From positions 32,664-96,663 of IMG/VR virus record IMGVR_UViG_3300043468_001414: a DNA stretch of 64,000 nt, one strand, 5' to 3'. This DNA comes from a virus. The notes beneath the pieces are model-generated. The model was not told the origin of the DNA and did not search any database. It worked only from the letters and a program-made list of their open reading frames with translations. The position numbers and the translations under genes are program-made. Positions 1 to 64,000 of this stretch are shown here, piece by piece (the stretch's first letter is position 1; every line of letters begins with the position of its first letter).

Positions 1-1
1 T

Positions 2-2659
2 GAGGACTTCAAGATATCCATCATTTCAGATGGTTTGATCCCTGCGTCTTACGCAAGGATTGGGGGCGGGCAGAAAATCACTCCCAGAAGCGCGCGAGTC
101 GATATTGGCGCCATCCGTTTTACAGCGAATTTGAAAGGAAGTTCTGGGAATTCCATTTCCATTGAATACACGAAAGGGGTTGCGGCGCGGCCTCTTCTTG
201 TTCGGGTTGATGGGTATCGGATTTTCGTGGATCTCGGGATGGAGGCGGTCTTGTCTGCAGGGGTTGTTGTCGGGCATAAAATTTCAACGACGGAAGCTGA
301 TATTTTGGCGGCCGTTAATTCATTTGCCTCTCAGCTTGTGAGGGCGGAGTCCGTTTTAGATTCCACTTCACTTGTCGGGGCCGTAGGGGAAGTGGGGCAA
401 TCTTATCTTACGGGAGGGCTAGATGGTGGAGGGTATGAGTATTTATTTGAATTAGCTCAAGCTCCTGTTGTTTTTTCTGATTGGGCGGGGGCAGAACTGC
501 CGCCAAAGCCTTTTATTACCAAAATACAAGCTGGTGGTCAGACGGGTGGTTATCCGCAGGTTAAATGGCCTGACATTCAAGCCCTTCATCTTCCTCCGGA
601 TTTTGAGGGAAATTATCAGTTTTATCGCAGATCGAAATTTAAGCGCAGCGCATTACTTTCAAAGCTGGATGGCGCGGTTAAAATTCAAAAAGTTATTACT
701 GATTTGATGGTGGATGAGGGGGCTTCCATGAAAGTAACGAATCCTTCAAATAATATCGCTCATATTGAGTTTGGCGGGGATTTGCTTGGGTATGATATTG
801 AGAATTTGGAAATCGTGGTCTACTCGGCCCCGCCTCCTGACATTACTTTTACGCTGGATTTCAGTAATGCCTCTGTGGCTGGAATGCTGCGAGATAGGGA
901 TTCTGTAACGCTGCCATTTGAAGTAGATGCAACGGTCTGGGTAGATTCCAGAGATAAATCAAAGGGGACTCGAACAATAAAGCTATGGAAAACGACTGCC
1001 ACGATCTCCAAGAATCTTCTTTGGGATGGCATGGCGGCGCTCCCGCCAATTAATTGGGCGGCTCGCCCCTCGCCGGTGGATTATGTTCCATTTTCAAAAA
1101 CGCAATATTTAACAGGGCAGCAGGCGGCGTATAGCGCTGTTGTGGGTAATGGGAGTTCGAAAGTATTTATTGTGAGTCATAATCTCGGTGGGGAAGACGG
1201 GACTGGAATTGTTGCTGTATCGCTTCGCGAGAATATTACGCGCGGAAGACAGCTTGCTAGTGATGAGTATGTTTTGAGATTTATAGACTCCAACTCCTTA
1301 GAGATTACCTTTGAGGAGACTCCTCTCGAGTCGGGGATTGCCGTGGTGGTTGTCGGGTATGGGCCTAAAAGTGCTTTTACGATTCACACGCATCCGATTG
1401 ATCAAGTAAAAACTATTACAGAGGCTGGAGCGACAAGCGAGTCCTTGCGCGTTATTCTTGATGAATTTAACCTAAGGATCGCTCGGCTCGAGAACTTGTA
1501 TAGGGGTGACCCGGTTGCTTTGCCTAGCGGTCTCAGCAAAAAGAAAACAAGCATTCCTGTAATCGGCGAAATTCTTCCGGATATACTCCTTGTGGATTCT
1601 GATGGGGAGACCACGATCGCCTCGCAGGTTGTGGCTGCTCAGAATCCAAAGGTAAATCCCGGATCGCCTCGTGCCGATTCTGCTCCGAAGCCTTTGCCTG
1701 GCACGGAAATGGCCGACAAAATGAAAGAGCTTGAGGCGCAAATTAAGCTTCTTGAGGCGACAAAGGCGGCGGAGACAAAAGCTGCCGCTGAGGCTGCTGT
1801 CGCACAAGCGAAGGAAGTGGAGGAGAGGGTAAAGCAAGAAGAAGCGGAGAAGCCTTCTGAAATTATTACTACTATTACTATCAAGGGAATTTACGAGGCA
1901 TCTCAGCAAGGCAAAGTTTCAGTGGTCTATCCTGCAATGAGGGGCGGCAAGTATCCGATGCTTTTGCCTGCCGTGCATGCGGCAACTCCTGTTAGCACGA
2001 CGATTGTTCCGAGCGGGTTCACGGCGGGTCTGTTTGTGAATTCTGGAAGTTCGGCAATCGTCCTGCCTGGCGGAGGAGGGAGGAAGTCGCAGAGCGTTGC
2101 TCCTGGGGGTCTCTTCGGCGGTGACGGGCGGGCGTATTATTCGGTAAGGCGCAGCGGTAATTCGAACACTTATCATCCTATCGAAATGGAGCGTGATTTG
2201 TTCCGTGTCATTATTCGCTCGGGAATGTTCCCTGCTGATAGCATATTAAAAATTCCTTTCTCCATTGATTTTAATTTTGCAACAAGCTCCCTGTCTGCTG
2301 GGGCTGGTTACTTTTTGAGAATCGAGGCGCAGGAGTTGCCTGATGCGCTGAATCCTTCGCCGACCTCTGAAAATGTCGGAGGGCTTGGGGCTAATATGCT
2401 TCTTGGATCGTCGAGAATATCTCTTTCGGCGGGAGTGAAGGAGCAGAGGAAATTTTCTCTGATGATGACCAATAACTCGGAGCGAGTCACAGAGTTTACT
2501 GATTTCGGTAAAAAATCTGTCGGGCCTCAATTCCCGCAAGGGGACTTCTTGCTTTCGGCTCGGTTGGCTCAATGGGATGTGGATGATAGCACCTCATTGC
2601 CGACAGGCCAAGTGGGAATACTTGTGCCTGACATGCAAATCATTATTGAGCAATTATAA
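2..2659 (+). CDS. Large virion structural (tail/baseplate-region) protein, 5'-truncated by window edge
   Basis: Frame is open from position 2; >870 aa; first gene of the tail cluster; C-terminal domain paralogous to the next gene. Confidence 0.6.
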   Translation, partial: EDFKISIISDGLIPASYARIGGGQKITPRSARVDIGAIRFTANLKGSSGNSISIEYTKGVAARPLLVRVDGYRIFVDLGMEAVLSAGVVVGHKISTTEADILAAVNSFASQLVRAESVLDSTSLVGAVGEVGQSYLTGGLDGGGYEYLFELAQAPVVFSDWAGAELPPKPFITKIQAGGQTGGYPQVKWPDIQALHLPPDFEGNYQFYRRSKFKRSALLSKLDGAVKIQKVITDLMVDEGASMKVTNPSNNIAHIEFGGDLLGYDIENLEIVVYSAPPPDITFTLDFSNASVAGMLRDRDSVTLPFEVDATVWVDSRDKSKGTRTIKLWKTTATISKNLLWDGMAALPPINWAARPSPVDYVPFSKTQYLTGQQAAYSAVVGNGSSKVFIVSHNLGGEDGTGIVAVSLRENITRGRQLASDEYVLRFIDSNSLEITFEETPLESGIAVVVVGYGPKSAFTIHTHPIDQVKTITEAGATSESLRVILDEFNLRIARLENLYRGDPVALPSGLSKKKTSIPVIGEILPDILLVDSDGETTIASQVVAAQNPKVNPGSPRADSAPKPLPGTEMADKMKELEAQIKLLEATKAAETKAAAEAAVAQAKEVEERVKQEEAEKPSEIITTITIKGIYEASQQGKVSVVYPAMRGGKYPMLLPAVHAATPVSTTIVPSGFTAGLFVNSGSSAIVLPGGGGRKSQSVAPGGLFGGDGRAYYSVRRSGNSNTYHPIEMERDLFRVIIRSGMFPADSILKIPFSIDFNFATSSLSAGAGYFLRIEAQELPDALNPSPTSENVGGLGANMLLGSSRISLSAGVKEQRKFSLMMTNNSERVTEFTDFGKKSVGPQFPQGDFLLSARLAQWDVDDSTSLPTGQVGILVPDMQIIIEQL

Positions 2660-2660
2660 T

Positions 2661-4343
2661 ATGTTTATTCAGACTCTTGCGGCTATTGATGCGACTCCAG
2701 TTCCAGCCTTGGGGCTTCTGCCCGCCATTCATGATGTGGAAGTTGAGTTGGTTTCTCAATTCAATAATGAAGCCTTGCTTGGAAATATTAAAAATGCAGT
2801 AACTCAAGGAGCGGCGGCTTTGGTTACTGCTGAAATAGTCAGTAAAGAGTTAATTCTTACTGCTAAAAGTGTTGGCGTTTTAAGCATTAGTGCAATTTCT
2901 GAAGGCAATGGAGTTTTGAGCGTCGTATCTACTCAGGCAGGTAAGAATGTCGAGGAGGTGACATTGAGCGTAGCAAATTCAGGGGAAGCGGCTTATGTTA
3001 TTAATGGAGAAAATAATCCAACTCTTTCGTTTGTCCCTGGAAATAAATATACAATTAATGTGAACGCGCCTGGGCATCCGTTTTGGATCCAATCGGTGCC
3101 GGGTGCTTACAGTTCTGCTGCCATTTATTCCGATGGCATTACAGGTAATGGAACGGAGAGCGGGGTTATTGTGTTTGAAGTCCCTGTTAATGCCCCTACG
3201 CTTTATTATGCGGGCCAGTATCATTCCTCGATGAGCGGAAGCATTGGCATGTCAAATCTTGGACTGGGGGCTGGAGTGGCTCAAGTTTCAAAATTAAAGC
3301 TTAGCGGAAATGTCAATGAGGAGGATGTATATAAGATTACTATTGGAGACAATATATACACTATCACTTACGGGTCATATCAGCTCCCGGGGTTTGTGGC
3401 GGCGAAAGGGCGCGTGTTTTTGAATGACACGGGGAAATCCGTAGTTTTGCCAGAGTCTGGCAAGTGGCCGTCCAGATCCCTGCCAGACAGTCAGCTTTGC
3501 GGCGGTGATGGGCGGTTGCTGTATGAGGTGATTCACAAGCCTGGCTCGTCATCTTATTACCCGCAAGTATTTGAAAGAAATATTTATACATTTTCTTTTT
3601 CAGGCGAAACATTTCCTCGTGGAGAAATTTTCGACTTCAGCAGGTTTTTTTATTTTCGTTTGATTGGCAATAATACAACGGCTGTATGGAGTGTGATTTT
3701 TGAGGCTGGAGAAATTCTTTCGCAGACCGCTCCAAGCAAATCCATTTCCAGTGGCGCGACATTGACCTCTGGGCAAAAAACAATTTTCGTTACTCCGGCT
3801 AAGGCTCTTGAGTTGAGCCAATGGATGGTCGTAACAGGGGATGGTGTCTTGGGGGCGGCGATAGGTGATCAGAAAACCTATATTTCTGCTATTAACACGG
3901 AGACGGGGGCGTTGACTTTGACTCAAGCAGCAACAGCCTCCGGTCAAAAGACATTGGTTTTCACGGCGCCGGTAGGTCCAAATATTGAGCGTATTAATTG
4001 GTTGCCGCCACTGATGGAAGAGAAGGTGCATTTAACGGATTTGAAGTCTGTCAGTGCGCTCGGGGTGTGGATCAAGAATCATGGGACCCGTGAAATTGTT
4101 AGGCCAGATGGGGAAATAGAAATAGACCCTAATCGTAATGAGATGGGGTTTGAGGGGTGGCGCTTGGTGTATCAAAAGAGATACCCGATTCCTCATGAAT
4201 GCCTGCCGACTTCTTCGAATTTTGTTATCCGATTGAGGATTGGCCAATTTGATACCGAAAATAGCGTTTCTTCTCCCAAAGGATATGCCGCTTATTTGAT
4301 TAGAGCGGACGAGGAGGATGCGGCATCGGCTGATTCCGCGTAG
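2661..4343 (+). CDS. Virion structural protein with inserted cupredoxin-like and Ig-like segments
   Basis: ATG at 2661 directly after upstream stop; NNPTL..GHPFWI..NAPTLYYxxQYHSSM segment typical of phage tail/baseplate proteins. Confidence 0.6.
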   Translation: MFIQTLAAIDATPVPALGLLPAIHDVEVELVSQFNNEALLGNIKNAVTQGAAALVTAEIVSKELILTAKSVGVLSISAISEGNGVLSVVSTQAGKNVEEVTLSVANSGEAAYVINGENNPTLSFVPGNKYTINVNAPGHPFWIQSVPGAYSSAAIYSDGITGNGTESGVIVFEVPVNAPTLYYAGQYHSSMSGSIGMSNLGLGAGVAQVSKLKLSGNVNEEDVYKITIGDNIYTITYGSYQLPGFVAAKGRVFLNDTGKSVVLPESGKWPSRSLPDSQLCGGDGRLLYEVIHKPGSSSYYPQVFERNIYTFSFSGETFPRGEIFDFSRFFYFRLIGNNTTAVWSVIFEAGEILSQTAPSKSISSGATLTSGQKTIFVTPAKALELSQWMVVTGDGVLGAAIGDQKTYISAINTETGALTLTQAATASGQKTLVFTAPVGPNIERINWLPPLMEEKVHLTDLKSVSALGVWIKNHGTREIVRPDGEIEIDPNRNEMGFEGWRLVYQKRYPIPHECLPTSSNFVIRLRIGQFDTENSVSSPKGYAAYLIRADEEDAASADSA

Positions 4344-4366
4344 GCGTTGACGGGCAAGGATTGATT

Positions 4367-6508
4367 ATGTCCGATTGGATACGATTTGGTCAAAAAATAG
4401 TAGGCGCTACCAGCAGCCAGGGGCTCGGCCGCAGTGGGGCGATGAGTGGCAATGGGATGCGGATGGCTGTAAGTAGCGGGGGGCTTGTCAGGGTTTATTC
4501 TTACGCTGCGGGTAATTGGACGCAATTGGGCTCAGATTTCGGGGGAACGTGGAACGCGACCGCGCGCCCGATGGCGCTCAATTTTTCAGGCGACCGTATA
4601 ATTTTAGGAAAGCCTTCCTACTACGCGGGTAGTAGTATTTGGCTTGGTGGCTCACTTCAGGTTTACATATATAACGGAAATTCCTGGGAGGAGTATGGAC
4701 AGGAGATTTCTTGGGGTCAGAATCAGAACTCAGGTTTCGGAAATGCTGTTGCCATTAATGCCTCTGGAAATGTTATTGCCACTGGTGTTCCTGGCGCCGT
4801 GACAGGGCAGTTCTCCGCCGGGCTTGTTAAAATTTTTAAATGGGATGGGGCAAATTGGGCTCTTGAAAAAGATATTCAAGTAGCCGGATTGGATGTTTCT
4901 CTGAATGCCGCCGGCGATCGGTTGGCCGCCTCTGCTTCCAGTTCTACCCGAGTTTTTGACAAAAATACCAACAACTGGGGAGCGATAGGGCAAAACTTGA
5001 TTTCTTCGAGTGCTCGAGTCCACTTAAGTGCGGATGGCGCGCGGTGCGCCATTGCAGACAGCGGCGATGTTCGTGTGTTTGGGTTGCTGGATGGGGCTTG
5101 GAGCCAATTAGGGTTTGTCATTCCCGTCGCGAATGCCCGGGCCAGCCTTAATTCTACGGGCGACAGGGTGATGGTGAAAGATGCGACCAAGGCTTCGGTT
5201 TACTCTTTCAATGGGGCAACTTGGAATAAGATCAGTCAAGATTTCCTATTGGATGGAGCAGGTGATCTGGCGTTCGGCGTTGCCATAAACTCTGACGGGG
5301 ATCGAATTGCTGTTGCTTCGCCGAACTCGGATGTCTCTGGAGGTGATTTTGTTGCGGTTGATGCTGGAAGTATTGAAACTTATTTTTCAAATACCCCGGT
5401 GGCTCCTCCAGTCATTACAATCCCTGCGTCCTCGCTGACCTACCCTGTAAATCAGAATTTCACTTACCAACTCGCTGCGACGAACGCGCCTACATCTTGG
5501 AGTTTGAATTCCGGGCAAGCGCTTCCTCCAGGCTTAACGCTCAATCAAGGGACAGGGGAAATTTCGGGGGCCATTTCGCAGCTCGGCACTTGGCAAGTGG
5601 CTTTCTTGGCCAGCAACGCGGGAGGGGGTAGCTCACCTGGAGCCATTACTTTTATCGCTTATAATCCTGGGTCTAATCCTGGGTCTGGGGTTCCTCAAGG
5701 TAATAATCCAGTGATCAGCAAGGCGCAGGGGGTGGTGGCCTACGGGGTTGGGCAGAACTTTATTTTCCAGCTAACAGCGAGCGGCAACCCGAGAGCGTGG
5801 CGATTAGGCGCGGGCCAGTCGTTGCCGCCTGGGGTGGTTTTTAATCCTATCTCTGGCACGCTTTCTGGCGCTGGGGTGGCTCCTGGGGTGTGGGGGCTTA
5901 CTTTCATTGCCACGAATAATAATGGCGATAGTGCGCCGCAGACTTTTACGATCGGGATTTACGATGTGGGTGGCTCGCGGGAATTTTCTAAAAAGGCGCT
6001 GATCAATCTCAAGACCCTTGCGGTGACATTTGAGGATCCGGCGAGTGAGATCAAGGGGGCGAATAACGCTGTCGCCGCGGCAGCGGGCCAAGTGCGCTAT
6101 GGGGATGATATTATTTTCAAGTTGGCGTTTACCGATGGAACGGGCACCGGGCAGGGGGCGAGTTTGATTTACAATGAGGTGGCGGCGCGGGTCGTGATGG
6201 CGCGCTTTTCGATGAAGGGTAATGAGACTGAGGCGGCGTTTTTTGTAACCCCTCCCCCGGCTTTTAAGAAAAGCGCGGAGTATTTGGCGGGGGTTTATTC
6301 TACAAATTATTACTTGAGTGCAAAAATTGCAGGAACTGCATTGCAATCGTATCTTGGGGATTTTGAGAGTGATTCCGGCACATTTGCAAATGCCTTGTGC
6401 GAGTTTGAGTTGGAATTTGAGCGTCCTGCTGCTGCCAGCGGGCCTTTGACGACTCGTGTGACCACGCAACCCTTCCTGCTTCGCGTAAGCAGGGATTTGA
6501 TCTCGTAG
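4367..6508 (+). CDS. Tail-associated protein: FG-GAP-like beta-propeller plus He_PIG-type Ig domains
   Basis: Repeats such as FGNAVAINASGNVIA, W.QLG and LPPGLTLNQGTGEISG. Confidence 0.7.
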   Translation: MSDWIRFGQKIVGATSSQGLGRSGAMSGNGMRMAVSSGGLVRVYSYAAGNWTQLGSDFGGTWNATARPMALNFSGDRIILGKPSYYAGSSIWLGGSLQVYIYNGNSWEEYGQEISWGQNQNSGFGNAVAINASGNVIATGVPGAVTGQFSAGLVKIFKWDGANWALEKDIQVAGLDVSLNAAGDRLAASASSSTRVFDKNTNNWGAIGQNLISSSARVHLSADGARCAIADSGDVRVFGLLDGAWSQLGFVIPVANARASLNSTGDRVMVKDATKASVYSFNGATWNKISQDFLLDGAGDLAFGVAINSDGDRIAVASPNSDVSGGDFVAVDAGSIETYFSNTPVAPPVITIPASSLTYPVNQNFTYQLAATNAPTSWSLNSGQALPPGLTLNQGTGEISGAISQLGTWQVAFLASNAGGGSSPGAITFIAYNPGSNPGSGVPQGNNPVISKAQGVVAYGVGQNFIFQLTASGNPRAWRLGAGQSLPPGVVFNPISGTLSGAGVAPGVWGLTFIATNNNGDSAPQTFTIGIYDVGGSREFSKKALINLKTLAVTFEDPASEIKGANNAVAAAAGQVRYGDDIIFKLAFTDGTGTGQGASLIYNEVAARVVMARFSMKGNETEAAFFVTPPPAFKKSAEYLAGVYSTNYYLSAKIAGTALQSYLGDFESDSGTFANALCEFELEFERPAAASGPLTTRVTTQPFLLRVSRDLIS

Positions 6509-6509
6509 C

Positions 6510-7580
6510 ATGGGAGTCGAGCCTCCGTCTCGGGATGTTTTCCTTTATATCCCATCATTTGAGAAAGCTCCGGCGGATCTCAATGATGTGTGGGTGCGGG
6601 GCGGCGACTGTGTTTTCGCTCGATGGACGGGGTTGGGCGCGATTCCTCCGGGGGTGAATTGGGCAGGAACAGAAGAGGGGTTGCATTTCTGGGGGGTGCC
6701 AAATCGTGTGGGCACTTGGGAGGCGGAATTTGAGGGGCCGTATCCAGGGAATTTTGAGAGTTTGCTGACGCGGGGCGGTTCCGATGTGTTGCCGCTTCGG
6801 CTTGATGCGGGCGGCGCTCCCGGGGCTGTGCATGTAGGTAAATTCACCTTGCGGTTTCATGTCTTGAAGCAAGAGGGGTATACTTTGGGGCAGGTGGTGC
6901 GGGAGTTGTTTTCGAGCCAAGATGCGGCGCAGACGGCGCGGCGCGCTTCTTGGCAATGCGCTCGCTGCATCGGAGCACGCCCATTGAGCGAGTTGGTTTC
7001 TGAAAGCGGCGTGTTTCCCGAGGTTGATTTGGGTGTGGCGCAGGGGTTGGATGGGGTGGCGGCAAATTTGGCTGAGCAGATCAACGCTTCGGGCATGGCG
7101 ACGGCGACAAAGAGCGGGGTGGTAGTGACTGTTACTGCGTTGGAGGTAGGGTCGCTGACGATCTCGGCGAGTTCCACGAGGCAGGGCTCGATTGCAGCGG
7201 TTAATACCACGCCGGGATCAACAACGCAGAAGGCGGTCTCTACGATTTCCCTTTCGGGAGCTTTTCAGGGTGGAGTGGTTTATGTTGTTGCGGTGGGGGG
7301 CGCTTCATTTTCTGTAACGACCTATGCGCCTCCCAAGTCATTGGCGTTGTGGAGGTATGCGACTCCTGCGGCTTACGCTGACCCGGAGGGGGTCTCTGCG
7401 AGGATTTTAGAGTGTGATGACTTGGATCGCGTGGATCTTGGGGCGAGTGATTGGGTTTTCTCTCGGCCTGCGGGGATTGATCGTTCGCTGGATGGGTGCT
7501 TACTTACGGCGGGTGTGCTAGGAAATCCGGAAATCGGAGCGCGCTCCGAGGTTGCGGTGAGTGCGGTGATCCCTTTGTGA
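6510..7580 (+). CDS. Virion structural protein, hypothetical
   Basis: 356 aa, tightly packed in the tail operon; shares an Ig-like segment with 2661..4343. Confidence 0.55.
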   Translation: MGVEPPSRDVFLYIPSFEKAPADLNDVWVRGGDCVFARWTGLGAIPPGVNWAGTEEGLHFWGVPNRVGTWEAEFEGPYPGNFESLLTRGGSDVLPLRLDAGGAPGAVHVGKFTLRFHVLKQEGYTLGQVVRELFSSQDAAQTARRASWQCARCIGARPLSELVSESGVFPEVDLGVAQGLDGVAANLAEQINASGMATATKSGVVVTVTALEVGSLTISASSTRQGSIAAVNTTPGSTTQKAVSTISLSGAFQGGVVYVVAVGGASFSVTTYAPPKSLALWRYATPAAYADPEGVSARILECDDLDRVDLGASDWVFSRPAGIDRSLDGCLLTAGVLGNPEIGARSEVAVSAVIPL

Positions 7581-7605
7581 TGTTGACAGGTCGGGATTGG
7601 TTGAT

Positions 7606-8004
7606 ATGAGCGCATTCTCTGATTACCTTGAAAATAAAGTGTTGGATCATCTGATGAGCCGCACGACCTATACGGCTCCGGCCTCCGTTTATTTCTCCCT
7701 GTATACTTCCGCCCCATCGGATACGGGGGGTGGTGCGGAAGTCAATGGCGGCGGGTATGCTCGGGTTGGTGTAACGAATGATGTGGCAAACTGGCCACTG
7801 GCTACTGGTGGAGTAAAGAAAAACGCCAACACCATCACTTTCCCCGAAGCCACTGCGGCTTGGGGGACGGTTGTAGCCATCGGGATTCATGACGCGGCGT
7901 CTGGTGGGAATCTTTTATTTTGGACGACGATTACTTCGCGATCCGTGGTGCAGGGCGATATTCCTCGATTCAATGCCCTGGGCGTCTCGATCAGTTTGAA
8001 TTAA
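7606..8004 (+). CDS. Small conserved tail-associated protein
   Basis: MSAFSDYLENKVLDH..VYFSLYT..GGGYAR..ITFP.AT..WGTV..DA..GGNLL is a widespread phage tail family pattern. Confidence 0.75.
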   Translation: MSAFSDYLENKVLDHLMSRTTYTAPASVYFSLYTSAPSDTGGGAEVNGGGYARVGVTNDVANWPLATGGVKKNANTITFPEATAAWGTVVAIGIHDAASGGNLLFWTTITSRSVVQGDIPRFNALGVSISLN

Positions 8005-8022
8005 AAAAGCTAAAATGATCAG

Positions 8023-8060
8023 GCGCGGGGCATTCGTGAATGCTCCGCGCTTTTATTTTT
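8023..8060 (+). terminator. Rho-independent terminator
   Basis: GCGCGGGGCATTC-GT-GAATGCTCCGCGC followed by TTTTATTTTT. Confidence 0.85.
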
Positions 8061-8071
8061 AAGTAAACACC

Positions 8072-11000
8072 ATGGAACTAACTCTACCATCCGCGGCATT
8101 TGGGGCATACGGTGTTTTAAAGCTTGCGGATGAGCACTGGGAGAGGTTTATCAACTTGGGCGGCGGCGCTCCTATTACGCCAAGTTCTTCCCTTCAAATC
8201 TTTTTGCAGGGGTGTTCTGGAGAGGTGTATTTCCCTAAAAGCATCATATCCGGGAACTATATTTATTCATTGAATGGCTCGGGGCAATTGGTTAGATATG
8301 TTTTATCAACCTTGTCGTTGGATAATTCTTTTACGCCTGTCTATGATGTCAAAGACATGCGGGCGGTTTCTGGTTCTGGTGGCGTGATGCTGCTAAGGGG
8401 GGATGGGAGTGTTGATTTTGTAGGAGGGGCGTCTGATCCATTTGCAAATTCGGCGGTAGGCAAGATCTCTTCAGGGGCGATTGGCATAGTTTCGAATCGT
8501 TACACTTCTCAGGTCGGCGTGCTTAAGTCAGACGGGACTTTAGTTTTTCAGAACGGATATTCGGATGTTAAAGTCTCCGGAGCCTCCTATAATTTCGTAG
8601 CGATTTCCGACGCAAAGGGGAATAATTATGACAGACGAGGTTTTTTTCATGCGATTACCCAAGGGGGGGAAGTTTACGGGGCTAGTTATCCTGACGGAAC
8701 TCTTCGTGAGATATCTTTAAATACTACGCTTTCTGCGGGTGACGACATAGCGACTGCCCAGTTCTTCTCCTACGGCGATTATTCAATTGTTCTTAAAAAC
8801 GGGAGAATTTATGATCCCGATTTTAACCCAGACGCTGATTTCGCGGGCTTGTATTCTCAAGTGTGTTCTGGGAGTGGGTATGTGATTGCGTTAAGGGCAG
8901 ACGGCGTGGTTGTTTGTAAAGGAGATAGTCCCCCCTCGATTCCTTTTGGCTACAACCACTCTTTTATTTCTGTGCGGGATGGATGCTTCACCCGCACTGA
9001 TGGTTCGCAATTTATCTATTCGGCTGCTAAAGGGCAAAATATCCCGGAAGACTTAAAGATTCCGCTTTTTGCAAGAAAATCATCTCCTTCAATACGATAT
9101 GCGGGCTCATTTTATGATTTAGCGGAGGCTGCGGAGGTTTCTTTTGGCCCGGCGGTATCGCCAGGGTTCCGCCCGCAGGCTTTTGCGGTGGCTTCTAACG
9201 TCCCTTCTTCGTCCTTGGTCGCCGGGAATTGGTATCAAATCGCTGTTTCGGGGACTACAAGTTGGACAGGCGCTGGCGCTTCAAGTAATTCCGTTGGAAC
9301 AATATTCAAGGCAACAACGGCGAGGAGCGGGACTGGCACGGCCAATTTATTAAAGTCTGAATTCTCTGATGTTGGGCAATACGAGTTATTGTCCTCAGAC
9401 TACTCTTATTCGCTGGAAAATGTGGTCTTGACGATTACCCCGGGCGTGCCGGTAATCGAGAATCCGACTGCCGCTGGAAAGGTCGGCGTGGCGTTTAGCA
9501 AGTCTTTCTTGACAAACGGAACCAACCGCCCTGTGACTTCGTGGAGCGCGGCTGGGCTGCCTGCGTGGGCGAGCCTTAACTCCTCGACGGGGGTAATCTC
9601 GGGCACCCCGCAGGATGCGGGGGATTATCAATTTCAGCTCACGGCCAGCAGCTCTGTGGGTAGCGATACCGAGCAGGTAACGATTTCTGTGGCGGTGGGT
9701 GCGGCGACCGTTTTGGCGGGTCAGAGCTTCACGGGTAAGGTCGGCGAGGCTTTCTCTGCTCAAGTGGCAATGGATGATGTGGTGGATCGGCCTGCGACAA
9801 GCTGGGCTGCTGGCAGCTTGCCGACCGGGTTGAGCATCAATTCTACTACGGGGGAGATTAGCGGCATACCTACCTCAAAGGGGTCGAAGGTCGCCTCCAT
9901 TTCGGCAAGCGGGCCAGGAGGGAGTTCGCCGCCTGCCAGTGTTTCTTTTGCGATTGCCGAGGGCGTGCCGATCATTACAGCAGGGCAGGTGCTGCGTGGG
10001 TGGGCGGAAGCGGCGTTGGTTAAATCGCCCGCACTCACGGACTCGGCAAATCGCCCCGCGACCTCTTGGAGCGCCTTGGGGCTGCCTGAGTGGGCGGCGC
10101 TGGATGCTGGCACTGGAGTTATTACTGGATCGCCGCAGGAATCGGATATTTATTCGATCGTTGTTACCGCTGAAGGTCCTGGCGGACTCGATACCGAGAC
10201 GGTTCAAATCAAGATCGATCCAGTCTTCGTCGCTAATTTCTCGGGGGAATGTTCTTTGGGGGTAGCTTGGGATAGTCGGCTGGTGGTAGTATTTTCCAGC
10301 GAGGGGACTCTGGATGCTCATTTATCGGAGGGCCCGCAGCTGGTGGTAGTATTTTCCGGCGAGGCGACTCTGGATGCTCATTTATTTGGCGCGGATTCGG
10401 TTTTTGTGGATTTTCAGAGCGCGGGATTTCTGGAGGCCGGGGAGTCTTGGTTATTATATCGGGATTTTGAGCCGAGTTTGCAGGGAGTCTCGAGCATGGA
10501 TGGCAAGTTTATTGCCAGGGATTTGCAGAGGTTTGCATGGGGCGAGTTTGATTTGGCCAAGGATTTCCGAGGGGAGATTTATTTGCATTGCTATACCACC
10601 AGCCATGGTCGCATGACTCCTGCTCCGCTGATAAAGGCGGGGGTGAAATTGTTTAATAGCCGAGTGGAGTCGGAAGCGTATCGCGAGGTCGAGGGGGCTG
10701 AGGGGAGGCCTTTTGATTTGGAATTGCAAGCGGCGGCGGGGGTGTTGAATGGAGTGGTGCCAGTGACGCAATCGAGAGTGCGCGCGGTGTATAATATTTG
10801 GGCTATGCAAGTCCCGCCGCCCGAGTCGCAGGTTCATTTGAGCATTTACTTGAAGAGGCAGGGCTCTGACTGCGCGGCTAAGCTGGAGGAGGTTGCTGAT
10901 TCCGGGTGGCCAGCAGGAAATGCTCGGGAGGTTAAATATGCGGAGTGGGATTTGTGCGGGGATTTGCCGCCTCGCTGTCAGCCTGCGGCGAGCGGGTGGT

Positions 11001-11833
11001 CTCCTGCAACGAATGCGGCCCCCTACCCGTTCATGTTCCTTCAAACAAACGCCTCCGCGCCGGGATGCTTGCCTGCCAGCCGATTGGAGCGCGGGAATGG
11101 AATTGATTCCGAAGACATCAACTTTGCGCGGGGCGAGATTGAGCAGGAGATTGTTATTGATGAAAGCCATTGTGTGACTCCTTGGAGCCCGGATCCCGTT
11201 ACGATTTGCTATGGGGCGGTCTTTACGCAATCCACCTGCGATTGTTGCTCGGAGGAAGCGGGGTGCGAGACGACGATACGCTCGGCTGTTGGCACTAAGC
11301 CGCTCGTGTGGAGCGGGTGGACCCCGAGCGCGGCCACGTATTGCCCGTCGGTATCGGTCAATCAGTCGCGATATGAATTGAATGGATGCGCGGAAGATCA
11401 GTCGCAGACTGTCCCTGGAACTCAAGCCGTTGGGGCGTGGGGGGCGTGGGGGCCGCTGGCGGCTTCGGTTTGCCAAGGGGTTTCATTCCAGCAATCCAGG
11501 GTGGACGCGAGTGGTTGCTCGGCTCCGCAAACTCAATCGGCCACGGGAACAAAGCAGCCTTCATGGGGAGCTTGGCTGCCATTGCCTTCTGATGTGTGTT
11601 CTGGAGAAACCTTCCAGCAAACGCGGCAGGACCAAAATGGTTGCTTGGCACCGCAAACTCAATCGGCCACAGGAACCAAGGCGTGCCAATGCTCGAATAG
11701 CGTCAGCGATGAAACGGTTTATTGCAAGGGGTCAAGATTTACCTGCTGCGGCAATGGGTATGTGCATACCAAGCGCGGATGCGTCTATATCGGCCCAGCG
11801 GGGTATTGCGGAGATCCAGCTAACCAGAAGTGA
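8072..11833 (+). CDS. Large adhesin/tail protein: RCC1-like N-terminus, three He_PIG Ig domains, Cys/Trp-rich TSP1-like C-terminal repeats
   Basis: ALRADGVVVCKG; LP.W..L...TG.ISGTP repeats; three WxxWxP....C......Q.R repeats. Confidence 0.65.
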   Translation: MELTLPSAAFGAYGVLKLADEHWERFINLGGGAPITPSSSLQIFLQGCSGEVYFPKSIISGNYIYSLNGSGQLVRYVLSTLSLDNSFTPVYDVKDMRAVSGSGGVMLLRGDGSVDFVGGASDPFANSAVGKISSGAIGIVSNRYTSQVGVLKSDGTLVFQNGYSDVKVSGASYNFVAISDAKGNNYDRRGFFHAITQGGEVYGASYPDGTLREISLNTTLSAGDDIATAQFFSYGDYSIVLKNGRIYDPDFNPDADFAGLYSQVCSGSGYVIALRADGVVVCKGDSPPSIPFGYNHSFISVRDGCFTRTDGSQFIYSAAKGQNIPEDLKIPLFARKSSPSIRYAGSFYDLAEAAEVSFGPAVSPGFRPQAFAVASNVPSSSLVAGNWYQIAVSGTTSWTGAGASSNSVGTIFKATTARSGTGTANLLKSEFSDVGQYELLSSDYSYSLENVVLTITPGVPVIENPTAAGKVGVAFSKSFLTNGTNRPVTSWSAAGLPAWASLNSSTGVISGTPQDAGDYQFQLTASSSVGSDTEQVTISVAVGAATVLAGQSFTGKVGEAFSAQVAMDDVVDRPATSWAAGSLPTGLSINSTTGEISGIPTSKGSKVASISASGPGGSSPPASVSFAIAEGVPIITAGQVLRGWAEAALVKSPALTDSANRPATSWSALGLPEWAALDAGTGVITGSPQESDIYSIVVTAEGPGGLDTETVQIKIDPVFVANFSGECSLGVAWDSRLVVVFSSEGTLDAHLSEGPQLVVVFSGEATLDAHLFGADSVFVDFQSAGFLEAGESWLLYRDFEPSLQGVSSMDGKFIARDLQRFAWGEFDLAKDFRGEIYLHCYTTSHGRMTPAPLIKAGVKLFNSRVESEAYREVEGAEGRPFDLELQAAAGVLNGVVPVTQSRVRAVYNIWAMQVPPPESQVHLSIYLKRQGSDCAAKLEEVADSGWPAGNAREVKYAEWDLCGDLPPRCQPAASGWSPATNAAPYPFMFLQTNASAPGCLPASRLERGNGIDSEDINFARGEIEQEIVIDESHCVTPWSPDPVTICYGAVFTQSTCDCCSEEAGCETTIRSAVGTKPLVWSGWTPSAATYCPSVSVNQSRYELNGCAEDQSQTVPGTQAVGAWGAWGPLAASVCQGVSFQQSRVDASGCSAPQTQSATGTKQPSWGAWLPLPSDVCSGETFQQTRQDQNGCLAPQTQSATGTKACQCSNSVSDETVYCKGSRFTCCGNGYVHTKRGCVYIGPAGYCGDPANQK
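10279..10385 (+). repeat. In-frame 60-nt-period tandem duplication
   Basis: GCTGGTGGTAGTATTTTCC.GCGAGG.GACTCTGGATGCTCATTTAT at 10279 and 10339 (LVVVFS.E.TLDAHL twice). Confidence 0.9.
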
Positions 11834-12240
11834 TTATGGAATCTGAACAAATCGAGAAAATCATGTATGCGCTGACCGTGAACCGGAAGCCGTCTGCGCG
11901 GGCTTTGTGGTTGGCTCGTGGGGCGATAAATAAACTCTTTAAATTCCAGAGATTTTCTTTACTGGATTACTGGGAAAAAAGAATCCGCGAGGAGCCCAAG
12001 ACAGCTCAATGGGCACAAGAGACTTACGAAGAATATTTAGAGGGATTGAATGCGGAATCGCAAGAGGATCAGCCTCCTAGCGAGCCAGCGTATGTGGCTA
12101 AACGGGGTGATATTTGTGCTGCCTGCCAGTGGCGCGAGGAGGGCGGGGTAAATGGCGCGGGGGTCTGCGCGCAGTGCGGGTGCAATATATGGACAAAAAT
12201 CCGAATCTCGAAGTCGACCTGTCCTGTGCAGAAATGGTGA
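11830..12240 (+). CDS. DUF6171-like Cys-rich zinc-binding protein
   Basis: CxxC...CxxCGC...K......CP..KW. Confidence 0.7.
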   Translation: MIMESEQIEKIMYALTVNRKPSARALWLARGAINKLFKFQRFSLLDYWEKRIREEPKTAQWAQETYEEYLEGLNAESQEDQPPSEPAYVAKRGDICAACQWREEGGVNGAGVCAQCGCNIWTKIRISKSTCPVQKW

Positions 12241-12243
12241 TTT

Positions 12244-12987
12244 ATGCTTGTTGTTATTCCAGTATCGGCTTCGGACAATAAAATTTTGCCAGATTTTTGT
12301 GCGGCTGTAAAAAACTTTGCGCCTTATTCGCATGAGGTGTTGTATGTTGCCAGGCCTTCGGATGTCCCGAACTTGGCGGACGTCTCGGATCGCTTGAAGG
12401 GGTGCTTTCGTGAGGAGCGGGCGCATCTTTTTGATGTGGATGGGCCGCGAGGGTGGCCTGTCGGGCCGAATTTTTATTGGCAGCAGACGATTTTGCATTT
12501 GGCTAAAACCGGCAATCAGCAGCCATGGCTTTGGCTGGAGATGGATTGCACTCCGTTGAGGCAGGGGTGGCTCGATGATTTGGATCAAGAGTATCGCGAG
12601 TGCGGCAAGCCGTTCATGGGAATGTTTGGCGAGTCGAGTGTCGTGGGCAAGACGGGGAAGACTATGTTGCTCTCAGAGCATCTCGTGGGGGTTGCGATTT
12701 ATCCGCCGCAAATTTCAAATTACTTGGAAATTCATGACCATGCGGAATTTAATGTGGCTTTTGATTATCTCTATCAATACGAGATGATTCCGCGGTCGCA
12801 TGAGTCCCGACTCATGCAGCATGGATTCCGAACAAGGATGTTTTACGAGCATGAGGGTATAATTAAGTGCCATGATGCCTCGAACTTGCCAGAGGGAAAG
12901 CGGCATGACCAGCCCGTGAAGCCGGGGATCGCGCTGCATCATGGGTGCATAGATGGTTCTTTATCTAAACTTATTTGCATAAAATGA
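12244..12987 (+). CDS. Putative glycosyltransferase-like protein
   Basis: N-terminal VVIPV strand, WLEMDCTP (DxD-like), Y...GKPFMG, HLVGVAIYP; GT-A-like appearance. Confidence 0.45.
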   Translation: MLVVIPVSASDNKILPDFCAAVKNFAPYSHEVLYVARPSDVPNLADVSDRLKGCFREERAHLFDVDGPRGWPVGPNFYWQQTILHLAKTGNQQPWLWLEMDCTPLRQGWLDDLDQEYRECGKPFMGMFGESSVVGKTGKTMLLSEHLVGVAIYPPQISNYLEIHDHAEFNVAFDYLYQYEMIPRSHESRLMQHGFRTRMFYEHEGIIKCHDASNLPEGKRHDQPVKPGIALHHGCIDGSLSKLICIK

Positions 12988-13235
12988 ATACAATTAAATT
13001 AGTCGGAATGGCCAAAAGTTTCTTCGATAGTGCCGCGAAATTCGCGGCCAGCGGATTCCAGATTACGCCGATCGAGATTTTAGAGTCGCGGTTAAAGGCT
13101 TGTGAGTCTTGCGAGGATTTGCAGCCGGAAGGCTTCGCTGGCACGGGGCAATGCGGGCTGTGCGGATGCTCGATCAAGATGAAGACCAGGATGGCGACTA
13201 TGGAATGCCCTGCTGGGAAATGGAAATCTGTGTGA
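12984..13235 (+). CDS. DUF6171-like Cys-rich protein (paralog of 11830..12240)
   Basis: R...CxxC...CxxCGC...K......CPAGKW. Confidence 0.75.
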   Translation: MNTIKLVGMAKSFFDSAAKFAASGFQITPIEILESRLKACESCEDLQPEGFAGTGQCGLCGCSIKMKTRMATMECPAGKWKSV

Positions 13236-14773
13236 AGGTTTATACTTATTATAGTGAAATTAAGTTTTCCGCTCAATCAGACTTAATTTCCGTTTGGAAG
13301 CAAAGCTGGGAGAAGCGGGGGTTCGAGCCGGTTGTGCTGAGTGTCGCGGATGCCAAGCGACACCCTTATTATAAATGCTTCCAAGAAGTTGTTCGTAGCC
13401 AGAGTGAGCAAATGGGCTTTGCGCTGAGTGCTTACGGTGAGGCGTGTTGGATGCGTTGGCTGGCTTATGCTTCGCTGGGGGAGAGTGGGCTATTTATTGT
13501 CTGTGATTATGATGTGATGAATCGGAACTTCCCGGTTCCCGAGAAATTACCGGAGGGCTTGGTTTTTTGGGATGGGGCGTGCCCGAGCGTGGCCTCAGGG
13601 AATTCCGAAGATTTTTTGAGGTTTTGTAAATCAGTAGAATTCATGGATGTAGAGTGTTTTTTGGAAGCTAATAAAAAACCCATATCTCACTTCCACGATC
13701 AAGAGTTTTTATGTTGCCCTCAGTGCGCAGGGTTGAAACATTCACGGATGCGGCCCGCAGAAGTTGTTTCGTTATATTCCGAGAAAGTGGATGCGCCATT
13801 GGTGCATGTGTCTCACAGTTCTATTCCTGGCTTTAACGAGGCGAAGCGTTTAGCAGCTGCTTGCGAGGTGCTGCAATATGAGGGGGCGGCATGGGGTGGA
13901 TGTTTGCAGGGCCTCGCGCGGACGGTGATTCGGATGGATCTCCTGGCGAGGCGTCCTGTGCCTATTTTTTTACATATCCCGCGATGTGGTGGGACATTTG
14001 TCTTGGCGACAATGATGGCCTCTTCAGTTTTTTTAAAACAGAGTGGAGGCGGCGGGGTTATCAAGCAAATTTTAGTGAATGAGGAGGGGGTTATCTTTAG
14101 GGTTATTGCGTCTTGCGAGGATATTGGCTCTGATGCTGATGATAGGCATAAACTCACGGTGGATCTTAGTGGTTTTTTTGAGATTCTCCCGAAGTTGGAA
14201 TTTGTATTTTCGGTCGTTATCGAACCAGCGGGGGTTTCTCGATTCGCTGGGGGGCTTTTTCACGAAATTTGCGATCGCATTCAAAGAAAGCCAATGTTTT
14301 TTACCTGCCTCCGCGATCCTTTTGAGCGGGAGGCCTCGAAGTTCGCTTATTTGATAACTAAATTGAGCGAAGATTCATTCTGCATTGAAGGCGAAGAAGA
14401 GCGCGTGGCTAATGCATTAACTGGCATGGAGTTTGAAGAGTATATTCAATCGGACAGGCTTTCGGATAGTTGGCTGATCCGGACATTATTGCCGCAGGCG
14501 GCGCATATTTGCGAAAATGAAATTGATGAGGCTTGCCAGCTTCTTGCGGATTTTAGGATTTGCGGGCTCTCGGGCCTTTCGGAGCATTTGGGCAGAGTTT
14601 TAAAGGATTGCTATGGCGAGATCGCTGTGCCGCTGGGTTTTGAGATCAACAGCAACAGCTCGGGAGGGGTCGCGTTTGATAATATCTCTGAAAAAGCTAG
14701 GGCGGCGTTTCTTGAAAAAACGAGGCCGGACTACGAGTTGTATTGGCGATTGATAGCTCGGGCTGAGTGTTGA
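13232..14773 (+). CDS. Glycosyltransferase-like plus sulfotransferase-like fusion
   Basis: GTG start overlapping upstream stop; N-half WKQSWEKRGFEPVVL..DA..HP and DYD; C-half FLHIPRCGGT and CLRDPFER resemble the 5'-PSB and 3'-PB sulfotransferase motifs. Confidence 0.6.
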   Translation: MKVYTYYSEIKFSAQSDLISVWKQSWEKRGFEPVVLSVADAKRHPYYKCFQEVVRSQSEQMGFALSAYGEACWMRWLAYASLGESGLFIVCDYDVMNRNFPVPEKLPEGLVFWDGACPSVASGNSEDFLRFCKSVEFMDVECFLEANKKPISHFHDQEFLCCPQCAGLKHSRMRPAEVVSLYSEKVDAPLVHVSHSSIPGFNEAKRLAAACEVLQYEGAAWGGCLQGLARTVIRMDLLARRPVPIFLHIPRCGGTFVLATMMASSVFLKQSGGGGVIKQILVNEEGVIFRVIASCEDIGSDADDRHKLTVDLSGFFEILPKLEFVFSVVIEPAGVSRFAGGLFHEICDRIQRKPMFFTCLRDPFEREASKFAYLITKLSEDSFCIEGEEERVANALTGMEFEEYIQSDRLSDSWLIRTLLPQAAHICENEIDEACQLLADFRICGLSGLSEHLGRVLKDCYGEIAVPLGFEINSNSSGGVAFDNISEKARAAFLEKTRPDYELYWRLIARAEC

Positions 14774-14792
14774 CGAATGATGGGAGGTGGGT

Positions 14793-16064
14793 ATGCGACT
14801 CTATGTAGATCTTGATACTCTGGTTGTTTCGGATTTCCGAAACTCTGGGGCGGCGGCTGGTTTATCGGCAAAAAGGAGTGATCGGTTTTCTGTAGAAGTT
14901 CGGTTTGTAAGTCAAGGTGTCATTAAGGAGTTGCCATCAGGGGCTTCCGGGCGGATTACTCTTAAAAAGACTACAGAATTTTCTAGTTACCCGGTGGCAT
15001 GGTCTCCGGCGTGGCGCAAGGTGGGGCATGGCTTGGGGGCTTATTATGTTTTCCGCCTTAATCTCCATACTCAACAGGTTGTGGATCAATTTTTGTCTCT
15101 GCAAGGCGAATTGGCTGCCGTGACTTTTGCCATGGAGATTCAATGGGAATACCGCGGAATGCGGAGATCGAGCCGCGCGGTCACATTTGTGGTGGAAAAT
15201 GATTATGTGCGCCTTGAAGATCGGGATGAGCCGCCGATCGCTATTTTTGCTGGTCCTCCCATTGTGGCCTCGGGTCAAAGCTTTGTCGGTAAGGTCGGGG
15301 CTTCGTTTTTTGAGAGAATCGTTCTTGGGGAGACTATGGATCGGCCGGTTTCAACATGGTCCGCCTCGGGGCTTCCAGCCGGGTTGAGTCTTAATGTTGC
15401 GCAGGGCATCGTGTCGGGAGACCCTTCAGCGATGGGCAGCTTTACCGCGATGATTTCTGCAAGTGGCGATGGAGGGGCTGGTGTTGCTCAAGGGGTGGCG
15501 TTTTCTATTTTGCCGGGCGTTCCTGGCATTACAAATACAAGCTTTACGGGCAAGGTGGGCGCGGCATTTTTAGCTGCGCCGACTGTCAATGATCCCGTTA
15601 ATCGACCTGTTACTGCATGGAGCGCGACCGGCTTGCCAAGTTGGGCCGGCATTGATGCCACGAGCGGCGTCATAGCCAGTATAACCCCCGTCGGGTATCC
15701 CCTACTCACTCCAGAGCATGTCGCTACCTATGATGTTACATTAAGGGCCTCTGGGCCTGGCGGTGAGGGCGCTAAGGTTGTTACGATTATAATCGGAGTG
15801 GGGGCTCCTAGTATTGATGCAGGGCAAAGTTTTCTTGGCTATGTCGGGCAGCCGTTTACTGTGACTCCTGCGATTTATGACGCCCTTGATCGGCCTGCGA
15901 CTTCGTGGAGCGCGGTGGGATTGCCTGCGGGGCTTTCCATTAATTCTGCAACTGGGCAGATTGCTGGGACGCCGGAGGTTGCTGGGAGCGTGGACGCTGA
16001 ATTAACGGCGACGGGACCAGGGGGCAGCAATACTCGTAGTGTTTCCATTTCTATCATGCCTTAA
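14793..16064 (+). CDS. BppU-like N-terminal adaptor plus three He_PIG Ig domains
   Basis: KRSDRFSVEVRF..MEIQW..V.VENDY, then LPAGLS.N..TG.I.GTP repeats. Confidence 0.6.
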   Translation: MRLYVDLDTLVVSDFRNSGAAAGLSAKRSDRFSVEVRFVSQGVIKELPSGASGRITLKKTTEFSSYPVAWSPAWRKVGHGLGAYYVFRLNLHTQQVVDQFLSLQGELAAVTFAMEIQWEYRGMRRSSRAVTFVVENDYVRLEDRDEPPIAIFAGPPIVASGQSFVGKVGASFFERIVLGETMDRPVSTWSASGLPAGLSLNVAQGIVSGDPSAMGSFTAMISASGDGGAGVAQGVAFSILPGVPGITNTSFTGKVGAAFLAAPTVNDPVNRPVTAWSATGLPSWAGIDATSGVIASITPVGYPLLTPEHVATYDVTLRASGPGGEGAKVVTIIIGVGAPSIDAGQSFLGYVGQPFTVTPAIYDALDRPATSWSAVGLPAGLSINSATGQIAGTPEVAGSVDAELTATGPGGSNTRSVSISIMP

Positions 16065-16088
16065 AGTTGACGCTCGGGCTTGGGGCGT

Positions 16089-16553
16089 ATGCGGATCGCG
16101 ATCAATACCGAGACGAGGCAGGTGGTGACTTGGGCGAATGAGCCATTGACTTCCATGGAGTTGACTCGCGGCGACAAATTTCCGCTGGAGATCAAGTTTA
16201 TCGCCGGGGCGGGATATGTGGAGCTTCCGGATGGCGCGGCGGTGAGGGTGGTTTTCAAGCAGATCGGGCAGTATGGCGGGCAGATTTTAGCGGGAGCAGT
16301 GGAGTGGACGAAGGCTGGCGCGGCCTCGAAGGCTGTTTACACCGTGCTGCTCGATATGAATACGATCCAACTCAATACGGCGCTCGGCGCGGACACTCCC
16401 TCGATCGACTTGGCGGTGGAGATCGAGTGGCGGTATACGCAAGGCGCTGTCGCGGTGCGCCAGACGGCGACTCCAGTGCCGGTGACGCTTTCCAATGATT
16501 ACATTCGCGGTGCCGAGGGGAGTCCTGTCGATGCTGTGGCTTTATTGGCCTGA
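16089..16553 (+). CDS. BppU-like baseplate/tail adaptor
   Basis: TRGDKFPLEIKF..VEIEW..PVTLSNDYIR; paralog of neighbouring genes. Confidence 0.55.
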   Translation: MRIAINTETRQVVTWANEPLTSMELTRGDKFPLEIKFIAGAGYVELPDGAAVRVVFKQIGQYGGQILAGAVEWTKAGAASKAVYTVLLDMNTIQLNTALGADTPSIDLAVEIEWRYTQGAVAVRQTATPVPVTLSNDYIRGAEGSPVDAVALLA

Positions 16554-16558
16554 TATCT

Positions 16559-17227
16559 ATGCGTATCGCTATCAATACCGAGACTCGCGGGGTAGTGACA
16601 TGGGCGGGAGCGGCTATTGAATCTCTCCAAATTACGCGAGGTGATTCTTTTCCGCTAGAGATCAAGTTTATCCAAGGGAATGGATATGTTGATATGCCGA
16701 CGAATGCTGAGGCTAGGATAGCATTCAAGGCTGCCGGGGGATTCGCGAGCGAGATTTTGGCTGGAAGTGTTTTATGGGAAAAGGCGGGTGCGGGCGCAAA
16801 AGCCGTTTATTCCATGGCTTTGAATTTCAATACGACGCCAATCCAAGCGCTTTTTGCCTCCGAGCCGGCGAGCTTGAATCTGGTGATGGAGTTTGAGTGG
16901 TCGTATTCTATTAATTCTCAATTTATCAGGCAAACAACGATCCCCGTCCCAGTGGTTTTGGCGAACGACTATGCCCGAGACGCGGACGGGATGCCTGTGG
17001 AGGCCTTGGACAGGAAAGCGACCCAGCAAGAAGCTGAGGCCGGGGTCGATAATGCCAAATGGATGACTCCGCTGAGGACGAAGCAGGCGATCGATCTTGC
17101 CGCAGAATCCGAACGCCCAACGATTTCATCTGCTCCACCAGTGCCCCTTTATGAGGGGCAGCGATGGACGGATACAACTGATCTCACCACCTACGAATTC
17201 ATCGGAGGCGCGTGGGTCGAAACATAA
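16559..17227 (+). CDS. BppU-like adaptor with tail-fibre linker
   Basis: Close paralog of 16089..16553; ATQQEAEAGVDNAKWMTPLRTKQAI tail-fibre motif. Confidence 0.6.
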   Translation: MRIAINTETRGVVTWAGAAIESLQITRGDSFPLEIKFIQGNGYVDMPTNAEARIAFKAAGGFASEILAGSVLWEKAGAGAKAVYSMALNFNTTPIQALFASEPASLNLVMEFEWSYSINSQFIRQTTIPVPVVLANDYARDADGMPVEALDRKATQQEAEAGVDNAKWMTPLRTKQAIDLAAESERPTISSAPPVPLYEGQRWTDTTDLTTYEFIGGAWVET

Positions 17228-17245
17228 ACAACAATAACATAATAT

Positions 17246-18058
17246 ATGGCAGCTATCACATTCCCGGCGTCTCCGACGCTCAATCAAACCCACACGGTCG
17301 GAGACCGTAGCTGGAAATTCAACGGCACTGCATGGAAGCTCGTTCCGCGCACCACAGATGCCATCGTCGAGGGGTCTAGCAACCTTTTCTTCACCGAAAG
17401 CCGAGTGCGGGCTACCGTGCTCACAGGCCTAACCCCTACGGATGTCGTTATCGATCAGGCGGATTCGGTTTTGGGTGCCGTCGGCAAGGCTCAAGGTCAG
17501 ATCACCGCCCTCGATAGTCGCATGGATACCGCCGAAAGCGATATTACTGCCCTTGAAAGCTCCATTACAGCCATTGGTAGTGCTTTCAATTATGTTGGCA
17601 CGCTGGCAGGTGGAGCTGATGCGGCGAATGCCACGAATCTCGCGGCGCTGGCCGAGAATGATCCTGGCGACTACTACAAAGTGGCTACAGCGGGCTATTT
17701 TATCCTCGCTCCCGCTTCGGCATTCTATGCCAACGTGAATGACGGCATCGTTTTTAATAACGCGAGTGGCGTTGATAAGATCGACAGCACCGACAGCACA
17801 GTGGCTGGCACATCGAACTATGTCAGTGTCTCTGGAAGCACAGATACTGGCTACACGGTCGATCTAGATTCGACTTTTAAGACTCGTGTGGATAACGCCG
17901 AGGGCGACATTGATGCTCTTGAAACCGGCAAGCAGATCAAGGATGTGGTCTCAACCGCCGCGCCTGCGCACTCCGAGGGACTCCGCTGGATCGATTCCGC
18001 CGACATGACTGAATATCTTTCATACGGCGGGGTATGGGTCGAGATTGACAAGCAATAA
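17246..18058 (+). CDS. Tail fibre protein
   Basis: ITFPASPT..W.FNG..W N-terminal motif, EGSSNLFFT, coiled segments. Confidence 0.7.
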   Translation: MAAITFPASPTLNQTHTVGDRSWKFNGTAWKLVPRTTDAIVEGSSNLFFTESRVRATVLTGLTPTDVVIDQADSVLGAVGKAQGQITALDSRMDTAESDITALESSITAIGSAFNYVGTLAGGADAANATNLAALAENDPGDYYKVATAGYFILAPASAFYANVNDGIVFNNASGVDKIDSTDSTVAGTSNYVSVSGSTDTGYTVDLDSTFKTRVDNAEGDIDALETGKQIKDVVSTAAPAHSEGLRWIDSADMTEYLSYGGVWVEIDKQ

Positions 18059-18066
18059 TAGTCACG

Positions 18067-19488
18067 ATGCCAGCCATCGCCTTTCCGCAAAACCCGCAGA
18101 CCAACGATACCTACGCTTCCAGTGGCTACACTTGGAAGTTCGACGGGGCTCGTTGGCGGCGGCTCCCCGCCGCTGTGCCGCTCTCGAGGCTCTCGGGCGC
18201 TGATGCGGAGATTGGCGATGTGCTGGCTTTTGACGGAGAACAATACTCTCCTGTTCCTCCTACGGGCGGCGGCGGCGGCGCATCTGTAACTGTCAGTAAA
18301 GTTGCGGCAGATGGCAGCTATAGCGGGGCTGTAACGAATGTAACAGGGCTTAGATTTGATCAAGACTCGGGATTTGATGTAATGGACTTGGGGGGCGGGA
18401 ATGCCAAGGTCCAAATGAACTCTACGTTTAAGTATTGGGAGGTAAATGGACAACCCGGGCTTACGGCGCAGGGGTTAGACACCGCAAATTTTATTGCCGG
18501 TTCTGGAGTAACAATTGCGGCTGATTCCGTAAACAACTCACTTACATTTACTTCCGCTGGCGGCGTTTCTGATGGCGACAAGGGGGATGTATCAGTATCC
18601 AACTCAGGAGCTACTTGGGCGATCGACAACGGGGCTGTGAACACAGCAAAATTAGCTGACGGAGCGGTAACAACAGAAAAAATTGCTGCGGGAGCCGTTG
18701 TCACTGAGGATATTGCTGCTGGAGCTGTTACATACGCCAAGATGCAGAATGTTTCGGCAGCGGATCGGCTCTTGGGAAGATCGACAGCGGGGGCAGGGAC
18801 AGTAGAAGAGATACCATGCACCTCTTTAGGTAGGTCTGTTTTAGCTTCTGCTGATGCGGCTGCCGCAAGAACATCTTTGGACGCCGCCGCGACTACGCAC
18901 GGTCACGCAATTTCTCAAATCACAAATCTTCAGTCGTCGCTGAACGCGAAAGCTAACAGCACACATTCTCATGTTATCGGGGACACGACAGGGCTACAGG
19001 CAGCTTTAGACTCTAAAACTGCTGTAGGCCACACTCATGTCATGTCGGAAATTACCGACTTAGCATTCCCAACGGCGTCAGTTTATTACGGAGATACCCC
19101 GCCAACAAGCACTACATATAACCTATGGATTCAAACCAGCACAGCTAGGATTTTTAATAAAATTGATGGTTTTTGGGTAGAGGCTGCTGCGGGGTTTGGG
19201 TCTTTGGTAATTGAGAACACTACAGGTGGGGGCGGAGGCGGCGGCACGGGCGGAGAGGTGGTGAGTGTGAATGGTTTAGTCGGGGCTGTCACTCTCACTC
19301 CGACAATACTAGGTGCGGCCAATGCTACGCACTACCACGCTATAGCTGATACGACAGGGTTACAGGCTTCCCTCAACTCTTTGAGCATCGGGAAGATCAC
19401 AAACGGCGGCGGGGTATCAAACATAGCAAGAGTTACATCTCTTCCAGCAAATCCTGACCCTAACACACTTTACATAGTTATACCGTAA
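18067..19488 (+). CDS. Tail fibre protein
   Basis: GAVT..KIA repeats, H.H.I....LQ..L repeats, VVSVNG..GAVTL. Confidence 0.75.
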   Translation: MPAIAFPQNPQTNDTYASSGYTWKFDGARWRRLPAAVPLSRLSGADAEIGDVLAFDGEQYSPVPPTGGGGGASVTVSKVAADGSYSGAVTNVTGLRFDQDSGFDVMDLGGGNAKVQMNSTFKYWEVNGQPGLTAQGLDTANFIAGSGVTIAADSVNNSLTFTSAGGVSDGDKGDVSVSNSGATWAIDNGAVNTAKLADGAVTTEKIAAGAVVTEDIAAGAVTYAKMQNVSAADRLLGRSTAGAGTVEEIPCTSLGRSVLASADAAAARTSLDAAATTHGHAISQITNLQSSLNAKANSTHSHVIGDTTGLQAALDSKTAVGHTHVMSEITDLAFPTASVYYGDTPPTSTTYNLWIQTSTARIFNKIDGFWVEAAAGFGSLVIENTTGGGGGGGTGGEVVSVNGLVGAVTLTPTILGAANATHYHAIADTTGLQASLNSLSIGKITNGGGVSNIARVTSLPANPDPNTLYIVIP

Positions 19489-20354
19489 TGCCGACTAATG
19501 CAGACATAACAGATGTTTATTTAGGCGGTGCTTATGCCCAAGAGCTGTATCTAGGTAGCACCCGTATCTGGCCCTTAGGAACTTTAGGTCTAGCTTCGGT
19601 AAGCGGTTATATTTTAGCTTTACGCTCAAATGGGACGCCAGTTTGGGATAGACTTCCGGCGAATTACCCTCAGTTGAACACAATACCTGAAATAACTAGA
19701 GGCAATACCACAATGGTGTCTATGGGCGAACGCCACGCTATGGCGCTTCTAAAAAATAAAACCGTTGTGTGTTGGGGCGCAAATACGCAAGGGCAGATCA
19801 ATACTCCAGCAAATCTTACAAATGTTAGAGAGGTTTTTGCCGCTGGTTTAGCTTCTTATGCTATACTTGAAAATGGAACCGTGCGGCATTGGGGGACTAA
19901 TGCACAAGGTGCTGGGAATATCCCGGCAGGGCTTACCGATGTTGTAGGTTTGGGGTCCTTCGTTGGAGGCGGGAGTGGAACACATGTTGTTGCATGTAAA
20001 TCTAATGGGACCGTTGTGACTTGGGGCACTAATAATACTTACGGGCAACAAAATGTTCCCGCTGGATTGAATCGCGTTATTAAAGTGTCTGCTGTCTTTG
20101 AAGGCTCTATTGCTCTACAGGATGATGGAACAGTAGTTAAGTGGGGCTTCGAAAACACATACACTCCTATCCCATCGAGTGTCAGCCCAGTTGACTTAGT
20201 TGATATGGATTTGAAGACCCAGTATGAGCTTTATGTTTTGAGGCTCAATGGCAATCTTGAAGTTAACAACAATGTTGTAGCTACAGGAGTCGTGGCAATG
20301 GCCCGTGGCGGAAGGGCCTATATGAAACAAGACGGAACAACGCATCTCATCTAA
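19488..20354 (+). CDS. RCC1/BLIP-II-like beta-propeller, probable receptor-binding protein
   Basis: Repeats such as ALL.N.TVV.WG.N..GQ..P..LT.V. Confidence 0.75.
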   Translation: MPTNADITDVYLGGAYAQELYLGSTRIWPLGTLGLASVSGYILALRSNGTPVWDRLPANYPQLNTIPEITRGNTTMVSMGERHAMALLKNKTVVCWGANTQGQINTPANLTNVREVFAAGLASYAILENGTVRHWGTNAQGAGNIPAGLTDVVGLGSFVGGGSGTHVVACKSNGTVVTWGTNNTYGQQNVPAGLNRVIKVSAVFEGSIALQDDGTVVKWGFENTYTPIPSSVSPVDLVDMDLKTQYELYVLRLNGNLEVNNNVVATGVVAMARGGRAYMKQDGTTHLI

Positions 20355-20362
20355 TTTAGCTT

Positions 20363-20662
20363 ATGTTAAACTTTCCAGATTCACCAACAAACGGGTATAT
20401 TTATCCACCAGAAACCGAAGCAGCGATTGAAGGTCGTCGCTGGAAATGGGACGCCGCTGGCGGCGTGTGGCTAAACTACTCGGCGTCGCAGCCCTACACA
20501 CTGCAAATCTACAATGTAACAAACCTTCAGTCAGAGCTTGATAGCAAGATAGAGAAGCAGTCTGCCGATACAACTCCTGTAAATGCCATTCGGTGTCTTA
20601 CGCAAGCAGAATACGACGGCACAACGAAAGACCCGAACACAATTTATTTCATAAAACAATAA
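20363..20662 (+). CDS. Short tail-fibre adaptor
   Basis: LNFPDSPT N-terminus; LTQAEYD....DPNTIYFI C-terminus. Confidence 0.65.
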   Translation: MLNFPDSPTNGYIYPPETEAAIEGRRWKWDAAGGVWLNYSASQPYTLQIYNVTNLQSELDSKIEKQSADTTPVNAIRCLTQAEYDGTTKDPNTIYFIKQ

Positions 20663-20663
20663 C

Positions 20664-22406
20664 ATGCCTACTGTTGTAAAAGCCTATTTAGGAACAACTC
20701 CGCTTTTTACGGGAGACTCTGTATGGGTTCGTCCCTCCGATTGGCTCGCCCTGCCCTCTGCACAAGCTAATTCTGTAAAAATACTACATGCTGTTTTTGA
20801 CCAAACTGAAAACTATGTAGTGATTAAAATGGTGACTTCCGACAGTTCTGCCTACATCATAAATTGGGGGGACGGGAATACCACAACAGCGTTAAGCAAT
20901 ACAAATATCACATACAATTACAGCTACAGTTCTTCTGGATTGGATGGCACTCTCTCTGCTCGCGGATACAAGCAAGCCATAATTACCATAACACCGGTAG
21001 GGTCGGCAACATTTACACTTTGCGATTTATCTCAAAAGATTACCTCCCCGTCAGGTATGCAAATGTATGCTACAGGCTTGCTTGATGTTAATGTAAATCT
21101 TCCGAATCTTATAGCTGGGCAAAGGTTGCTTATCGGTTCGTCAACAGTTCGCCATTCTTACCTTGAAAGGGTTTATATCGCTTCGTGGGGGCTTATCAAC
21201 AATATCACCGCTTTGTTCCAGCATTGTCCCGCGCTTCAATCTCTGAATGAGACAGAGTGGAACATGTCGAACATAACCACCGTTTCAAGCCTGTTTTTTG
21301 AGTGCAGCGGTATAAAGGTGATCGACGGGTCTAATTGGGACACGGCAAAAATCACCACTTTTACGGACATGTTTCGTGCTTGTCAAACTATCCAAAAGGT
21401 GAGTTGTGCAAACTGGGTCACATCGACAACCACAGGCATCGGAAATATGTTTTTCGGTTGCACGGCCCTTACGGATATAGATGTCGGGAACTGGAATACT
21501 GCTAACTGCACAACTTTTGCTTATCTTTTTTCGGCATGCCGCTCCTTGACCAGTATAAATGTTCGTAATTGGAACACCGCAAAAGTCACCACGATCAACA
21601 ACATGTTTGAGAACTGCAATGCCGTGCAAGAAGTGGATATTTCTCTTTGGAGCCTGCCGTTATGCACTAATGTGCAGGCGGCTTTTATAAACTGCCATAC
21701 TTTGAGAAAGTTGGGGCCGTGCAACTTTAATGCCGTAACAAATCTTACAGCAACATTCAACAACTGTCGCTCTCTCACTTCATGCACTATATCGTGGCTG
21801 AGGGCTACCACAGACTTTACGAGTTGCCGATTGCCTAAAGCTGCGCTGGATACTGTTTTTTCAAATCTAACTGGCGGTGCAGCATCGAGAACTATAACCA
21901 TTACTGGAAACTACGGCGCGGTTGCTGCGGTCAGCAAAACTACTTGCGGAACCACAGCAGGATCAAAAACTGTAACGCAGTCAAACACTTCGAGCTTGCA
22001 AGTTGGGATGCAAGTTTTGGGGACGGGGGTGACCACTGCTGTAGCGGTTACTTTTCAAGACGCGGGGGACACCGTTACACGGACAGCCCACGGACTAGAC
22101 AATGGAACCATTGTTTCATTTTCAACTATAACTAGCACGACAGGGATAGCAATATACGCCCAGTATTATGTAATCAACGCCACTGCCGACACATTTCAGT
22201 TGTCCGCAACTTCTGGCGGGGCAGCTATCGCCCTAACTACGAATGGTAGCGGGAATATGCTTTACCCTGCCTACATTACCGCAATTACCACGAACTCATC
22301 TTTCCAGATGAGTGCTCCAGCGTCGGCTACTGGAAGTGTGACGCTCACGGCTAGAATTTTGAGCACTTTCCCTGCGACATCAAAAGGATGGACTGTAACA
22401 GGATAA
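20664..22406 (+). CDS. BspA/DUF285-like leucine-rich-repeat tail protein
   Basis: Tandem WNT..VT....MF..C..L..I.V.. repeats. Confidence 0.75.
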   Translation: MPTVVKAYLGTTPLFTGDSVWVRPSDWLALPSAQANSVKILHAVFDQTENYVVIKMVTSDSSAYIINWGDGNTTTALSNTNITYNYSYSSSGLDGTLSARGYKQAIITITPVGSATFTLCDLSQKITSPSGMQMYATGLLDVNVNLPNLIAGQRLLIGSSTVRHSYLERVYIASWGLINNITALFQHCPALQSLNETEWNMSNITTVSSLFFECSGIKVIDGSNWDTAKITTFTDMFRACQTIQKVSCANWVTSTTTGIGNMFFGCTALTDIDVGNWNTANCTTFAYLFSACRSLTSINVRNWNTAKVTTINNMFENCNAVQEVDISLWSLPLCTNVQAAFINCHTLRKLGPCNFNAVTNLTATFNNCRSLTSCTISWLRATTDFTSCRLPKAALDTVFSNLTGGAASRTITITGNYGAVAAVSKTTCGTTAGSKTVTQSNTSSLQVGMQVLGTGVTTAVAVTFQDAGDTVTRTAHGLDNGTIVSFSTITSTTGIAIYAQYYVINATADTFQLSATSGGAAIALTTNGSGNMLYPAYITAITTNSSFQMSAPASATGSVTLTARILSTFPATSKGWTVTG

Positions 22407-22410
22407 TTTT

Positions 22411-22611
22411 ATGGATGATACATCAGGATTTTACAAATTGGATGAGGGGCAACTTTTATACGCGCCTAACTTCGTAATCAGCGCGCTTTATGAGTTAAGC
22501 AAAGAAACAAAAAACGAATACAGCTACCCCGTAGATGGGTGGAGTTGGTTTGACGGCGAGGAAGAAGCGAGAGTCGCTCTACAGTTGCGGGCTCCATTTA
22601 GTGTGGGTTGA
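22411..22611 (+). CDS. Small tail-fibre-associated protein
   Basis: GFYK...LLYAPNFV....Y.YPVDGW.WF..E.EA family pattern. Confidence 0.6.
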   Translation: MDDTSGFYKLDEGQLLYAPNFVISALYELSKETKNEYSYPVDGWSWFDGEEEARVALQLRAPFSVG

Positions 22612-22639
22612 CCCGGATTATATTAAGAAATGAAATACT

Positions 22640-22957
22640 ATGACACCACAGGGGGCTATTGATACGGTAACAACGATCGCGCAGCAGAGTGATCGTTGGA
22701 TTTTTGTTGCGCTGCTGGCGATTGGGATTTTTGCATGCTGGGTATTATTTCGGCATTTTACCGCCCGCGAATGTGCGTTGGAGTCCAAGATTGATCGAAT
22801 TGGCAAGCGCGGCGAGGAGCAGACTCAACAATTTATTTCCTACCTGCAATCGGCCAATAAAGAGCTGGCTGCCATTCTCACGGAGACCAACTCGACTCTC
22901 AATAAAAACGCCGCGCTCATGGAGCGTGTCGAACGAAAACTCGAAAAATTCACATGA
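22640..22957 (+). CDS. Holin-like membrane protein
   Basis: One TM segment plus coiled coil; first gene of the lysis region. Confidence 0.5.
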   Translation: MTPQGAIDTVTTIAQQSDRWIFVALLAIGIFACWVLFRHFTARECALESKIDRIGKRGEEQTQQFISYLQSANKELAAILTETNSTLNKNAALMERVERKLEKFT

Positions 22958-23244
22958 AAGCCACCCTCCTGCGAATCCTGGCCCGTCTCTTGGGTCTCAG
23001 TAAAGAATATGTCGCTTTCCTTTTGCCGATCCTGCAAGACAGCGCGGCGAGCTTGATCTCTCAGCTCGCTCCGATCGCGCTTGAGGTCGTCAAGTCACTC
23101 GCGGACTCTCCGCACAGCGGAGCGATGAAGCGCGAAGCGGCGATCCGCCAAGTGCAGTCTCTCGCCGTAGCGGAAGGGATCCGCGCCAGCTCGAATGCCG
23201 TGAATGCCGCGATCGAAATCGCGGTCTTGAATTTGAAAAAATGA
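22954..23244 (+). CDS. Holin-associated protein
   Basis: GAMKREAA....NAAIEIAV motif; ATGA-coupled. Confidence 0.5.
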   Translation: MKATLLRILARLLGLSKEYVAFLLPILQDSAASLISQLAPIALEVVKSLADSPHSGAMKREAAIRQVQSLAVAEGIRASSNAVNAAIEIAVLNLKK

Positions 23245-23504
23245 GTGATGCCGAGGCCAAGGCTTGGTGGCAAAGTCGCACGATCATCGGGATCGTGGTG
23301 ATGCTGCTGGCTCAAGCCTTGAAGCTTCTCAAGGTGGATATCGTAAATGACGAGCTGACGCAGATCGTCACGCTCGCCATGGATGCGCTGGGAGCCTCGC
23401 TCGCCATCTATGGGCGCATCAATGCGCGCAAGCAAATCAAGCGCACCAGGCCAGGTGGGGCATTCAACCCGAACGCAGAGGTTCGCAAGGCGAAACGGCC
23501 ATGA
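23241..23504 (+). CDS. Putative holin (two TM segments)
   Basis: K.WWQSRTI..G.....AIYGR..A. Confidence 0.6.
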   Translation: MSDAEAKAWWQSRTIIGIVVMLLAQALKLLKVDIVNDELTQIVTLAMDALGASLAIYGRINARKQIKRTRPGGAFNPNAEVRKAKRP

Positions 23505-23719
23505 CTTCTCGGCACGCAGTTTTCAGTGTGGTTGCGGCGGGATATATCGCAGGGGGCTTTTTTATCGAATCTGAACCTTCGCCGTGGGGGGCTCCTCGCC
23601 CGGAGGCGGAGTGGATCAAATTTTCAACTGAAGATCCGAGGCCTTTTTGGGCGCGCTTGCTGCTCTCTCTGCGCTGGGATTTTCAAAAAAATCAACTGAC
23701 GGGAGCGGCGGAATTCTGA
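23501..23719 (+). CDS. Small lysis-region protein
   Basis: ATGA-coupled; ends in GAAEF. Confidence 0.4.
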   Translation: MTSRHAVFSVVAAGYIAGGFFIESEPSPWGAPRPEAEWIKFSTEDPRPFWARLLLSLRWDFQKNQLTGAAEF

Positions 23720-23798
23720 TGTTGAATCCGCGCCATACGCTCGCTGTCTTTATTTTGTTGGCGGGGATTTTTCTTTGGCTGGCATTTTTCTTTAGCCG

Positions 23799-24377
23799 AT
23801 GAATCGCACAAGCACATCTCAAGACCGGCTCGCCATGATGTCCTTTATCGCCAACGCGGAGGCGAGGCGCGACAAGCTAGGTAGAATGCGGGTCTACAAG
23901 CTTCCTGCCGCAGACGGTGGCGGATCGTATGAAGTGGCGGGGATCAATGATCGCTACCATCCCGCCCAGGCGGCGGCGCTTAAAAAATTGATCGAGGACG
24001 GGCGATTTTCCGAGGCCGAGGATTTGGTTCGAAAATATCTGCTCGAATACACAGATGTCGTCAAACGCTGGACAGAGGAGCCTGCGCTCGAGGCGTTCCT
24101 GCGCGACTGCGCTTTCAATCGGGGGCCGAAGGGCGCGCTTCGCATCCTTCAAATCGCACTCCAAGTCCCGGATGATGGCAAGTGGGGGGCGAAGACCAAG
24201 GCGGCGCTTGCCTCCACGCTTAAGTCTCCAGGTGTGCTCCTGCAAAAGCTCCGAGCTGCTCGGGAGACCTACGAGATTCGGATCGCTCCGCCAGTCGGGG
24301 CTCGCGCCAAATTTTGGAATGGTCTCGCGAATCGCTGGGATAAGGCGCTCTCGTTCTCCGAGACGCTGCTGACGTGA
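23799..24377 (+). CDS. Endolysin, GH108-like with PG-binding region
   Basis: E...DGGGSYEVAGIN, D.AFN.G..GA...LQ.AL....DG..G.KT, F.NG..NRW. Confidence 0.8.
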   Translation: MNRTSTSQDRLAMMSFIANAEARRDKLGRMRVYKLPAADGGGSYEVAGINDRYHPAQAAALKKLIEDGRFSEAEDLVRKYLLEYTDVVKRWTEEPALEAFLRDCAFNRGPKGALRILQIALQVPDDGKWGAKTKAALASTLKSPGVLLQKLRAARETYEIRIAPPVGARAKFWNGLANRWDKALSFSETLLT

Positions 24378-24668
24378 CTACGCGGTTGCTTTCTCTTTAA
24401 AAGAAGATGGCTTGAGGGCTCGCTTCATTTCTTCGCGGACGAGCACTTTTACGACCTCGAGCGTCAGGGCATTTTTGCGGAGTTCGTCGTTCACGATGCC
24501 GCGAACGATCTCGGCCGTCATGGGGTCATTGGAGGCTTGGCGTAAGAGTTCCTCTACGAGCTGAGAGATGCTCAGTCCGCGATTCTCTGCGATTTCGGCT
24601 GCTTTGCGCTTGAGCTTAGGGGTGAGTCGGAGCGTGATTTTCGGTTCCGAGAAGTTTATCTTTCTCAT
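24378..24668 (-). CDS. Ribbon-helix-helix regulator
   Basis: KITLRLTPKLKRKAAEIAENRGLSISQLVEELLR. Confidence 0.75.
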   Translation of the reverse strand: MRKINFSEPKITLRLTPKLKRKAAEIAENRGLSISQLVEELLRQASNDPMTAEIVRGIVNDELRKNALTLEVVKVLVREEMKRALKPSSFKEKATA

Positions 24669-24757
24669 ATTTTAAAAACGCGCAGGTTTGTTGTTTTTGC
24701 AATAAAAAAAATATCTTGACGATTTGAGGCGCTCTCCGGAGCCAGATAAAACCTGGC

Positions 24758-24961
24758 TCAGCGCCGATTTTTTAATTCATCTTGCACGATGCCGCGGACG
24801 ATTTCTGCCGTAATCAAATGGCTCTCGGCATTCCGGATTAAGTCTTCGACGAGTTGGCTGACACTGAGGCCGCGGGCTTCCGCAATTTCGGCAGCGCGGC
24901 GCTTTAGAACGGGGGTGATTCTTAAAGTGATTTTTGGGTCTTCGAAATTGATCTTTCGCAT
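24758..24961 (-). CDS. Ribbon-helix-helix regulator (paralog)
   Basis: MRKINFEDPKITLRITPVLKRRAAEIAEARGLSVSQLVEDLIR. Confidence 0.75.
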   Translation of the reverse strand: MRKINFEDPKITLRITPVLKRRAAEIAEARGLSVSQLVEDLIRNAESHLITAEIVRGIVQDELKNRR

Positions 24962-25081
24962 GAGTAAAAATAAACCAAAAAACAATCTGCGGATCAGTTG
25001 AGCCACTCGGAATCGCTCATGAATTCAGGCGGAGCGGGTTTCTGGCGGTCTGCAATTATTTTTTTCATGTTTTAATTTTAG

Positions 25082-25200
25082 ACGGCAAAAAGCCGCTCTG
25101 CAAGTGCCGTGTTTTATACGGCAAAAAGACGACTTTCGTAAAAAAAGATTGCCGCCGAAAAGGTCCGCGATAAAAATCCAAATCGTCATCTATACGGCAA
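25082..25200. promoter_or_regulatory. Divergent switch region with ACGGCA repeats (putative operators)
   Basis: ACGGCAA at 25082, 25118 and 25194; palindrome TGCCGT-N7-ACGGCA at 25105-25123. Confidence 0.5.
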
Positions 25201-25201
25201 T

Positions 25202-25429
25202 ATGACCACTAAAAAGAATAAGGACATCACCCCGGCAAAGCGCAAGTCAGTCAAAGCGCGCGCTGCGCAGGCTAAGAAGACAGGGCGCCCCGTGCGGACG
25301 GACAATCCCCAAAAAATCACACTCCACCTCGCGCTGGAAATAAAGAGGAAGGCCTACGATATCGCCACAGAGCGCAGGTGTAGTATTAGTCGTCTGGTGG
25401 AGGATCTGCTGCAAGGCTGCAAGGCTTAA
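25202..25429 (+). CDS. Ribbon-helix-helix regulator, divergent
   Basis: KITLHLALEIKRKAYDIATERRCSISRLVEDLL. Confidence 0.7.
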   Translation: MTTKKNKDITPAKRKSVKARAAQAKKTGRPVRTDNPQKITLHLALEIKRKAYDIATERRCSISRLVEDLLQGCKA

Positions 25430-25430
25430 T

Positions 25431-25754
25431 ATGAGTGCTGCAAAGACTGCAACAGAGAAATGGGAGGGGAACCTTCCTCTCAACCTTAAGGAGCTTGCCG
25501 CTTCGCAGTGCGTTTCTTACAAGACGGCTGTTCGGTGGGCTTCGGACGCTTCTTTCCCGCGTGTCGGGAGGCTCGTGAGGCCGAGGGACTTTTTGCGCTG
25601 GTGGAAGGATAGAGCGTCACATCCTTCCATGGCATCACATCCTCAACAGAAAGCCGGTTGTAAACCTCGTGAACAATCTCAGAGGAGTGATTCACTAACC
25701 TCATTGCCGCCGAAAGCGGCACGCCTGCGCGATGCAATCGCGTCACATAACTGA
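25431..25754 (+). CDS. Excisionase-like winged-HTH protein
   Basis: LNLKELAA...VSYKT..RW.....FP; adjacent to integrase. Confidence 0.55.
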   Translation: MSAAKTATEKWEGNLPLNLKELAASQCVSYKTAVRWASDASFPRVGRLVRPRDFLRWWKDRASHPSMASHPQQKAGCKPREQSQRSDSLTSLPPKAARLRDAIASHN

Positions 25755-26619
25755 CGCGCAAATGATGAAAAGTGACCCCATGAACATGGCATCTTTTAAA
25801 AAAGCGGGAAAAGGAGCGGCTCGCGTGAGCTGGCAGCTCATGGCTGATTTTTCGCCCCGCCAGCGGCTTGAGGACAGGCACAAGCTCTCGCGGAAGAGGT
25901 CGAGTGAAGGCTCGCTTTCTTCCACCCTTGGGCTCGGGGAAGGTGATCGTGCCTCGCTCAAAGTCCACCAGCTTCATAACAAGCACGGACTCTCTCAAGC
26001 GGCATCCTGTGTGTTGAGCGATCAAAAACGAGAGGCGCATCCACTCAGGCTCGAGCGGCAAGGCTTCAAGGCATCTCGCGATTTCCTCGTCCAATATCTC
26101 GCGCTTTTCTGCGGGGGGGGTTTTAGCGATGCCGAGGTTTCTAATCGGGTTGGCTTTTGCCATGCCTCGCTGAACAGCGGCTCCCATGACTTGCCCCAGA
26201 AGCTTGGCGTCTTGAAGGGCGGTGTTGCGCCCGCAAACGCGGTGCTTGGACTTTCGGCCCTCGCGCCATTGAACGAATTCGCTGCCATGGCGGAATTCAA
26301 CCATCGAGGGATTGACCAGGCCCTTGAGAGTCAGCCAATGCTCAATGTGCTTCCAGCGATTACGGTTTCGGATTGTGCTTCGACTGTTCGCCCAGCGGGT
26401 GTCAATCCATCCATCCACCCAGCCCCACCCTCCCTCAAAGGCTGTCTCCGATTTTCCGGTTTCCGCAAGGCACGCTTCCGCGCACAGAACTTTCGCCTGC
26501 GCCGTCTCGATTTCGCTCTCGCAACGCAAGCCGGTCGAATTGGCAATCCAAGTTCCGTCCGGCCCTTTCCTTTTCAAGAACCAGAACGGGCTATTAGGTC
26601 GTGTGTAAAGAGAGGCCAT
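25486..26619 (-). CDS. int: Tyrosine recombinase (phage integrase)
   Basis: HTGCRLRE (R), PKG (K), FHHLR (HxxR), VNH and Y catalytic residues. Confidence 0.9.
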   Translation of the reverse strand: MASLYTRPNSPFWFLKRKGPDGTWIANSTGLRCESEIETAQAKVLCAEACLAETGKSETAFEGGWGWVDGWIDTRWANSRSTIRNRNRWKHIEHWLTLKGLVNPSMVEFRHGSEFVQWREGRKSKHRVCGRNTALQDAKLLGQVMGAAVQRGMAKANPIRNLGIAKTPPAEKREILDEEIARCLEALPLEPEWMRLSFLIAQHTGCRLRESVLVMKLVDFERGTITFPEPKGGRKRAFTRPLPRELVPVLKPLAGRKISHELPAHASRSFSRFFKRCHVHGVTFHHLRVSYVTRLHRAGVPLSAAMRLVNHSSEIVHEVYNRLSVEDVMPWKDVTLYPSTSAKSPSASRASRHAGKKRPKPTEQPSCKKRTAKRQAP

Positions 26620-26628
26620 ATCAGCCAG

Positions 26629-26804
26629 TGTAACACTGTAACAAATCGATGCAATTAACAATGTCCCTCAATAGGCAAAATCGAGCAATAATGACCCTCT
26701 GCGAGCATGTATTGCTCATTATAAAGAACCGCGGGTTCAAATCCCGCCCCTTCCGCTCCTTTAAAAGCAACGACTTACGAAGGAAGTGTAACACGAGTGT
26801 AACA
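26629..26804 (+). mobile_element. attP: tRNA-Ser-like 3' core with arm-type repeats
   Basis: T-arm GCGGG-TTCAAAT-CCCGC plus CCCTTCC-G at 26731-26755; TGTAACA pairs at 26629/26637 and 26787/26798; IHF-like AAGCAACGACTTA at 26765. Confidence 0.75.
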
Positions 26805-26821
26805 ATTGGGAGGGTTTCCCA

Positions 26822-27544
26822 ATGAGCGATCAGTCGGAATACTTCGCTCATGTCAGGCGGCAGGAGCTAGAATACTTGCTGGCTTATGAGGAGTGGGAGC
26901 GGTCGCTCTCGTCTTCGGATCGGGCTCTCGTAGGGAAAATGGCGGCTCCGGATTTGGAAGATTTCCATGCTCGTTCGAGCAAGCGGGAATCGCTGGGGGT
27001 CGTAGGGGACGCGGCTGAGAGGTCGCTGGCGAGCTACACGCCGGACTTGGCTTCGGACATTGATGACGAGACTTCGATTCTGGCGGAGCGGGCTGGGCTC
27101 AAGGCCTGGCAGGCGCGCGAGATTTATCGCTACATCGAGGAGCGTGTGGAGCGGCGCGTCACAGAAGCGAAGTGCAATGTGATCGTGCGGGTCTGTGGGG
27201 TTTTCCTCAAGGCGGGGTCGAATGTGAAGCTGCTTGTCGCGGGGCTCGCGTATGCGGCGGATCTGGCTGTGACGAACCAACTCGGGACGATGCAAGATTG
27301 GGCGGTTCGAAATGGGTTGAGCCGCGCGGCGGTCTCGAAGGTTGCAAAATTTTGGCAGCGGGAGTTGGGGCTGCCAGCGAGTTCCCACATGCGTGGGGAA
27401 GAGAAGTGTCAAGCCTACAGCGAGGCTCAGACACAAAAACACTGGAGAAAACAAAAGGTGGGTGGGCTGTCTCGAATCTGGGACGGGCTGCTCTCCAAAA
27501 AACGAAAACAAAATCGTCGCGCTGAAGGCGAGGAACAAAAATAA
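26822..27544 (+). CDS. Hypothetical protein, possible C-terminal HTH
   Basis: MQDWAVRNGLSRAAVSK. Confidence 0.55.
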   Translation: MSDQSEYFAHVRRQELEYLLAYEEWERSLSSSDRALVGKMAAPDLEDFHARSSKRESLGVVGDAAERSLASYTPDLASDIDDETSILAERAGLKAWQAREIYRYIEERVERRVTEAKCNVIVRVCGVFLKAGSNVKLLVAGLAYAADLAVTNQLGTMQDWAVRNGLSRAAVSKVAKFWQRELGLPASSHMRGEEKCQAYSEAQTQKHWRKQKVGGLSRIWDGLLSKKRKQNRRAEGEEQK

Positions 27545-27545
27545 A

Positions 27546-27749
27546 ATGAATACAGGAACTGGTGGATGGAAGGCTTTCGCCGTGGTGGCGGGGGTATTGG
27601 CAGCGCTCAAGATTTTGGGCGTGATTTCGTGGAGTTGGCTGTGGGTCTTGTGCCCGCTGTGGATTCCGGTCGCATTGCTTGTGGCTTTGATGCTGGGTGC
27701 ATTGGTCTATGTGCTCGCCTTGGGAGTTGGGAAGGGGGCAAAGGAATGA
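27546..27749 (+). CDS. Small membrane protein
   Basis: LK..GVISWSWLWVL.PLWI motif. Confidence 0.65.
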   Translation: MNTGTGGWKAFAVVAGVLAALKILGVISWSWLWVLCPLWIPVALLVALMLGALVYVLALGVGKGAKE

Positions 27750-28435
27750 GCGCGAAGGATGCATTGGAATTGTGGGAATTCACGCTGAGCGTGGATTCGC
27801 AGGGGGACGGAGACGGCTTGGATCGCGCGAGGGCGCGGTGGACGCCGACTGGCTTGGACATTCCAGAGACGACGACTCTGGAGAATGTCAAGGAGATTTT
27901 GCGGGCCTTTAAGGCCTTTGAAACAACGGGCACTTTGGCTCTCGCGGACTTGCTGACTTTTGTGAGTTCTCGGGGATGGGAGAGCGAAGTTGAACAATAC
28001 TTGGCTCAGCTCGAATTCGATTTGCACTCGGTTCGCAAGGCTCAAGTGGTCGGAGATATTCCTCGGGCTTTGCGGCATCCGAAACTGACGGCAGAGCATT
28101 ATTGGGTGGTCTCGAAGCTGGATCGCGAGGGGCAGACGAAGTGGCTTGGCTTGGCGGTGAAGCATGGGTTGTCGGGCTTCGAGTTAAAGCGTTCGATCGA
28201 GGCTGGGAAGCCGCTGCACAAGGAACAGATCGAAATGCTCTCGGGTGCTGGTTCGGGAATTCTGACCTACCAAGGCATCTTGACGGACTGGCAGCGTTGG
28301 GAGGCGAAGATTGGCGGGGATGATGGAATCCTCGCGTGGCCTGCTCACTTGCAGGATCGCTGGCTGGAAGACACGCGCCCGATCGCGGAGCTGCGGGAGC
28401 GGGTGGTGGCGCGGCGTGAAGGAGGTGCGAAATGA
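27746..28435 (+). CDS. Hypothetical protein
   Basis: ATGA-coupled ORF in the replication operon. Confidence 0.6.
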   Translation: MSAKDALELWEFTLSVDSQGDGDGLDRARARWTPTGLDIPETTTLENVKEILRAFKAFETTGTLALADLLTFVSSRGWESEVEQYLAQLEFDLHSVRKAQVVGDIPRALRHPKLTAEHYWVVSKLDREGQTKWLGLAVKHGLSGFELKRSIEAGKPLHKEQIEMLSGAGSGILTYQGILTDWQRWEAKIGGDDGILAWPAHLQDRWLEDTRPIAELRERVVARREGGAK

Positions 28436-28896
28436 TTTCCAGTTTCGCGAACGATAGCGGCTACCCGTGGCCAGGATGCTCGATTGGCTCAGAGGATTTT
28501 GATAAGCTGGATGCGGCTCTCGATTTTGAGAGCACGGGTCGCCGGGCGACGGCGCAAAAGGCTCTGCACTTGATGGTGCGGGGGTCGCATGTCTCGGGCT
28601 TTATATTGCGGCCCGATGACGGGCTCTCGGATGTGGCGATCGTGTGCAATGGCGCTGTGCGCTGGCTGTCTCCTGCGGAGTTTCAGTGGTTGATGCATGA
28701 GAGTCGCTCGCCGATCACCATAGATGCGGAGACTGAAAAGCTGCGTGCCGAAAATGCGAAGCTGCGCGAGGCGGCTCAAGAAGTGGTCTGGAGTTGGGCT
28801 GAGGCCACGGGGCACGAGGATTTGCCGCAATGTCTGATGGTGAGTCGTTCGGCGCTGGAGAGTTCGATGGGGGGATTGGAGGAGGCATTGACATGA
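28432..28896 (+). CDS. Hypothetical protein
   Basis: GGAGG SD, ATGA-coupled. Confidence 0.6.
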   Translation: MISSFANDSGYPWPGCSIGSEDFDKLDAALDFESTGRRATAQKALHLMVRGSHVSGFILRPDDGLSDVAIVCNGAVRWLSPAEFQWLMHESRSPITIDAETEKLRAENAKLREAAQEVVWSWAEATGHEDLPQCLMVSRSALESSMGGLEEALT

Positions 28897-29038
28897 GCGC
28901 GACGGAGAAGACCTACCAGACCTGCCTGCCCCCCGAGGCCTACATGCGCATCGCCAAGGCATGCGCTTCTTCGAAGGGGCCGAGATTGAGATCTTCGGTT
29001 TATCCGAAGACGGCTCAAAAAGCCCAGAAGCCCTCAAA

Positions 29039-29347
29039 ATGAAAAGATCAGACTTAATTAAAAATCTCCGCGCCTACAATAAATGGAGGCGCGGAGATGA
29101 GGCGGCGGTGATGCCAGAGCCTGCGGATATCGGGCGATGGATTGACCAGGCGTGTGATGAGTTGGGCTTTCTCGATGCGGTTCTGGCTGGCGGGGTGGAG
29201 GGCTGGAAAAAGAAGTGGGAATGCGCGGTCACAATGGCTGCCAAGGCAGAAAATCACTGTGAGCGAGTGAAGCGGGAGCGCGACGACTTGCGGGATAGAC
29301 TTAATGACATCCTAAACCAACCGGCGCTGAAATCGTGTAAAAAATAG
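29039..29347 (+). CDS. Hypothetical phage protein
   Basis: YNKWRRG....MP.P..IG..ID family pattern. Confidence 0.6.
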   Translation: MKRSDLIKNLRAYNKWRRGDEAAVMPEPADIGRWIDQACDELGFLDAVLAGGVEGWKKKWECAVTMAAKAENHCERVKRERDDLRDRLNDILNQPALKSCKK

Positions 29348-29359
29348 GGGGGTAAAATC

Positions 29360-30679
29360 GTGGTGGATTCGACTGAAATAAAACAGAGGGTATCTTTGCG
29401 CTCATTACTTGAGCGTGACAATGTGGATGTGCGGCGGGCGGGGGCGAGCTGGGTGGCTTGCTGTCCGATCCATAATGAGGATACGCCTTCCTTTCATTTG
29501 CATGAATCGGCTGGGGGCGATTGGTTTAAGTGCTTTGGCTGTGATGCGAAGGGGGATATCTTCGAATATTGGCAGCAGACTCGGGGCGGAGATTTTAAAA
29601 AGGCTCTGGAGGATTTGGCGGCGATTGCGGGGCTGGGCGGGAAGATTTCGGATTCGGCGAAGCCGCTGCCGAAGCGTGAGGTGCGGGAGGAGGAGGCTCC
29701 TGTGGAGATCGCTCCGCTGGATGCCGAGGCGTTGCTGAAATGGGAGCGGGCGGCGGCGGAGCTTTACACGGATTCTGAGGAAGTGGCGCGGTGGGCGGCA
29801 TGGCGGGGATTGCGGCCTGCGGTGATCGAGTGGGCGGGGCGGCGGGGGTTGTGCGGACGGGCGATGATGTATGGGGAGTGGCGGGAGGCGTTTTTGATCC
29901 GTGATGTGCGGGACGGGGTGGTGCGGGATATGGGATTCCATGTGCGGATCGCTCCGCGCAAGGCAGAGAAGGCGAGCTGGCGCTACTCGAATCGATGGGT
30001 GCAGGGGGAGCGGTTGGAGTGCGAGACTTCGAGGGGGCTGGGGGCATGGCCGTTTGTGATTCTGCCCGAGGGCGGTATCCAAGAGGCGCGTTATATTTTT
30101 TGCTGCGAGGGGCAGTGGGATGCGCTGGCGCTGGTGGATGTGATGGGTTGGGAGGCAAAGTGGCCAGGCGTGGCGGTCTTCGGGATGCGGGGCGCGACGA
30201 GTTGGAAAAAATTTATGGAATATGATCTGAGGAAGGATGCGGTGGCTTTCTTGATGGCAGATAACGACGATGCGGGGCGTGGGTGGTTTGTGGGCGAGCA
30301 GAATTTCGCTGATGAGCTGCGCAAGCGGGTGAGGTCGGTGCACGGGTATTCTCCGGAGGCGAAGGATTTGAATGACGAGGTGCGGGGGATGGATGAGGGG
30401 AAACGGGAAATTTTCCGTGCCTTTTTAAGAACTCGCATCGCCAAGCAAAAGGGGAAGGTGAAGGTGAAGCCGACTTTCCTGCGGTGGCTGGCGGGGGAGA
30501 AGAAAAAGGAGCGCACGGACGGGGTGGTGGAATTCGCGAAGGTGGCGACTCGGCGGGGGGCGGTAGTGCCGAAGGGTAGGCCGAGGAAGCGGGTATGGGT
30601 GAAGTTTGTGCAAGGGGTTTGGCCTGAGCATGAGGCGGCGTTTTTGAAGGCTTGGGGTGAGTGGGAGGCGATCAAGTGA
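29360..30679 (+). CDS. DnaG-like primase (CHC2 zinc finger plus Toprim)
   Basis: CPIHNEDTPSF..FKCFGC..GD; CEGQWDAL; ADNDDAG; KDLND. Confidence 0.9.
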   Translation: MVDSTEIKQRVSLRSLLERDNVDVRRAGASWVACCPIHNEDTPSFHLHESAGGDWFKCFGCDAKGDIFEYWQQTRGGDFKKALEDLAAIAGLGGKISDSAKPLPKREVREEEAPVEIAPLDAEALLKWERAAAELYTDSEEVARWAAWRGLRPAVIEWAGRRGLCGRAMMYGEWREAFLIRDVRDGVVRDMGFHVRIAPRKAEKASWRYSNRWVQGERLECETSRGLGAWPFVILPEGGIQEARYIFCCEGQWDALALVDVMGWEAKWPGVAVFGMRGATSWKKFMEYDLRKDAVAFLMADNDDAGRGWFVGEQNFADELRKRVRSVHGYSPEAKDLNDEVRGMDEGKREIFRAFLRTRIAKQKGKVKVKPTFLRWLAGEKKKERTDGVVEFAKVATRRGAVVPKGRPRKRVWVKFVQGVWPEHEAAFLKAWGEWEAIK

Positions 30680-31179
30680 GCGCGGCGGCGAATGCGATAG
30701 TGCAAGCTGGTGCACAGGGTCTTGGCTTGCATGAGGTGCTGACGGGGGCGATGGCGGCGGAGTTTGGTCCTTTGCCGTTGATTTCGTTGCCGCAGGAGGA
30801 GGCGTTGCTCGTAAAATTCGTAAGGCAGATGGGGATCGTGCTTTCTAATAAGGGGATATATCGCCGTGATTCTGTGGTGGTGATGCCGGATTGGGAGGCT
30901 CATCGCTTGAATATCCTCGAGGCAAAGACCTTTTGCTCTTGGGCGCAGCGCCATGTGGTGAACTACAAACTGCGCTATGATAAGAATGGGGAGCCTTTTA
31001 CGACTTACAAGGATATGCCGACTGAGATCGCGGAGAAGACTCTGACATCGGTTGATTTCCTCCCGCATATACCGGCTATCAAGAAGGTTTTGCCTATTCC
31101 GATGCCAGTGCTGGCTGGCGATGATTTTTCTTTACTGAAATCCGGGTTTGATGCTGGGCGATATACTTTTAAGTTTTAA
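30676..31179 (+). CDS. N-terminal part of a split primase-associated ATPase/helicase
   Basis: GTGA-coupled to primase; ends ..LLKSGFD.., resembling the PGYD segment that normally precedes the FPF/Walker A region found in 32676..33920. Confidence 0.5.
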   Translation: MSAAANAIVQAGAQGLGLHEVLTGAMAAEFGPLPLISLPQEEALLVKFVRQMGIVLSNKGIYRRDSVVVMPDWEAHRLNILEAKTFCSWAQRHVVNYKLRYDKNGEPFTTYKDMPTEIAEKTLTSVDFLPHIPAIKKVLPIPMPVLAGDDFSLLKSGFDAGRYTFKF

Positions 31180-31232
31180 TAATTTATGAAAAATACAGAG
31201 GCGCAGAAACAAAACAAAAAACGAAAAAATAA

Positions 31233-31811
31233 ATGAAAACGATAAAAGTTAAATGGAGTGGCATTCGCCCTCTTGTCATGCACAACGGATTGATGGCTGA
31301 TCCTACCAACCCATTGGTGCGCAGAATTAAAGAAATCACAAGCAAGGGGAGTAAGAAAATGACGGATTCTGATTATGAGGAGCGGGATCGCTTAGAGTGG
31401 GAGGCTGGTTTGTATTGGGATTCGGAAGACGGGCTGATCATGCCCTCCGACAACATCGAGCGCTGCGTGCAGCTCGGGGCGCAGAAGTCTCGAATCGGAA
31501 AAGATGTGCAGGCAGCTGTATTCTGCGCGAATACTCATGTTCCAATTGTTTATGATGGGCCTAAAGATAAAGATAAGCTTTACGATGATCCTCGCTTTTC
31601 TTTGCGGAAGGGCGTGGCGGTGCAAAAGAGCCGAATTATTAGAATTCGGCCAATGATCCCGACTGGCTGGACGATGGCTTTCGACTTGGAGTTTGATGAA
31701 GGCATCGTGAATCCAAAGAATTTGATGAAGGCTATGACGGATGCCGGTTCGCTTGTGGGGCTCGGTGATTGGCGGCCGAAATTTGGTCGGTTCTTAGTCG
31801 AAGAGATTTAA
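31233..31811 (+). CDS. Stand-alone Cas7/RAMP-like protein (putative RNA-guided effector backbone)
   Basis: N-terminal strand I.VKWSGIRPLVMH, central MPSDNIERC, RIRP..GW...F.LEF and C-terminal Gly-rich loop AG..VGLGDWRPKFGRF; 192 aa. Confidence 0.75.
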   Translation: MKTIKVKWSGIRPLVMHNGLMADPTNPLVRRIKEITSKGSKKMTDSDYEERDRLEWEAGLYWDSEDGLIMPSDNIERCVQLGAQKSRIGKDVQAAVFCANTHVPIVYDGPKDKDKLYDDPRFSLRKGVAVQKSRIIRIRPMIPTGWTMAFDLEFDEGIVNPKNLMKAMTDAGSLVGLGDWRPKFGRFLVEEI

Positions 31812-31812
31812 T

Positions 31813-32175
31813 GGCACGATTTCCCATAGCGCGGCTCGGAGGGGCTTGGCAAGGCAAGGCTAGGCACGGCGTGGCAAACACACAGCATCCCTATGGGGGT
31901 GCTGAAGTTTGCTGGGCACGGCTGGGCACGGCGGGGCTCGGCTCGGCAAGGCAAGGCAAGGCAAACACACAGCATCCCATGGGGGTGCTGAAGTTTGCGT
32001 GGCTAGGCTTGGAAAGGCTGGGCCAGGCAAGGCGAGGCAAGGCCTGGCGCGGCAAACACACAGCATCCCGTGGGGTGCTGAAGTTTGCGGCGAGGCAAGG
32101 CACGGAAAGGCTAGGCGAGGTCTGGCCAGGCAAGGCATGGCAAACACACAGCATCCCGTGGGTGCTGAAGTTTGC
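31813..32175 (+). ncRNA. Putative guide-RNA array: four units of (GGC-NN)x9-11 plus a conserved hairpin
   Basis: Phased pentamers; conserved GGCAAACACACAGCATCCC..GGGTGCTGAAGTTTGC at 31873, 31960, 32051 and 32139. Confidence 0.8.
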
Positions 32176-32200
32176 TGAAAAAATAAAAACGAAAGGAAAA

Positions 32201-32674
32201 ATGATGGAAAATACAATAGAAAACATGGAGGTCGTAAGGCTTCCGCTTTGGAAAAACTGCTATGAGGAAATGCTGCGAGATGGAGTGGATTATGGTTCTG
32301 CTTATAGCACGGAGTATTTCGAGGAGAGATTGAAGGTGGGGCGGGACAGCATGGCGTTTGGAATGGATATTTCAAAAATCCGAGCGGCATTGCTCTCGCA
32401 TGGGTATTTTTTGAGCGGTAGAGGCCAAAAGGGGGAACAATTTGTGGTGGTGAGGGCTGCGGCGAATGCAGCTGTGATGGAAAACTTTCAAGCTCAAGCA
32501 ATCAAGGCGTTAAAAGCAGGAGTGATCTTGGGGACGAATACCAAGCTCGATGTGCTGACTGATGAGGAACGGAGGAAGCATGAATCGACGCTGGAGAGGC
32601 TGGCGATTCGCGCGGCCTTGGTTTCAAGAAAAATGCCATTGCTCAAAAAGGCTCTTAATTCTTTAGAATCTTAA
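32201..32674 (+). CDS. Accessory protein of the RAMP/array cassette
   Basis: AAAGGA SD then ATG directly after the array; 157 aa. Confidence 0.7.
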   Translation: MMENTIENMEVVRLPLWKNCYEEMLRDGVDYGSAYSTEYFEERLKVGRDSMAFGMDISKIRAALLSHGYFLSGRGQKGEQFVVVRAAANAAVMENFQAQAIKALKAGVILGTNTKLDVLTDEERRKHESTLERLAIRAALVSRKMPLLKKALNSLES

Positions 32675-32675
32675 T

Positions 32676-33920
32676 ATGAATATGGAAATTAGAAAAACGC
32701 CTGTCAGCGATGACATGCCATACTATGACTGGACTTTGCGGGAAAGCACGACCTACTTGAGGGAGATCTTGCAGGAGTTCCCTTTTGCGGATTGGAAAAC
32801 AGAAATCATTCAAGATGAGGAGGGGGAACTGGAGGTCCGGCAGAGTCGCAGTCAAGCAGTCCAGGTCGCGGCGATGCTGAGCTTGTTTTGCACGGCGATG
32901 TTGCCCGATGGGGCGAATCGTATGGGATTTATCTATAATGCAAATAGTCAGCGGTCTGGCAAGACTTTGCTGGCGAAGTTGGCGATTATGGCGGTCTGTG
33001 GTGTTTTTAAAGCGCAGCCGTGGAAGGGGAACGAAGACGATCTCAATAAAGTGCTGGATTCAGAGATGCTGGCAGGGTCTCTTTATATTTGCTTCGACAA
33101 TGTGAGGGGCTATATGGGGAGTCAGACGCTGGAGGGCTTGATGACGGCTCCGCAGTGGACTGGCCGTGTGCTGGGTAAGACGCAGATGTTCACCGCAGAG
33201 AATCACATGAATCTCTTCATTACGGGGAACGATTGCATTGTATCGCCGGACATGGCGCATCGGTGCTTGATTTGCGATCTTTTTGTGGAGCAGGGTGATG
33301 TGCAGGAGCGACAAGTCAAGAATCTGATCGATGAGGTGTGGTTGATGGATATTGAGAATCGGAGGAATATCCTTTCGGCTTTATGGGGGTTGGCGAAGCA
33401 CTGGAACAAGGCGGGGCGTCCTACTGCTACAAGCCTTGGATTTAAGCCGAGGTTGGGTTTTGAGCGGTGGGGGGATTTGATCGGAGGGATTGTCGGAGCG
33501 GCTGGCTTCGGGAATCCGCTGGAGAAAGTGCAGTTGGAGTCAGCCGGTGACTCTGAGGAGCGGAATATCCATAAGCTGATTGATCGGATGCGGGATATGG
33601 CTTTAGGCGAGAGCCGAGGAGAGTTTAGCTTCCAGCAAGTTGTTGATTTTTGCCACGATGATGGGCTTTTTGATTATATGCTTGATGGAAAGGAGACTCA
33701 AGACGGGTATAAGCTCAATGCGTCTTCAACGAGTAGGTTTGGGTTAACCTTGAATCGATACGCTCCGAAGGTAAGCGGGGGATTTTGCGGAAAAGATGCA
33801 GATAAAACAAGGCCTCCCCGCAAGTATCGCCGAAAGGCAGAGGAAGGGCATGAGGAAGTCGTGGCTTTTGGATGTTTCGGCGATGGCCGTCATCGCCGTT
33901 ATTACATCGAGTGGAAATAG
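32676..33920 (+). CDS. P-loop ATPase/helicase of the replication module (C-terminal part)
   Basis: EFPF, Walker A NSQRSGKT, Walker B CFDN, R.LG, ITGN, D..HR. Confidence 0.8.
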   Translation: MNMEIRKTPVSDDMPYYDWTLRESTTYLREILQEFPFADWKTEIIQDEEGELEVRQSRSQAVQVAAMLSLFCTAMLPDGANRMGFIYNANSQRSGKTLLAKLAIMAVCGVFKAQPWKGNEDDLNKVLDSEMLAGSLYICFDNVRGYMGSQTLEGLMTAPQWTGRVLGKTQMFTAENHMNLFITGNDCIVSPDMAHRCLICDLFVEQGDVQERQVKNLIDEVWLMDIENRRNILSALWGLAKHWNKAGRPTATSLGFKPRLGFERWGDLIGGIVGAAGFGNPLEKVQLESAGDSEERNIHKLIDRMRDMALGESRGEFSFQQVVDFCHDDGLFDYMLDGKETQDGYKLNASSTSRFGLTLNRYAPKVSGGFCGKDADKTRPPRKYRRKAEEGHEEVVAFGCFGDGRHRRYYIEWK

Positions 33921-33940
33921 CGACATCGGAGATAATCTTT

Positions 33941-33972
33941 AAGGGTGACAGGAATCCCTGTCACCCTTTTTT
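33941..33972 (+). terminator. Rho-independent terminator
   Basis: AAGGGTGACAGG-AATC-CCTGTCACCCTT plus T tract. Confidence 0.85.
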
Positions 33973-34405
33973 ATGCTCGCAAACCATTGCTATTCATGCT
34001 CCGCGAGGGTTTGGGCGGGGGTCTTGCCATACCACTGCCCTATAAATAACATTGATTAGTATGTTGTTGCTGATTTTAGAATAGGTAGGAGTGGGTAGGA
34101 GGGGGTTTCTTGAGCTATAAAAAAAATCAAAGAAATGCAAAAATGCGTTGTTTTTATATAATACAGGAAATACCCCCGACAACCCCTGCCCACGGTTTTT
34201 TTTAATTGAAATGCTTTGCGCTTGCTGCTGTTAAGTTGGGCAGGGGTTAAGCGAACCCCCCGCCTAAACCCCCGCCTTTTTCAACCACCACCGTGGTAAA
34301 GGAATCTTTTTGGCTGGAAACTGGTAGGTTTCTGCGAAGCAGGTCCCAAGTTATCTTATGCGCTGGTTACAGGTTGACAAGTTACAATGAGGTTGGTGGC
34401 TCATT

Positions 34406-35083
34406 ATGCAGCAAAATCAACCAGGGAAATCTCTGGTGGTGGAAATCGCAAGTGCGTGGGGCACTTCGCGAGCCTATGTCTACAAGCTGGCCAAAAAAGG
34501 CTGCCCGGTAGACTCAATCGACGCGGCCAATGAATGGCGAAGCGCAAATGCAAAGCTTGGGGTTGGGTATCGGAGTCGCTCCGCGACACCTTCCCTCTCT
34601 GAAGATGAAGAAGGCGAGGTTGGAATAGGTGCAGGGGTCGCGGAACAACAACCCAACTGGGGTGCGGGGCGGAAGTCTTATTGTAAGACTCGCATTAATG
34701 TTCGCACTATTGAGAAATCTTTGAAGCAAGCGATTGAAATTGAGCGTATGGCTGCTGAGGTTGTTAATGCCGCGCAGGCGAATCCCGAGAAAATGGTTAC
34801 TGCGATTAATGCTTACAATAAAGCGCTTGCGAATCGAATGGAAGCGGAGAAAAAAGTTCTCGAGTATCAGGAGGTTCGCAAGCTCTTGATCCCGATCGAT
34901 GTTGCAAAAGACTTGATTAATAAGGCTTGGCTTCCGCTTTTGGCTCGCCTTCGAAGCGCGCCGAAACGGGCCGCAATGAAAGCAAATCCTTCTGATGATA
35001 CATTGGCTGAGGCGGTCTTCAAGGAGGAGATTGAGTCTGCAATCAAGGAGGGGCAAGATTGCTATGCCGCGGTTTTCGCATAA
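34406..35083 (+). CDS. Terminase small subunit (Nu1-like)
   Basis: N-terminal HTH IASAWGTSRAYVYKLAKKGCP plus coiled coil; upstream of TerL. Confidence 0.7.
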   Translation: MQQNQPGKSLVVEIASAWGTSRAYVYKLAKKGCPVDSIDAANEWRSANAKLGVGYRSRSATPSLSEDEEGEVGIGAGVAEQQPNWGAGRKSYCKTRINVRTIEKSLKQAIEIERMAAEVVNAAQANPEKMVTAINAYNKALANRMEAEKKVLEYQEVRKLLIPIDVAKDLINKAWLPLLARLRSAPKRAAMKANPSDDTLAEAVFKEEIESAIKEGQDCYAAVFA

Positions 35084-36899
35084 TAAAGAAGTTGTCGATG
35101 CTTTGACATCGGCGATGGTTGCAGCGCTCTCGCAGCCTCCAGAGGTTACGGTTTGGGAGTGGCTTGAAGAAAATGTCACGCTGACCGAGAGAGAGAGCCA
35201 AAGCGAGCCAGGCAAGTTTTCCACGCGCTCTAGGCCGTATATGCGCGAGCCGCTGGAATGTTTCCGTGACAAGCGAGTGACCGACTTGGTGCTTTGTTTT
35301 GGGACGCAAACAGGGAAAACCATGACTGTCATGGGCGGGGTCGGCTATCGCGTCGCGGTAGATCCCATGAACGCCCTTTGGGTGTTGCCGAATCGCGATC
35401 TCGCCAAAAGCTTCTCGCAGAACCGCTGGTTCCCTTTTATCGAAAATTGCCCGCCGCTTAATGCCATGAAGCCACTCGGCAAAGACCGGCATCTTTGGAC
35501 AAGGCTTGAGCAATGGTTTGCTCGCAGCACCCTGACCTGGGTTGGCAGCAACTCGCCCAGCCAATTGGCTTCGCGTCCTGCTGGACTCGTCTGCATGGAT
35601 GAAACGGACAAATTTGAGCTGAAAAGCGATCGCGAGGCTGGGGCGTTGCAGAACGCCGAGGAGCGCACAAAGTCATTCCCCTACCCTCTCCGCGTGAAAA
35701 CCAGCACGCCCACCACGAAGCACGGCCAGATTTGGAGCGAGTTCATGCTGGGCGATCAGAGGTTCTTCTATTTGCCATGCCCCCACTGCGGCACGATGAT
35801 TAAGCTCCTGTGGGGGCAAGTCCGCTGGTGGGAGCATGACGAGAGCGAGAGCAAGACCGATGGGGATTGGGATCTCGAAAAAGTCCGTCGCAATACTTAT
35901 TACCGCTGCCAAGAATGCGAGGGCAAGATCCTCGACGCGCAGAAAACCGCCATGCTCCGGCAAGGCGAGTGGCGTGCCGAGAACTCCCGAGGGCTATTCG
36001 GTCGGCGCAGCTATCACTTGAATTCTCTCTACGCTCCGCTCAAGGAAACGCAGTGGGGCAATCTGGCCGCGAAGTGGCTCATGACCAAGGGCAATCCTTC
36101 CCGCCGCCAAGCATTCATTAACTCCACTCTCGCCGAGCCGTGGGACAATGAGCTTCTGGTCGATGACGAGACGATCTCCATCACGCTCTACGACCGGCAA
36201 GAACTCCCGCCCGAGCGCATTCCGATCGCCACGATCGACGTCCAGGAGAATCACTTCTGGATGGTTATTCGGGCGTGGAGCACTCCGAAAATGGAAGGAG
36301 GCCAGCAGAGCTGGCTTTTGTTTGAGGGCAAGGTCGATACGATTGAGGAGATCGAGCGGCTTGTAGCCGAGCACCATGTCGAGCCACGGCGCGTCGGCAT
36401 GGATATGGCACACAAGCCGAATACCGTCTCCGCGTGGATGGTAAAAAACGGATGGCGCGGCCTGTGGGGTCGCGATAATTCGCAAGGCTACATCCATAGT
36501 GCTGTAGGCGCTCCGAGAGTTTTCAAGGACTACTCGCAAGTCCAGCGCCGCGATCCGCATCTCGGCACCATTTACCAGAACGAAGGCAACGAAAAGGCGC
36601 TATTTCTCTATTGGAGTAACGATCGCATCAAGGATCGTCTCGCTGCCTTGCGGGATAGCGGGCGTTGGCATGTGCATCCAGGGATTTCGAAGGACTATGT
36701 TCACCAGATCAACGCCGAGTCGAAGGAGATCAAGCGATCTCCCGTGACCGGGCGGATTACTTACTACTGGAAGCAAGTCCGTAGGGACAATCACTTGTTC
36801 GACTGCGAGGCCATGCAGGTCGTGATGGCACTTGTCGGCGGTGTTCTGGAGGAAGAGGCGTCTGCTCAAGGGCAGCTTCACTTGACGCCTTCCGCGTAG
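35064..36899 (+). CDS. Terminase large subunit, lambda GpA family
   Basis: PY.REP, GTQTGKT, MDETD, STPT, GDQR..PCPHC, IDVQ, DNHLFDC. Confidence 0.92.
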   Translation: MPRFSHNKEVVDALTSAMVAALSQPPEVTVWEWLEENVTLTERESQSEPGKFSTRSRPYMREPLECFRDKRVTDLVLCFGTQTGKTMTVMGGVGYRVAVDPMNALWVLPNRDLAKSFSQNRWFPFIENCPPLNAMKPLGKDRHLWTRLEQWFARSTLTWVGSNSPSQLASRPAGLVCMDETDKFELKSDREAGALQNAEERTKSFPYPLRVKTSTPTTKHGQIWSEFMLGDQRFFYLPCPHCGTMIKLLWGQVRWWEHDESESKTDGDWDLEKVRRNTYYRCQECEGKILDAQKTAMLRQGEWRAENSRGLFGRRSYHLNSLYAPLKETQWGNLAAKWLMTKGNPSRRQAFINSTLAEPWDNELLVDDETISITLYDRQELPPERIPIATIDVQENHFWMVIRAWSTPKMEGGQQSWLLFEGKVDTIEEIERLVAEHHVEPRRVGMDMAHKPNTVSAWMVKNGWRGLWGRDNSQGYIHSAVGAPRVFKDYSQVQRRDPHLGTIYQNEGNEKALFLYWSNDRIKDRLAALRDSGRWHVHPGISKDYVHQINAESKEIKRSPVTGRITYYWKQVRRDNHLFDCEAMQVVMALVGGVLEEEASAQGQLHLTPSA

Positions 36900-36903
36900 G
36901 TTA

Positions 36904-37101
36904 ATGAAAATAAACTCCCTTTGCAAATACCTCAAGCAGTCCAAGCTCGATCCTGTAAAAGCCATGAATGACTTGCAGGATCATGGGGTTATATCAGATA
37001 ACTGCATCGACGCGCAGGATGTCGGCGACTCCGAAGCCGCCGTGCAGTGGCTCATCGCTCGCGCGGCACTCGAGAAGACGACAGGGTTTCAGAAGCCATG
37101 A
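36904..37101 (+). CDS. Hypothetical protein
   Basis: MN.LQDHG.ISDNC motif; TTGAC motif upstream. Confidence 0.6.
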   Translation: MKINSLCKYLKQSKLDPVKAMNDLQDHGVISDNCIDAQDVGDSEAAVQWLIARAALEKTTGFQKP

Positions 37102-37246
37102 TGGAAATTTCTACGCAAATCATCTATCTTTTATTTTCGGTCGGCATCGGCTTTTGGTGCTATCGGCTAGGGTTTCTGGACGGCGCCGCCGCCCAACGCC
37201 GACAGGATCGAGAGAAAGAGTCCCGTTGGCGCGAATTCGAAGACCT

Positions 37247-37528
37247 GTGAGTGGCATCCTCGACACGGCCAAGGAGATTACGAGCGGGGATCGCAGGCGC
37301 GATTATGATGCCGCTCTGCCGAATCACCAGCGCATCGCCGCGCTGTGGAATGCTTACTTGCAGAGCCGTGCCGAGCCACAGGCCGCAGTCAGTCCGCTCG
37401 ATGCCGCTCACATGATGATCCTGCTCAAGCTCGCCCGCGCGTGCAAGACGCCCACCCGTGATACCTATGTCGATATCGCGGGTTACGCCAGATGCTCGGC
37501 AGAGATTTTAGGTTTTGAAAATGAATAA
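37247..37528 (+). CDS. DUF6378-like (dNTP diphosphohydrolase-like) protein
   Basis: GDR..DY.....N..RIA..W..YL..MILLK.AR....D..VDIAGY. Confidence 0.8.
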   Translation: MSGILDTAKEITSGDRRRDYDAALPNHQRIAALWNAYLQSRAEPQAAVSPLDAAHMMILLKLARACKTPTRDTYVDIAGYARCSAEILGFENE

Positions 37529-37799
37529 TAATCCCACCAAAGAAGAGTTGATCGCCGTCATGAAAGTGAATGCCAGTGCCGACGAGCTGGTTTCCGGCTT
37601 GGAGGGGTTAAATCTCGGGTGGTCGCTCGATTCGACTGGACGGCTTATCGAGGCGCGCGTCTGGAATTGGCCTTATGTCATAGGCCGGTATCGGCCTGAT
37701 TCCGTGGAGCCTCTTGCGATGATGCTTCGTGGGGCGATCTCGGACGCGGTGATTTTTTGCGGCGGGCAGGCGAGCGACACGGATGAGCGGTTAGGTTAG
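37521..37799 (+). CDS. Hypothetical protein
   Basis: Last ORF of the + strand block. Confidence 0.45.
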   Translation: MNNNPTKEELIAVMKVNASADELVSGLEGLNLGWSLDSTGRLIEARVWNWPYVIGRYRPDSVEPLAMMLRGAISDAVIFCGGQASDTDERLG

Positions 37800-37906
37800 G
37801 AATTTCTAGCCACCGCCACATCGAGGTCGGGAAACGTCCGTATGGGCGTTGCAACCTTGGAAACCCGGCGTCTGTAAAGGGGATGCATACCCGTCCCCGC
37901 CGCAAT

Positions 37907-38155
37907 TCACTCCTCGGAGAGCGAGCGATGGTAGGCCATGAAGAAGTCGCCAGCCTCGCGCATGAGGCTTGCTAATGAGGCGGCTGGGTCGTTGATTGTA
38001 TTCTGAACATCATAGTAAGCATGATCGATATCCAGAAACTCTGGCGTGCCTTGGCCATCGACAAACTCCATAATGAAGCGAGGCCAGTGATTGTGGATGA
38101 CAAACTCGCGGTCGCCAGCGAGGTCTTCGGCGTAGAGGAATTTAGGTAGGTTCAT
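37907..38155 (-). CDS. Hypothetical protein
   Basis: PKFL.A.......FV.H...PRF..LMREAGDF family pattern. Confidence 0.6.
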   Translation of the reverse strand: MNLPKFLYAEDLAGDREFVIHNHWPRFIMEFVDGQGTPEFLDIDHAYYDVQNTINDPAASLASLMREAGDFFMAYHRSLSEE

Positions 38156-38378
38156 GGCGTGGGCAACGCGTGGAATTTTCCAGACTCGTCGGCCTTGTAT
38201 AGTCGTCCTTCTGTGTAGCTCATCGCGTAGGGATACATCGTGTCGTTCATTTCACGCTGGGCTCGGACAACGGCGTCGAGCGCGTCTCGGAGGGCTTGGC
38301 GCACCGGAGGGTTGATGTTGCGGGTCTCCACGGCGGCGAGGAGCGTGGTTTCGATTTTCTGGAGTTGGTTTTCGAGTT

Positions 38379-38657
38379 TCACGTGAATAGATTCGTGCAA
38401 TCCTCCAACTCTTTTAAAGCGCCAACTTGAAAAGAAATGCCAAGCTCGCTTTCGGCTGCTGCGATGGCAGCGCGAACATCCGCAACAGGAACATAGCAAT
38501 CAATGTGGCCGCCGGAGACATTGAACATTCCATTATTATCCTGCCACGCGTAGAGGGTTCCGTCGGCGTAGAAGTCCGCGCCGCAATCATTGATTTCGAT
38601 TGAGACGCCTGCGGGGAAATTGGCTTTGTGATCTGCGTGGATTTTTGTGATTTTCAT
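38379..38657 (-). CDS. Hypothetical protein
   Basis: Coupled ORF in the early block. Confidence 0.5.
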   Translation of the reverse strand: MKITKIHADHKANFPAGVSIEINDCGADFYADGTLYAWQDNNGMFNVSGGHIDCYVPVADVRAAIAAAESELGISFQVGALKELEDCTNLFT

Positions 38658-38715
38658 ATCCGGCAGTATCCTTCGCCTTCGCCGGTGAGTTGGAGTGATG
38701 GGGTGAGTTGGTGGG

Positions 38716-39186
38716 TCATAGCGATTTGATTTTCTCTAGCGCGCGGGTGGTGCTTTCGATTGAGGCATCTTCAAAGTATTTTTTTACTTTTTTGAATGGG
38801 GGTTTTTCTTTGAACAGTTTCTCAAAGGCGTCAATGTCCTTTTCCGTGAGTTTGATCGTGTAGGCGATTCGGACTTTCATGGTTTTTTTTATGGTTTTTG
38901 GGGTGAGCAGTTTGATTTTAATGAGCCCGGAAGCCACAGCGTATCGGGTGATGTCGGCGGTGTTTCTGAGGTTTAATTTCTGCATGGCATTCTGCCGATG
39001 CTTTTCCACGGTTTTGATGCTGATTTGTAGAGTGTCTCCGATTTGCTTATTCAAGAGGCCAAGGGCAATCAGGCGAATGACCTCCCCCTCCCTGTAAGTT
39101 TCCTCGGTTGTCGCGGCTTTCTTTTTTGTTTTTGCCGTGACAGCGTAAGTAAGCGCGATGGGGCCTTCGCGTTCAATTCGTTTCAT
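38716..39186 (-). CDS. LuxR/NarL-type HTH regulator without receiver domain
   Basis: T.RE.EVIRLIA.G..NKQI...L.ISIKTVEKHR...M.KL. Confidence 0.85.
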   Translation of the reverse strand: MKRIEREGPIALTYAVTAKTKKKAATTEETYREGEVIRLIALGLLNKQIGDTLQISIKTVEKHRQNAMQKLNLRNTADITRYAVASGLIKIKLLTPKTIKKTMKVRIAYTIKLTEKDIDAFEKLFKEKPPFKKVKKYFEDASIESTTRALEKIKSL

Positions 39187-39608
39187 GTCTCGTGGTAGTA
39201 TGTGAAGCCTGTGAACTCTTTAGATGCATTTGAATTAAATTCAACTAAGGTGCCGTTCTCTTTCATGTTTGTGTCCATAACAATGTCGTGTGGGGCGCTG
39301 ACTGAATAGTGGCGCTTTATTAGATGCTCAAAATAAAGCGCTTTCTCGTTAGAAACAGGGAATGTTTCATTGTCTATTTCTTCTTGAATGCAGGGAGGGA
39401 TTGCTACATGTAGACCGCTGTATTGTTGGCGAGCTTCGATAGGGTATTGATTTAAGTCAATTGCTCCGCTACCATTTGCGGCGTCGTCTTCGATTCGCTT
39501 TTTAATGGATTCTGGGGTCCTGTTAGTTTCTCCTAAAATTTCGTCTAAGCTGTTCCATGTGTCTTTGGCGAATTTTATTTCTTCTTCTGATTTGGCTTGT
39601 TTTTTCAT
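39183..39608 (-). CDS. Hypothetical protein
   Basis: ATGA-coupled. Confidence 0.55.
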   Translation of the reverse strand: MKKQAKSEEEIKFAKDTWNSLDEILGETNRTPESIKKRIEDDAANGSGAIDLNQYPIEARQQYSGLHVAIPPCIQEEIDNETFPVSNEKALYFEHLIKRHYSVSAPHDIVMDTNMKENGTLVEFNSNASKEFTGFTYYHET

Positions 39609-41581
39609 TTCTTCTTTTTGTTAATGGTTTTGAGGTTGGTGATGCGTGACTTCAGTGTGGAGGCTGTGATTTTTTTGTAGGTTTTGGATTTGAGGTGTTT
39701 GCGCTGCACATCCACGGTGAATTGCGTGGGGGATGGTGTTTTGATGTTGGCTACTGCGCTGGACATTTCGTTGGCGTCTGGGCCGTTGGTGGGGTGATGT
39801 TCCGAGAATTGCTGGTAGGCATGGCTGAGTTGCCGCGCAAGGGTTTGATCCCATTGGTCGATGAGGTTTTGCTCATCGATGCTTTGAATGCCAGGCTTGA
39901 AAATACGGATCGCTTCGCTGAGGAGCCATTCCATATTGATGTCTGGGTCTGGGTCTGCGAATAGCCTGCCGTCAATGGCAAGATTGGAGGACTCGCCTTT
40001 CTCTGTGAAGATTTCTTGCAGGTTCTGATCGATCGATCCTTCCAAGGTGATTGGGTAAATGGTCACGGGCTTCGGGCTATTGATCCGCCACACGCGATGG
40101 ATGAACTGCTCGTTCTCGTCGTAGGCGTAGGAGAGCGCTGGCAAGATGAGGTGCGAGCAATTTTCGAAGCTGTGACCCTCCCCCATCGCCTTCAGCCCTG
40201 CTACGAGGACGGCGTGCTTGCGTTGCTTGAACTCGTCGGCGAGGAGTCCGCGTTGTTCTGGGGAGGTATCGCCATCGAGGAGCACAGCGCCTACTTCAGC
40301 TTCTTGAAGCTTGGAGTAAAGAGCGTGGCTGAAGTCGCGAAACGGGGATCCGATAACGACTTGGTTGCCGTTTGCGAGGCATTCCCGAACGATCTGGAGC
40401 GTGGCAAAGAGCTTGGGCGTCCAGTCCGTCCAAGATCGCTTGGGGCCTTTGCCCAGGGTGATCGAGTCAGCGAGGTTTTGGGAGTGGGGGCAGAGGGCGG
40501 CGAGCCTGAGATTGTTGATCTGCATCCCGACTTGGGTGCGCCGGTGGGCTGGTTTGGCTCCCGGTTTTTTGCCGCAGATCGGCGGGTTTGTGAGGTGGTG
40601 TTTGTAGACGGCGAGTTGAGCTGTTCCTGGGCTGACGATGATAGGTGTCACTGTTTTTTTCATGATTTCCTCGCCGCAGTCTGCTTTTCTACGGCGAATA
40701 ATTACGGGTGCAAGTGTTTTCCATAAGCGATGAACCGAGCAGATTCGGTTCGAGCGCTTGGTGATGGTGCGGGATTCGCCGCGCGCGGCGGCGAGGGTCT
40801 CGCGGGTGAGGTAGCGTTCTTTTTGGAGGAAGGTATTTGCGAACCGCTCGCGCGCGGCCTCAGTGCAGGCGTAGGGCCAGCGCCCAGTGTGTCCCGTAGC
40901 CCACGCACACAGCCAGAAGATGGATTCCAGCCGATTCTTGATTGGGGTGCCGGTGAGGACAAGGCGCAGCTTGGGCTGCAAGATGCGCACGCTGGCGCCG
41001 ATGCGGGACTCTGTGGCTTGTAGGCGAGTGCCCTCATCCACGACGACACAATCAAAGGATTGGTAGGCTTCCGCGAGTCGAGCCAATGTGGGTGTCCAGA
41101 TACAGGTGATGCCGTTGGGGGCCTCGCCAAGAGTCTTGCCGCAGTCGGGGTCGTAGCGCACTTTATGGCGCGCGCACCACAGCTTGCGCCGCTTCAGCAG
41201 TATCTTGTTGGGCTTTGGGCTGCCCTTGTGGCCGAAGCTGTCGTTCCACTCGTCGGCTTCATTCACGCCCAAGGCCGTGTAGGTTGTCAGATAAAATCGC
41301 GGCGGCCCTGTCGCGGGGGCGGGCTTGTGGAGTTGGTGGCTGAAGAAGTCCTCCTTGCACTTGATGGGATTCAGGCACACATTAAAAAACTTCGCCGCGC
41401 TGATCGAGAGCTGGCGATGCAAGGAGCCAGGGGCCACCAGCAGGGTGCGCCGTGCTTTCTTGGCGAGCGGCCAAGCGATTGCGGCGAGGCTCTTGCCCAT
41501 GCCAGGCTCCCACGCGATGATCGCACCGTCTTGTAAAGCGGCGCGCGCGAGGTCTTCGACTTGGAATGGTTTAAGTGTCAT
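39605..41581 (-). CDS. SNF2-family helicase
   Basis: WEPGMGKS, VVVDEG, LTGTPIKN, GEG, Q..HR.WR. Confidence 0.9.
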   Translation of the reverse strand: MTLKPFQVEDLARAALQDGAIIAWEPGMGKSLAAIAWPLAKKARRTLLVAPGSLHRQLSISAAKFFNVCLNPIKCKEDFFSHQLHKPAPATGPPRFYLTTYTALGVNEADEWNDSFGHKGSPKPNKILLKRRKLWCARHKVRYDPDCGKTLGEAPNGITCIWTPTLARLAEAYQSFDCVVVDEGTRLQATESRIGASVRILQPKLRLVLTGTPIKNRLESIFWLCAWATGHTGRWPYACTEAARERFANTFLQKERYLTRETLAAARGESRTITKRSNRICSVHRLWKTLAPVIIRRRKADCGEEIMKKTVTPIIVSPGTAQLAVYKHHLTNPPICGKKPGAKPAHRRTQVGMQINNLRLAALCPHSQNLADSITLGKGPKRSWTDWTPKLFATLQIVRECLANGNQVVIGSPFRDFSHALYSKLQEAEVGAVLLDGDTSPEQRGLLADEFKQRKHAVLVAGLKAMGEGHSFENCSHLILPALSYAYDENEQFIHRVWRINSPKPVTIYPITLEGSIDQNLQEIFTEKGESSNLAIDGRLFADPDPDINMEWLLSEAIRIFKPGIQSIDEQNLIDQWDQTLARQLSHAYQQFSEHHPTNGPDANEMSSAVANIKTPSPTQFTVDVQRKHLKSKTYKKITASTLKSRITNLKTINKKKK

Positions 41582-41754
41582 TGTGTGTTTTTGTGGGGGG
41601 AATTAAGCTTCTGGATTACAAGCGGGAAATATGCTAATGATTTTAATTCCGTGTAGTTTGCATTTTAATTCTACTTCTGGCAGATCTGTGGAATGAATAA
41701 TTTCATCCCAAACGCGCCCCGTCTCTGTGGATTGCATTTTTACTTCGAGCATGA

Positions 41755-42219
41755 CTACAGGTTAGCTTCAAGGTAACGAAGAAACTCCCTACCTTCTTTT
41801 GGTGATCGAACCCATGCCCGATCATATATCGCGCCTTGGTTTCCTTTATCTGCTCTGCGTCCTTCTAAATCTTGTTCCAGATAATAGACAGAACCATCTT
41901 CTTTCACCTCATGGGTTGTGTTGTAAGAAAGCATATCCTCGAAATCCGATCCAAAATCTTTCTTGTCGATGATGACTGCTGAATATGCTTTCGTTCCACA
42001 TAGAGAACGAATGTTGTATTCAATCACATACTCATTGAAATTGGAATAAAATCTTTCTTCAAGATGAGTTGCGAAATCGTGCATATCGGTATCATCCATC
42101 CAAGACTCTAAAAGGTCTGGAAGTTCGGTGACATCGAAATGTTTTGCAATTCGATTATACTTTTCAATTATTTTATGATTGTGTCCCTTGTCTCCTGTAA
42201 ATGACATATTAGTTTTCAT
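41755..42219 (-). CDS. Hypothetical protein (AT-rich)
   Basis: 154-aa ORF. Confidence 0.55.
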   Translation of the reverse strand: MKTNMSFTGDKGHNHKIIEKYNRIAKHFDVTELPDLLESWMDDTDMHDFATHLEERFYSNFNEYVIEYNIRSLCGTKAYSAVIIDKKDFGSDFEDMLSYNTTHEVKEDGSVYYLEQDLEGRRADKGNQGAIYDRAWVRSPKEGREFLRYLEANL

Positions 42220-42291
42220 TTGATTGCTTTCTTTAAGAGGTTAATTGTTAGCTGTTTGGTGGGTTGAAACGAAAATGCCTTTGCTTTGCAT

Positions 42292-42648
42292 TTAGAGTGT
42301 AAGGGTTGTCCCATCCTCGAAGGCGACTAATCCGTTTTTGAAGCTTGCGGAGCCGTTGATTTTTCGGAGGATGGTGAGTTTATCTTGCGGTGTCATGGGG
42401 TGCCCTGTGATTCGGTAGAACTGGGCGTTCGACAGCTTTAAATCACCGAGTTCAAAGTGCTGCCCATTGACTTCGTGGGTGACATGCCCGTAGGCTTTCT
42501 GATTATCGTGGTCGTAACAGAGCCTTACGATAATGGAATGTTCGTTGGCGACAGAATTACTGGCGGGGTCGTCAAAGCTCGGAAGCTCGTGGTAAAGTTC
42601 GTAGTCGGTGTATTCGGAGTCGTCGTTAATTTTAGTTGGTTGTGTCAT
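42292..42648 (-). CDS. Hypothetical protein
   Basis: 118-aa ORF. Confidence 0.5.
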   Translation of the reverse strand: MTQPTKINDDSEYTDYELYHELPSFDDPASNSVANEHSIIVRLCYDHDNQKAYGHVTHEVNGQHFELGDLKLSNAQFYRITGHPMTPQDKLTILRKINGSASFKNGLVAFEDGTTLTL

Positions 42649-42841
42649 TTTTTAAATCCTTTCCAAGGCACTGGGCATTCATACGCATTTAAATAATCTC
42701 TCACTGCTGAGGAGATTGTTTCTCCAGTAAATGAGGTTTGTCGGATTTCCTTGCAGGTTTCATTGGTGAAAGTGAACCCGAGCATAGATGCGTATTTAAT
42801 TAATTTTTGATTGGAGAGGTTTGTTGATCGTCCAGGTCTTT

Positions 42842-43615
42842 TCATTGGCTTAGTATTTTCCATGCGATTGTTGCCACTGCTGGAACTTGTCCGTTGCCGC
42901 AGCACGATAGTCTGTCCATCCCAGCGGCATCCCGATCATCCACTCCCAGAAGAGAGGATTCAATCGGCCATCCTGCACTCCACGCTCCTGCGCCAGAAAC
43001 GAGACCTGTTCGGCTAAATTCCCGTTTGGGTGTTTGCGGTAGCGCCCTGCCAGAGAACTGGCTCGGAATGAATATCTTTTCTTGCCATCCGATGCACTCG
43101 GAGTCAGCAAGAAGAAATACTCTTTCGCGGTGGTGCGGGGCACCAAGGGAGGAAGCTGGAAAGACTCCCCAGCGAGCACCATACCCCATCTCGGCCAAGT
43201 CCCCGAGAAGGTATCCCAGCCATCCATCAAGGAGAGCTGTGACATTTTCCACGAAGACGAAGCGGGGTCGTATTTCGCGAACGATCCTTGCCATTTCGGA
43301 CCACAATCCCGAGCGTTCCCCATCCAATCCATCGGCCACATACTTGCCGCCGCTGTCGTGGGTTTTTGCTCGGGATAGGTCTTGGCAAGGGAAACCTCCA
43401 GATACCACTTGAGCAATTCCTCGCCATGGGGTTCCGTCAAATGTGCGCACATCATCCCAGACGGGAAACGGCTCCAGGCATCCGTCATTTTGACGGGACA
43501 CAAGAACGCTTGCGGCATAGGGGTCGCGCTCGACGGCACAAACGGTGCGCCATCCGAGGAGGGTGCTGCCGAGTATGCCTCCGCCAGCGCCCGCGAAAAG
43601 AGCCAACTCATTCAC
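42842..43615 (-). CDS. C5 DNA cytosine methyltransferase (alpha-type chain lacking motif IX)
   Basis: LFAGAGG, GGFPCQD, ENV, HHRERVF, GNGQV. Confidence 0.9.
   Translation of the reverse strand: MNELALFAGAGGGILGSTLLGWRTVCAVERDPYAASVLVSRQNDGCLEPFPVWDDVRTFDGTPWRGIAQVVSGGFPCQDLSRAKTHDSGGKYVADGLDGERSGLWSEMARIVREIRPRFVFVENVTALLDGWLGYLLGDLAEMGYGARWGVFPASSLGAPHHRERVFLLADSECIGWQEKIFIPSQFSGRALPQTPKREFSRTGLVSGAGAWSAGWPIESSLLGVDDRDAAGMDRLSCCGNGQVPAVATIAWKILSQ
42850..43611 (-). CDS. Alternative-frame ORF carrying MTase motif IX (putative beta chain)
   Basis: 253 codons open in a second frame; GRLNPLFWEWMIGMPLGWT. Confidence 0.55.
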   Translation of the reverse strand: MSWLFSRALAEAYSAAPSSDGAPFVPSSATPMPQAFLCPVKMTDAWSRFPSGMMCAHLTEPHGEELLKWYLEVSLAKTYPEQKPTTAAASMWPMDWMGNARDCGPKWQGSFAKYDPASSSWKMSQLSLMDGWDTFSGTWPRWGMVLAGESFQLPPLVPRTTAKEYFFLLTPSASDGKKRYSFRASSLAGRYRKHPNGNLAEQVSFLAQERGVQDGRLNPLFWEWMIGMPLGWTDYRAAATDKFQQWQQSHGKY

Positions 43616-43617
43616 TT

Positions 43618-43950
43618 TCAGCGTAGCGCGGCCTCCAGCGTGCGAACAAACGAATCTATGTCTTTATTCGTTATATTGTATTCATTTAGGTAGGACTGAG
43701 CTTCTTTCAGCGCAAGCAGTTCGGCTTTGGCTTGCGTTTTTACTGCTTGGTCAACGGATGGGCCGTAACACATGCCGTGCGTGGGAGCGTTAATATCCAG
43801 CCCCCAGTGGAACCCGGCTTTTGACTTGGCAAATCTGGCTTTCACGCTGACTTGCTTGGTTTTCATCACCCAATGCTCTTGGGCGTCTGTGAAGACGCCG
43901 TGCTCGTTTGGGGTTTGCTTGGGTGCGGGTGGGAATAAGGATAGGCTCAT
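43618..43950 (-). CDS. Hypothetical protein
   Basis: PNEHGVF motif; coupled ORF. Confidence 0.5.
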   Translation of the reverse strand: MSLSLFPPAPKQTPNEHGVFTDAQEHWVMKTKQVSVKARFAKSKAGFHWGLDINAPTHGMCYGPSVDQAVKTQAKAELLALKEAQSYLNEYNITNKDIDSFVRTLEAALR

Positions 43951-44162
43951 AAGTGTTCGGTAGGTTTGGCCCATGGCCAGTAGATGATTTTGCCGAGTCC
44001 GAGTGAGTCGGTTCGGCAACCTTCGTCGGGGAGGTCGTGCCCGTTGTCGTCTTGGTCTAAGGAGACGGCTACGCATTCGCGGCCATACATTCCTCTGCCG
44101 GAGTAGCGCTCTGGCTCCCTCCCTGTGTCGGTAATAGTTTCGATGAGTTCTTCTGCGCTCAT
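43947..44162 (-). CDS. Hypothetical protein
   Basis: YSGRGMYGREC..D.LG...I.YWP conserved phage motif. Confidence 0.65.
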   Translation of the reverse strand: MSAEELIETITDTGREPERYSGRGMYGRECVAVSLDQDDNGHDLPDEGCRTDSLGLGKIIYWPWAKPTEHL

Positions 44163-44833
44163 TTCCTTCCTTTCGTTTTGATTTGCACTCCGATAGGGCA
44201 GGCCAGATCCACGGCTCGGTTTTCCTCGACGGAGAGCGCGATGTGCCGCGCTTCGTGGAAGTCGGGGGTTGGCTTGATGACGGCTTTCGCGGTTAATGCC
44301 TCATTGCAGTTGTATTTGGCAAAGAGGGCTTGGATAGCTTCGATGAGTTCTTCTGCGCTATCGGCTGGGATTTTGTCGCCATCGATCTTTAGCTCAAAGG
44401 ATTGTCGGAAAAACTGAGCGGTTCGATCGGGGCCGATCGCTTCGATCAGAGGGGTCTCGTCGGTCAGTGCCGAGTATTTGGAGGTGAAAGTCACTAAGAC
44501 CTTCTCCTCTGGATTCATTCCAGTAGCCTCCACGCTGCTCAGGATGTCGTGCTTCCCGTGGAAATGCTCAAAGTAAAACCCCTGCGCGAGGGCGCGGAGT
44601 TCTGATTTTTTGGCATTGAGGCTTGCTCCCAGGGCCTCCATCTCCCGTGACTCCGAGAGGATGTCGCTGGTGAGCATGGCGGCATCGCCCGATGGGTCGG
44701 GCAGCGCGGGGTATGCGGTGGATTGCTTGTCTTTCTTGATGGCGATGCCGCCAAGATTGATTTTCTTAATGCCTGCCGAGGCAGGCGCGTGTGCGGCTTT
44801 TGGGGCCGACTTGGGTTTGGTTGCGGTTTTCAT
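44159..44833 (-). CDS. Hypothetical protein
   Basis: ATGA-coupled, 224 aa. Confidence 0.6.
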   Translation of the reverse strand: MKTATKPKSAPKAAHAPASAGIKKINLGGIAIKKDKQSTAYPALPDPSGDAAMLTSDILSESREMEALGASLNAKKSELRALAQGFYFEHFHGKHDILSSVEATGMNPEEKVLVTFTSKYSALTDETPLIEAIGPDRTAQFFRQSFELKIDGDKIPADSAEELIEAIQALFAKYNCNEALTAKAVIKPTPDFHEARHIALSVEENRAVDLACPIGVQIKTKGRK

Positions 44834-45076
44834 AATCCAAGGAACTTTTTGAATTGAGCTTTGGTGGGTTGCTCGGTGGCGATGGCGATCCACCTGCCGT
44901 CTGGGTCTCCGTAGGCGCGAAGCATGGGAAAGACGCGGGCGGCATCTATGATGTGGTTAATTTCCGTTTCCCCGATGTCCATAACTTCGAAGACATCGGC
45001 GATGGGAGATACTCGTTTTTTGGGTTTGGCTGATTGTTTGGTTGGCATGGTTTCGTTGACGGTTATGGGTTAAAGC

Positions 45077-45865
45077 ATGAAAATGATGGAGTTTCGCGCG
45101 CGTCTTTTGCGGCTTATAGAGTTTGCTCTTAAGCTCAGCCAAGCGAAGAGCTTGCTGCGGGAAATCAAAGCGCATCCATCGGTTAGCCCGTTTTTAGTAA
45201 ATGGCAGAATCCGAAGGACTACCCATGGGGCATCATCGCATTACACATCGACATTCGACGGGTTCCGAGAAAAGCTGGCGGATCCGAATCTTAGTTTTTC
45301 GACTGCTTCGCTTCCAAATTCTCGAAAGAGAAGGGACTTGCTAACTCCAGGGATCGGAATTGAGAAAAAGTCCGCGCCGAGGCGTCCTTCAAATTATCCT
45401 GTGCTTTCCGTGCTTGCTCATGAGTATGGGCATGCTTTGCAGCCTGGAGTGCAGGATGTATTGAATAAGAAAATAGGCAGGATCAAGGCTGCCCGAGATT
45501 CCGTTGCTCAGAAAGTGTTCCCGAAAGACGGGGGGCTTGGATTAGCAAAAATAGTGGCGCGGGGTGAGGATGCTCGGGAACGCGCAAGTATTGCGGTTAG
45601 GCTTACTGCGGAAAGGGACGCCACGCTGAGAGGGGCTGGGGCTTTGAAACGAGCGGGAGCTGGGCCAAAAGAAATTGGGGAATATTTTGCGGATATTTCA
45701 GACGCTAAGGGGAAAGTCCCTTTGGATGATTTGATGCACCATAGTTATCAGAGCATGTATGCATCCGCGAAGGCTGCCGATCCAAAGGTGCGGCGCGGCG
45801 GTCGGCGACTTACTTCGCCATTGTTCTCGGGGTCGATGTCTTCGTTTCAGCCTAAGGGCCGCTAG
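45077..45865 (+). CDS. Zincin-like (HExxH) basic protein, lone + strand gene
   Basis: VLAHEYGHALQ plus downstream E.DA..RG; TTGAC 21 nt upstream. Confidence 0.6.
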   Translation: MKMMEFRARLLRLIEFALKLSQAKSLLREIKAHPSVSPFLVNGRIRRTTHGASSHYTSTFDGFREKLADPNLSFSTASLPNSRKRRDLLTPGIGIEKKSAPRRPSNYPVLSVLAHEYGHALQPGVQDVLNKKIGRIKAARDSVAQKVFPKDGGLGLAKIVARGEDARERASIAVRLTAERDATLRGAGALKRAGAGPKEIGEYFADISDAKGKVPLDDLMHHSYQSMYASAKAADPKVRRGGRRLTSPLFSGSMSSFQPKGR

Positions 45866-46100
45866 GGCAAGGGTCTTGATTAACTATAAATTCATTTAGT
45901 TTTTCTCTCCGTTTTTTTTCAAACATTTCGTTGCTTGTTATTACGGAAAGAATCGCTTCTTCTGGCTCGCCAATTACAAGGCCGTCGCAGAGCGTTTCAT
46001 TGTTTTCCTTCGGGCCGACCCATACGGTAGTCCAACCTGCCGTATCGACGGCCCAAGTGTATTTTCCAAGTTTTCCAGTCATATTTGTGTTCATTTGGGG

Positions 46101-46820
46101 TCAGTAGCTACCTGTCTCCGCGATCCAGTTCTTGTAGCGGACGGATTTTTTGCCTTTATCCATGCCTCGTGCGAGTTTTTCAGCGACATCCGTAGGGAGT
46201 TCTTCGGGGTGCGGATCGAAAAATGGATGATCTTGGTTATCTACTTCTTCATCCACTTCCTGCCAGCCCCATCTGTGGTAGTAATCTCCTGGTGGTTGGT
46301 CGTAAAAGTCCGCATTTATTCCACATGGAACCAAGTATGTGAATTGCCAGTTTTTGCGTGATTTGGTTTTGCAGCAGTATTTTCCGACAGCATAAAGCAG
46401 GACTAGAGAGTTTCCTTCTTTGTCCCGTGATGCCTTGTCCGCAGCTTCATCAATCGCTTTGAGGATTGCATCCCAATTTTGCGTGTATGGAACCGCGCTA
46501 ATGCCCAAGCCTTCGGTGTCGAAGTCGTCGCTTACGCTGACTTGCGCGATGATACTTCCGTTGGCGCATTCCAGTTTGGTGGAGCAAATTTCTTTTTTGC
46601 AGGCAAGCCACTCGGTCTCCCATGTGTGGGAGGGGCCTTTGGCGAGGGCGTTTTTTATCGCTTGCTCGATGTTTTCGTAGAAATCACTTGCCCCCCATTT
46701 TGTTCCGTCTCCGGGCGAGGAGATTTTTTCCATAAATTCAATCTGCATATTGGCCTTGCCTTTGCAGGTGATAGACCCGTCGAAGTTTTCTTCGCCATCC
46801 AGTTCGTGGAGTTCGTTCAT
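46101..46820 (-). CDS. Hypothetical protein
   Basis: 239-aa ORF. Confidence 0.6.
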   Translation of the reverse strand: MNELHELDGEENFDGSITCKGKANMQIEFMEKISSPGDGTKWGASDFYENIEQAIKNALAKGPSHTWETEWLACKKEICSTKLECANGSIIAQVSVSDDFDTEGLGISAVPYTQNWDAILKAIDEAADKASRDKEGNSLVLLYAVGKYCCKTKSRKNWQFTYLVPCGINADFYDQPPGDYYHRWGWQEVDEEVDNQDHPFFDPHPEELPTDVAEKLARGMDKGKKSVRYKNWIAETGSY

Positions 46821-46862
46821 GATGTTTTGATCCCTGACCAGGTTGTTTCGATTATCATATTG

Positions 46863-47510
46863 TTAAAATTCCCAGCGGTGTTTGATCCAGTGGGGTGTTT
46901 CGAGGTTCGGAGAGCGGAGTTGGCGCGGGTAGGTGGAGTCGAGGCGCTTGGCGACGAAGCCTTCGAAGACTTCGGCGTTCCATTTTTTGTTGATGTGTTG
47001 GAGGCCGACCCACATATCCTCGGCATCCAGCGGCGGGTGAATGTGGAACCCAGCGTCGATCTCTTGTTCGCCGAACGAGTATTTGTCTAAGAGAAGTAGA
47101 GTGTTTTCTGCTGGCGGCGCGTGATGGGTCAAAGGTTGGGCGAGTTCGCCGTAAAATTGCCTGTGAATTTTTTCTTGTCGCTCAGAGTAGGTTGTCTTTG
47201 GGTCTCCGGGGATGTAGTCGAGCAGGACAAGGCTGCCTTTGCCAAGGGCGTGGCGGCGTTCGAAGGCTTCGCAGTCGAGCCACTCCATTTCGGGTGGCAA
47301 GTCGGCATTGCGGATCGCTTCCAGCACGGCGGTAAATTCGTGCTCGATGGAGAGGCGCTTGCCTCGGCGGTTCCACATTTTGCCGGTGGGCGCGTGGACG
47401 AGTGCCCGCCAGCCATTGACCTTGGGTTCGTAGGCCCAGGTGCCGCGTTTGGGGCGCGCGCGATGGAGCGGGCCGCCGTTCATGGGTCGGAGTGGGTAGG
47501 ATGGGATCAT
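46863..47510 (-). CDS. ATP-dependent ligase-like nucleotidyltransferase (adenylation domain only)
   Basis: YEPKVNGWR (I), LDCE (III), LLD (IIIa), EGFVAK (IV), WIK.R (V). Confidence 0.75.
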   Translation of the reverse strand: MIPSYPLRPMNGGPLHRARPKRGTWAYEPKVNGWRALVHAPTGKMWNRRGKRLSIEHEFTAVLEAIRNADLPPEMEWLDCEAFERRHALGKGSLVLLDYIPGDPKTTYSERQEKIHRQFYGELAQPLTHHAPPAENTLLLLDKYSFGEQEIDAGFHIHPPLDAEDMWVGLQHINKKWNAEVFEGFVAKRLDSTYPRQLRSPNLETPHWIKHRWEF

Positions 47511-48469
47511 GGTTCTTAGTTTGCTGCGTCTCTAACTCGCTCCCAGTTCGTGCCATACTCGGCGTCGAAGTGGCGATCTAGGTTGTCTGCGGTTGCGATG
47601 TGGGCCGAGTCGTTCCAGTCCACAGGTTCAGGCGAACCGTTTCCATCCTCATCGACAACGAAGTCATCGGGAGTCCATGCCTCCAGATAAACCATCGGAT
47701 ACTTGGCCCGAAGGGCTTGGAAGTCGGTGTGGAATGTGACGGCGGGGTTGTTTGTTTTAGTTTTCTTGCCTTTGGTGCGCTCTGCTCGGTTCATATTGTT
47801 ATCCTTCCACGATTCGGAAGTCCTCGGCTTGTTGCCAGTCGGGGTTGAAGACTGAGTTTTGCCAAAAGCGGCTGGCAAACTCGTCTTCGCATTCATCAAG
47901 TTCCTTGGCGACCTTGCGCTCGGCGTCGGCTTGGGACTCGGCTTCGATTTCGACCTCGGCATACGCTGGCACATTCACGGCGATCATGACTTTGTATTTG
48001 GGTTTCGCTGTTGGCGGCGCGGGAGGCTTTGCAAAGAGGGACATGGTATTTCGTATCCCGTCTTTAATGCGTTCTTTTCGTTTTTTCTCTTCGTCGGGTA
48101 TGGGTTTCATCGATTTTGTTTTCGATCTCACGCAAGTCGCTGACGCTTGCGTTCATTTTTTGTAAGATTTCATCTTCTTGCTCGTAGTCCATGTCTTTGG
48201 CTAAGACCAGAAAGGCTATTTCAAGCAGTTCTTGCTCGTAATCGGTAAGGCGCCTCACTTTAATGTTTTCCCTTTGCTTGGGTGGGCTGTCACTTCGCTG
48301 AGGATGAGGTTTCGGACTCTGACATCGACGCGCTCCAGAAACTCTTTGGAGACGCGATTGAACCCGTGGGCGCGATGTTGGGCTGCAAGGTGCAGAGCCA
48401 GTTCGCGGCAGGATTTAGCGTTGATGTATTTCATGAAAGTGTAACTTGTGCATAAGTCTTGGTGAGGGT

Positions 48470-48838
48470 TTATGCGGGGATCTTGGTAATAGTGAAGCCG
48501 TCGAATGTGCCACTTGACGCCACGCACCGCAAATCCCAGCCGAGTTCTTTAAGTCTTTGTGTGACTACGGGAACACCGGCGCCGCCGCTGAGGCGCGCAG
48601 GATTCTCTGGGTCTCCTGTAATGAAGCACAAGGCTGCGGCAAGAACGGTGGAGAGCTTGCAATATCCACAGCCGGAGGCGTGCGCTATCTTTTCACCTCC
48701 GGAGCGTATGGATGGGCAAAGCCCCCAAGTGGGCGACTTCTTCCATTCCACATTTATGGGGTAAGGCCCGCCTGAACTTCGGATTTCATTGCAGAAAGCA
48801 AGCGCTCGTTTTTCAAGGGTTGTTAATTTTGTTTTCAT
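48470..48838 (-). CDS. Hypothetical protein flanked by ~50-bp direct repeats
   Basis: EWKKS.TWG.CP...ASGCGYCK.ST. Confidence 0.6.
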   Translation of the reverse strand: MKTKLTTLEKRALAFCNEIRSSGGPYPINVEWKKSPTWGLCPSIRSGGEKIAHASGCGYCKLSTVLAAALCFITGDPENPARLSGGAGVPVVTQRLKELGWDLRCVASSGTFDGFTITKIPA

Positions 48839-48889
48839 AAAAGTGTAACTTGTGCATAAAGCTTGGTCAGGGTTTATGCGGGGATTTTT

Positions 48890-49360
48890 TCATAGGCATC
48901 GTGCCAATTCGGTTAGGTGGTTGATTGTGCTTCGTGAAAGCCCAAGATGGTGGAGCTTTTCGCCTTCTTCGATGCAGGTGTCGTAAATCTTGCGGGATTT
49001 TATTGAGTCATAGGAATATCCAAAATTGGATGCCCACTCGAGATACGGGGTCTCTGCGGCGTCGCAGTAGTCGCGGCATACATTGGCTAAAACCTCGGCA
49101 GGCTGCGGGCGTTTGGGGATCCTTTTCCCAGCGGAATTTGTGGTGCTAATCCCAGTGCCTTGCCTCCAATCAAAGGAGACGACGGAATTGCCTAGGCGAA
49201 ATTCTATATTGAAGCGGTAGTGCTCCCAGCGCTCATCTTTCGGATAAGTATCCGCGACCAGGTAGCCGCCGCGAATGGAAGCCGTGATGCCGAGATTTAT
49301 GAGTTCCTCGGAAAGGATTTTGGCGGCTTCTTTGTAGTCGAGTTGTTGGGTGTCTATCAT
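48890..49360 (-). CDS. Hypothetical protein
   Basis: W...FGY..DS.K..KIY..C phage family motif. Confidence 0.6.
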   Translation of the reverse strand: MIDTQQLDYKEAAKILSEELINLGITASIRGGYLVADTYPKDERWEHYRFNIEFRLGNSVVSFDWRQGTGISTTNSAGKRIPKRPQPAEVLANVCRDYCDAAETPYLEWASNFGYSYDSIKSRKIYDTCIEEGEKLHHLGLSRSTINHLTELARCL

Positions 49361-49689
49361 AATTTGTTTTTAGAAACGCGAAGTTTTTCGTTTTGGAGCG
49401 CACATTCTTTTCTGGCCATATACCACTCACTGACTTCGACGGCCCAGCGGGCTAGTATCATTTGGTTTTTGTTTTTGTATCAGCTTCTATGCAGTCTGTA
49501 AGTCTCTGGATAGTTTCGAGTTCGTAGGTTTGAAGCTTGAGCGCAAGGAAAGTGTCAAAAACATACCCCATTGCGACCTTGAGTTTATCGTCTCCTGCTA
49601 CCTCTGCTCGGGTTATAACCGCTTCCAGGTAGTTGTTGAGTATTGTGGTGTCTTTCATTTGTTTGCGTAATCTGTCCAGACAGATTACT

Positions 49690-50037
49690 TCAGATTGTGA
49701 TGTTTTTGGCTGCCGTTGGCGTGAAGTAGACATCGATCTCGATGCCGATGCCTAGCGGGCCTTTGATTTCGGAAAGTTCTCGCAGGGAAAAGCTGCCCCA
49801 TTCGTTTTCAAACCCTTCGACCCAGCCAAAACAGATGTCCTCGCCGTCCCAATCTTGCACATACCAAGTCCAAGATCCGCAGGGATCAAAGAGTTTGACG
49901 CGCAAGAGGTCGGAATCCAAGTTGCTTGTGGGAACCTCCATGAGGCGGCAGGCTTGCTGCATGAGGGCGAGCTTTTCTGGCCCGTGGGTGATTCCCGATT
50001 GGTTGATCTCCTCGTAAAGACGGACGGTGTTGTTCAT
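49690..50037 (-). CDS. DUF2958 family protein
   Basis: VKLF.P.G.WTWY....D....FG.V.GFE.E.G.FSL.EL.....GIE.D.YF. Confidence 0.8.
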   Translation of the reverse strand: MNNTVRLYEEINQSGITHGPEKLALMQQACRLMEVPTSNLDSDLLRVKLFDPCGSWTWYVQDWDGEDICFGWVEGFENEWGSFSLRELSEIKGPLGIGIEIDVYFTPTAAKNITI

Positions 50038-50043
50038 AATTTG

Positions 50044-50078
50044 AAAAGAAAAAGGCCGTCGGCATGACCGACGGCCTT
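50044..50078 (-). terminator. Intrinsic terminator-like hairpin
   Basis: AAGGCCGTCGG-CATGA-CCGACGGCCTT with an A tract on its left. Confidence 0.7.
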
Positions 50079-50092
50079 GTTTGTTTGTCCCA

Positions 50093-50701
50093 TTAAATAG
50101 CTTGCAGGGTGGAAATGAGTTTTTTGTGCGTGGCTGGCAGGATTTTGGTGATGTCTGGGGCTTTGGGGATTTTGAAATGGATTAGGAGGGTTTGCAGGTC
50201 GTGAATGGCGTGAATTCTTGGGTCTTCTGGAACCTCGAAATTCGCAAAAGCGTGGAGGCGTCGCAGATCGTCGTGAATTGTCACCAGCATTTCCACGCCG
50301 CTCACCAAGACCTCCTCGGTGTCGCCGCTCATCGTGTTGCGCTCGATGATTCGGCGGGTCGGGACATCGTGGCAGTTGTGTCGATAGGCATTTTCGGTGG
50401 AAAAAGCGCCAGGGAGGTCTACTTGGCATTCCAAATGGCTGAATTCATCAAGCCAGCCCAGACGGTGCTCGGGAGAAAGCGGTAAAAAAGGTGCCGTGCG
50501 CCGTGAGCGATGGCGTAGCGCGCCTTTGGCGGCTATGCGGAGGTCTGCGGAGACTTTGGCGGTAGGGTCGTTGATTAAGAGTTGCAGGAGGCGTCGTGTT
50601 TCGGACATGACGATGGCTTCGGCGGGTGTTTTCCCGCTCAAAAGGGATTGTGGCTTGGATGCGATCAACCCTTTCTTGGTAAGCCAAAAAGAAGCACTCA
50701 T
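50093..50701 (-). CDS. Hypothetical protein
   Basis: 202-aa ORF. Confidence 0.55.
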   Translation of the reverse strand: MSASFWLTKKGLIASKPQSLLSGKTPAEAIVMSETRRLLQLLINDPTAKVSADLRIAAKGALRHRSRRTAPFLPLSPEHRLGWLDEFSHLECQVDLPGAFSTENAYRHNCHDVPTRRIIERNTMSGDTEEVLVSGVEMLVTIHDDLRRLHAFANFEVPEDPRIHAIHDLQTLLIHFKIPKAPDITKILPATHKKLISTLQAI

Positions 50702-51168
50702 TTTTCAATCATCATCCCCGTAAGTTTCTTCGTAATCGTCGTAGCAGCACTCGCAGAGTGTGCCGTTGTGGGTTTTATACATGCGGATTGTGTCGGCCTT
50801 CATTTCTTCGGGGGTAGCGGTGTGGCCGCACTCCACGCATTCAAGGTTGGTGTCTTTGGATATGAGTATTGTTGCCATGATGTTTAGAAAAGAAACGCTG
50901 ATGAAGAGTCTTCTCTGGACTCTATGGCGCTGGCGATGGTTTCCAACGCTGTTGCGAAATCTCTGATGGTGGTTGGGCTCGCGGCTCCTTCCATTGTGAT
51001 AACAGGTGCCCAGGTGGCGGAGCCATTATGCCACTTTAGAGAATTAAGATACGCGCCCTTCTCGGTCATGTTTACTGAGCATTCAAAAATGGCTGTGGCT
51101 GCAGAAGAGACGGGGGAGTTATAGCCGGGAGCTTTGAGCGTGAATTGCCATGTGATATTATCCATTTT

Positions 51169-51645
51169 TTACATTGTTTCTAAAAGGCTTGTGACTTCAG
51201 AGGCGAAGCCGTATTCTCCGACCTCGATATTTGAAAGAATGATCGCTTTGGCGGCTTCCAGCGGGTCTGGTTGTCGGTTGGCGTATTCAATCGCTTCGTC
51301 GGGAGATTCAAATTGGCGTTCGGGATCGAAGGTTGTGATGTCGTAAGATTTAAGGATTTCAATTTCGGTGAAGTCGGTATCTTTTTCTGCATCAGAATCA
51401 AGCAAGAGCAATGTGTTCTGTGTTGCTTTCACTGACTTATTATCTCCCTCGGTGAATTTTAGGGAATATCCAAGACCTTCTGTTTCCCAGCTTAGATACA
51501 GAAATTCATTATCGTCGTCGTCTTCGTAAGAGCTTACGCTTGGACGCATCAAGGCGTCGTCATTAACAATGACTGCATCGGCGTTTAACAAGATGGAAAA
51601 GGCTTCGGAAAGTGGAATGGTGGTGTATTTTTCTTTTGTTTTCAT
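51169..51645 (-). CDS. Acidic hypothetical protein
   Basis: 158-aa ORF. Confidence 0.55.
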   Translation of the reverse strand: MKTKEKYTTIPLSEAFSILLNADAVIVNDDALMRPSVSSYEDDDDNEFLYLSWETEGLGYSLKFTEGDNKSVKATQNTLLLLDSDAEKDTDFTEIEILKSYDITTFDPERQFESPDEAIEYANRQPDPLEAAKAIILSNIEVGEYGFASEVTSLLETM

Positions 51646-52048
51646 GTTAATTCGGTTATTGGGCGCGCGGCGTTATCTGGGGCATCAAGTCGAATGCTGT
51701 AATGCGCTCGATATTTATTAAAATTTCGGGTGATGAGCCTTAAGGTTTTTATGACTTCCTTGCGGGCTTCCGAAGCTGTTGGGGCTTTTATGCCCATGCG
51801 GTGCTCGGTTTTAAGAATGGTGTCTCTAATGATAAAAACAAAGGTCTTCATAATTAGTCAGAATCGAATGCGTAGCAGGAAGCGATGGAGTCTGCGTCCT
51901 CGCTGCCGTTTTTGTAAATATCTACGGCGACGCCTTCATCTGTGCTGTGAAGGCGGACGGCGAAGCCCTTGACTTCAAACCAGCCAGCGCCTTCGGCAAG
52001 GATGTAATCGGCGTCTGTAATTTTTATCGAAGTCTTATGCATAATACT

Positions 52049-52537
52049 TCATCCACCGCGAGTTCCTTTGTAGTCTGAAACGCTGTCGGAAATAATTTCG
52101 CCGGATTTGCAAATAAAAATCCCTTTGAACCCCATCCCCGCTTCGTAGTATTTAATCTTTATTTTGCAGTCGGGGAATTTTTCAGAAAGTATTAAGAACA
52201 CATTGAGTGGCGGCGACCATGCGGTGTCGAAGCTGGCTTTTAGTTCTGTGGGTTTGATTTGCTCTGCAATCTGAATATCTTTCCCGACATTCCACTTTGT
52301 TCCCCAATTTTTAACGCACCATTCGTATCCTCCAGAATTATATCCGTCTTTAATTGAAAAATCCTTGGGATTTTTGTTGCGGGCTTCTTCTGCGATTTGA
52401 TCTAGCCGCACGAATTCTTCGGGGTATGGAAGGATGAGGTTGAAATCCAGCATTCCGCGATCCATGCCCGTAAAGGTCTTTAGCTCCTCAACGGACTTCC
52501 CTCGGATCGTTAATTCATTGTCGCACCAGTTTGGCAT
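52049..52537 (-). CDS. DUF1281/YubB ferredoxin-like protein
   Basis: MPNWC.N.L, W...NWGTKWN, FDTAWSPP, Y.E.G..F.G. Confidence 0.85.
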   Translation of the reverse strand: MPNWCDNELTIRGKSVEELKTFTGMDRGMLDFNLILPYPEEFVRLDQIAEEARNKNPKDFSIKDGYNSGGYEWCVKNWGTKWNVGKDIQIAEQIKPTELKASFDTAWSPPLNVFLILSEKFPDCKIKIKYYEAGMGFKGIFICKSGEIISDSVSDYKGTRGG

Positions 52538-52953
52538 AATCAGTCAAATACGGGGAAGCAGGGGTTTTTCGGGTCGTTGGTGAATAAGGCTCCTGCGTCA
52601 TTGCCTTCGTCGTCCATGCTCGGGTAGATGAGGTTCCCGTCGTCGAGTTGCAATACGATGGCCCGCCGACTCCAGCCCATGTCGTCGGCTTCGTCTCGTT
52701 CCATCCAGCGGACTCCTGTGATTTTCCTACCTACGAGGCAGGCTTTGGCTTTTTTCTCCCAGTCTGTTTTCATAAATTACAAAATTCGATGGCTTGCTCT
52801 AAAGAGCGGAAAGAAGTGAGGGGTATATAGTTTCCTTTGGCCCCGTCCCATTTCTCCACGCACACCCAGCCGAATCCGGTGGTGCTTTCAGCGATCCGGT
52901 ATTTGGAGGATAGGATGGGCTTGCCGACAAAATAAGGAAACCGAATGTGATCT

Positions 52954-53379
52954 TCATTCATAGAAATCAATGTGTTGAGGGTGTGATTCGGGGACGATCC
53001 TGTATCCGCTATCCTTGAAATCCGCTTGCAGTTCTTCGATGGTTGCGCGGGCGTCTTCTATGGTTGCGAAAATTTCTGTTTCGTAATTCGAATGATCGTC
53101 GCATCCCTTGAGATCGCCCCATTCGCATCCCTTGAGGTCGCCCCATTCTCCGAAGGGGCCAGCCATTTGGATTTTGAATTTCCCTGTCGGTTGTTTTTTT
53201 GGTGATCCGCAGACCAAGCAGGAATTGTCGGAGCAGTCGGGGGTGGTGTCTTCGCAGGCTTCGCAATAAGCCCAAGAGTTGATCCCTTCGGCGTCGGCGA
53301 ATCCGTAGACGGCGTATTGCCCAGCCTTTTCGTAAATTTCCGTGGCTTCGGCGTATTGTTGAGGGCTGGCTTTGCTCAT
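52954..53379 (-). CDS. Hypothetical zinc-ribbon protein with internal 24-nt duplication
   Basis: CxxC..C..CxxC; EWGDLKGC twice (53101-53148). Confidence 0.55.
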   Translation of the reverse strand: MSKASPQQYAEATEIYEKAGQYAVYGFADAEGINSWAYCEACEDTTPDCSDNSCLVCGSPKKQPTGKFKIQMAGPFGEWGDLKGCEWGDLKGCDDHSNYETEIFATIEDARATIEELQADFKDSGYRIVPESHPQHIDFYE

Positions 53380-53733
53380 ATTTTATCTAGCATGGGTTCT
53401 ATGAAATCAAAGGCTTGTTCGAGTTCTTCAATCGAGCGGGTGTGGGCTTTCCAGTCATGAACATGGATGTCGAGTGCTTCGTAGGCTTGTAGCGCGCCAA
53501 TGAGGTCGGCGTGAGCACATTTGATTGCTAGGATTTGTTCTTCGGTTAGTATATTGTTTTTTTCCATTTAAGTTTCTTGGTCATGATTTCTAGGTATTTC
53601 GGGAGTTTGGTTTCCGAGATCTGATCTGGGTCGTGTTTTTCCCAGGGCATCCCAAGGTATTTTTTATAAAAAGAGCCATCAGGGTCGATTCGACGGAAAA
53701 ATTTTCCATCAGGGGATTGCAAAACAATGCTTT

Positions 53734-54789
53734 TCATGCGGCGATGGCTTCTGTGATGGCTCCGATGATCATGGGTTCGATCCAGAGGTCTTTGCGGAGG
53801 GAGAGTTTGGGGCCGTGGGCTTGGTGACGCCAATGGCCGCGCCGCCAATGCACATGAGGCGAGGCGTGGGTGCCGCCAGCGGATTCGCTGCGGGCGCTGC
53901 GGTAGGTCCTCCCGATCCAGTTTGGTGCGGCAAGCTTGCGGGCGGCCTTTCCAGTTGTAGGCGGCGGCCCGGCTTTGGTGGGCGTTTCCACCAAGGCGGG
54001 TCGGGCGGTCATGAGCATCACGAGGGTGATTGCCAGCCGCACCATTTTTCTGGAAAACCCAGTGTCTTCAGAGTTGAGTTCGGCCACCTTCCCTCCGACG
54101 GGGTGGAATTCGCCAGTGGGTCGAGTTTCGTGCGCAGATAATGTTTCGTCGTGTTTAAGGTGGGCGGTGTAGGATACATCGTCTTCGAGCGAGGAAGTTC
54201 CGATCGCGAGGGCGCTGTGTCCGTTGTGGGTTTCCGCTTTGCAGATAGTCACCCAAGACGCGTCCGCGCCTGTCGGGGTGAGGAGGGTTTTTTCGGGGAG
54301 CAAGAACAAAATGGCGTCGAGCGGCATACTCAGATCGCTCGGGCGGAGGGATTCTGGCGGCTCGGTGGCAAGAGCGGATTGAGCGAGATCCCGCCCGACC
54401 CAGTAGATAGGCATCCAGTGCTCGCGAAGGGCTTGCCCCATGGTGGCCATGTTGTTCAGCACGGGGTCGATGTCGCTGTGCGCGGAGCCAAAATACGCAT
54501 GGCAAGACTCGGCGGCGACTTGTGTAGCGGTGAGTGCTGCGGCGGGAATTTTTGGGGAAGTGTAGCCTCCTGCGGCGGCATATTTGCGTGGGTAGTATTG
54601 AGAGAAGACTTTCGGCAAGGCTTGCTCGACCATCTCCACTTTTTCGCGCATGGAAGTCTTTTTGTAAGACTCGGCATCTTTCGGGAACATTTCGTTGAAA
54701 TGCGCGGCGGCGTGCTCGAAATCTCCTGGGGCCGTGGCGTGGGCTTTTGCGGCGGCCAGTAAGGATTGCAGTAAATTACTGCTTTTCAT
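53734..54789 (-). CDS. Conserved phage protein with C-terminal HWRRGHWR motif
   Basis: GTHASP..HWRRGHWR.Q..G.......WI.P. Confidence 0.7.
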   Translation of the reverse strand: MKSSNLLQSLLAAAKAHATAPGDFEHAAAHFNEMFPKDAESYKKTSMREKVEMVEQALPKVFSQYYPRKYAAAGGYTSPKIPAAALTATQVAAESCHAYFGSAHSDIDPVLNNMATMGQALREHWMPIYWVGRDLAQSALATEPPESLRPSDLSMPLDAILFLLPEKTLLTPTGADASWVTICKAETHNGHSALAIGTSSLEDDVSYTAHLKHDETLSAHETRPTGEFHPVGGKVAELNSEDTGFSRKMVRLAITLVMLMTARPALVETPTKAGPPPTTGKAARKLAAPNWIGRTYRSARSESAGGTHASPHVHWRRGHWRHQAHGPKLSLRKDLWIEPMIIGAITEAIAA

Positions 54790-54974
54790 TTGGATTTTTG
54801 CGTTTGCTGGGCTTGCGTTTGCGCACGGGCTTGGGCGCGGGGAGTTCGATGACTTGGTGGCGTGGTGGGAGGGAGGATTTGAAGGGCTCGGTAGCCAAGA
54901 TCACCTCCACCGCCAAGTTGGCGGCGGCTGCTGCCGCCATGCGCAGCAACCGCTCTTGATCGTCTCTGGAAATT

Positions 54975-56027
54975 TCAAACAGCATAACCGCAATCTTCTA
55001 AGTAGTCTTGGTATGTGGCACCGACTTTATCTAGTTGTTCTTGAAGTGATTCTACCACTTCTTGTTCTTCTTTTGTAAGAAGGTGAGGGTCGGCGACAAA
55101 CATGCCATATAGCATCGCTTGAGTGAGTCCTTCTTTTTTCATAACTTCTTCTACAATGATGTCCGCTTGGTCTAAATTGGCGGCAGGGTAGCCATTGTAG
55201 TGATGGTAGGAGGCTCGGGAGTGATATTCGTCGGCGTCGTAGTAATTGTAGGTGATTGGATTTTGACTTGGCCAAGTAAGCAGGGCGTCTGATTTTGCAA
55301 CTGGAGCGGGCGGAGCGCTTTTGATCAAATTCTCGGCCCAAGCGGGTGGGAACTCTGGTTTTTCTACGGGAGTGCAGAGGATGTGCTTCACGATTTCCTC
55401 ACGCAGGTTCTCGGAAAGCGCGATTGGCATCTCGGGGCAGTCAAACCAGTCGGAAAACACGGCAGGATAGTAGGCGTGTGAGGCTTTGGTGGCGAGTGCG
55501 CCATCGGGGGTGAGTGTGCCAGGGATGGTGAGGCTGACTCGTCCGTGAATGGAGTGGCGCGGACTGCCGATGTTGCCGAGCGTGATGTGGATGCCCATTT
55601 CTGTTTCGTCGGAGGAATCGGTGCCAGACTGAAAGGCGCCCACGGAGCAATGGTGATGGACGGTGCCAAACTTGATCCAGTTGCCGCCCGCCATCTGCTC
55701 GTTGAGCTGGCGCTCGTAATCTGCGTGGTCGGAGAGTTCTTTGGCCGTCATGCCAGTGCCATATTTTTGTGGGAATGCCCACGCTTTAAACTCGCCGGTA
55801 TCGGCGTTGAGCAGGAGGCGCACTTGCGTCTCGGACTTGGTTTCCTCTTGGCTCCATTGGAAGAAGCCGACGATTTCTCGCCAGACTGCTTGCGGGATTT
55901 TTGAACCAGACCACCGCATGGCAGGCGCGCCGTCGATGATCGTGACAGATGATGGCACATGGCCGATAAAGCCATTGCCGAGGTTGCGAAGCTCGTAGAA
56001 CTTCTTGTCGTGTTGGAGTATAGTCAT
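54975..56027 (-). CDS. JAB/MPN-family metallo-isopeptidase
   Basis: SE..V (Glu), GTVHHH..AFQSGTD..DE, G.HITLG. Confidence 0.8.
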   Translation of the reverse strand: MTILQHDKKFYELRNLGNGFIGHVPSSVTIIDGAPAMRWSGSKIPQAVWREIVGFFQWSQEETKSETQVRLLLNADTGEFKAWAFPQKYGTGMTAKELSDHADYERQLNEQMAGGNWIKFGTVHHHCSVGAFQSGTDSSDETEMGIHITLGNIGSPRHSIHGRVSLTIPGTLTPDGALATKASHAYYPAVFSDWFDCPEMPIALSENLREEIVKHILCTPVEKPEFPPAWAENLIKSAPPAPVAKSDALLTWPSQNPITYNYYDADEYHSRASYHHYNGYPAANLDQADIIVEEVMKKEGLTQAMLYGMFVADPHLLTKEEQEVVESLQEQLDKVGATYQDYLEDCGYAV

Positions 56028-56281
56028 ATTATGGGACTTGTGTTTCTTGTTCTAGGGGAAGATCGTGTGCGGCGGTAACGGGGTGGTTGAGGTGGCGGGG
56101 AGTAGTGATGGGTGGGTGGTGTTGGTGGGGGCGTGTAGCTTTCGGAGCCGCCGTCGTCTGGGCCATCTTTCGCTTGCCAGCAAGCAAGCAGCCAGATCAC
56201 CCCGATCACTAACAGAATCGGAGCGGCCCCGATAAAGAAGGAGGCGGCAAAGAAAATTAAAAAGACAAAAGCATTTTTCAT
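56024..56281 (-). CDS. Small membrane protein with Pro-rich tail
   Basis: Hydrophobic N-terminus. Confidence 0.5.
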   Translation of the reverse strand: MKNAFVFLIFFAASFFIGAAPILLVIGVIWLLACWQAKDGPDDGGSESYTPPPTPPTHHYSPPPQPPRYRRTRSSPRTRNTSPII

Positions 56282-56300
56282 TGAGTCTTATGCGTAAGAC

Positions 56301-56849
56301 TTAATCTTCGTCTCGCTCTGCGATCTTCTCTTCGGCTTCTTGGATGAGGTCGCTAAAATCTCGTATCCAGATATCGTCCGAGTCGCCGTCTCCTGCGTAA
56401 TCTGAGTCATAAACATCTTGATCGCAATTATTGAGCCATTCTTCGGCGTATTCTATTACGGCGCATTCCCCTTCCTCCCAAATGCTGAGCGGCACTTTAA
56501 TCTGTTCGCTTTTCCTCCAGAACTCTTTCCGGAGATCCCACCCTTCTTGGTTGGCCTCGATTGCCAAGTATTCGCCGCGTTCGATTTCTTGGGTTTCGCG
56601 TAAGTGTTGCTCGGCGTATGGATCGACATACGGAGCGGGCGTTCTTTTTGGTGGCGTCAAAGTCGCCAGCCATGCTTCGATCTGCTCAAAGGTGGTGCAG
56701 GCGTCAGGAACAGGGCGGTTGAATTTGATGCGCAGCAAAGCTCGGGTGTAGGGGGACATCGGTGCGAGCTGCACGAGGTTCTTGAGGTCTTGGTTGGGCC
56801 AAGTGTAGGGTGGCGCTTCGGGGCGCGGGGCTTCGATTGTTGTGCTCAT
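56301..56849 (-). CDS. Acidic protein, paralog A
   Basis: N-terminal ~58 aa identical to 56877..57440. Confidence 0.7.
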   Translation of the reverse strand: MSTTIEAPRPEAPPYTWPNQDLKNLVQLAPMSPYTRALLRIKFNRPVPDACTTFEQIEAWLATLTPPKRTPAPYVDPYAEQHLRETQEIERGEYLAIEANQEGWDLRKEFWRKSEQIKVPLSIWEEGECAVIEYAEEWLNNCDQDVYDSDYAGDGDSDDIWIRDFSDLIQEAEEKIAERDED

Positions 56850-56876
56850 TTTTTTTAAGAGTCTTATGCGTAAGAC

Positions 56877-57440
56877 TTAATCTTCGTCTTCAACTCCGTC
56901 GCGCGCGCGGATGGCGGCTTCGGCTTCTTCCATAAGGTCATCCAAATCATCTTCTATCGTAAAATCATCGGTGTCGGAGTCGCCGTAATTTATGTTATAT
57001 TCGTCATAATCGGAATCGAACCCGTCCAGCTCCGATTCGACATACTCTTCCACGGCCCGGAGGCCGCGTTCCCATACGGAAAGGGGCACATCTATGGTTC
57101 CCGATTTGCTAAACGGAACATATCGGGTTTCCGATCCACTCATTGTGGCTTCCACGGCGATATATTCGTCGCGCGCTATTTCCGCTTCTCGCCGACGCCA
57201 CGGAGGGTCTTCGTCTTGGGAAGTCGGCTTGGGCTGAATGGCTTTGGGGAATGTAGCGAGCCACGCTTCGATCTGCTCAAAGGTCGTGCAGGCATCAGGG
57301 ACAGGGCGGTTGAATTTGATGCGCAGCAAAGCTCGGGTGTAGGGGGACATCGGTGCGAGCTGCACGAGGTTCTTGAGGTCTTGGTTGGGCCAAGTGTAGG
57401 GTGGCGCTTCGGGGCGCGGGGCTTCGATTGGATTGCTCAT
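56877..57440 (-). CDS. Acidic protein, paralog B
   Basis: IEAPRPEAPPYTWPNQDLKNLVQLAPMSPYTRALLRIKFNRPVPDACTTFEQIEAWLAT shared with paralog A. Confidence 0.7.
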   Translation of the reverse strand: MSNPIEAPRPEAPPYTWPNQDLKNLVQLAPMSPYTRALLRIKFNRPVPDACTTFEQIEAWLATFPKAIQPKPTSQDEDPPWRRREAEIARDEYIAVEATMSGSETRYVPFSKSGTIDVPLSVWERGLRAVEEYVESELDGFDSDYDEYNINYGDSDTDDFTIEDDLDDLMEEAEAAIRARDGVEDED

Positions 57441-57459
57441 AAAGTCTTATGCGTAAGAC

Positions 57460-58158
57460 TCACGCTGCGAAGCGGAGAGTCTCGGTGGAGGTGGCGGTGT
57501 TGGAAAAGGAGATCGGCCAGAAATCGCGGGTCATCTTGGCGTCGAGCTTGGGCCGCTCATTGAATACGAAATTCCAGAGCAGCAGCAGGTGGCTTGCCGC
57601 CATGAAATTGGCGATCGGAGTTTGTGGCACATCGCGAAGTCGGGACTCCGAGGCGCACCCCTCGGCATGGATGGGCGATCCGCTCTCATCGGTCAAGATT
57701 TCCGGCCAGCGCACGCGCGGGTCGCGGGGTGAGTCTTTGTCTCGATCGGCGTCATACCACCATGCCTCTGCGCCAATCGTGGAGTTGGCGGCAGAAAGAA
57801 CATGAACGCCTGCCGCGCGGTCGGCGGCATCCAGTGCATGGCGGCGAGCCAGGTGGTTGTCGGCCATGATAATAATGGTATCGCACTCATCCACGCGGAA
57901 GGCGGCGTCGATATAGCGCGGGCTGACTTCCAAGGTGGAATACCAGTCGAATTGCAAGGCGAGGGCTTCGGCTTTGTTGGCGCGAATGGCGGATTGCGCG
58001 AAGTTCTGCCGCTGCAAGTTGCGCTCCTCCAAGGCGTCGCCGTCGTGCAGGATCACGGCGCGTCGGCGCTTGTGATTGGCGTCGTAGCGCAAGGTTTTAA
58101 GAAACGGCGGCAGAAAATAGCTGGCCACACCGCCGCAGCCAATAATGTGTGTCTTCAT
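57460..58158 (-). CDS. ThiF/E1-like ubiquitin-activating enzyme
   Basis: IIGCGG, DGD...RNL.RQ.F, NKA, ADN..AR, candidate catalytic Cys in EGC...PQ...AN. Confidence 0.85.
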   Translation of the reverse strand: MKTHIIGCGGVASYFLPPFLKTLRYDANHKRRRAVILHDGDALEERNLQRQNFAQSAIRANKAEALALQFDWYSTLEVSPRYIDAAFRVDECDTIIIMADNHLARRHALDAADRAAGVHVLSAANSTIGAEAWWYDADRDKDSPRDPRVRWPEILTDESGSPIHAEGCASESRLRDVPQTPIANFMAASHLLLLWNFVFNERPKLDAKMTRDFWPISFSNTATSTETLRFAA

Positions 58159-58392
58159 AAATTCATAAACTGGAAAGAGTTGATAACATGGCATTCACGG
58201 CATTCTCATTTTCATCGTTAGGCGTTGGTCGCGGAGTGCGCTGCCATGCTTTTTTGAGTTCAATGACATCGGCTGGGCTGAAATCGGAGACGATTTCGTG
58301 GATGAACTCCTCGGCTTGTTCGCGCTCATCCCACGGGCTGGAATGCGGGACAGCGGCCCAGTAAGCGTCTTCTAGGCGGTTAAATAAGTTGC

Positions 58393-59091
58393 TCATGAGA
58401 AAAATCCGTCAAAGGTGTATCCAGATAAGCTGCGGGGGCGAAGCCAGTTGCGGGTATTTGCTGATGCAAAGCCTCGGTTGTCTTGCTCCATATTGGCGGG
58501 ATCCCATAGCAGAAACGGAATGGGCGGAGCGTCGGGTCGCAAGTCGGAGTTGGACTTGGCCCCTTGGAACCACTCCAGGGCCGCGTCGAACTTGGCTCTG
58601 ATGCTACCTTGGTGTAGGTTGCGCTGATAGGTATTCCCCATGCAGATGCGGCCATCTTCGTAGGTGTTGGAGAAAGGCGGGCGGTAAATGTTGTCGTCTA
58701 GGATGTGCCAAGCCAAGAACTCGTCTTTGGGTTGTTGCAGTTGATCAAAGCGCACGAAGAACCAGAACTCGTGCCCCGACGGCGGGGTGAAGTCCATGCT
58801 CTGCTCGATGCTCATGCCGTTGTCGTAAAACACCGGCGTAATGCGCGCGGTGCCATCGGGCAGCGTGATCGGAGCGAAATGCGTGGTGAGCTTGATCGAA
58901 TTAAGCTTCTTGGCGAGAATCAAGTCGGTGCTGCTGGCTTTGAAGTGATACCCCTCGTCGGGGAAATTCCGCAAAACCACCGGCGCCTCACGGGCGATGC
59001 TCTTGAGTAGTGTGCCCGCGTTATCCACGCGGGTGATGTTGGCGCGGCCAAGGCGTCCGTCTTGGTCGATGATGTAGAAAGTAGAGTCCAT
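58393..59091 (-). CDS. Prokaryotic E2-like conjugating enzyme
   Basis: PFSNTYEDGRICMG (catalytic Cys) and F....N.DL. Confidence 0.75.
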   Translation of the reverse strand: MDSTFYIIDQDGRLGRANITRVDNAGTLLKSIAREAPVVLRNFPDEGYHFKASSTDLILAKKLNSIKLTTHFAPITLPDGTARITPVFYDNGMSIEQSMDFTPPSGHEFWFFVRFDQLQQPKDEFLAWHILDDNIYRPPFSNTYEDGRICMGNTYQRNLHQGSIRAKFDAALEWFQGAKSNSDLRPDAPPIPFLLWDPANMEQDNRGFASANTRNWLRPRSLSGYTFDGFFS

Positions 59092-59171
59092 TTGGTTTTT
59101 TTTTAAAAACGAACCGCCGCGCAACGCAAAGTCTTACGCATAAGACTCTGCGAGCGCGGCGATCGTGGTTT

Positions 59172-59396
59172 TTAGACGGCCTTCGAGTGCGCCAGCTTCT
59201 GAATCAGGAGAGTGTCTCCCGTATACAGAACGGTGTCGGAGTTCGCCTTAGCGCCACCGATCAGACCCTCGACATTCGAAGTGTCGAAGTTCAGCACGGC
59301 GGCGTAGTTTGCGTTGGACAGGATCTGCCCAACAGTCGTGCCCTCGGGCACATCCACATCCAGCGCGTTGAGGCCGGACTTGAGTTTGATCAACAT
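59172..59396 (-). CDS. Ubiquitin-like beta-grasp protein
   Basis: 74 aa, V.VPEGTTV..IL..L..GD.L.I; first gene of the E2/E1/JAB operon. Confidence 0.7.
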   Translation of the reverse strand: MLIKLKSGLNALDVDVPEGTTVGQILSNANYAAVLNFDTSNVEGLIGGAKANSDTVLYTGDTLLIQKLAHSKAV

Positions 59397-59708
59397 GATC
59401 GTTTCCCTTTCTAATCAGCGTGTTAATAACTCGACACGCGGCGAGGTGAGCCAGCGGGCTCAAAAGTGGGAGGGGAATTCGGCTGCTTGCTTCAGCCTGT
59501 GAGGGCGAAGCAAGCTATCGCTGGCCGGCAGCGGGCACGGCGGTCGCCACCCCCCTTATTGCTGGAACGACCAGCTTCATCTCATCAGTGGGTGCTGACT
59601 AGGGCTCGTGAGGCCCTCGGCTTGTTGGAGTCTTATGTGTAAGACTCAAGTTTTATGAATTGCAAAATTTCAAAGCCTCGGCCAAGGAGAATCTGATATA
59701 ATCCTCGT

Positions 59709-60059
59709 TCATTCTGGGAGAGTCAAAACGCCTCGTTGGTTGTATAAAACCCCGTTTCCGAAAGGGGTTGTGGTGTCTTTCGGGTATGGCTCCCCGAGGT
59801 CTTGGTGCCACGGCGTATCTCCTTCTTTCCACGGCCAGCAGGTAAGGACGGAGCCAGGAATGGGTTTCCGTTTCGCATACGGGTCGATGAATTGAAGACC
59901 GCCTGGATGGGCTGGATTCTTGGAATAATAGCCCCAAGGCCGAATGCCGAACTCGATTTTCAGCGTGTCATTTTCCTCCCATCGGCGGTCGAACCGCTCA
60001 TCGTAATCAGCGGCGGTGGGTAGGAAAGTGTCGGTAGCGGTTGGTGTTGTCATGGGCAT
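59709..60059 (-). CDS. Hypothetical protein
   Basis: 116-aa ORF. Confidence 0.45.
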   Translation of the reverse strand: MPMTTPTATDTFLPTAADYDERFDRRWEENDTLKIEFGIRPWGYYSKNPAHPGGLQFIDPYAKRKPIPGSVLTCWPWKEGDTPWHQDLGEPYPKDTTTPFGNGVLYNQRGVLTLPE

Positions 60060-60582
60060 TCAAGGAGTGTCATTCCTTGGGGTCAATAATCGACATGGCG
60101 GATTTTTTTAGTCAAATCCTCTAAAATTTCAGCAATCTCCCGGCGGCAATCCATGAATTCTTCTTTTCTTGGCTTGTGCGCTCGGGTCGGGGGAGGAGTT
60201 GGCTTTCGGATCTGCTTCCACAGATCCAGGTGGGTCGCGGTTTGGATTTTCATAACGATATGAAAATGATGGCGCAGATAATCAGTATCAGCAGCATCAG
60301 TCGGTTAAAGAACTTCTCTTTCGCGGCGCGGTATTCGCGCTGGCGGGGTGTTTCCCAAAGTAGGTCTTGAATGTGTTTTGGCATAAATGTTTATTCGTAA
60401 ATCCATTTGTAATACGCAAACGGGCCGCTCCCTACTTTGATGCGGCGGGATGTGGGAATGTATGGCGTGGCGTATTTGTAGTGCATAAGGGAGTTAGACC
60501 AGAGAGCCAGATAACCTGAGTCACTCTTTACCCGAATCCTCTCTCATACGGCGATCAACCCGTTCATGGAATCGGTTCTGAT

Positions 60583-60846
60583 CTAAAGTTGGTTGAAATA
60601 AGCTGTGATGTTCGGCGTGAAATACTTGGCCATAAGATTTATGGCGTCTTGAGATTCTTGCGGGGTGCATCGGCTGGGGGCTAAAAGCCTCTCCACCTCT
60701 GACACTCGGGCGTCTGGGCTATTTTCTTTTTCGGCATGGCAATGCTCGCACTTGTCCTGCGTTGCGGGGTGGATGTATTCTTCGGCGCATTCGCAATCCC
60801 AGAACAGCGGCGTCGTTTCGATGGCTAACTCGGAGGAAAGGTTCAT
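60583..60846 (-). CDS. Small zinc-binding protein
   Basis: WDCEC...YIHP....C..C....PD.R..EV. Confidence 0.65.
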   Translation of the reverse strand: MNLSSELAIETTPLFWDCECAEEYIHPATQDKCEHCHAEKENSPDARVSEVERLLAPSRCTPQESQDAINLMAKYFTPNITAYFNQL

Positions 60847-60853
60847 AAAGATT

Positions 60854-60919
60854 TGGCGGCGGCAGGCGGGGTTGAACCGCCATGGAGTTCTATCAGTTCC
60901 AGTCGGCGCGGACGCCGCC
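60854..60919 (-). ncRNA. tRNA-like element lacking a canonical D-arm
   Basis: Acceptor GGCGGCG/TGCCGCC, T-arm GGCGG-TTCAACC-CCGCC, discriminator G, encoded CCA. Confidence 0.5.
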
Positions 60920-60957
60920 GCATATCGTTTGCTTTCGTCAAGTCTTACGCATAAGAC

Positions 60958-61155
60958 TCATTCCCAATCTTTCGACCCAATCGCCACGGCGTTGCCGCTC
61001 ACTTGGAGGCGTGTGCCGTCGGCGAGGGTGATTTTTCCGTTGATGTGGTAGCCTACGCTGCCGGTGGAAAATTCCTTGGGGCTGGCGTTGAGTGATTGGC
61101 CAGCGATGGATACCTCCAGATCCTCGGCGGTGGAGAGAAAGTCATTTTTACTCAT
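60958..61155 (-). CDS. Small conserved hypothetical protein
   Basis: KEFSTGSVG....GK....QV..N...IGSK. Confidence 0.65.
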   Translation of the reverse strand: MSKNDFLSTAEDLEVSIAGQSLNASPKEFSTGSVGYHINGKITLADGTRLQVSGNAVAIGSKDWE

Positions 61156-61188
61156 AAATCAAATGGACGGATAAAATGTGGTTTAGGA

Positions 61189-61224
61189 AAAAGAGAGGCG
61201 GGGCGCGTGTGCGCCCCGCCTTTT
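61189..61224 (-). terminator. Hairpin/terminator downstream of 61228..62103
   Basis: AGGCGGGGCGC-GTGT-GCGCCCCGCCT. Confidence 0.6.
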
Positions 61225-61227
61225 ACT

Positions 61228-62103
61228 TTAGGCGGCAAGGAGTTGTTTCTTGCGCTTGGCCACGGGTTTGCCAGATTCGACAAACGCGCTGGCCATCTCG
61301 ACCAGCTTGGCCCCGACAATGGATTGCTCCCCATCGGAGAGTTGCGCCATCGCCAGCTCGATCTCGGTGAGTTGCTCGATGAGCAACTCCGCCGTGAGCG
61401 GTTCCGCCAATTCCTCCTCCTCGGGAGGCTCGGGCGGCTGGGATTTTGCATCGGGTTTGCTGGATTTTGCTGGCGGAGCGTCGGATTTTGCTTCGATTTC
61501 CTTGGGTTTTTGGTCGGCTTGCTTCTTGAGTTCCGCCTCCCGAGCCCTCAGGGTTTCCAGCTCCTTCTTGTCGGCATCGGCTTGTTTCTTGGCCTCGGCC
61601 TCCTTGGCTTCCTTGGCGGATTTGGCCTCGGCCTCCTTGGCGGCTTTCTGCTCGGCGGTCATGCCATGCTCATAGAGCGCGGCAAACTCATCGGCGAAGT
61701 CGTTTCGCTCGCGGATAGCCGTCATGACGGCATCCACGGAGAGCTGTTTCTTCGATCCCTTGGAGAGGACTCGCTTGGTCTGCCAGCAATCGTTGAAGGA
61801 GAGCTGGTCAAACTCCGTCTCCAGCATCTTGCCATCGCGGACAAGATCATACACGGAGGCGGCAATGGAGGCATTGCTCACGGTTCCCTTCTTGATTCCG
61901 GCCCCGATAAGGAGCGGGAACATGGCTTCGCCAGGAGCTAGATTGGCCTCCATAGCGCGGAACAACTTGGCCATGCCAGCGAATGCACGCTGACCGGCAC
62001 TTGATTCGATTTTGAATCTCATAATGCGTTCGGCTTGGGATAAACCCTCAGCCTCCGCGAATGTGATAGCGCACGGGGCGCTTGTGGTATTTCGTTTCGG
62101 CAT
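61228..62103 (-). CDS. Hypothetical protein with charged coiled coil
   Basis: 291 aa; K/E/A-rich segment. Confidence 0.65.
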   Translation of the reverse strand: MPKRNTTSAPCAITFAEAEGLSQAERIMRFKIESSAGQRAFAGMAKLFRAMEANLAPGEAMFPLLIGAGIKKGTVSNASIAASVYDLVRDGKMLETEFDQLSFNDCWQTKRVLSKGSKKQLSVDAVMTAIRERNDFADEFAALYEHGMTAEQKAAKEAEAKSAKEAKEAEAKKQADADKKELETLRAREAELKKQADQKPKEIEAKSDAPPAKSSKPDAKSQPPEPPEEEELAEPLTAELLIEQLTEIELAMAQLSDGEQSIVGAKLVEMASAFVESGKPVAKRKKQLLAA

Positions 62104-62263
62104 ATTCAGTTTTCTAACAGCCCGCTTTGAAAACTCTCACTTGCGAGTCTTACGAATAAGACTCGCGAAGCGGAGCGCAGACACAATACGGGCGGGATCC
62201 GCATTGTGCAGAAAATAAAAAATCACCAATCCGAGATGGACGGCGAAAAGGGAAGGGGGGAAT

Positions 62264-62286
62264 AAAAAAGCCGCCTTGCGGCGGCT
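62264..62286 (-). terminator. Rho-independent terminator
   Basis: AAAAAA-GCCGCC-TTGC-GGCGGC on the + strand. Confidence 0.7.
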
Positions 62287-62291
62287 GGGCC

Positions 62292-62972
62292 TCACGCTGC
62301 CTTGCGGCGGCGTGAGGGGGCGAATGCCTTCCGCATCGCATCGGCGGCGGAAAATGCGTCCGCGAGTGTGGCGGATTTCAGAATATCTTTTTCGGCTTGC
62401 TCAGAATCCTTATATTCAAACATGGGTGATCCGATTTCGGCTTGCATTTTCCCTTTTCGGAATCGGTTGCAAATTCCGCTTGCTGTAAGGTGGAAAGGAT
62501 TTTCCAGCGGTTTGCGTTCGGGCTTGGATTCTTTCGGCTTCAGAAATGGCAATGCTGTATCGGTAAATTTTTTCGCGGCGGCCTCCCCGCATCGGCGGCG
62601 GATTTCATGCGATCGGCGAATGACATTGCCAGGATCGGTATTTTTGAAGATGCGAAATTCCAGCGGCCCGGCGGAAATGGAGAGAAATTCCATCGGCATT
62701 TTTTCTTCTTTCAATTCGCCTTTTTTATTTCGCTTGAAACGCGGCGGATTGAAGGGGACGAAAAATCTATCCGATTCGATGGAAAGGGATTCCAATTCAA
62801 ATTCAATCCGAGTCTTACAATAAGACTCGATTTTTGTGGCCTTGGCTTTTCTTTCCAAGGCGGCGGCGGCGGCTTTTTCAAGCGCGGCGGAATCATCGTC
62901 GGCACGAGTCCAAGCGGTGCGCGGTGCGTTCCACAATTCGGCGGAGGATGTTAGACGGGATAGGTGTTTCAT
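62292..62972 (-). CDS. Basic hypothetical protein
   Basis: 226-aa ORF. Confidence 0.55.
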   Translation of the reverse strand: MKHLSRLTSSAELWNAPRTAWTRADDDSAALEKAAAAALERKAKATKIESYCKTRIEFELESLSIESDRFFVPFNPPRFKRNKKGELKEEKMPMEFLSISAGPLEFRIFKNTDPGNVIRRSHEIRRRCGEAAAKKFTDTALPFLKPKESKPERKPLENPFHLTASGICNRFRKGKMQAEIGSPMFEYKDSEQAEKDILKSATLADAFSAADAMRKAFAPSRRRKAA

Positions 62973-62999
62973 TTTTCGGACGGGGTATTTGGTTTCATT

Positions 63000-63033
63000 A
63001 AAAAGGCGGGCGGTTTCCCGCCCGCCTTGTTTT
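63000..63033 (-). terminator. Terminator hairpin (possibly bidirectional)
   Basis: AAGGCGGGCGG-TTTC-CCGCCCGCCTT. Confidence 0.7.
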
Positions 63034-63800
63034 TAGATTGCCATCATGTCTTGAGCAAGATTCTTGCAAGCGGTTTGCATTTCGACTATTGGAAAAATAT
63101 CTTTCTTAAATCTCTCAGCTCTTTTCCGTCTTGCTTCATCATTCCAAGCAGGGTGCGAATAGATGCAGAATGGATTTATTCCCGACATGAGATACCGCAG
63201 AAATTCAAGATTTCCACGCAAGGCGGATTTCGCTTTTCGGTTTTTCCCTTTTTCCATCTTAAAAAGCTGAAAACAAGCGGTGCGAAAAGTGCGGATTTTT
63301 CGCGCAAGGCGAATCCGTTTTTCCGTTTCCATTTGCTTTTCGGAATCGAAGGGAAAATCCCTTTCCGTCAGGTCGATAGATTGAATCCCGTCAGCATTTG
63401 TGTGATTTATTCGCAACTCTTTCCGGCAGGCTCTAAAAATTAGTTTGATGACAGAAAAAGGGATTTTTTCGCTCGTTTCCTTCCCCTTGCTTTTTTTCCA
63501 TGCGGTGATTTTTTCAAACCTTGCAAGGTGCAAAAAGGTAATTTGCGCCGCGTCTTGCTTTTCCCATATTGAAAGCGGTTTTTTGATTTTCGCCTCCAAG
63601 GATTTTTTGCGTTGAATTGCTGAAATGGGTTTTTTGCCCACTACCTTGCCGATGTCCCCTTTTCCTCCCCTTGGATTTTCCAAGCGGTGAATGATGGCCC
63701 TTGCAAGCTTTCCATGATTTTCGCAAGGAACTGATTCAATCCCGAAACAATCCCGAAAAAAGATCGATTCGCCGTTTTTATTAGTGAAGTTTTTTACCAT
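63033..63800 (-). CDS. Very basic hypothetical protein
   Basis: K/R-rich ORF; start uncertain (63800 or 63830). Confidence 0.5.
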   Translation of the reverse strand: MVKNFTNKNGESIFFRDCFGIESVPCENHGKLARAIIHRLENPRGGKGDIGKVVGKKPISAIQRKKSLEAKIKKPLSIWEKQDAAQITFLHLARFEKITAWKKSKGKETSEKIPFSVIKLIFRACRKELRINHTNADGIQSIDLTERDFPFDSEKQMETEKRIRLARKIRTFRTACFQLFKMEKGKNRKAKSALRGNLEFLRYLMSGINPFCIYSHPAWNDEARRKRAERFKKDIFPIVEMQTACKNLAQDMMAI

Positions 63801-63825
63801 AGAAAAAAAGGTTAATGTTTTTTCC

Positions 63826-64000
63826 TTCAATTAACAAGGGGATTCGCCGTGACATATTCGCGACTCATTCCCTTTCAATTAACAAGGGGATTCGCCGTGA
63901 CATATTCGCGACTCATTCCCTTTCAATTAACAAGGGGATTCGCCGTGACATATTCGCGACTCATTCCCTTTCAATTAACAAGGGGATTCGCCGTGACATA
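63826..64000. repeat. Perfect 48-bp tandem repeat, at least 3.6 copies, running off the window
   Basis: TTCAATTAACAAGGGGATTCGCCGTGACATATTCGCGACTCATTCCCT at 63826, 63874, 63922 and 63970. Confidence 0.95.

What the first reader, a model, noticed from the sequence alone, without database searches (positions are those of the whole stretch)
31813..32175. Array grammar: constant trinucleotide, variable dinucleotide, four different messages
NN strings read after each GGN (final constant GGCAA excluded): unit 1 from 31833, TC GG TT AA AA TA AC GT (preceded by in-phase degenerate pentamers GGCAC GATTT CCCAT AGCGC); unit 2 from 31915, AC TG AC GG TC TC AA AA AA; unit 3 from 32001, TA TT AA TG CA AA GA AA CT GC; unit 4 from 32089, GA AA AC AA TA GA CT CA AA AT. 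The closing element pairs GCAAAC/GTTTGC and CAGCATCCC/GGGGTGCTG. Only its apical part varies, giving lengths of 40, 39, 38 and 37 nt. Variation is almost confined to pentamer positions 4-5, which slippage-driven satellites do not produce. That leaves 16-20 informative nt per unit, enough to specify a unique target. If one target base is skipped per dinucleotide, recognition in coding DNA could ignore wobble positions (inference). I found no self-target by eye, but that search was not exhaustive.
Basis: partly seen in the sequence, partly recalled or inferred. Interest (0 to 1): 0.9.

Follow-up and report, generated by a model that had tools for sequence, protein, structure and literature searches.

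The report
Phage VIPR guide-RNA array (vrRNAs)
This is a four-unit array of VIPR guide RNAs next to its small Cas7-like protein gene in a 96.7-kb phage. VIPR is a CRISPR-related RNA-guided DNA-silencing system first described in 2026 preprints, so this is a real new member of a known kind; what it targets is still unknown.

Summary
Window 31833-32175 carries four head-to-tail units. Each has 8-10 GGC-NN pentamers, a constant GGCAA and a 37-40 nt hairpin.

GG never varies, C is nearly fixed, and positions 4-5 carry almost no information.

The gene just upstream (31233-31811) is a sequence homologue of the solved "SUSP1 Vipr protein" (PDB 36pp, E 2.4e-32). Its model matches Csm3/Cas7, and the published GGY-contacting residues align with identical residues here.

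The hairpin covaries strongly across 23 tails. Its G-U pairs place the RNA on the + strand. Sister phages keep GGC and the tail but carry almost entirely different NN strings.

This is therefore a VIPR locus (bioRxiv 10.64898/2026.04.26.720920 and .720927): vipr, four vrRNAs and an accessory gene.

I found no target for the four guides. There is no self-target under any gap. Exact IMG/VR scans gave 0, 0, 1 and 20 hits, all at chance level. One sister-phage guide does hit a sister-phage gene, only with a 1-nt skip and in codon phase.

This scan has already filed VIPR loci in at least 33 other genomes.

The parts
31233..31811 (+). vipr gene: 192-aa minimal RAMP (Cas7-like) protein that binds the GGC of each pentamer
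31813..31832 (+). Leader between the vipr stop codon and the first clean repeat: degenerate in-phase pentamers GGCAC GATTT CCCAT AGCGC. Role unknown.
   Evidence: Sequence. ATTTCCCATAG is also present at the same place in L002.
31833..31912 (+). vrRNA unit 1: guide tract of 8 GGC-NN pentamers (31833-31872; NN = TC GG TT AA AA TA AC GT) plus 40-nt tail hairpin (31873-31912)
31913..31998 (+). vrRNA unit 2: TG, then 9 pentamers (31915-31959; NN = AC TG AC GG TC TC AA AA AA), then 39-nt tail (31960-31998)
31999..32088 (+). vrRNA unit 3: GT, then 10 pentamers (32001-32050; NN = TA TT AA TG CA AA GA AA CT GC), then 38-nt tail (32051-32088)
32089..32175 (+). vrRNA unit 4: 10 pentamers (32089-32138; NN = GA AA AC AA TA GA CT CA AA AT) plus 37-nt tail (32139-32175)
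32204..32674 (+). vap-like accessory gene, 156 aa (an alternative ATG lies at 32201). N-terminal winged-helix-like domain plus long C-terminal helices.

Best explanation
The array encodes four VIPR guide RNAs (vrRNAs) on the + strand. The system is vipr (31233-31811), the array (31833-32175) and a winged-helix-like accessory gene (32204-32674).

Inferred by homology to the SUSP1 system: one Vipr protomer binds each pentamer. It sequesters G1, G2 and C3 and presents N4 and N5. The filament of 8-10 protomers is capped at the 3' end by the conserved hairpin.

The exposed NN dinucleotides then pair with a double-stranded DNA target in which every third base is skipped (NNxNNx...). Each guide thus reads 16-20 bases spread over 23-29 bp. 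In coding DNA this can ignore wobble positions. Binding is expected to silence transcription of a rival phage, satellite or prophage.

Because the units abut with only 0-2 nt between them, and no sigma-70-like promoter is seen, I infer one precursor, probably co-transcribed with vipr, that is cut into about 86-90 nt units.

Shown here: the grammar, the tail structure, the strand, the protein homology and fold, conserved contact residues, guide turnover among sister phages, and absence of self-targets.

Not shown here: expression, processing, and the identity of the targets.
For: (1) The protein is a sequence homologue of the solved SUSP1 Vipr protein: PDB 36pp, E 2.4e-32; 34% identity, E 1e-41 to the phiSUSP1 ORF. 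That ORF is flanked by GGT-NN arrays, as is the Felixounavirus wV8 homologue.

(3) Residues reported to hold G1/G2/Y3 and the target backbone in SUSP1 Vipr are H17, K33, R138, D177, W178 and R179. They align with H17, K33, R139, D179, W180 and R181 here. All are invariant or nearly so in the clade.

(4) Repeat grammar in the clade: 253 pentamers from 24 distinct arrays give 1.57/2.00/1.51 bits at positions 1-3 and 0.06/0.05 bits at positions 4-5. All 16 dinucleotides are used. Tracts are 9-17 pentamers long.

(5) Tail: 23 distinct tails, 98.8% of cells paired, 7 of 15 pairs with compensatory changes, 0/500 shuffles as good, slid controls 37-50% paired. U-G pairs are frequent (18 of 21 rows at one pair), which would be C-A on the other strand.

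(6) Guide turnover: only 1 of 24 arrays is shared between loci, in phages whose Vipr proteins are 77-89% identical to this one.

(7) It is an accessory cassette. The complete sister phage G001 (95 kb) has the same primase and helicase genes but two unrelated small ORFs in this slot and no array.

(8) No self-target under any skip rule, as the preprint reports for VIPR systems.

(9) A sister guide (L002 unit 1, 14 NN) matches a 268-aa ORF of L004 at 24/28 under the 1-nt skip only (20-21 under other skips). The skipped base falls at codon position 3, and 0/300 shuffles reach 24.
Against: No target was found for any of the four window guides.
- Exact 1-nt-skip scans of IMG/VR gave 0 (U4), 0 (U3), 1 (U2) and 20 stretches (U1).
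- The counts scale as chance predicts, about 16-fold per extra dinucleotide.
- The U2 hit has the skip at codon position 1 and does not extend.
- The U1 hits fall in unrelated genes.

Five related phage genomes and 1.4 Mb of other VIPR-bearing loci gave nothing above shuffles.

Expression and processing are untested, and no promoter-like site was found upstream.

The tail is a simple two-helix hairpin, not the pseudoknot reported for the SUSP1 clade. The accessory protein has no sequence similarity to the Felixounavirus one. So details of assembly and of the accessory function may differ.

The sister-guide hit is a single case among about 25 clade guides, and that phage's own copy of the gene also scores 22/28.
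Confidence: 0.9

Rival explanations
1. Replication-origin or priming element. The array lies inside the replication module, between a DnaG-type primase and an SF3/D5-like helicase. It could be iterons plus ssDNA hairpins on which the helicase or primase loads, with GGC (or GCC) as repeated primase recognition triplets.
For: Neighbours are a primase (Zn_ribbon_DnaG, E 1e-19) and a DUF5906-like helicase. An AT-rich stretch follows the last hairpin. Hairpins plus direct repeats are typical of origins (general knowledge).
Against: The complete sister phage G001 keeps the same primase and helicase but lacks the array and vipr altogether. In L003 and L162 the array sits on the other side of the accessory gene. 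Frequent U-G pairs argue for a + strand RNA rather than duplex DNA. The NN positions are replaced between sister phages, which iterons would not tolerate. The adjacent gene is a Vipr homologue.
Confidence: 0.03
2. A protein-titrating or regulatory RNA without a guide function. The GGC triplets spaced by 2 nt would bind a multimeric protein, as the 11 (G/U)AG triplets of the trp leader bind TRAP or the GGA motifs of CsrB bind CsrA. The NN would be mere spacers, free to drift.
For: A fixed triplet with a free 2-nt spacer, repeated 9-11 times, is the TRAP-site grammar (general knowledge). Each pentamer is indeed bound by one protein subunit in the homologous system. No target was found for the four guides.
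Against: In the homologous SUSP1 system the NN were shown to dictate DNA target specificity and to be reprogrammable. Contact residues are conserved here. Neutral spacers should diverge gradually between sister phages, yet whole units are replaced while flanks and tails stay alike. A sister guide matches a sister-phage gene in codon phase under the 1-nt skip only.
Confidence: 0.05
3. Slippage-generated pentanucleotide satellite, or part of a protein-coding gene. ORF 31769-32674 runs through the array, and public gene calls extend the downstream protein into it.
For: An open frame of 301 codons spans the array. Database versions of the downstream protein are 180-226 aa instead of 156. TRF reports GGCAA runs.
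Against: Several frames on both strands are open across the array, simply because it lacks stop codons. Conservation follows a 5-nt period, not a 3-nt one, and unit 2 (86 nt) is not a multiple of 3. Homologues of the downstream protein start at the conserved MEN... N-terminus. Slippage would copy whole pentamers, not keep GGC while randomising positions 4-5. The tail covaries as RNA.
Confidence: 0.01

Closest known systems
Type II VIPR system of Escherichia phage SUSP1 (Vipr, vap1, four vrRNAs); bioRxiv 10.64898/2026.04.26.720920 and 10.64898/2026.04.26.720927; PDB 36pp
   Same: Homologous Vipr protein of about 190 aa (E 2.4e-32) with the GGY-contacting residues conserved. Guide RNAs of 8-10 fixed-triplet/NN pentamers plus a conserved structured 3' tail. 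Two-gene operon with a small accessory gene. Phage-borne. No self-targets.
   Different: - The fixed triplet is GGC here (33 of 37), against GGT in SUSP1 and wV8.
- The tail is a two-helix hairpin with an internal loop, not a pseudoknot.
- Units abut head to tail (0-2 nt apart). In SUSP1 the vrRNAs are separated by about 45 nt of conserved sequence, and one lies upstream of vipr.
- The accessory protein shows no sequence similarity to the Felixounavirus one.
- Only 34% protein identity.
- Which of the seven published types this clade belongs to could not be determined from the text held.
Class 1 CRISPR-Cas crRNP backbone (Cas7/Csm3/Cmr4 filaments on crRNA)
   Different: - 5-nt rather than 6-nt register.
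- Three guide bases are sequestered per unit and only two pair.
- The guide is not contiguous.
- No cas1/cas2, Cas5, Cas6 or large subunit nearby.
- How new guides arise is unknown.
TRAP-trp leader and other triplet-repeat RNA-protein complexes
   Same: A fixed triplet plus a 2-nt spacer repeated about 9-11 times, with one protein subunit per repeat.
   Different: TRAP is an unrelated ring protein, its spacers carry no information, and it regulates its own operon. Here the 'spacers' are the information.

Membership tests
VIPR (Viral Interference Programmable Repeat) system | Vipr protein: a minimal stand-alone RAMP homologous to the described Vipr proteins | tested here: met
   PDB 36pp_D 'SUSP1 Vipr protein', E 2.4e-32, residues 1-190. 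BLASTP 34% identity, E 1e-41 to phiSUSP1 ORF.
VIPR (Viral Interference Programmable Repeat) system | Residues that read G1, G2 and Y3 and touch the target backbone (SUSP1 H17, R138, D177, W178, R179, K33) | tested here: met
   They align with H17, R139, D179, W180, R181 and K33. All are invariant or at least 90% conserved in 13 clade members. The Y3-pocket residues E71/M72 align with D73/N74, which is not identical.
VIPR (Viral Interference Programmable Repeat) system | vrRNA: 9-16 tandem GGY/NN pentamers with conserved GGY and hypervariable NN | tested here: met
   There are 8, 9, 10 and 10 guide pentamers, plus a constant GGCAA that enters the tail (9-11 in all). Information is 2.0/2.0/1.42 bits at positions 1-3 against 0.17/0.26 at positions 4-5 in the window. 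In the clade it is 1.57/2.0/1.51 against 0.06/0.05. Three GGA and one GGT depart from GGY/GGC.
VIPR (Viral Interference Programmable Repeat) system | Conserved, structured 3' tail after the repeat tract | tested here: met
   Two-helix hairpin: 98.8% of cells paired, 7 of 15 pairs compensatory, 0/500 shuffles as good. It is present in the MFE fold of each unit. It is a hairpin, not the SUSP1-clade pseudoknot.
VIPR (Viral Interference Programmable Repeat) system | Accessory vap gene next to vipr, with a predicted DNA-interacting domain | tested here: inconclusive
VIPR (Viral Interference Programmable Repeat) system | Guides match natural DNA targets under the 1-nt skip rule (at least 80% of NN positions), with none in the system's own genome | tested here: inconclusive
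   No self-target. No target for the four window guides. Only exact scans of IMG/VR were possible and the host is unknown. One sister guide scores 24/28 under the 1-nt skip only, with the skip at wobble.
VIPR (Viral Interference Programmable Repeat) system | vrRNAs are expressed as ~100-nt RNAs and co-purify with Vipr | not testable with these tools
   This needs small-RNA sequencing and pull-down.
CRISPR-Cas (canonical array plus cas operon) | Adaptation genes cas1/cas2, and identical repeats separating unique contiguous spacers | tested here: not met
   No cas gene families among the ten neighbouring proteins. No PADLOC or NCBIfam hit for vipr. The 'spacers' are GGC-NN tracts.

The most novel reading that the evidence does not exclude
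This freshwater-type phage clade may be a distinct VIPR sub-architecture not covered by the published examples. It would be a CRISPR-like head-to-tail array, in which a simple covarying hairpin (in several interchangeable sequence variants) serves both as 3' cap and as the processing signal of a single precursor. It would pair with a new winged-helix accessory protein. Whole guide units would be swapped between sister phages to target each other's genes downstream of the helicase.
Probability: 0.25. Interest if true: 0.5.

Novelty: new member of a known kind. Interest (0 to 1): 0.3.

Why it matters
VIPR is a newly described RNA-guided DNA-recognition system that reads a gapped code and is proposed to predate CRISPR. 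This locus adds a clean, compact natural example in a complete 96.7-kb phage genome:
- one vipr gene, four guides and one accessory gene;
- GGC-type repeats and a hairpin rather than a pseudoknot cap;
- directly abutting units;
- a complete sister phage that lacks the cassette.

That pairing would let one ask what the system does for the phage and how guide units are exchanged. It does not open a new kind of biology. The scan has already filed the same system in at least 33 other genomes.

A practical point: public gene calls translate part of the array as an N-terminal extension of the accessory protein. That is an annotation error worth knowing about.

Tried and rejected
1. Rfam at gathering thresholds over the whole window: no family, including no hammerhead between units.

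2. blastn of the locus against 50,697 phage records: no match.

3. My first hypotheses were a TRAP-like protein-binding leader, an origin or primase site, and R-loop/G-quadruplex DNA. I dropped them once relatives, covariation and the Vipr homology were in hand.

4. Target searches:
- own genome under 0-3 nt skips with 200 shuffles each: nothing above background;
- 280 guides against 1.37 Mb of fetched loci: the 1-nt skip was not clearly better overall, with mean best fraction 0.758 against 0.746-0.755;
- five related phage records with up to 3 mismatches and full local scans: nothing for the window's guides;
- exact IMG/VR scans for U4, U3, U2 and U1 and for 12 of the 14 NN of the L002 guide: chance-level or nothing.

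5. Host identification failed.
- Genome contigs with the protein alone found nothing.
- With the alignment, the best hit was only a 53% relative in a Lentisphaerales MAG contig, and the rest were 28-44% relatives, mostly in Alphaproteobacteria.
- The MAGs hold no close terminase.
- Kin cannot be drawn for a virus record.

The Atlas could not read the accessory protein.

7. The whole array folded as one RNA pairs arms of neighbouring identical tails. I disregard that fold in favour of the local hairpin supported by covariation.

Full report
**What is there**

Window 31813-32175 lies in the 392-nt gap between a 192-aa gene (31233-31811) and a 156-aa gene (32204-32674), all on the + strand. The window is bases 32664-96663 of a complete 96,663-bp IMG/VR phage record with direct terminal repeats.

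The gap holds four head-to-tail units. Each unit has a tract of GGC-NN pentamers (8, 9, 10 and 10), a constant GGCAA, and a hairpin. The tails are 40, 39, 38 and 37 nt long and differ only in the loop.

The pattern is far beyond chance:
- (GGNNN)x5+GG gives 21 matches, all in the array, against none in 100 shuffles.
- The 5' arm of the tail gives 4 matches against 0.02 expected.
- G1 and G2 never vary, and position 3 is C in 33 of 37 pentamers.
- Positions 4-5 carry 0.17 and 0.26 bits.

**Surroundings**

Upstream lie a DnaG-type primase (29360-30679) and a 172-aa ORF. Downstream lie an SF3/D5-like helicase (32676-33920), a possible small terminase and the large terminase. Because of this setting I first considered an origin or priming element, or a TRAP-like protein-binding RNA.

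**Relatives**

The flanking 192-aa protein (phrog_4652, 528 database homologues) led to related loci in IMG/VR and metagenomes. All that reach far enough downstream carry the same kind of array.

Across nine loci there are 24 distinct guide tracts of 9-17 pentamers:
- Positions 1-3 carry 1.57, 2.00 and 1.51 bits; positions 4-5 carry 0.06 and 0.05 bits.
- All 16 dinucleotides occur.
- Only one tract is shared between two loci.

So the NN strings are neither invariant nor decaying. They are replaced while GGC and the tail are kept.

The tails exist in several sequence variants that keep the same two helices. In an alignment of 23 distinct tails:
- 98.8% of cells form standard pairs, and 7 of 15 pairs show compensatory double changes.
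- None of 500 shuffles does as well, and sliding the partner columns drops pairing to 37-50%.

U-G pairs are frequent, so the structure belongs to a + strand RNA. Each single unit folds into this hairpin in its minimum-energy structure.

**The protein**

By sequence it hits one PDB entry, 36pp, "SUSP1 Vipr protein", at E 2.4e-32 over residues 1-190. It is 34% identical (E 1e-41) to ORF 28474-29061 of phage phiSUSP1. That ORF, like its homologue in phage wV8, is flanked by GGT-NN arrays with conserved tails.

**The literature**

A full-text search found two 2026 bioRxiv preprints. The first, 10.64898/2026.04.26.720920, describes VIPR systems:
- a minimal RAMP protein (Vipr);
- vrRNAs of 9-16 GGY/NN pentamers with a structured 3' tail;
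- an accessory vap gene.

It reports that the NN dinucleotides pair with double-stranded DNA under a 1-nt skip rule. The skipped base usually falls on the codon wobble position. Natural targets are rival phages, satellites and prophages, and guides have no self-targets at >=80% NN match.

The second, 10.64898/2026.04.26.720927, gives the structures. One protomer binds per repeat and sequesters GGY through H17, R138, D177, W178 and R179. K33 contacts the target backbone. In my pairwise alignment these correspond to H17, R139, D179, W180, R181 and K33, which are invariant or nearly so in the clade.

The locus therefore meets every VIPR feature that sequence tools can test.

**Why not an origin**

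The complete sister phage G001 (95,362 bp, helicase 80% identical) has no such array anywhere. Between the homologous 172-aa ORF and helicase genes it carries two unrelated small ORFs. Nucleotide similarity to the window stops at 31045 and resumes at 32680.

So vipr-array-vap is an accessory cassette in a variable slot, not part of the replication machinery. This also corrects a neighbouring first-reader note that the cassette splits one ATPase gene. The two genes are also separate in the VIPR-less sister phage. In L003 and L162 the array lies after the accessory gene rather than before it.

**Targets**

None of the four guides has a match in the phage's own genome above shuffled-order controls under 0, 1, 2 or 3 skipped bases.

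| Guide | Specified bases | Exact 1-nt-skip hits in IMG/VR |
|---|---|---|
| U4 | 20 | 0 |
| U3 | 20 | 0 |
| U2 | 18 | 1 |
| U1 | 16 | 20 stretches (about 15 independent) |

The counts scale by about 16 per dinucleotide, as chance predicts.
- The U2 hit lies in a 218-aa ORF of an unrelated contig of about 60% GC, judged by eye from the ORF translations. The skipped base is at codon position 1 and the match does not extend.
- The U1 hits fall in unrelated genes: a 640-aa ORF, a 255-aa ORF with a Walker-A-like GxxGxGKT motif, and others. I did not annotate either ORF against a family library.

Five related phage genomes and 1.4 Mb of other VIPR-bearing contigs gave nothing for the window's guides.

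One sister guide behaves as the rule predicts. L002 unit 1 (14 NN) matches a 268-aa ORF of L004 at 24 of 28 positions under the 1-nt skip only, against 20-21 for the other skips. The skipped base is at the wobble position, and 0 of 300 shuffles reach 24. L002's own 96%-identical copy of the gene scores 22 of 28, below the published 80% threshold. This is suggestive, not proof.

I could not identify the host, and only exact collection scans were available. The absence of targets is therefore weak evidence.

**The accessory gene**

It has no Pfam, NCBIfam or PHROG family and only a sub-threshold PADLOC hit (SduA/DUF4263, E 0.0013, 16 bits). It has 121 homologues. Its model (pLDDT 71) has a well-predicted N-terminal domain (residues 10-86) that resembles winged-helix DNA-binding domains at middling scores, followed by long helices.

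That fits the preprint's description of DNA-binding vap proteins. However, it shows no sequence similarity to the wV8 accessory protein, and I cannot assign it to vap1-6.

**Differences from the studied SUSP1 system**
- GGC rather than GGT.
- A two-helix hairpin rather than a pseudoknot tail.
- Units that abut with 0-2 nt between them, which suggests one processed precursor. No sigma-70-like promoter was found.
- A different accessory protein.
- All four vrRNAs between vipr and vap, with none upstream of vipr.

Whether these amount to a separate published type could not be decided from the text available.

**Verdict**

This is a genuine VIPR locus, a new member of a kind first described in 2026. 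The targets and the biology in this phage remain open. The scan has already reported VIPR loci in at least 33 other genomes.

Noticed in passing
window 31769-32674; proteins P0121-P0125: Public gene calls give the accessory protein 180-226 aa instead of 156. The array has no stop codons in that frame, so part of the guide array is translated as a false N-terminal extension.
   Followed up: partly
L006 (G001) 3242-3967 versus window 31180-32675: A complete 95-kb sister phage lacks vipr, the array and vap. It has two unrelated small ORFs (106 and 147 aa; phrog_6053 and a weak phrog_20561 hit) in the same slot between the 172-aa ORF and the helicase. This is a natural with/without pair.
   Followed up: partly
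L003 3352-3624 and L162 4068-4348: In these relatives (Vipr 86% identical) the vrRNA array lies downstream of the accessory gene rather than between vipr and it. The two loci share the first unit but differ in the other two.
   Followed up: partly
L002 4601-4709 (guide); L004 5273-5313 (hit) in ORF 4640-5446; L002 own copy 7665-8468: A 14-NN sister-phage guide matches a 268-aa ORF of unknown function at 24/28 under the 1-nt skip only. The ORF lies downstream of the helicase and has no PHROG hit. The skip falls at wobble. The guide-bearing phage's own copy scores 22/28.
   Followed up: yes
Some tracts run up to 43 uninterrupted pentamers (L021). Some arrays are punctuated by short fixed words such as TCA (L022) or CCTCA (L124). 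Many end just before a ribosome-binding site and start codon.
   Followed up: partly
L133 (Escherichia phage wV8, EU877232.1) 2259-2316 and 3652-3709: The GenBank record annotates 'DR_4' repeat regions that coincide with the conserved tails of the GGT-NN arrays flanking the Vipr homologue (gene 95). The repeats were noticed at deposition without a function.
   Followed up: no
window 31873-32175: The four tails are identical except that the loop region shrinks by exactly one base from unit to unit: 40, 39, 38, 37 nt. Relatives mix several different tail variants within one array. This may reflect recent local duplication of one unit type.
   Followed up: no
L181 5912-5937 (-): This is the only exact IMG/VR match to guide U2 under the 1-nt skip. 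It lies in a 218-aa ORF (5834-6490) of an unrelated contig, roughly 60% GC by eye, with the skipped base at codon position 1. It is consistent with chance.
   Followed up: yes
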